Virus record (IMG/VR): IMGVR_UViG_3300007539_000015
From: an uncultured virus (IMG/VR IMGVR_UViG_3300007539_000015)
Taxonomy: Duplodnaviria > Heunggongvirae > Uroviricota > Caudoviricetes
Direction: 5' to 3' (one strand)
Length of the DNA stretch: 20,000 nucleotides
In this document: in pieces, positions 1 through 20,000 of the stretch
Layout of the letters: each line of letters opens with the position of its first letter
Position numbering within the stretch: position 1 is the stretch's first letter
Translations under genes and position numbers: made by a program
The notes under the pieces: generated by a model
Databases searched by the model: none
Seen by the model: only the letters and a program-made list of their open reading frames with translations
What the model was told of the DNA's origin: nothing

Positions 1-101
1 AAATGTCCTATTACTCTTCCAATATATATGCCTGGATCAAAAGTAACGGTGTTATCGCTTTTCCTAGTAAATTCAGTTCTTATATTACGTGGTTCTGGCA
101 T
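1..101 (-). CDS. 5' fragment of a probable baseplate hub/spike protein (gp5/VgrG-like OB-fold N-terminus); runs off the left edge
   Basis: ATG at 101 overlaps the TAA of the upstream 982-aa ORF (TAATG coupling). Translates MPEPRNIRTEFTRKSDNTVTFDPGIYIGRVIGH with no stop. The GIYIGRVIGH segment resembles the first strand of gp5 OB-folds, and it follows a hub-like gene. Not in the ORF track because it is truncated. Confidence 0.55.
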   Translation of the reverse strand, partial: MPEPRNIRTEFTRKSDNTVTFDPGIYIGRVIGH

Positions 102-3049
102 TAGAATAACTTGCCTCCAAATTGTCTAGTAATTCTTGCTGCGGCGCCGCTTTGGAAATTTTCTGCTGCTTGCGCAAAAGAAGTTACAGTTGCCTGTTGT
201 ATATAACCAGGTATCTTGTCAAAATTCTTCTGTATTGACGCAGGCATTTGTTGGACAGCATTTGCTAATTCAGCAGGCAATTGTCCTTGGAATTTTTGCA
301 TAACATCTGGCAATTCTGCAGAAAGTTTTTGCAATGTTATAGGCAGTTGTGCTTGTGCTTGTGATAGTGCAGCCGCAAGTTGCGGTTGTCCTGCTGCAAT
401 AGCTGCATTAATTTCGGCTTGTAATCCTGCGCCGCCTGCAATCACTCTACTAATATCGCCATTAATATCTTGACTGCCAGCTAATACTGCATTAGCAAGA
501 CTACTACTTGTAATGTTATTAAATAATCCAGGTATTTGATTTTGTAGTTGTTGTGCTGCTGCTGGTAACCCTTGGTTAAGTTGACCTAATGCACTGTTAA
601 GTTGACCGCCAAATCCGCTTGGCAAAATACTTGAAAGCGCACCAATTGTTCTGTTCAAGGTATTTGCAATTAAATTAATTTGATTAAATGCACTAAAAAC
701 ATTTTGTGCTATATCATTTATTGCTGTGCCACTAAACAATTCAGGAATTTTATCAATTTGATTGTTTGAAAATCCTGTTAATAATGAGTTTATACCATAT
801 TCAGTTTTTTGTAAAAGAGCTTGTGTTGCAACTGATTGACTTGCAATTTTTCTGTTGATATTTCCTAAAACTAAATTTGGATTAGAATAAAGATTTGATA
901 AAACTAAACTATTAGATAAATTTTGATCTTCTAATGTTTGTCCTGGCATTTTCATTAAATTCAAAGTTTGTGTAAATGTTCCGTTTGCAAATTCATTACG
1001 GAAAGTTACAATCTTGTATACGCCGCTAAAAGCATTTGCAGGATCTAATGCAGTAAGGTTGCCAACAAAATCTACACTTGTCCTAAAACTAATCAAAACA
1101 AAAACTTCGCCTCTTGTAATATCAAGATGTCCTTTGTCTGTTACACCAATTGCACTAGATTGAGGATGATTGTTGCCAAAGTCAGCTTCAGTAAAATAAA
1201 AAGGATCTCCCCAAATTCTTAAATCAAGCATAACATTATCTTGGTCACTGTTGAGAATTAACTTGTTAAAATGTTCTGCTATTCTTCTTTTACCGCTATC
1301 GTCACCAGATCCGCCTGACGGTGATGTTGTGCCACTGCCTGTGGCTACATTACCAGACGGATTAGAAAAATCTTCGCTGGCTGTAACTGAAAATCCTGGG
1401 CCAACACTTGAAACACTTTGTGATGTAGGTTCTATTACTGCCCTATTACCTGAATTTTGCATAGTGTCTTGACCGCCTTGTGATCCAAGTCTAGTCATTT
1501 CTTTGTAGAATGCATTGTTAATATTAAAAGTAAAATCTATAATATCTGTGTTAAGTCCTGTATACACATAATTGTAGTGTTTTACTGCTTTTTTGATTTG
1601 AGGACTGTAAGTTTGGGGTGCTAGTCCAGTAATTCTACTTGAATGAATGCTCTGCGGTGTCACAATGTAAGTATAACGCATTGCAGGATTACCTGTTTTT
1701 GCCATCATACTTGGATCAATTATTTCGCTACGAGAATGAATTTTAAACCAAGTTATTTCTCCTTGATCTCCAAAACCATCTATTACAGCAAGTTCATCTG
1801 CTTTAGCCTTTCCCCATGCACTTCCAAGTAAAACACCTTCAATAATTTTTTCAATTTTTTCACCAACACCAAATTGAAATTCTCTATTATCTGGATCAAA
1901 TGTCATTGATCCTCTAGTAATCACTTTTGTTCCGTCTGGGTTTTCTCTTATTTGACCGTCAACTAATGTTTTAAAAGGAATATTTCCGTAGGCAAATTGA
2001 TCATCTGTAATAAGTGCTTGTCCTAATTCGTTTTCGTTTTCATTTATAACTGCATTTGCTCTTATACTACGAGGATTTGGTATTTGTCTATTGAGTTGTG
2101 CTAGATTTCTTTCAGCTTGTAGTTTTTCAAACGGATCTGCAAATCCAGAGAGTGTTTGTTCTAATGCTGTAACTCTAGGTTGGTTTGCTTGTCGAATTAA
2201 TCTAGCATCTGATACTGCTGTTTGTCTTTGCCCTTCAGCAATATCTCTTTGTCTTCTAGCTCTATCACGTAATGAATATTCGTATTGTCTAGAAGTAGTT
2301 ACATAAGCTCCATCCGAATTTAATAAACTAATATCTTGTGGGAAATCTATTCTAAATTCATGCGGAATATAATTTGTATCTTGTCTAGCTTTTTCAGTTT
2401 CAATTTTGTTTAGATGCTCTTCTAAACTAAATTCTCCCCAAGATAAGATTTCTCCTACACTTCCCCCTTTTAAAGCAGCATCGTTTGGTATTCTACATAT
2501 TTGATCAAAAAAGGCTTTGTGATTCCAAGGTATAGCACTCACTTGATACATAGCACCTGCTGCTGTGACTTCAAACGTTACATTTATCAAAGACAATACT
2601 AAATTGTGCGATGGCAATATTTTTGTATTATTGTTATCATCAAAACCTTTAAATGTGCATTTGAATAAAAATGGTGCATTCAAATAACTTACACCAACAC
2701 CAAGTGCTTGCTCAGTTGCAATACTTAAACTTTGAAAAAATAACCCAACGCTACCTGGTTCTATTACTTGAAAATCAATTTGTATTGCATTTGAAAAACT
2801 AGTTCCTGGATTAGCAGTAGGCAAGTAGCTTGCATTAACATTGTCTATAAAAAATTCAACATTTGTTCCAGTATCGTCCTCAATAGCTGTAGTTATACTT
2901 TTGTCAGAGAACCCTCCAGACTTGATAATGGTAACTGCTGCACCATCTTTATAACTTTGTTCGCCGTTGGCTTGTCTAGCGTTTAAAACACCAAATTCAA
3001 AGTTATAGTTGTAGGTAGCAAAACTGTTTAAAGGGTTTTCTAATGCCAT
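101..3049 (-). CDS. Large baseplate hub-like protein (gp27/P2 gpD-like), with a Q/A/N-rich C-terminal extension
   Basis: 982-aa ORF. LDLRIWGDPFYF and FSGVYKIVTFRNEFANGTFTQTLNL resemble the C-terminal part of gp27/gpD-type hub proteins. It lies between a gp53/LysM-like gene and a gp5-like gene, with GGAGG upstream of the ATG. Confidence 0.6.
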   Translation of the reverse strand: MALENPLNSFATYNYNFEFGVLNARQANGEQSYKDGAAVTIIKSGGFSDKSITTAIEDDTGTNVEFFIDNVNASYLPTANPGTSFSNAIQIDFQVIEPGSVGLFFQSLSIATEQALGVGVSYLNAPFLFKCTFKGFDDNNNTKILPSHNLVLSLINVTFEVTAAGAMYQVSAIPWNHKAFFDQICRIPNDAALKGGSVGEILSWGEFSLEEHLNKIETEKARQDTNYIPHEFRIDFPQDISLLNSDGAYVTTSRQYEYSLRDRARRQRDIAEGQRQTAVSDARLIRQANQPRVTALEQTLSGFADPFEKLQAERNLAQLNRQIPNPRSIRANAVINENENELGQALITDDQFAYGNIPFKTLVDGQIRENPDGTKVITRGSMTFDPDNREFQFGVGEKIEKIIEGVLLGSAWGKAKADELAVIDGFGDQGEITWFKIHSRSEIIDPSMMAKTGNPAMRYTYIVTPQSIHSSRITGLAPQTYSPQIKKAVKHYNYVYTGLNTDIIDFTFNINNAFYKEMTRLGSQGGQDTMQNSGNRAVIEPTSQSVSSVGPGFSVTASEDFSNPSGNVATGSGTTSPSGGSGDDSGKRRIAEHFNKLILNSDQDNVMLDLRIWGDPFYFTEADFGNNHPQSSAIGVTDKGHLDITRGEVFVLISFRTSVDFVGNLTALDPANAFSGVYKIVTFRNEFANGTFTQTLNLMKMPGQTLEDQNLSNSLVLSNLYSNPNLVLGNINRKIASQSVATQALLQKTEYGINSLLTGFSNNQIDKIPELFSGTAINDIAQNVFSAFNQINLIANTLNRTIGALSSILPSGFGGQLNSALGQLNQGLPAAAQQLQNQIPGLFNNITSSSLANAVLAGSQDINGDISRVIAGGAGLQAEINAAIAAGQPQLAAALSQAQAQLPITLQKLSAELPDVMQKFQGQLPAELANAVQQMPASIQKNFDKIPGYIQQATVTSFAQAAENFQSGAAARITRQFGGKLF

Positions 3050-3349
3050 TTATCCTCCAAGCACAGAGTCAAGTGTAGTTTTTTGCGGTAATTTAATAGT
3101 TGTTCCTGCTCTAAAATCAAAGACTGGATCTTTGATAATATCCATGTTGCGTAGAGCAAATACCCACCATAATTTTGCATTACCATATAAGTCAAAACTT
3201 AACAAATCTGGTCTATATGTATATTGCGGTTCAATAGTATATGTTACATCATTTTCTACTGCGGGTAAAAATCTTGGTTGGTATATATCCATGTAACTTT
3301 CATTTATAGGTGTTTCAAAGTAAGGACTTGAAGCTGAATATTTTGCCAT
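3050..3349 (-). CDS. Baseplate wedge protein, gp53/LysM-like (tail X family)
   Basis: 99 aa with YRPDLLSFDLYGNAKLWWVFALRNMDIIKDP, matching the RPD..(S/A)..YG....WW....N...DP pattern of T4 gp53-like proteins. TAATG coupling to the upstream gene. Confidence 0.8.
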   Translation of the reverse strand: MAKYSASSPYFETPINESYMDIYQPRFLPAVENDVTYTIEPQYTYRPDLLSFDLYGNAKLWWVFALRNMDIIKDPVFDFRAGTTIKLPQKTTLDSVLGG

Positions 3350-4233
3350 TAGATAAATCCTCCATTAGTTTTATTGCCAATGTAATCACCTTTAATAAAT
3401 GATTCTAAGTTAAAATTCTTTTGTGCTGTTCTACTGTATGCTGGAGCAACTGTTACGTTAATAGTGCTTAATGTAGGAACGTAACAATAATTACCAGACA
3501 CATTTATTTGATCATCAAGTGATACCTGATCTTCTAAAGGAACTTTGATGTAATCTACTGCATTTGGTAAATCTAGGTTAAACATCTTTACAATAACAGG
3601 TGTATGGTCAAATATAAAATTACCATATCCAGATAATGCCACTCTAGGCGGTGGATGACCTTGCAAAGGTCCTTGCCCATAGAACATTTTTGTAATACTT
3701 CTTAAAAAATGCACTGCTGCTACCCAATATGCTCCGTCTCTTTCGTTTTCTACAGGAAATTCTGCACTAATTGTGATATCTTCTATCCTACTTGATTCAT
3801 ATACATGATAAGGATAGTTTGTATGCACAGGTTGTATTTGATCATAATTTGCCATGCTAGACAAAAGAATCTGTGGTGTTGTAGGAAAAACTAAACTGTA
3901 ATCACTTAAAAAAAGAGGTGACAAAATTTGACTTTGCGTAAAATAATCCGGTGCAGCAGGAAGATGAATACGCACACGCCAATCTTCGCCGTTTTGTTGA
4001 TTACCTGCGGCTAATCTTGCTTGTCTTACTGTTGCAGTATTAGGTGAAGCACCGTAGCTTACTTGTGTTCCTAATCTACCCTGGCTTACAAAGGTAATAA
4101 AGTCTTCTGCATTGCCAGAAGAAAATACCTTTCTTGCAGCATCAATTGTGCGCACTGTTTTTACAATTGGATTACTATTAAAAGCTGTTTGCACAGTGTT
4201 TACCAGCTGACCAACTACATTTATTACAGACAT
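3349..4233 (-). CDS. Baseplate-tail tube junction / tube-initiator-like protein (gp48/gp54-like)
   Basis: Motifs LVFPTTPQI, ITISAEFPVENE, HFLRSITKMFYG and PPPRVALSGYG resemble contractile-tail tube-initiator proteins. Start moved from TTG 4239 to ATG 4233 because AGGAG (4241-4245, minus strand) sits 7 nt upstream. Confidence 0.6.
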   Translation of the reverse strand: MSVINVVGQLVNTVQTAFNSNPIVKTVRTIDAARKVFSSGNAEDFITFVSQGRLGTQVSYGASPNTATVRQARLAAGNQQNGEDWRVRIHLPAAPDYFTQSQILSPLFLSDYSLVFPTTPQILLSSMANYDQIQPVHTNYPYHVYESSRIEDITISAEFPVENERDGAYWVAAVHFLRSITKMFYGQGPLQGHPPPRVALSGYGNFIFDHTPVIVKMFNLDLPNAVDYIKVPLEDQVSLDDQINVSGNYCYVPTLSTINVTVAPAYSRTAQKNFNLESFIKGDYIGNKTNGGFI

Positions 4234-4251
4234 ATTCAATCTCCTATATAG

Positions 4252-4257
4252 TATTTA
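4252..4257 (-). promoter_or_regulatory. T4-type late promoter core (TAAATA) for the baseplate operon
   Basis: CTAAATAC on the minus strand just upstream of the AGGAG RBS. The TAAATA core recurs upstream of structural genes throughout the window. Confidence 0.6.
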
Positions 4258-4258
4258 G

Positions 4259-4292
4259 TTGACAAAATTATCTACGTAGTTTATTATAAATA
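4259..4292 (+). promoter_or_regulatory. Sigma70-type promoter (TTGACA-17-TATTAT) overlapped by a perfect T4 late promoter TATAAATA, upstream of gp55
   Basis: TTGACA 4259-4264, 17-nt spacer, TATTAT 4282-4287; TATAAATA 4285-4292; RBS AAGGAG before ATG 4309. Confidence 0.75.
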
Positions 4293-4308
4293 CAAGTAAG
4301 GAGACCTC

Positions 4309-5133
4309 ATGGCAAGAAGAGTTAATTATCTCAACAACAAAGACATGTTAATTGAGATACATAGATCAAAAAATTCATTTGCAAGTTATTTAGAAAAAGA
4401 ACATGCAGACTACGATTTAATTTTGAATAGTATTGATAAAATCAATGTTAGAACTATTGCTGAAGCAAAACGTGCAAAAGCAAAAAAACAATCAAATGAA
4501 ATTTATGAACAAGCTAAAGCAAATGGTAAAAAAGTTAAACAAGCCGAATGCGAAGTAGATTACAGAAAAATCAAAAAAGACGAACTAATATTTCGTATTA
4601 TGACATTTGAACACATTCCTGAAGAGCCAGGACGTAAGAAAAACCCTAAAACAGAAGCAGATAAAAAAACAAAACTACCTTTTCCACCTTATCAGCACTA
4701 CAAGTTTGATGAAAACGATAATTTAATTTGTGTAGGCAAAAGTCATTGGGTTGGTGGCATGGAAAATGGACATTTTTCAAAAGATCACGGTAAGGCAACT
4801 AACAAACTTGCTATGATGTGGATGAAACTTGTAGATAGATATGCTACTAGAGGCAATGTTCGTGGATATACTTATAATGACGAAATGAAAGGTCAAGCAA
4901 TATTGCAACTTGCACAAATTGGTTTGCAGTTTGATGAATCAAAATCACAAAACCCGTTTGCATATTACACAGCCGCAGTTACAAATAGCTTTGTTAGAGT
5001 GATTAATTTGGAAAAACGTAACCAAAATATTAGAGACGATATACTAGAAATGAACGATCTTAACCCAAGTCATACTAGAATGCACCAAGGCGAATGGGAA
5101 GCAGCCTTGCGTAGAGAAAAAGAAAGTAATTGA
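4309..5133 (+). CDS. gp55: Late-transcription sigma factor, T4 gp55-like
   Basis: N-terminal NYLNNKDML, plus RGYTYNDEM and FDESKSQNPFAYYT, are typical gp55 motifs. It lies directly upstream of gp47-gp46, as in many T4-like phages. Confidence 0.9.
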   Translation: MARRVNYLNNKDMLIEIHRSKNSFASYLEKEHADYDLILNSIDKINVRTIAEAKRAKAKKQSNEIYEQAKANGKKVKQAECEVDYRKIKKDELIFRIMTFEHIPEEPGRKKNPKTEADKKTKLPFPPYQHYKFDENDNLICVGKSHWVGGMENGHFSKDHGKATNKLAMMWMKLVDRYATRGNVRGYTYNDEMKGQAILQLAQIGLQFDESKSQNPFAYYTAAVTNSFVRVINLEKRNQNIRDDILEMNDLNPSHTRMHQGEWEAALRREKESN

Positions 5134-5158
5134 CAATCTCAAAATAATGTTTTATACT
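5130..5158 (+). promoter_or_regulatory. Sigma70-type promoter for gp47/gp46
   Basis: TTGACA 5130-5135 (contains the gp55 TGA stop), 17-nt spacer, TATACT 5153-5158; AAGGA RBS before TTG 5184. Confidence 0.75.
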
Positions 5159-5183
5159 ACAAGTTGGTAGAAGGAATAACAAT

Positions 5184-6197
5184 TTGTTTAAAAAAGCCGC
5201 TGTCTTTACGGATATCCACTTTGGATTGAAGGGTAATTCGCGAGTTCATAACCAAGATTGTGAAGAATATGTAGATTGGTTTATCAAAACTGCAAAAGAA
5301 CATGGGTGTGAAACAGCCTTGTTTACTGGTGACTGGAATCACAACAGAAACAGCTTAAATTTAACAACTATGGATTCTGGTATACGCAGTTTAGAAAAGC
5401 TAGGTGCAGCATTTGACAAGTTTTATATGTTTGCTGGCAATCACGATTTGTATTACAAGGATAAACGTGACGTAAAATCTACTGAATTTGCAAGACATAT
5501 ACCTGGTGTGACAGTTATTGAAGATATACATATCGAAGATGACGTTGCATTAGTGCCTTGGTTAGTAGGTGACGAATGGAAACGTATGAGTAGCATTGAA
5601 GCAAAGTATCTGTTTGGACACTTTGAACTTCCTAGTTTTTACATGAATGCTATGGTGCAAATGCCAGATCACGGCGAACTGAAAAGCGAACACTTTGTAA
5701 ATCAAGAGTATGTGTTCAGTGGACACTTCCACAAGCGTCAGAAGCAAGGCAAGATCCACTACATTGGTAATGCTTTCCCACACAACTATGCAGATGCTTG
5801 GGATGATGACCGCGGTATGATGATATTAGACCGTGAGAATGGTGCAGAACCAGAGTATATCAACTGGCTAGACTGCCCTAAGTATAGAACTGTAAGGCTA
5901 TCTCAGTTGATCGATGAAAAAGATACAATGCTAAAAAGCAAAATGTATCTAAGAGTTACCTTAGACTTGCCAGTAAGTTATGAAGAAGCTAGTTTCATTA
6001 AAGAAACATTTATTAGAGATTATGATTGCCGTGAAATAACACTTATTCCACAGAAACAACTTGAAGAAATAAACACAGAACTTGACATTGCACAGTTTGA
6101 AAGTGTTGATCAAATTGTTAGCAACGAAATTATGGCAATTGACAGTGACAACTTTGATAAGGCATTGTTGTTAAACATTTACAACGGTTTAGAATGA
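5184..6197 (+). CDS. gp47: Recombination endonuclease subunit, gp47 (Mre11/SbcD-like metallophosphoesterase)
   Basis: Phosphoesterase motifs TDIHFG, GDWNH, GNHD, GHFE and SGHFH. TTG start with RBS; ATGA overlap with gp46. Confidence 0.93.
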   Translation: MFKKAAVFTDIHFGLKGNSRVHNQDCEEYVDWFIKTAKEHGCETALFTGDWNHNRNSLNLTTMDSGIRSLEKLGAAFDKFYMFAGNHDLYYKDKRDVKSTEFARHIPGVTVIEDIHIEDDVALVPWLVGDEWKRMSSIEAKYLFGHFELPSFYMNAMVQMPDHGELKSEHFVNQEYVFSGHFHKRQKQGKIHYIGNAFPHNYADAWDDDRGMMILDRENGAEPEYINWLDCPKYRTVRLSQLIDEKDTMLKSKMYLRVTLDLPVSYEEASFIKETFIRDYDCREITLIPQKQLEEINTELDIAQFESVDQIVSNEIMAIDSDNFDKALLLNIYNGLE

Positions 6198-7972
6198 TTA
6201 AATTAAAAGATCTTACAGTAAAAAATTTTATGAGTGTGGGTAATGTTACCCAAGCAGTTGATTTCCAAGAGGATCAACTCACTCTAGTGCTTGGTGAAAA
6301 TTTAGATCAAGGAGGTGACGACACTGGATCACGAAACGGAACAGGCAAAACTACAATAATCAATGGATTATCTTACGCCTTGTTCGGCCAAGCACTAACA
6401 AATATCAAGCGTAACAACTTGATAAACAAAACCAACAGCAAGGGCATGTTGGTTACACTAAACTTTGAAAAAGGTGGTAACAAATACCGCATTGAACGTG
6501 GTAGATCACCTAACATACTAAAGTTTTACGTAAACGACAGTGAACAACTTGATGAATTAGAAGATAACAGTCAAGGCGACAGTAGAAAAACACAAGAAAC
6601 TATCAATGACTTGTTGGATATGAGTCATGATATGTTCAAACACATTGTTGCACTTAATACATACACAGAACCTTTCCTAAGTATGCGAGCAAATGACCAA
6701 AGAGCTATTATTGAACAGCTACTTGGTATTACAATACTTACAGAAAAGGCAAATTTATTAAAAGACAGTATCAGATTAACAAAAGATACTATTACAGAAG
6801 AAACATTAAAGATAGAAGCTATACAAAAAGCCAACGAAGGCATTGAAAACACTATTAACAATCTAAAACAAACGCAACGTGCATGGAAAGCCAAGCATAA
6901 TACCGATATTGAACGTTTAGAGTCTGCTATTATAGAGCTAGAACAACTAGATATTGATGCAGAATTAGATAGTCATGAAAAATTGCAAAATTGGACTGAG
7001 TTAAACGCTGCAATTGCTGCACTTAACAAAGAAAAAGCCACATTAGAAAGTGCTCTAATGAGAGCAAACAAAAGTGTAGATAACGCAACCAAGGATATTG
7101 CAGAACTTGACGATGCTACTTGTTATACATGTGGACAAGCACTACATGAAGACAAAAAAGCAGAGATTCTTGCAACTAAAAGCAAAGATTTGCAAGATTC
7201 TATGGCATATCAGACAGAAGTTGCTGGAAAATTAGATGATGTTGTTAAAGGTCTTAACAAAATTGGTGATATCAACGGTCGTCCTACAACATTTTATGAA
7301 ACTGTAAAAGAAGCATATGAACATAGAAACAATGTAGATAATTTGAAGAAATCTTTGCTAAGTAAACAGCAAGAAGAAGATCCTTACCAGGCACAAATTA
7401 ACGATTTAACCAATACAGCATTACAAGAGATCAATTGGGCACCTATTAACGAACTAAACAATGTAAAAGAGCATCAAGACTTCTTGTTGAAGTTACTTAC
7501 AAACAAAGATTCGTTTATTAGAAAGAAGATTATTGATCAAAACTTAGCATATCTAAACAATAGGCTAACTTACTACTTAGATAAAATAGGCTTACCGCAT
7601 CAAGTTGTGTTCCAAAATGATTTAAACGTAGAAATTACACAGCTAGGACAGGATTTAGACTTTGATAACTTGTCACGTGGCGAACGTAACAGGCTAATAC
7701 TCGGTCTTTCCTTTGCATTCCGCGATGTTTGGGAAAGTTTATATCAAGGCATTAACTTGTTGTTCATTGACGAGCTTATTGATAGCGGAATGGACACAGC
7801 AGGCGTAGAAAACAGCATAGGCATACTGAAAAAGATGACTAGAGAACGTGATAAGAACGTTTTCTTGATTAGTCACAAGGATGAACTAGTAGGCAGAGTG
7901 AATAATGTATTAAGAGTTGTTAAAGAAAACGGCTTTACAAGTTATGCAACAGATATTGACATAGTAGATTGA
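6194..7972 (+). CDS. gp46: Recombination endonuclease ATPase subunit, gp46 (Rad50/SbcC-like)
   Basis: KNFMSVGN start, Walker A NGTGKT, coiled coil with zinc hook CYTCGQ, signature LSRGE, Walker B LFIDE, H-loop ISH. Confidence 0.95.
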   Translation: MIKLKDLTVKNFMSVGNVTQAVDFQEDQLTLVLGENLDQGGDDTGSRNGTGKTTIINGLSYALFGQALTNIKRNNLINKTNSKGMLVTLNFEKGGNKYRIERGRSPNILKFYVNDSEQLDELEDNSQGDSRKTQETINDLLDMSHDMFKHIVALNTYTEPFLSMRANDQRAIIEQLLGITILTEKANLLKDSIRLTKDTITEETLKIEAIQKANEGIENTINNLKQTQRAWKAKHNTDIERLESAIIELEQLDIDAELDSHEKLQNWTELNAAIAALNKEKATLESALMRANKSVDNATKDIAELDDATCYTCGQALHEDKKAEILATKSKDLQDSMAYQTEVAGKLDDVVKGLNKIGDINGRPTTFYETVKEAYEHRNNVDNLKKSLLSKQQEEDPYQAQINDLTNTALQEINWAPINELNNVKEHQDFLLKLLTNKDSFIRKKIIDQNLAYLNNRLTYYLDKIGLPHQVVFQNDLNVEITQLGQDLDFDNLSRGERNRLILGLSFAFRDVWESLYQGINLLFIDELIDSGMDTAGVENSIGILKKMTRERDKNVFLISHKDELVGRVNNVLRVVKENGFTSYATDIDIVD

Positions 7973-8214
7973 TGGATTCGGATACACACGATAAAATAAT
8001 ACTTGCTGTGCTTGAATATTTTGAACTAAACGAAATATTCAACCATCGTCCTGCAGAATTAAAACGCAGGAAGGTGCGTAAAAAGCTATCTGAACTACGC
8101 AATCTATGCAATGTTAGGCGAGAAGAAATACTACAAGAACATATTAGGCATGTAAAAGACGGCAGAGCAAAAAATAATCCAGAAAAGGCACGAGAAGCAA
8201 AGACAAACAAGTAA
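7972..8214 (+). CDS. Small basic helical hypothetical protein (possibly nucleic-acid binding)
   Basis: About 80 aa; likely start ATG 7972 overlapping the gp46 stop (TGATG). Basic helix KRRKVRKKLSELRNLCNVRREEI. Confidence 0.7.
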   Translation: MDSDTHDKIILAVLEYFELNEIFNHRPAELKRRKVRKKLSELRNLCNVRREEILQEHIRHVKDGRAKNNPEKAREAKTNK

Positions 8215-8221
8215 CTATTAT

Positions 8222-8656
8222 ATGAATTGGACTTACAAAGGTAAAGAAATAACCGAAATATCGGATGAATATGAAGGATTCGTTTACCTTATAACCAATT
8301 TAACAGACAATCGCAAATATGTAGGCAAAAAACTAGCTAAATTTAAAACAACCAAGCCACCTCTAAAAGGCAAAAAGAACAAACGCAGAGGTCACAAAGA
8401 ATCAGATTGGCGAGACTATTGGGGATCATCAGATAAACTAATAGCAGACGTAGAAAAATTAGGCGAAAACAAATTCACTAGAGAAATACTTTACTTTTGT
8501 AAATCTAGAGGCGAAATGTCATACTTAGAGGCACGAGAACAATTTGAACGTAGAGTTTTAGAAACAGATGAATACTACAATGGTATTATAAACGTTCGAG
8601 TTGGTGGTTCAAAAATACTTAGAGAAAATTTAAAGGCACATCAGGACACTGTTTGA
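8222..8656 (+). CDS. Stand-alone GIY-YIG family endonuclease (Seg-like catalytic domain only)
   Basis: GFVYLITNLTDNRKYVGKK is a GIY-YIG motif variant. It also has YWGSS, a candidate catalytic Glu in YLEAREQ and a terminal YYN. At 144 aa it has no room for a NUMOD/HTH DNA-binding tail. Confidence 0.85.
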   Translation: MNWTYKGKEITEISDEYEGFVYLITNLTDNRKYVGKKLAKFKTTKPPLKGKKNKRRGHKESDWRDYWGSSDKLIADVEKLGENKFTREILYFCKSRGEMSYLEAREQFERRVLETDEYYNGIINVRVGGSKILRENLKAHQDTV

Positions 8657-8943
8657 TCGGAATTGTTCGATCCACCTTGAGCTTCACGTAACCACGTGAT
8701 CAGATACTGGTGAAGTCCAACAGGCTGTATGCTACGAAAACCCCTTAGCACTAGGAACGAAGCGGGGGATAGCGCATTTTGCGTGATGTCGACGTAGGTT
8801 GGGAAAGGTCAGAGCCCAGTAGCATAGTCAAATACCTACTTCCGATCTCGGCCATGCTACTCGTATGAAGCTTTGAGAAGATGGAACCGCTAGTAGGTTC
8901 CGTCTGACCAATTAATCTGTATGAAACTACAGTGCTTCGCACT
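8649..8943 (+). ncRNA. Candidate large structured non-coding RNA of unrecognised family, with pseudoknots
   Basis: 145/300 G+C (48%) over 8641-8940 in an otherwise AT-rich window, with no credible ORF. Helices: 8655-8661/8666-8672, 8684-8689/8694-8699, 8728-8735/8819-8826, 8772-8776/8780-8784, 8794-8799/8834-8839, 8800-8803/8815-8818, 8807-8813/8903-8909, 8879-8888/8896-8905. Several G-U pairs occur on the + strand, favouring that orientation. Boundaries are approximate. Confidence 0.65.
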
Positions 8944-9010
8944 TAAGATAAACAAATATGTGTTGAGTGACAACGAAAACACAGATGAACGTAGTTCATC
9001 TTAATAGTAG

Positions 9011-9016
9011 TAAATA
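9011..9016 (+). promoter_or_regulatory. Late promoter core TAAATA
   Basis: GTAAATATAATATG: TAAATA ends 4 nt before ATG 9021. Confidence 0.55.
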
Positions 9017-9020
9017 TAAT

Positions 9021-9506
9021 ATGGCAACAGAATTAGTAAGAAATATTGTAAAAAAAGCAAATACTCCACAAATGTGTTGGAGAACACCTAATAGTGGACA
9101 GTGTGGTAAGTGTGAACGCAATTGGGCAAGTGATGAAGAAGATGGCGTGTTTCATATTGATGAAAAAGATTTAAACATACTCCTTGATATGCTTAAAGGA
9201 TATGAATATGAAACTATCACTCGTAAAAAAGAGATAAAAAATATATACAAAGAAAGTTGGACATTGCCAGTTGGTAGAGTTACTAGTGACACTAGTAGAT
9301 TGCCACGAATTGTTTTGCTGTTAGAGTCAACTTTAGGTAATGCTGTGATAACAGGTAAAGTTATTCAAGCAGCAAACACATTGAGTTGGAGCAGCACCTG
9401 TGAAATACGTGATAAAATTATTCTTGGATTAGGTTTCAAGGATAGAGGTGGCAAAGAAGTGTTTGCTGATGAAAAGTTAAAACAAATATATGCAGAAGAT
9501 AAATAA
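9021..9506 (+). CDS. Hypothetical protein (161 aa) with an N-terminal Cys cluster
   Basis: The ORF track starts at GTG 8967, but that lies inside the hairpin cluster. ATG 9021, right after TAAATA, is more plausible. Contains CWRTPNSGQCGKC. Confidence 0.6.
   Translation: MATELVRNIVKKANTPQMCWRTPNSGQCGKCERNWASDEEDGVFHIDEKDLNILLDMLKGYEYETITRKKEIKNIYKESWTLPVGRVTSDTSRLPRIVLLLESTLGNAVITGKVIQAANTLSWSSTCEIRDKIILGLGFKDRGGKEVFADEKLKQIYAEDK
9500..9505 (+). promoter_or_regulatory. Late promoter core TAAATA
   Basis: GATAAATAA overlapping the end of the previous ORF; AAGGA RBS and ATG 9527 follow. Confidence 0.55.
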
Positions 9507-9526
9507 TTTATATTAAGGAAACTCTC

Positions 9527-10204
9527 ATGAAAGTATTTCAAGTTATTGCAGAACAAAATGAATTAGATGAAATTGGATTAAATCCGTTTGGAAAACTTGC
9601 TCGTCAACAACGTGCAGCAAATAAAGCTGGCAAACAAAGTATAAAAGACGAAGTAAATCAATTGCGTATTGAGTTTAACGCATTTCTTAAAACAAGCAAG
9701 CAGCCTGCAACTGCTGGCACACTGTTAAATTACTTGAAGCAAAAAGGTTACGGAGCAGAAGCAGCAGCTATTATTAAAGCACTACCAAGCAAAGGCAGCA
9801 AGATGAGAGCAAAAGCTGCTGCACAGGATAAAAAAGCAGCAGCACAAGCAGCAGCACAAAAGACAGCAGCTGGTCAAGCAGCAGCCGCAGCTGGTTTAGG
9901 CAATCAAGGAAGTGCAGCAAGCATTAACAAGATGCCAGCTGATCAACAGAAGATTGCAAGACTAGCAGCAAGTCAATACGATGAAGCAGCAGCAGGCGAT
10001 GTATTAAGCGGCGGACAAATCAAAAGTGTTATTGACCAAGTTGTAAGAAAAGGCTTTACTAGCAAAGCAGGATATTCAAAAGGTAAATTTGCTGGTGACG
10101 AACCACCTGCAACATTTAAGTCTGCTCAGGGTGCACCAGGTGATGCAACACAAAAAGCAATTGCACTTTTGAAAAAAGCAGGTTACACTGTAACTAAAGA
10201 TTAA
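9527..10204 (+). CDS. Ala/Lys-rich hypothetical late protein, possibly an internal head protein
   Basis: 225 aa with an RBS and late promoter. N-terminus MKVFQVIAEQNELDE; low-complexity AAAQ/KKAAA stretch. Confidence 0.7.
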   Translation: MKVFQVIAEQNELDEIGLNPFGKLARQQRAANKAGKQSIKDEVNQLRIEFNAFLKTSKQPATAGTLLNYLKQKGYGAEAAAIIKALPSKGSKMRAKAAAQDKKAAAQAAAQKTAAGQAAAAAGLGNQGSAASINKMPADQQKIARLAASQYDEAAAGDVLSGGQIKSVIDQVVRKGFTSKAGYSKGKFAGDEPPATFKSAQGAPGDATQKAIALLKKAGYTVTKD

Positions 10205-10419
10205 AAAAACGGCTGTTGTGTTTTCTTAGCAACTTCTAAATTATCTTCGGCAAGTTTAGCTATAACTTCTCTGTCCTCTGGAGACAGCATAAAAGCATCA
10301 TCATAACTCAAACCACCACGCATGTGCCAAACCATTTTGGCTAAATCGTAGCGGAGTTGTTTAATTTCTTCTTCTTGGACCTTGACCTCTTGTAATATTT
10401 TCTCCACCGGGAGAGCCAA
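10201..10419 (-). CDS. gp51-like baseplate hub assembly / tail chaperone 'T' segment, probably translated by -1 frameshift from the upstream gene
   Basis: WHMRGGLSYDDAFMLSPEDREVI resembles the gp51/GT-like short helical motif. There is no well-spaced RBS, and the frame stays open back to the slippery site at 10434. Confidence 0.7.
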   Translation of the reverse strand: MALPVEKILQEVKVQEEEIKQLRYDLAKMVWHMRGGLSYDDAFMLSPEDREVIAKLAEDNLEVAKKTQQPFF

Positions 10420-10440
10420 GATCCTTATGCGAAAAAATTT
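10377..10440 (-). promoter_or_regulatory. Programmed -1 ribosomal frameshift signal (slippery site plus stimulatory stem-loop)
   Basis: On the minus strand, A AAT TTT TTC (10440-10431) holds two in-frame XXXYYYZ heptamers. After a 6-nt spacer GCATAA comes the stem GGATCTTGGC (10424-10415) / GTCAAGGTCC (10386-10377), with inner hairpin TCTCC-CGGT-GGAGA. Confidence 0.8.
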
Positions 10441-11279
10441 GAAGCGTCAAAGTTAATAGGCACTTCAAATGTTTCAGGAGCGCCAGTTGCTCTATCCTCT
10501 TCTGTTGTGACAATTTTTCTTGGTTTTACAGCAAATTTTTTGCGTTGATTATCAACATGGTCAAGCAGTGACTTGTAAAATTCAACAGGTGCGTTCTGTA
10601 AAAACTCCATGATGTGATTTTTATCAGTTACAGTTTGATCACCTACTGTGATGCTTACAACACTTGAATACACACTTGTTAGATTCATTTCTGTGAGTCT
10701 TGAGAATGTTTCATTAAACTGAGATAGTTTTTCTACTTCACTCAATTTTTCGTCATCAACAATACGAAGAATACGCTGTTCTTCAAATGTTTTGAGTGCA
10801 ACATCTGTAAACTGTCTATAGTTCATTGGTTGTGTTTCTACTTTAAACTCGTTGTGTTCAAAGATTGGATCATAAGTTTGACTGTTAAGTTCGTCTAGTA
10901 ATTCAACTAAGTTTGTTTCAAAGCTACGCTCTTCTGCTGTGCCTGGAATAGTTATATCCATAGTTAACATTTCACCATAAGTTGCAATACGAATTGCTGT
11001 AAGCAGTGCATCAAGATCAATACTTGGCACCATCCATGCGTTCTTGATAGCAGGCACACAGTTTTGAATCACATTGACTGTGCTTTGTCCGTTGAGCAAT
11101 GCATCAGGCGTTTTGATCATGATTTCGTCTTTTGCCGTCATAGGATAAACTGCATATTGATTGTTTTCTGTTTTTTCTAGCGATCCAGGTGCATAGAACA
11201 ACCCTTTACTAGGTAAATCGATAAACAATTTGGGCTGACGAAAATGTTTCATCAGCGGATTTGCTGTTATTTCGCTCAT
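10425..11279 (-). CDS. Baseplate hub assembly protein, gp26-like
   Basis: RQPKLFIDLPSKG, VYPMTAKDEI and DLDALLTAIRIATYGE match gp26-family motifs, and it ends in NFFA, similar to the 'FF' ending of gp26-like proteins. GGAG RBS; divergent from the tape-measure-like gene. Confidence 0.8.
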   Translation of the reverse strand: MSEITANPLMKHFRQPKLFIDLPSKGLFYAPGSLEKTENNQYAVYPMTAKDEIMIKTPDALLNGQSTVNVIQNCVPAIKNAWMVPSIDLDALLTAIRIATYGEMLTMDITIPGTAEERSFETNLVELLDELNSQTYDPIFEHNEFKVETQPMNYRQFTDVALKTFEEQRILRIVDDEKLSEVEKLSQFNETFSRLTEMNLTSVYSSVVSITVGDQTVTDKNHIMEFLQNAPVEFYKSLLDHVDNQRKKFAVKPRKIVTTEEDRATGAPETFEVPINFDASNFFA

Positions 11280-11292
11280 ATTTTTCTCCGGA

Positions 11293-11323
11293 TAAATAAC
11301 TTATACAGTATATACCATATTTA
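11293..11323. promoter_or_regulatory. Pair of opposed late promoter cores (TAAATA on + at 11293-11298; TAAATA on - at 11318-11323)
   Basis: Both motifs lie in the 75-nt gap between the gp26-like and tape-measure-like genes. Confidence 0.55.
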
Positions 11324-11354
11324 ATTAAGTGCGTAGTTAATTTAGGAATCAAAA

Positions 11355-14123
11355 GTGACTGATACAGATATTCGTAATGTAGGTGGACCAGATGGTGTAG
11401 CCAGTGAAGCAACTCTTATGAGACTTGTTGAATTAACAAGATCAATGCAAAGAGGCACCAATGCTGCGGCTCAAGCTGAAGCTAGACTACGCAAAGCACA
11501 CAATGATTCTGTAGCAAAAGGCACAAAAGAACTTGGACTACTTGGTAAAGCAGCTGACCTAGCTGGAAAAGGTTTAAACAAGTATGCCAATGTTTTGCAA
11601 CACGGTGTTAGTGGTGTAAGCGACTTTAGCAAATACATTTTAGGCAGCAACAGCGCACTACAAAGACTAGTTGAATATGCTGACCAAAGCACACATCAAT
11701 TTAGAGAACTAAGCCAAGTTGGTGCAGGATTCAGCAACAGTATTTTTGAAATGAACAAAGTTGCTGCAACCAGTGGCATGGCTATGACACAGTTTTACGA
11801 AACTATATCTGGCAACAGTGAAGTGTTAAGGATGCTAGGCGGCACAGTCACAGACGGTGCAAAACGTTTCTCAGAAATATCAAAAGGTATCCGTCAAAGT
11901 GATCTTGGTCAAAGACTTTTACAATTAGGATTTACTGCTCAAGATATCAACGAAGGCTTTCTGTCTTATTCAAACAACATGCAACGCCAAGGATTATTGC
12001 AACGCATGAGCAATGCAGAGTTAATTGAAGGTAGTGCAAACTATCTAAAAGAAATTGACTTGCTTGCAAAAGCAACAGGCAAAAACAGACAAGAATTATT
12101 GAATCAAACCAGCGAGTTGCAAAACAGTGCAGCATTCCAGGCATTGCAAGCAAGAGCAAGTGCTGACGGTGCAGGACAACTCGAACGCAACATGGCAAGT
12201 CTTGCAAGTTTCTTACCAGGCTTTACTGGCGACATCATGGACATGGCAAGTGGATTGCGTGGTAGCCAATTAGAAATAGGTTTGAGTCAAAGTGCTGCTG
12301 GTCAACAAATGGTTAACTTGATTAGAAACATGGAAGGTATGAGCAATACTGAATTCCTAAGAAACATGCAGGAACTTGGTCCTCTTATTGGTAATACTGT
12401 TGCAGCAATGGATCCAGCACAGATTAGAGCATTGAGAACACAAGGTAGTCCTTTGGCTGCACTGTTTGATGCGATGCCTGCCTTTAGAGCAATGGCAAAC
12501 ATTGATCCTGATGCAGCTGAAAAAGAACAAGAACAACGTAATAAACTAACAGAATTGTTTGCAGGATTTTCAGATGCAATATCAAGATTGTCATCATTTA
12601 TCTTAGAGGAATTTTTGAACAGTGAAACGTTTGAATCTTTGAGAAGAATTGGCAACAGCCTGTCTGAGACATTCACACAATTGTTTGGCGAACAAGGTGA
12701 AAGCGGTGCTTTTGCTAATGCAAGCACAGGAATTAAAAATTTTACAACAACAATTGATACATGGTTTGTTGAAAATATTACTCAACCGTTACAAGCATTT
12801 ATAGATGATTTTAATAACTTTAGTGCAGAAGGCGGAACACCTTTAGAATTTTTGAAAATGAAAGTCACAGAAGCAGGTAATGCTATTGCTGACTATTTGT
12901 TAGGTCCTATTGAAAGTGAACCTGGAGGTCCAAACAGAGGACAACGAGCTGGCGGCATACTTAAAAAAATCACAGACGGTATAGCAAATGCATTCAGCGG
13001 AGACGGTGCAAGTAATTTTTTAACTAGTATCAGTGATAGTATTAAAGGTGTATACGAAAAACTAACAGCAGACGGAACATTTATAAGTGATGTAACAAAA
13101 AGTGTCACTGACATTTTTACAAACCTAACAAGCGATCAAGGTTTTATAACAAACATCAGTAATGCAGTAACTAAAATATTCACAGACTTAACAAGCGATC
13201 AAGGGTTTATTACAAAAATTAATGATGCAATTTCAAGTATTTTTTCTGATCAAGGTGTAATTTCTAGTGTAAGCACTGCCTTTAGTGATTTTATGAAGAA
13301 CAATACTGTAATACAAGCAATGTCAGATGCTATATCAAATGCAATGGATACTGTAGAAACCAGTCTGCGTGACTGGCTTGGTATGTCTCCAGGTGAAACG
13401 TTTACACAAAAAATAACCTCACTAGTCACAGACTTAACAAATTCAATTTTAGATATTATAAATGAAAAGATACCAACATTAATTAGCACAGCAGTAAGTG
13501 CTGCGGTAAGAGCTGTTACCGGAGAAGGTAGAAGAAATTCAGTTACTGGTACACCCGATAGTGCTGGAGCAGAAACTATATTAGGGGACATTCAAGGAGA
13601 TGGACTATTTAATTTTGACGATCTTGCTAAATTTGGATTATACGGATTAACAGATGTTAATGAAGTGGGTGGACAAGAATTAGTAAATAAGATATTCGCA
13701 GCAAGCGGCTTAGACACTGGGTTCTGGGCTGGCAACACCCAAAATCCGTGGAGTAACAATAGATCTGTTGGCGATTTAAGCAGAGCATTGGATGAATTGA
13801 GAATACAAAATCAACAAGGAACAATTTCTAATGAAGCGTTAGAACTATTAGGACAACTAAATGCAGCATTACCAAACAAAAGAGTTGGCACATTAAGAGC
13901 AACTGGAAATCCGTTTGAACAAAAAGATGGATTACAGTTTGTGCATAGAGGAGAACAGATTATACCAGCAGGCGAAGCTAATATGACTCGTCAGTCTGAT
14001 GTGGTTGCTGCCATAAATCGGTTAAATACTACTACCATGCAATTACTCGCAGCAACAAATCAAACCAACCGCGGGGTTCGCGGAATTAGCAACGACTTCT
14101 TGAAAGGAGCGTTAACAGTATGA
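11355..14123 (+). CDS. Tail tape-measure-like protein (gp29 functional analogue)
   Basis: 922 aa, helical, A/G/S/Q-rich, with internal 21-aa repeats and a C-terminal FVHRGEQIIP motif common near tape-measure C-termini. Adjacent to the chaperone-like pair; GTG start with AGGA RBS. Confidence 0.75.
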   Translation: MTDTDIRNVGGPDGVASEATLMRLVELTRSMQRGTNAAAQAEARLRKAHNDSVAKGTKELGLLGKAADLAGKGLNKYANVLQHGVSGVSDFSKYILGSNSALQRLVEYADQSTHQFRELSQVGAGFSNSIFEMNKVAATSGMAMTQFYETISGNSEVLRMLGGTVTDGAKRFSEISKGIRQSDLGQRLLQLGFTAQDINEGFLSYSNNMQRQGLLQRMSNAELIEGSANYLKEIDLLAKATGKNRQELLNQTSELQNSAAFQALQARASADGAGQLERNMASLASFLPGFTGDIMDMASGLRGSQLEIGLSQSAAGQQMVNLIRNMEGMSNTEFLRNMQELGPLIGNTVAAMDPAQIRALRTQGSPLAALFDAMPAFRAMANIDPDAAEKEQEQRNKLTELFAGFSDAISRLSSFILEEFLNSETFESLRRIGNSLSETFTQLFGEQGESGAFANASTGIKNFTTTIDTWFVENITQPLQAFIDDFNNFSAEGGTPLEFLKMKVTEAGNAIADYLLGPIESEPGGPNRGQRAGGILKKITDGIANAFSGDGASNFLTSISDSIKGVYEKLTADGTFISDVTKSVTDIFTNLTSDQGFITNISNAVTKIFTDLTSDQGFITKINDAISSIFSDQGVISSVSTAFSDFMKNNTVIQAMSDAISNAMDTVETSLRDWLGMSPGETFTQKITSLVTDLTNSILDIINEKIPTLISTAVSAAVRAVTGEGRRNSVTGTPDSAGAETILGDIQGDGLFNFDDLAKFGLYGLTDVNEVGGQELVNKIFAASGLDTGFWAGNTQNPWSNNRSVGDLSRALDELRIQNQQGTISNEALELLGQLNAALPNKRVGTLRATGNPFEQKDGLQFVHRGEQIIPAGEANMTRQSDVVAAINRLNTTTMQLLAATNQTNRGVRGISNDFLKGALTV
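13063..13251 (+). repeat. Three degenerate 63-nt (21-aa) tandem repeats inside the tape-measure gene
   Basis: TAACAAGCGATCAAGG at 13126 and 13189 (63 apart), with a diverged copy at 13063. Protein units: LTADGTFISDVTKSVTDIFTN / LTSDQGFITNISNAVTKIFTD / LTSDQGFITKINDAISSIF. Confidence 0.8.
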
Positions 14124-15829
14124 GTTGGAAGAAACACTTTACTCCAGTAGCCACAAGTATGAATGTTGGCGGTAGCTATTCGCCTTTTAGCTTTAACAAA
14201 GGCCAAGGCGTAGGTCCAGCAGCAGCAAACTACAGTTCTCACTTACCAGATGTTTATGTTGGTTCACCAAACCGTATTGAACGCTATGGTCAATACAACA
14301 CCATGGACAACGACAGTGAAGTAAATGCTGCTCTTGACATACTTGCAGAGTTCTGTTCGCAGAAAAACAAAGAAAATCAAACTCCATTTAAACTGGTATT
14401 CAGCAAAGCACCAACCAACACTGAAGTTCAAGTAATTGGCCAGTATCTTAAACAGTGGTGCAAGATACAAGAATTTGAAAAGCGTATCTTTAAAATTATT
14501 AGAAACGTGTTTAAGTTTGGCGATCAGTTCTTTATTAGAGATCCAGAAACACAAAAGTGGTTTCATGTTGATCCAGCCAATGTAACTAAAATTATTGTTA
14601 ACGAATCACAAGGCAAACGTCCAGAACAGTATATTGTCAAAGACATTAACATTGCCTTTGAAGCACTGAGTGCAACAAAAATCAACACAAATCAAGCATA
14701 TGGCCCAGGCGGCGGCGCTGGCTATCAAACACTTGATCAAAAATATATGACAGGAAGAACACCTGACAGCAACAACAGTAGATTTGGCAACGAAGCAAAT
14801 GAAACAGCAGTTGATGCACAACATGTGGTTCACTTGTCAATGAGCGAAGGATTAGACCAAAACTTTCCTTTTGGCAACAGTTTGCTAGAAAGTATTTTCA
14901 AAGTATACAAGCAAAAAGAACTGCTTGAAGATGCGATTATTATCTATCGTGTCCAACGTGCGCCTGAGCGCAGAGTATTCTACGTTGATGTGGGCAACAT
15001 GCCATCACACCTTGCTATGCAGTTTGTGGAGCGTGTAAAAACGGAAATTCATCAAAGAAGAATCCCATCCAAGACAGGCGGTGGCCAAACAGTCATAGAC
15101 AGCAGTTACAACCCGCTATCAATTAACGAAGACTACTTCTTTCCTCAAACTGCTGAAGGCCGCGGCAGTAAGGTTGAAACACTACCAGGCGGAACAAATC
15201 TGGGAGAAATTGACGATTTAAAGTATTTTACAAACAAATTACTACGTGGCTTGCGTATTCCTTCGAGCTACTTGCCAACTGGCGCAGATGACAGTGCAAG
15301 CCAATACAATGATGGTAGAGTGGGCACAGCGTATATTCAAGAATTGCGTTTCAACAATTATTGCGAACGCTTGCAAAGCATGATTACTGATGTTTTTAAC
15401 AATGAATTCAAACTGTATCTCAATAAGAAAGGTATCAATGTCGATGTTGCTATGTTTGATCTAAAACTGCAACCTCCGCAAAACTTTGCAAGCTATAGAC
15501 AAGCTGAACTTGATAACAACAGAATATCAACTTTTGCACAAATGCAACAAATTCCGTTTATTTCCAATAGATTTGCTCTTGGACGTTTCTTAGGATTGAG
15601 CAAAGAGGAAATTGCAGAAAACGAAAGACTGTGGCGTGAAGAAAACGACGAATACTTTAATGCAGGTGATGTTGATGCGGCAGCACAATTAAGAGATGCA
15701 GGTATCACCGGAAGCGACATCAATAATGATTTAGAAGCTACAGCAGGAGATGAAGTAGAAACTGACGATATTGCAGCTGGAGGTGACGAAACTGCGGTAG
15801 GAGCAGACGATACTGCAACAGAGGCATAA
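14120..15829 (+). CDS. gp20: Portal vertex protein, T4 gp20-like
   Basis: LLEDAIIIYRVQRAPERRVFYVDVGNMP and EDYFFPQTAEGRGSKVETLPGG are hallmark gp20 motifs; acidic C-terminal tail. Confidence 0.97.
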   Translation: MSWKKHFTPVATSMNVGGSYSPFSFNKGQGVGPAAANYSSHLPDVYVGSPNRIERYGQYNTMDNDSEVNAALDILAEFCSQKNKENQTPFKLVFSKAPTNTEVQVIGQYLKQWCKIQEFEKRIFKIIRNVFKFGDQFFIRDPETQKWFHVDPANVTKIIVNESQGKRPEQYIVKDINIAFEALSATKINTNQAYGPGGGAGYQTLDQKYMTGRTPDSNNSRFGNEANETAVDAQHVVHLSMSEGLDQNFPFGNSLLESIFKVYKQKELLEDAIIIYRVQRAPERRVFYVDVGNMPSHLAMQFVERVKTEIHQRRIPSKTGGGQTVIDSSYNPLSINEDYFFPQTAEGRGSKVETLPGGTNLGEIDDLKYFTNKLLRGLRIPSSYLPTGADDSASQYNDGRVGTAYIQELRFNNYCERLQSMITDVFNNEFKLYLNKKGINVDVAMFDLKLQPPQNFASYRQAELDNNRISTFAQMQQIPFISNRFALGRFLGLSKEEIAENERLWREENDEYFNAGDVDAAAQLRDAGITGSDINNDLEATAGDEVETDDIAAGGDETAVGADDTATEA

Positions 15830-15832
15830 ATA
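15827..15832 (+). promoter_or_regulatory. Late promoter core TAAATA
   Basis: CATAAATAATACTATG overlaps the portal stop; the next ATG is 5 nt after the motif. Confidence 0.55.
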
Positions 15833-15837
15833 ATACT

Positions 15838-16089
15838 ATGATACTACGTGAGTTATATTATTTTGATAAACAGACTATGGAACCCAAAGAGGACCAGAGA
15901 TACATCGCCGACGACGACGAAACACCAATTTCAATGGATGATACAAGAAAAACTAGACTCACGCTAAAAGATATAAACAGGGCACGTAGGGCAGACGATG
16001 CTCATAAAAGAGAAGCTGAAAAAGACTTACTATATGTTAGGGCAATGTATGGACTAGCTGCTCAAGGTGGTGAAGAAGCATTAGCATAG
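15838..16089 (+). CDS. Small head-module hypothetical protein
   Basis: 83-aa ORF directly after the portal (the position of gp67/gp68 in T4); DDTRKTRLTLKDINRARR. Confidence 0.75.
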   Translation: MILRELYYFDKQTMEPKEDQRYIADDDETPISMDDTRKTRLTLKDINRARRADDAHKREAEKDLLYVRAMYGLAAQGGEEALA

Positions 16090-16099
16090 GAGTCAATTA

Positions 16100-16861
16100 T
16101 TGCCCAAAGTATATATTCCTGGCGAAACTAAAGCTCAAAGAAAAGCAAGAAAAAAAGAAGAGAAAGCAGCTATAAATCAAGCAGCTAAACTTCATGCACG
16201 GGTAAGAGAATTACCTAAACCTCCTCCGCCACCTATAAGCCCAGGTCCTAGCGATCAAATAAAACAAACTGACACTTGTTTTGTATTAGGCAATGGAACC
16301 AGTAGAAAAGGCATAATTTTAGAAGAACTACGCCCGCTTGGCACAATTTATGGTTGTAATGCTTTGTATAGAGAGTTTATTCCTGATTATTTGGTAGCAG
16401 TTGATACAAAAATGATTAGGGAAATATCAACTAACGGTTATCAACACAAGTATCCAGTATGGACAAATCCTAACAAGTATAGTAGAAGTGTGCAAAATAT
16501 AAACCTATTTCAACCTAATCTTGGTTGGAGCAGTGGACCTACTGCATTGAACTTTGCAAGTCAACAAAAACCCAAAGAAATATACATTCTTGGTTTTGAC
16601 TATCAAGGCATAGGTATTAGAAATGAATTGGTAAACAATATGTATGCTGGCACCGAAAACTATAAAAACATCAATGATAGAGCAACTTATTTTGGAAATT
16701 GGGAAAGACAAACAGCAAGTGTAATTCAAAAAAATCCAAAAATTAGATATATAAGAGTAGTTCCTGAAGAAGGATTTTTTACTCCAAAAAGTTTAGAAGG
16801 ACACGATAATTTAAGACACATTACTATAGAAAAATTTAAAAAATCTTTAAAATTATCATAA
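16100..16861 (+). CDS. Putative glycosyltransferase-like protein (sialyltransferase Cst-II / Maf / DUF115-like Rossmann fold)
   Basis: CFVLGNGTSR, YGCNALY, DYLVAVD, SSGPTAL and IYILGFD follow the GNGxS..N..(S/T)SG...IYxxGxD pattern of this superfamily. Basic, Pro-rich N-terminal leader; TTG start with AGGAG RBS at 16088-16092. Confidence 0.6.
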   Translation: MPKVYIPGETKAQRKARKKEEKAAINQAAKLHARVRELPKPPPPPISPGPSDQIKQTDTCFVLGNGTSRKGIILEELRPLGTIYGCNALYREFIPDYLVAVDTKMIREISTNGYQHKYPVWTNPNKYSRSVQNINLFQPNLGWSSGPTALNFASQQKPKEIYILGFDYQGIGIRNELVNNMYAGTENYKNINDRATYFGNWERQTASVIQKNPKIRYIRVVPEEGFFTPKSLEGHDNLRHITIEKFKKSLKLS

Positions 16862-16862
16862 G

Positions 16863-16907
16863 TGCGCACAAAATAGGCTCGTTTGAGCCCATTTCTGCGT
16901 ATATTTT
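16863..16907 (+). terminator. Stem-loop after the glycosyltransferase-like gene (possible terminator or processing site)
   Basis: GGCTC-GTTT-GAGCC (16876-16889) inside an imperfect outer stem TGCGCA../..TGCGTA (16863-16901), followed by a short T-run. Confidence 0.45.
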
Positions 16908-16918
16908 CCTATAAAGTG

Positions 16919-16924
16919 TAAATA
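16919..16924 (+). promoter_or_regulatory. Late promoter core TAAATA for the core-protease-scaffold-capsid operon
   Basis: GTAAATAT upstream of the AAGGAG RBS (16946-16951) and ATG 16958. Confidence 0.6.
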
Positions 16925-16957
16925 TAACTGACAGCCTTGACAATAAAGGAGAATGAC

Positions 16958-17863
16958 ATGACTGATCAAACAAAATTCGAGGAAATGCTCGAAAAACTAG
17001 TTAACGAGGACCGTGATGGCGCAGAAGCACTATTCCACGAAATCGTTGTAGAAAAATCAAGAGAAATTTATCAAAACATTTTAGACGAAGCTGACGAAGA
17101 AGTTGAAGAGACTACAGATGAAGAAGTAGATGAAGCAACTGACGAAGAAGTAGACGAGTCAGAAGATGACGATCTAGATGAAGCAACTGATGAAGAAGTT
17201 GACGAGTCAGAAGATGACGATCTAGACGAAATGTTTGGACTAGATGAGCCAGAAATGGAAGCAGATCCAGCAATGGACATGATAGGTGACATTGAAGGTG
17301 GCGACGAAGGCGACATGGACATGGACGACGAAGGCGACGACGACGAAGAAGCCGAAGGTCCAGAAGAAGCAATGGCTGATCTAGAAGATGCACTAGAAGC
17401 ATTAAAAGCAGAATTTGAAAAAATGATGGGTGACGAAGAGCCAGGCGACGAAGAGCCAGAAGAAGAAGCAATGGCATTCGAAGCAGATGACGAAGAAGTT
17501 GAAGAAGCAGCTGACGAAGAAGTTGAAGAAGCAGCTGACGAAGAAGTTGAAGAGTCAAAAGAGGCAAAAACAGCAAGCGAACAAATGCGTGAGTATGTAG
17601 AAAAAATCACACCAAAAATGGGTGATACTGGCACAAACGGCACAAAATCAGCAGTAGCAGGTAAAAACGATATGGGCGGAACATCTGCAAATATCGCACA
17701 AGGTTCAGCTGATGAAAAAGGCGGAACAGGCGCAGCAGCACCAAAAGAAGATAGCGCAGGGAATGTTAACACTCCAGGCGGTAAGGCTTCAAAATCAATG
17801 AAGTCGCAAAGCCCAGCGAAAGCTGGAGAAGCAGCCAACAAAAAACCTGTAATGGGTGGCTGA
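16958..17863 (+). CDS. Highly acidic prohead core-like protein (gp67/gp68 position)
   Basis: Start moved to ATG 16958 (AAGGAG 6 nt upstream), giving 301 aa. Very D/E-rich, located immediately upstream of the prohead protease. Confidence 0.75.
   Translation: MTDQTKFEEMLEKLVNEDRDGAEALFHEIVVEKSREIYQNILDEADEEVEETTDEEVDEATDEEVDESEDDDLDEATDEEVDESEDDDLDEMFGLDEPEMEADPAMDMIGDIEGGDEGDMDMDDEGDDDEEAEGPEEAMADLEDALEALKAEFEKMMGDEEPGDEEPEEEAMAFEADDEEVEEAADEEVEEAADEEVEESKEAKTASEQMREYVEKITPKMGDTGTNGTKSAVAGKNDMGGTSANIAQGSADEKGGTGAAAPKEDSAGNVNTPGGKASKSMKSQSPAKAGEAANKKPVMGG
17129..17224 (+). repeat. 2 x 48-nt tandem repeat (DEATDEEVDESEDDDL)
   Basis: Units start at 17129 and 17177 and differ only at synonymous positions. 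Confidence 0.9.
17489..17553 (+). repeat. ~2.7 x 24-nt perfect tandem repeat (DEEVEEAA)
   Basis: GACGAAGAAGTTGAAGAAGCAGCT at 17489 and 17513, with a partial copy at 17537. Confidence 0.9.
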
Positions 17864-17880
17864 TAAGTTAAGGAGTTTAG

Positions 17881-18507
17881 ATGTTTCGATTAACTGAATG
17901 TCTGAGTTTTGACCAAGCTAGAATGGTCGTTGAGTCTGCTGAAAACGATACAGGCGGTAAAGATTTGCACATGAAAGGCATCTTTATCCAGGGTGGAGTT
18001 CTTAACGCAAATAAGCGTGTCTATCCAGTAGAAGAAATTGGCAGGGCTGTCACCACGCTCAATGAGCAGATAGCTAACGGATACTCAGTGTGCGGTGAAG
18101 TCGATCATCCTGAAGGACTTAATATTAACTTAGATCGTGTAAGCCATATGATCACAGATATGTGGATGGATGGCCCAAACGGTTATGGTAAGTTGAAGAT
18201 TTTACCAACTCCGATGGGACAACTAGTTAAAACAATGCTTGAAAGCGGAGTAAAATTAGGTGTTTCATCGAGAGGTAGTGGTGAAGTTGATAACCAAGGT
18301 AATGTCCAAGGTTTTGAAATAATCACTGTGGACGTTGTGGCTCAGCCCAGCGCCCCTGGTGCATATCCAACTCCAATTTACGAACAACTCATGAATGAAA
18401 AAGGTGGATATAAGGCATTTCTCACAAGTAGAGAAGTTCAAGGCGATCCAAAGGCACAAAAATACATTGCAGAGAGCTTATTAAACATAATAAGCAGGCT
18501 CCAATAA
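17881..18507 (+). CDS. gp21: Prohead core protease, T4 gp21-like
   Basis: KGIFIQ..VLNANKRVYP, GEVDHP (catalytic His), GVSSRGSG (catalytic Ser), DVVAQPSAPGA; AAGGAG RBS. Confidence 0.96.
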   Translation: MFRLTECLSFDQARMVVESAENDTGGKDLHMKGIFIQGGVLNANKRVYPVEEIGRAVTTLNEQIANGYSVCGEVDHPEGLNINLDRVSHMITDMWMDGPNGYGKLKILPTPMGQLVKTMLESGVKLGVSSRGSGEVDNQGNVQGFEIITVDVVAQPSAPGAYPTPIYEQLMNEKGGYKAFLTSREVQGDPKAQKYIAESLLNIISRLQ

Positions 18508-18518
18508 AGGAGAAAATA

Positions 18519-19604
18519 ATGGAAGCACTAAAATCCCTTTTAGAAAGCGATGTAATTTCAGAAGTAATGAAACAAGAAATTGAAGAAGCGTGGAATAGTA
18601 AAGTGGAAGAAAACCGCCTTGCTGTTACTAGTGAACTTCGTGAGGAATTTGCAAAAAAATATGAGCACGATAAAGGTGTGATGATTGAAGCTATTGATAC
18701 TATGGTAACTGAAAAGTTAACTGAAGAAATGGCTGAGTTTGCAGAAGACCGTAAGCAACTTGCTGAACAAAAAGCAAAATATGCAGTAGCTATGAAAGAA
18801 AATGCAAACTTGATGAATAAGTTTGTAACAGAAACATTAGCTAAAGAGGTCGGAGAACTACACGAAGATCAAAAAGCTATGGCTAACAAGTTTACCGTGC
18901 TTGAAGAATTTGTTGTTGAACAACTTGCAAAAGAAATTGCAGAGTTTAATGAAGACAAAAAAGACCTTGCTGAAACAAAAGTGCGCCTAGTGCGCGAAGG
19001 TAAGGCACACTTCGAAAAAGTCCGCAAAAACTTTATCGAAAGAAGTGCTAAAGCAATCTCTGAAACAGTTGACTCAGCCCTACGTGGAGAAATTAGTCAA
19101 CTTAAAGAAGATATTGACGCAGCACGTCAAAATGATTTTGGTAGAAAGATTTTTGAAGCATTTGCTAATGAATACATGGGTTCACACCTAAACGAAAAAT
19201 CAGAAGCCAAAAAGTTATTGAAAGTTGTTGATGCGAAAGACAAACAAATTGCAGAAGCAAAAGAATTAGCAATAAAAGCTAAAACTATTGCAGAAGCAAG
19301 AGATGCAGAGGTTAAGCGTCTAGTCGAAGCACAAGAACGTTCAAAAGTAATGAACGAACTTATTGGACCTTTAAGCAAGGACCAAAAAGACATTATGACA
19401 GACTTACTGGAATCAGTTCAAACTGCAAAACTACGTTCTGCATTTGATAAGTATCTTCCATCAGTAATTGATGGCAATAGTCCAGCAAAGCAGAAGGCAC
19501 AGCTTACAGAGGCAAAAGAAATTACAGGCAATAAAGAAACACAAAGTTCTAACTCACCAAGCGATCACAATGTCGTAGACATTAAACGCTTGGCTGGAAT
19601 ATAA
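18519..19604 (+). CDS. gp22: Prohead scaffolding protein, T4 gp22-like
   Basis: 361-aa E/K/A-rich coiled coil between the protease and the major capsid gene; AAGGAG RBS. Confidence 0.85.
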   Translation: MEALKSLLESDVISEVMKQEIEEAWNSKVEENRLAVTSELREEFAKKYEHDKGVMIEAIDTMVTEKLTEEMAEFAEDRKQLAEQKAKYAVAMKENANLMNKFVTETLAKEVGELHEDQKAMANKFTVLEEFVVEQLAKEIAEFNEDKKDLAETKVRLVREGKAHFEKVRKNFIERSAKAISETVDSALRGEISQLKEDIDAARQNDFGRKIFEAFANEYMGSHLNEKSEAKKLLKVVDAKDKQIAEAKELAIKAKTIAEARDAEVKRLVEAQERSKVMNELIGPLSKDQKDIMTDLLESVQTAKLRSAFDKYLPSVIDGNSPAKQKAQLTEAKEITGNKETQSSNSPSDHNVVDIKRLAGI

Positions 19605-19614
19605 GGAGAAGAAA

Positions 19615-20000
19615 ATGTCAGAACTATTAGAAAGTCGCTGGCAGGAGACAAAAAGTGCCTTGACTGAAGGCCTAAAAGGCAACAAAAAAGCTGTTATGGA
19701 AACAACTCTTGAAAATACTCGTAAGCATTTGATGGAGACTGCAACAGCTGGTGCTACTTCTGCTGGTAATGTCGCAACATTAAACCGTGTGATCCTCCCA
19801 GTGATCAGACGTGTTATGCCAACCGTTATTGCTAACGAGTTGGTCGGCGTTCAGCCAATGACTGGTCCAGTTGGTCAAATCCACACATTGAGAGTTCGTT
19901 ATGCAGACGCATTCAACTCATCAAGTGGAACAGATACCGCAGCAGGTGATGAAGCTCTTAGCCCATTCAAAATTGCTGAAGGTTATTCTGGTGCAGCTGA
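19615..20000 (+). CDS. gp23: Major capsid protein, T4 gp23-like (5' part; runs off the right edge)
   Basis: AAGGAG then ATG 19615. MSELLESRWQETK...VILPVIRRVMPTVIANELVGVQPMTGPVGQIHTLRVRY contains the gp23 hallmark GVQPMTGPxG. Open to the end of the window; not in the ORF track. Confidence 0.97.
   Translation, partial: MSELLESRWQETKSALTEGLKGNKKAVMETTLENTRKHLMETATAGATSAGNVATLNRVILPVIRRVMPTVIANELVGVQPMTGPVGQIHTLRVRYADAFNSSSGTDTAAGDEALSPFKIAEGYSGAA

What the first reader, a model, noticed from the sequence alone, without database searches (positions are those of the whole stretch)
8649..8943. Unexplained ~300-nt GC-rich, pseudoknotted non-coding element: candidate new large structured RNA or ribozyme
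Seen: genes in this window abut or overlap, yet 8657-9020 has no credible ORF, and 8641-8940 is 48% GC. Local hairpins: GATCGGA/TTCGATC (8655-8672), TCACGT/ACGTGA (8684-8699), GCGCA/TGCGT (8772-8784), TGGG/CCCA (8800-8818) and AGATGGAACC/GGTTCCGTCT (8879-8905). Long-range perfect pairings: TATGCTAC/GTAGCATA (8728-35/8819-26), GTAGGT/ACCTAC (8794-99/8834-39, which crosses the previous helix) and loop GGTCAGA with TCTGACC (8807-13/8903-09, partly competing with the 8879-8905 stem). CTGTT/AACAG (8649-53/8719-23) could close a 5' multiloop domain. Inference: crossing helices and purine-rich linkers (GAAAA, GGGAAAGG) are typical of large tertiary-folded RNAs such as ribozymes or RNP scaffolds. I do not recognise it as tRNA, tmRNA, RNase P, SRP or a canonical intron.
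Basis: partly seen in the sequence, partly recalled or inferred. Interest (0 to 1): 0.9.

Follow-up and report, generated by a model that had tools for sequence, protein, structure and literature searches.

The report
New folded RNA in aquatic jumbo phages
The gene-free 300 bases after a small nuclease gene encode a heavily folded RNA, shared by hundreds of uncultured aquatic phages and matching no described RNA family, whose job is still unknown.

Summary
Window 8644-8943 (+ strand) is a conserved, non-coding, double-pseudoknotted RNA element, not a chance fold or a dead gene. It lies downstream of sbcC, a small ORF and a 144-aa GIY-YIG nuclease gene in a T4-like uncultured aquatic phage lineage. 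I found it in 139 distinct IMG/VR versions, 114 distinct metagenome versions and 2 contigs of one MAG.

On 93 distinct sequences, 96.7% of proposed pairs form, against 33-40% when partners are slid. There are 435 two-sided compensatory cells. The crossing helix 8794-99/8834-39 covaries at one pair: 21 of 21 true homologs. The loop-tail pairing is never violated.

No Rfam family, tRNA or tmRNA matches. No ORF is conserved.

The RNA does not need the GIY-YIG gene. The gene upstream is GIY-YIG in 155 of 163 evaluable cases, a PDDEXK nuclease in 4 and another gene in 4.

An unexplained feature: two direct 7-nt repeats about 56 nt apart are identical within each phage (92 of 93; 100 of 102) but differ between phages.

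Function is unknown. The scan met the same kind of element before on other DNA (e1-5735907).

The parts
7969..7997 (+). sigma-70-like promoter-like site (TTGATG, 17 nt, TAAAAT) ahead of the small ORF, the nuclease gene and the RNA
   Evidence: Consensus scan only. Contigs from RNA libraries begin at 7991, 8011 and 8016. Weak.
7969..8214 (+). Small basic ORF (81 aa) of unknown family between sbcC and the nuclease gene
   Evidence: ORF list. No Pfam or PHROG hit. Weakly conserved at this position in related loci.
8222..8656 (+). GIY-YIG nuclease gene, 144 aa, catalytic domain only
   Evidence: Pfam PF19835 SegE_GIY-YIG, E 2.5e-34. Length is 140-151 aa in the 79 complete relatives (one more copy is cut off at its contig end). 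GIY/YIG and downstream motifs are at least 95% conserved in 130 unique homologs.
8644..8718 (+). Variable 5' domain (type A). It has a closing helix GGAC 8644-47 / GUCC 8715-18, hairpin 8655-61/8666-72, helix CACC 8673-76 / GGUG 8709-12 with a conserved internal loop (UUGAG ... CAGA), and hairpin 8684-89/8694-99. It overlaps the last codons and the stop codon of the nuclease gene.
   Evidence: Other relatives carry different 5' domains (by eye).
8728..8826 (+). Long-range helix P3 (8728-35 with 8819-26). It encloses the P4-P6 part and the 5' strand of P7.
   Evidence: Five pairs have three pair types each.
8736..8740 (+). A-rich joiner (GAAAA here, UAAAAA in most relatives)
   Evidence: Invariant A columns.
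8741..8768 (+). Helix P4/P5 (8741-45 with 8764-68, and 8748-49 with 8762-63), capped by the 12-nt loop ACUAGGAACGAA, in which AGGAACGA is invariant
   Evidence: Two-sided changes occur in 6-7 of its 7 pairs.
8769..8787 (+). Hairpin P6 of variable size (19 nt here, more than 100 nt in some relatives) with a covarying base
8785..8818 (+). Nearly invariant core GAUGUCGAC-GUAGGU-UGGGAAAGGUCAGAGCCCA. It holds the P7 5' strand (8794-99) and hairpin P7.1 (8800-03 with 8815-18, loop 8804-14).
   Evidence: Invariant columns. P7.1 covaries at 2 pairs once divergent members are added.
8834..8839 (+). P7 3' strand ACCUAC. It pairs with 8794-99 and crosses P3, which makes pseudoknot 1.
   Evidence: When U8795 is C, A8838 is G in 21 of 21 true homologs. 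One unpaired cell in its six pairs, 99.8% paired.
8859..8870 (+). Repeat copy 1: ACUC + heptamer GUAUGAA (8863-69) + G8870 (G in 91 of 93)
   Evidence: One RNA-library contig ends at 8870 and runs into what I recognise as sequencing adapter. Weak.
8880..8904 (+). Hairpin P9 (8880-88 with 8896-8904). The 5' strand varies and the 3' strand is fixed.
   Evidence: 61 one-sided changes that keep the pairing, 12 unpaired cells, 98.6% paired.
8905..8909 (+). UGACC. It pairs with loop GGUCA 8807-11, which makes pseudoknot 2.
   Evidence: 0 unpaired cells and one-sided changes only. It is therefore compatible with pairing but not proven by covariation.
8914..8926 (+). Repeat copy 2: AAUCU + heptamer GUAUGAA (8919-25) + A
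8931..8943 (+). Terminal hairpin (AGUGC UUC GCACU). Its sequence varies between relatives. In locus L277 a run of U follows it.
   Evidence: By eye. Not counted formally.

Best explanation
Window 8644-8943 is a gene for a new family of about 300-nt structured RNA, read on the + strand.

Shown or hinted:
- It appears to be made as the tail of an early-type transcript that starts near 8000 and runs through the small ORF and the nuclease gene. This is a hint only.
- It folds into a compact core with two pseudoknots, in this order: P3, A-rich joiner, P4/P5 with an invariant loop, variable P6, invariant linker, P7, P7.1, P3', P7'. Then comes a 3' module in which hairpin P9 is clamped to the P7.1 loop. 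A heptamer that is identical on both sides flanks this module.

Inferred:
- I read it as an autonomous RNA of the phage.
- The slot just upstream is usually filled by a small nuclease gene of the homing-endonuclease type, most likely because such genes settle beside very conserved sequence.
- The most likely mode of action is a processed RNA. It would be cut just after heptamer copy 1, at the invariant G8870, and by analogy after copy 2. The near-invariant core would either carry out or direct that processing (ribozyme-like), or bind a conserved partner.
For: Conservation and non-coding nature.
- The element lies downstream of the nuclease gene in most of 80 related loci, at 72-97% identity.
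- No ORF is conserved.
- About 60 nt are invariant while the neighbouring proteins differ by about 20%.

Structure.
- 96.7% of cells are paired, against 33-40% when partners are slid. There are 435 two-sided changes, against 18-103 when slid. None of 500 shuffles reaches this (on 100 sequences is similar).
- P7 was not in the model used to align, and it covaries in 21 of 21.
- One-sided changes make G.U on the + strand.

Independence from one nuclease.
- Upstream gene in IMG/VR: GIY-YIG 102, PDDEXK 4, other 4, out of 110 distinct elements.
- In metagenome contigs: GIY-YIG 53 of 53.
- L296 and L297 carry near-identical RNAs behind different genes.

Processing and transcription (weak).
- RNA-library contigs cover 7991-8870.
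- One contig ends at 8870 in adapter-like letters.
- G8870 is G in 91 of 93 sequences.

No known family.
Against: - The nested folding energy is no better than shuffles.
- The alignments behind searches were fitted to the nested helices by the model, so those counts lean towards the structure.
- The sequences were chosen for a change at 8795.
- Pseudoknot 2 and most of P7 are invariant, so they are compatible with pairing but not proven.
- Transcription is not proven. The runs are contigs from RNA libraries, and these can hold DNA.
- The 3' end at 8870 rests on one contig in one run.
- No catalysis, partner or target is shown.
- A nuclease gene is upstream in 159 of 163 evaluable cases. In L214 a broken nuclease gene goes with a core-deleted RNA. 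Both facts fit a functional pair as well as they fit my reading.
- Nothing in this explanation accounts for why the two heptamers must be identical.
Confidence: 0.4

Rival explanations
1. Nuclease and RNA form one functional unit, an RNP. The 140-152 aa nuclease has no DNA-binding domain and would use the RNA as scaffold, regulator or targeting subunit. The two identical heptamers would be paired recognition elements for a two-fold symmetric target.
For: - A small nuclease gene lies directly upstream in 159 of 163 evaluable distinct elements.
- Two unrelated nuclease folds, GIY-YIG and PDDEXK, occupy the same slot.
- The RNA's 5' helix overlaps the nuclease stop codon.
- The nuclease is catalytic-domain-only, with conserved active-site motifs.
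- None of 53 sbcC loci of the lineage shows an empty site, unlike sporadic homing genes.
- In L214 both the nuclease gene and the RNA are degenerate.
Against: - 4 of 110 elements follow a non-nuclease gene: a 220-aa protein of unknown family in 3, and a radical-SAM-like protein in 1.
- No segment behaves like a variable guide. One heptamer, ACAUGAA, dominates (63 of 100; 82 of 102).
- No inverted pair of the heptamer exists in the 97.8-kb nearest record.
- Binding was not tested.
Confidence: 0.25
2. A group-I-derived ribozyme without exons. The P3/P7 pseudoknot around a P4-P6 part is the group I core, G8870 plays the part of the terminal G, and the RNA cuts itself there.
For: - The order of helices matches the group I core order as I recall it: P3, A-rich joiner, P4, P5, P4', P6, P7, an extra hairpin, P3', P7'.
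- A near-invariant G lies 31 nt after P7', at the one observed 3' end.
- The phage setting beside a GIY-YIG gene fits.
Against: - Rfam Intron_gpI and the other Rfam families give no match at E up to 10 in the window, or at E up to 5 in 18 members.
- No interrupted gene: sbcC is complete and the downstream genes differ between relatives.
- I found no P1 or guide sequence.
- There is no P8 hairpin in the window. Only 7 nt lie between P3' and P7'.
- P7 has no bulge.
Confidence: 0.15
3. A cis-acting regulatory RNA, that is a riboswitch, attenuator or antiterminator, at the end of an early operon. It would decide whether transcription or decay proceeds into the genes downstream. The two similar segments 8834-70 and 8893-8926 would act as alternative partners.
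For: - It sits between an early-type unit and a late-promoter-like TAAATA at 9011-16 (the promoter consensus is recalled).
- It ends in a terminator-like hairpin, which a U run follows in L277.
- The 3' strand of P9 is invariant while its 5' strand varies, as expected if it has a second partner.
Against: - The downstream genes are not conserved.
- No known riboswitch class matches.
- No covariation supports an alternative fold.
Confidence: 0.1
4. A DNA-level element, such as a replication origin or a recombination or slippage site. It would use the direct repeats and hairpins as DNA, with or without a primer transcript.
For: - Identity-dependent direct repeats flanking a strong hairpin are what strand-exchange or re-pairing mechanisms require.
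- The locus lies beside recombination genes sbcC and sbcD.
Against: - Pseudoknots, conserved loops and G.U-making changes on one strand point to a folded single strand.
- No deletion alleles between the repeats appear among the 93 and 102 distinct elements examined.
- No joint across the repeats appears in 4 runs.
Confidence: 0.05
5. A decayed coding region, for example the lost DNA-binding domain of the nuclease, or a gene read in another genetic code.
For: Under TGA=W the nuclease frame runs on to 8797, giving 191 aa.
Against: - The short nuclease length is constant at 140-152 aa.
- No ORF is conserved.
- The variation pattern is compensatory in helices, not codon-like.
- All other genes in the window read normally in table 11.
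Confidence: 0.02

Closest known systems
Group I intron core and its exon-less relative, the GIR1 lariat-capping ribozyme (recalled, not from a call)
   Same: A P3/P7-type pseudoknot encloses a P4-P6-like part with an A-rich joiner. There is an extra hairpin between P7 and P3', as in subgroup IA. The setting is a phage, next to a GIY-YIG gene. A conserved G lies at a 3' end.
   Different: There is no Rfam match, no exons, no P1 or guide, and no P8 in the window. A second pseudoknot clamps a 3' hairpin. The identical heptamers have no counterpart.
HEARO / IscB omega-RNA: a large structured RNA next to a small nuclease gene (recalled)
   Same: A structured RNA of a few hundred nt lies next to a compact nuclease gene and was first seen only by comparative genomics.
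   Different: Here the RNA also follows other genes in 4 of 110 cases. No guide-like variable end was found. The nuclease folds differ (GIY-YIG, PDDEXK). There is no Rfam match.
Large phage-associated RNAs of unknown function, such as ROOL and GOLLD (recalled)
   Same: Ornate, conserved, found in phages and metagenomes, function unknown.
   Different: This one is smaller (about 300 nt), has a different sequence and fold (no Rfam match), and has a fixed place after sbcC.
T4 gene 60 bypass element with the MobA endonuclease cassette (recalled)
   Same: Matched short sequences lie about 50-60 nt apart around a hairpin, beside a phage endonuclease gene, and identity of the two sites is required.
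   Different: No reading frame runs into the first repeat. The median open stretch upstream is 13-15 codons. The repeats are 7 nt, not a codon. Variants such as ACAGGAA have no stop codon after the first triplet.
Ssn small GIY-YIG single-strand DNA nucleases with their repeat motifs (Chenal et al. 2025, PMC11893778; I read only the abstract and outline)
   Same: A tiny GIY-YIG enzyme is associated with a structured nucleic-acid motif near its own gene.
   Different: The Ssn motifs are short DNA repeats present in many copies. This is a single 300-nt pseudoknotted element. The nearest record has one copy. Its nuclease hits the SegE-type Pfam family.

Membership tests
Group I intron (Rfam RF00028) | Match to the family covariance model | tested here: not met
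   No hit at E up to 10 in window 7700-9300. None at E up to 5 in 18 diverse members.
Group I intron (Rfam RF00028) | P3/P7 pseudoknot enclosing a P4-P6 domain | tested here: met
   P3, P4/P5, P6 and P7 are supported. The crossing pair 8795/8838 covaries in 21 of 21. This is a match of topology only.
Group I intron (Rfam RF00028) | Interrupts a gene, with a P1 helix holding a U.G 5' splice site and an internal guide | tested here: not met
   sbcC is complete (PHROG profile matched to 952 of 967). Downstream genes differ between relatives. I found no P1 candidate by eye. There was no formal search.
Group I intron (Rfam RF00028) | Terminal G at the 3' splice site, bound in P7 | tested here: inconclusive
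   G8870 is G in 91 of 93 sequences. One RNA-library contig ends there. No test of chemistry was possible.
tmRNA (one- or two-piece) | tRNA-like acceptor and T arm plus a tag reading frame | tested here: not met
   ARAGORN finds none in the window or in 36 loci. Rfam finds none. The CCCC/GGGG helix is only 4-5 bp.
RNase P RNA, SRP RNA, 6S RNA and known riboswitch or ribozyme classes in Rfam 15 | Match to the family model | tested here: not met
Nuclease-bound guide RNA (omega-RNA type) | Obligate linkage to one nuclease family, and a variable guide segment | tested here: not met
   The upstream gene is another nuclease fold in 4, and not a recognisable nuclease in 4, of 110 elements. No variable segment with a complementary partner was found.
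Free-standing homing endonuclease (Seg type), for the upstream gene | GIY-YIG catalytic domain | tested here: met
   PF19835, E 2.5e-34. Motifs are conserved.
Free-standing homing endonuclease (Seg type), for the upstream gene | C-terminal DNA-binding domain and patchy presence among relatives | tested here: not met
   Length is only 140-152 aa. It is present in 155 of 163 evaluable elements. None of 53 sbcC loci shows an empty site.
Translational bypass element (T4 gene 60 type) | Matched take-off and landing sites inside a reading frame | tested here: not met
   The repeats match. No frame is open upstream; the median is 13-15 codons.

The most novel reading that the evidence does not exclude
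The RNA is the targeting and scaffold subunit of a new RNA-dependent nuclease system. An internally duplicated RNA presents two identical 7-nt recognition elements on either side of a clamp, and so directs a domain-less GIY-YIG or PDDEXK nuclease to a two-fold symmetric nucleic-acid target. This would explain three things: why the two heptamers must stay identical while differing between phages, why a catalytic-domain-only nuclease almost always sits upstream, and why unrelated nuclease folds can replace each other.
Probability: 0.07. Interest if true: 0.95.

Novelty: categorically new. Interest (0 to 1): 0.78.

Why it matters
Large RNAs with conserved tertiary folds are rare, and most that were followed up turned out to be ribozymes, riboswitches or RNP cores. 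It is confined to one uncultured lineage of large T4-like aquatic phages, and its core is more conserved than the proteins around it.

It also has a kind of covariation that I know from no described RNA. Two direct repeats are kept identical rather than complementary. That points to a mechanism in which the same reader, or a re-pairing step, uses both sites.

If the RNA is catalytic, or if it partners the minimal nuclease, it would be a new tool-like system. If it is neither, it is still a well-defined target for structure and function work on phage non-coding RNA.

Tried and rejected
- **Coding remnant or other genetic codes.** No conserved ORF. Codes 4 and TAG=Q only extend frames by reading through several stops.
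- **tRNA or tmRNA.** ARAGORN finds none. My idea of a permuted tmRNA, based on the CCCC/GGGG helix and a UCGAC-like stretch, failed because the helix is 4-5 bp with no G.U at the third pair.
- **Rfam.** Nothing. The C/D-box snoRNA hits at E 0.4-3 are noise.
- **Cultured phages.** blastn of the element finds nothing. The model finds nothing in the whole records of Phosso and PA5oct. Methylophilales phage Melnitz has a related GIY-YIG gene elsewhere, followed by 148 nt with no likeness to this element.
- **Heptamers pairing with each other.** Fails for the AUAAU and AUAAA variants (by hand).
- **A third, complementary partner for the heptamers.** No column shares their information. No reverse-complement copy is nearby.
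- **Pairing of the heptamers with AUGU 8786-89, and a 'sense codon plus stop codon' reading.** Both fail on the variants ACAGGAA and ACAGAAA.
- **Full complement to a tRNA anticodon loop.** Position 37 would be G where A is expected (recalled knowledge).
- **Gene-60-type bypass.** No open frame upstream.
- **Inverted pairs of the heptamer as a target.** None in the 97.8-kb nearest record, in either order. This record is only 27% complete.
- **RNAalifold on a plain MAFFT alignment.** It gave little.
- **Metatranscriptome cover.** No contig of 4 RNA-library runs covers 8873-8939. Contigs stop at 8766, 8814, 8818 and 8870 and resume at 8976-8980. A hole in contigs proves nothing, and I draw no conclusion from it. 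No joint across the repeats was seen. One joint, 8550 to 8784 (one contig, 29 letters on the short side), is unexplained.
- **A divergent group (L025, L058, L077, L080).** It shares the 3' module, the loop-tail pairing and identical heptamers (GAAUAAU), but not P3-P6 (by eye). I could not align it well enough to count pairs.
- **Literature.** Searches for 'sbcC motif', 'sbcC RNA motif', 'GIY-YIG-associated RNA' and 'homing endonuclease-associated RNA' found 0 papers. 'GIY-YIG' / 'noncoding RNA' / 'pelagiphage' found nothing relevant among the 15 listed of 34 papers. The library lacks most subscription journals.
Full report
**Setting**

The window comes from a T4-like phage. It holds these genes:
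- a late sigma factor (4309-5133)
- SbcD (5184-6197) and SbcC (6194-7972)
- baseplate proteins
- a gp20-type portal (14120-15829)
- a prohead protease

The nearest cultured relatives by SbcC are jumbo phages: Sinorhizobium phage Phosso, Pseudomonas phage PA5oct and Agrobacterium phage Atu_ph07, at only 44-48% identity. The phage therefore belongs to an uncultured lineage. After sbcC come an 81-aa ORF (7969-8214) and a 144-aa GIY-YIG gene (8222-8656; Pfam SegE_GIY-YIG, E 2.5e-34). The gene-free stretch 8657-9020 follows.

**Checking the observation**

- GC is 0.46-0.50 across 8600-8899, against about 0.33-0.38 beside it.
- The only ORF of 40 aa or more is a 63-aa frame on the - strand. It has no family hit and is not kept in relatives.
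- The nested minimum free energy is not better than dinucleotide shuffles: z = -0.51 on the + strand and -0.89 on the - strand. The test ignores pseudoknots, however, and the comparative evidence below overrides it.

**Relatives**

I kept 80 loci.
- blastn shows the 364-nt stretch downstream of most of them, at 72-97% identity.
- Nearly all lie after sbcC and the small ORF. The genes further downstream differ.
- In all I counted 139 distinct versions in IMG/VR loci and 114 in metagenome contigs.
- No cultured phage has the element. blastn finds nothing, and my covariance model finds nothing in the whole Phosso and PA5oct records.
- Rfam 15 gives nothing in the window, in 20 related loci or in 18 diverse members at E up to 5.
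- ARAGORN finds no tRNA or tmRNA.

**Structure of the core**

I aligned 43 members with a short variable hairpin (A1). From the nested helices I built model R1 and used it to align 100 sequences twice. A3 holds the main type. A4 adds divergent members.

On A4 (93 distinct rows) the proposed structure, including two pseudoknots that were not in the model, gave these counts:
- 96.7% of cells paired, against 33-40% with partners slid by 1-3 columns
- 435 cells changed on both sides, against 18-103 when slid
- none of 500 shuffles as high

Helix by helix, in window coordinates:

| Helix | Coordinates | Result |
|---|---|---|
| P3 | 8730-34 with 8820-24 | 20-53 two-sided changes per pair, three pair types each |
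| P4/P5 | 8741-45/8764-68 and 8748-49/8762-63 | Two-sided changes in all 7 pairs on A4 (6 of 7 on A3) |
| P6 | 8769-87 | Covarying base; size grows from 19 nt to over 100 nt |
| P9 | 8880-88/8896-8904 | 61 one-sided changes that keep pairing, almost all by making G.U or restoring G-C; 12 unpaired cells |
| P7.1 | 8800-03/8815-18 | Covaries at two pairs |
| Loop-tail pairing | 8807-11 with 8905-09 | One-sided changes only, no violation |

For the crossing helix P7 (8794-99 with 8834-39) I ran a scan that required a non-U at 8795 and left 8838 free. It returned 25 hits. The 21 true homologs all have C at 8795 with G at 8838. The other 4 hits are not members of the family (I inspected two of them, L284 and L304, and both are unrelated sequence).

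Caveats:
- A3 and A4 are fitted to the nested helices by the model.
- The sequences were selected for a change on one side.
- Related sequences can beat shuffles without any structure.

**The 5' domain**

The 5' domain differs between subgroups. For the window's type (19 sequences, A5), one search gives:
- Hairpin 8655-61/8666-72: 100% paired, with 2 covarying pairs.
- Helix CACC 8673-76 / GGUG 8709-12: 100% paired, with 8 + 8 two-sided changes.
- A closing helix GGAC 8644-47 / GUCC 8715-18: 100% paired, with 2 compensatory cells.
- The hairpin at 8684-99 is replaced in relatives by hairpins of other sequence. All 19 have one, and 17 have 5 or more pairs.

The closing helix starts inside the last codons of the nuclease gene.

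**The identical heptamers**

After ACUC (8859-62) and after AAUCU (8914-18) stand two copies of a 7-nt word, GUAUGAA in the window.
- In 93 anchored distinct sequences the two copies are identical in 92, although at least 9 different words occur.
- In the metagenome sample they are identical in 100 of 102.
- Divergent members add the words ACAGGAA and ACAGAAA, again identical within each sequence.
- The mutual information between matching positions equals their full entropy for four of the five variable positions, and is 0.69 of 0.82 bits for the fifth. No third column shares it.
- No reverse-complement copy lies nearby.
- The spacing is 54-68 nt, with no preference for a frame.
- By eye the likeness extends over about 35 nt (8834-70 against 8893-8926), so this looks like an internal duplication.

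This is covariation by identity, not by complementarity. I tested and rejected several explanations:
- pairing between the two copies
- a stop-codon reading
- a gene-60-type bypass
- a local complementary guide

Mechanisms that demand identity are re-pairing of a nascent strand, strand exchange, or one reader used twice. Those remain open.

**Expression**

Twelve runs on record as RNA hold part of the stretch. I laid four of them. All four are contigs, from four studies that may be one campaign. In them:
- Contigs cover the small ORF, the nuclease gene and the first two thirds of the element. They start at 7991-8016.
- One contig ends at 8870 and continues into letters that I recognise as Illumina adapter. 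The orientation fits a + strand fragment end.
- A sigma-70-like site lies at 7969-7997.
- G8870 is G in 91 of 93 sequences.

Contigs from RNA libraries can hold DNA and cannot show levels. These are hints only.

**The gene upstream**

- The GIY-YIG protein is 140-152 aa in all complete copies, and its motifs are conserved in 130 unique homologs. It is the catalytic domain alone.
- Among 110 distinct IMG/VR elements with at least 750 nt upstream, the gene is GIY-YIG in 102. It is a 170-aa PDDEXK nuclease in 4 (Pfam PF24608, E 4.5e-24), a 220-233-aa protein without family in 3, and a radical-SAM-like protein in 1.
- In metagenome contigs it is GIY-YIG in 53 of 53.
- L296 and L297 carry almost the same RNA behind different genes.
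- Among 53 sbcC loci with at least 1100 nt of downstream sequence, none shows an empty site. 8 of the 53 end before the place where the RNA would lie.
- L214 has a broken GIY-YIG gene together with an RNA whose core is deleted.

The RNA is therefore the constant part and the upstream slot varies. Even so, a small nuclease fills that slot far more often than chance placement would explain.

**Reading**

Shown:
- This is a real, conserved, pseudoknotted RNA family with no described relative.

Inferred:
- It is an autonomous RNA that is processed after the first heptamer, beside which nuclease genes settle (0.4).
- The main rival is a functional nuclease-RNA pair (0.25).
- A group-I-derived ribozyme (0.15) fits the order of helices and the conserved G, but it fails the model search and has no exons, P1 or P8.
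- A cis-regulatory role (0.1), a DNA-level role (0.05) and decayed coding sequence (0.02) are less likely.

I checked both myself. I did not test its ColE1-type mechanism.

**Novelty**

My four-term search found 0 papers. A second search listed nothing relevant among the 15 listed of 34 papers. For the Melnitz paper (PMC9004378) I read passages on tmRNA. It places the phage two-piece tmRNA elsewhere in the genome and does not describe this element. The searched library lacks most subscription journals, so an earlier description cannot be excluded.

Noticed in passing
window 8960-9001: Two further conserved hairpins lie between the RNA and the next gene. The first is GUGUU-[GAGUGACAACGAA]-AACAC, whose stem covaries and whose loop (GAGYG..ARCGAA) is conserved and resembles the GC-GNAA-GC form of hairpin P6. 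The second is 8985-9001, whose stem sequence varies. RNA-library contigs resume at 8976-8980.
   Followed up: partly
window 9009-9016: AGTAAATA lies just before the ATG at 9021, and similar TAAATA words occur in relatives. It looks like a T4-type late promoter (consensus recalled). If so, the downstream gene has its own late start.
   Followed up: no
loci L025, L058, L077, L080 (and weak model hits in L207, L221, L224, L228, L261): This is a second, divergent form of the element behind the same GIY-YIG gene. It keeps the central hairpin with the AGGUCA loop, its pairing to UGAC after a GC-rich hairpin, and identical heptamers (GAAUAAU). It replaces the P3-P6 part with other hairpins, and it has a boxA-like word CUCUUUUAACAA (boxA consensus recalled).
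   Followed up: partly
locus L214 3400-4250: A degenerate copy of the locus. The GIY-YIG frame is broken, and the RNA lacks about 60-70 nt of its invariant core (P7 to P7') but keeps P4, both heptamers and P9.
   Followed up: partly
loci L311, L312: The only hits in 185,579 species genomes are two large contigs (335 kb and 153 kb) binned in one Candidatus Neomarinimicrobiota MAG from the Red Sea. They are probably phage contigs in the bin. At most this is a weak hint of the host.
   Followed up: no
locus L308 7411-8424 (Sinorhizobium phage Phosso) and L309 7868-8530 (PA5oct): The cultured distant relatives have unannotated gaps of about 1 kb and 0.66 kb, 1.6-2.1 kb downstream of sbcC. My model finds no copy of this RNA there. 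What they hold is unknown.
   Followed up: partly
window 8550-8784: One RNA-library contig (run X3) joins 8550 to 8784, skipping 233 nt, with 29 letters on the short side. This may be a related phage or an assembly artefact.
   Followed up: no
window 9523: A contig of run X2 begins at 9523 preceded by adapter-like letters, 4 nt before the ATG of ORF 9527-10204. This may be a transcript or fragment 5' end.
   Followed up: no
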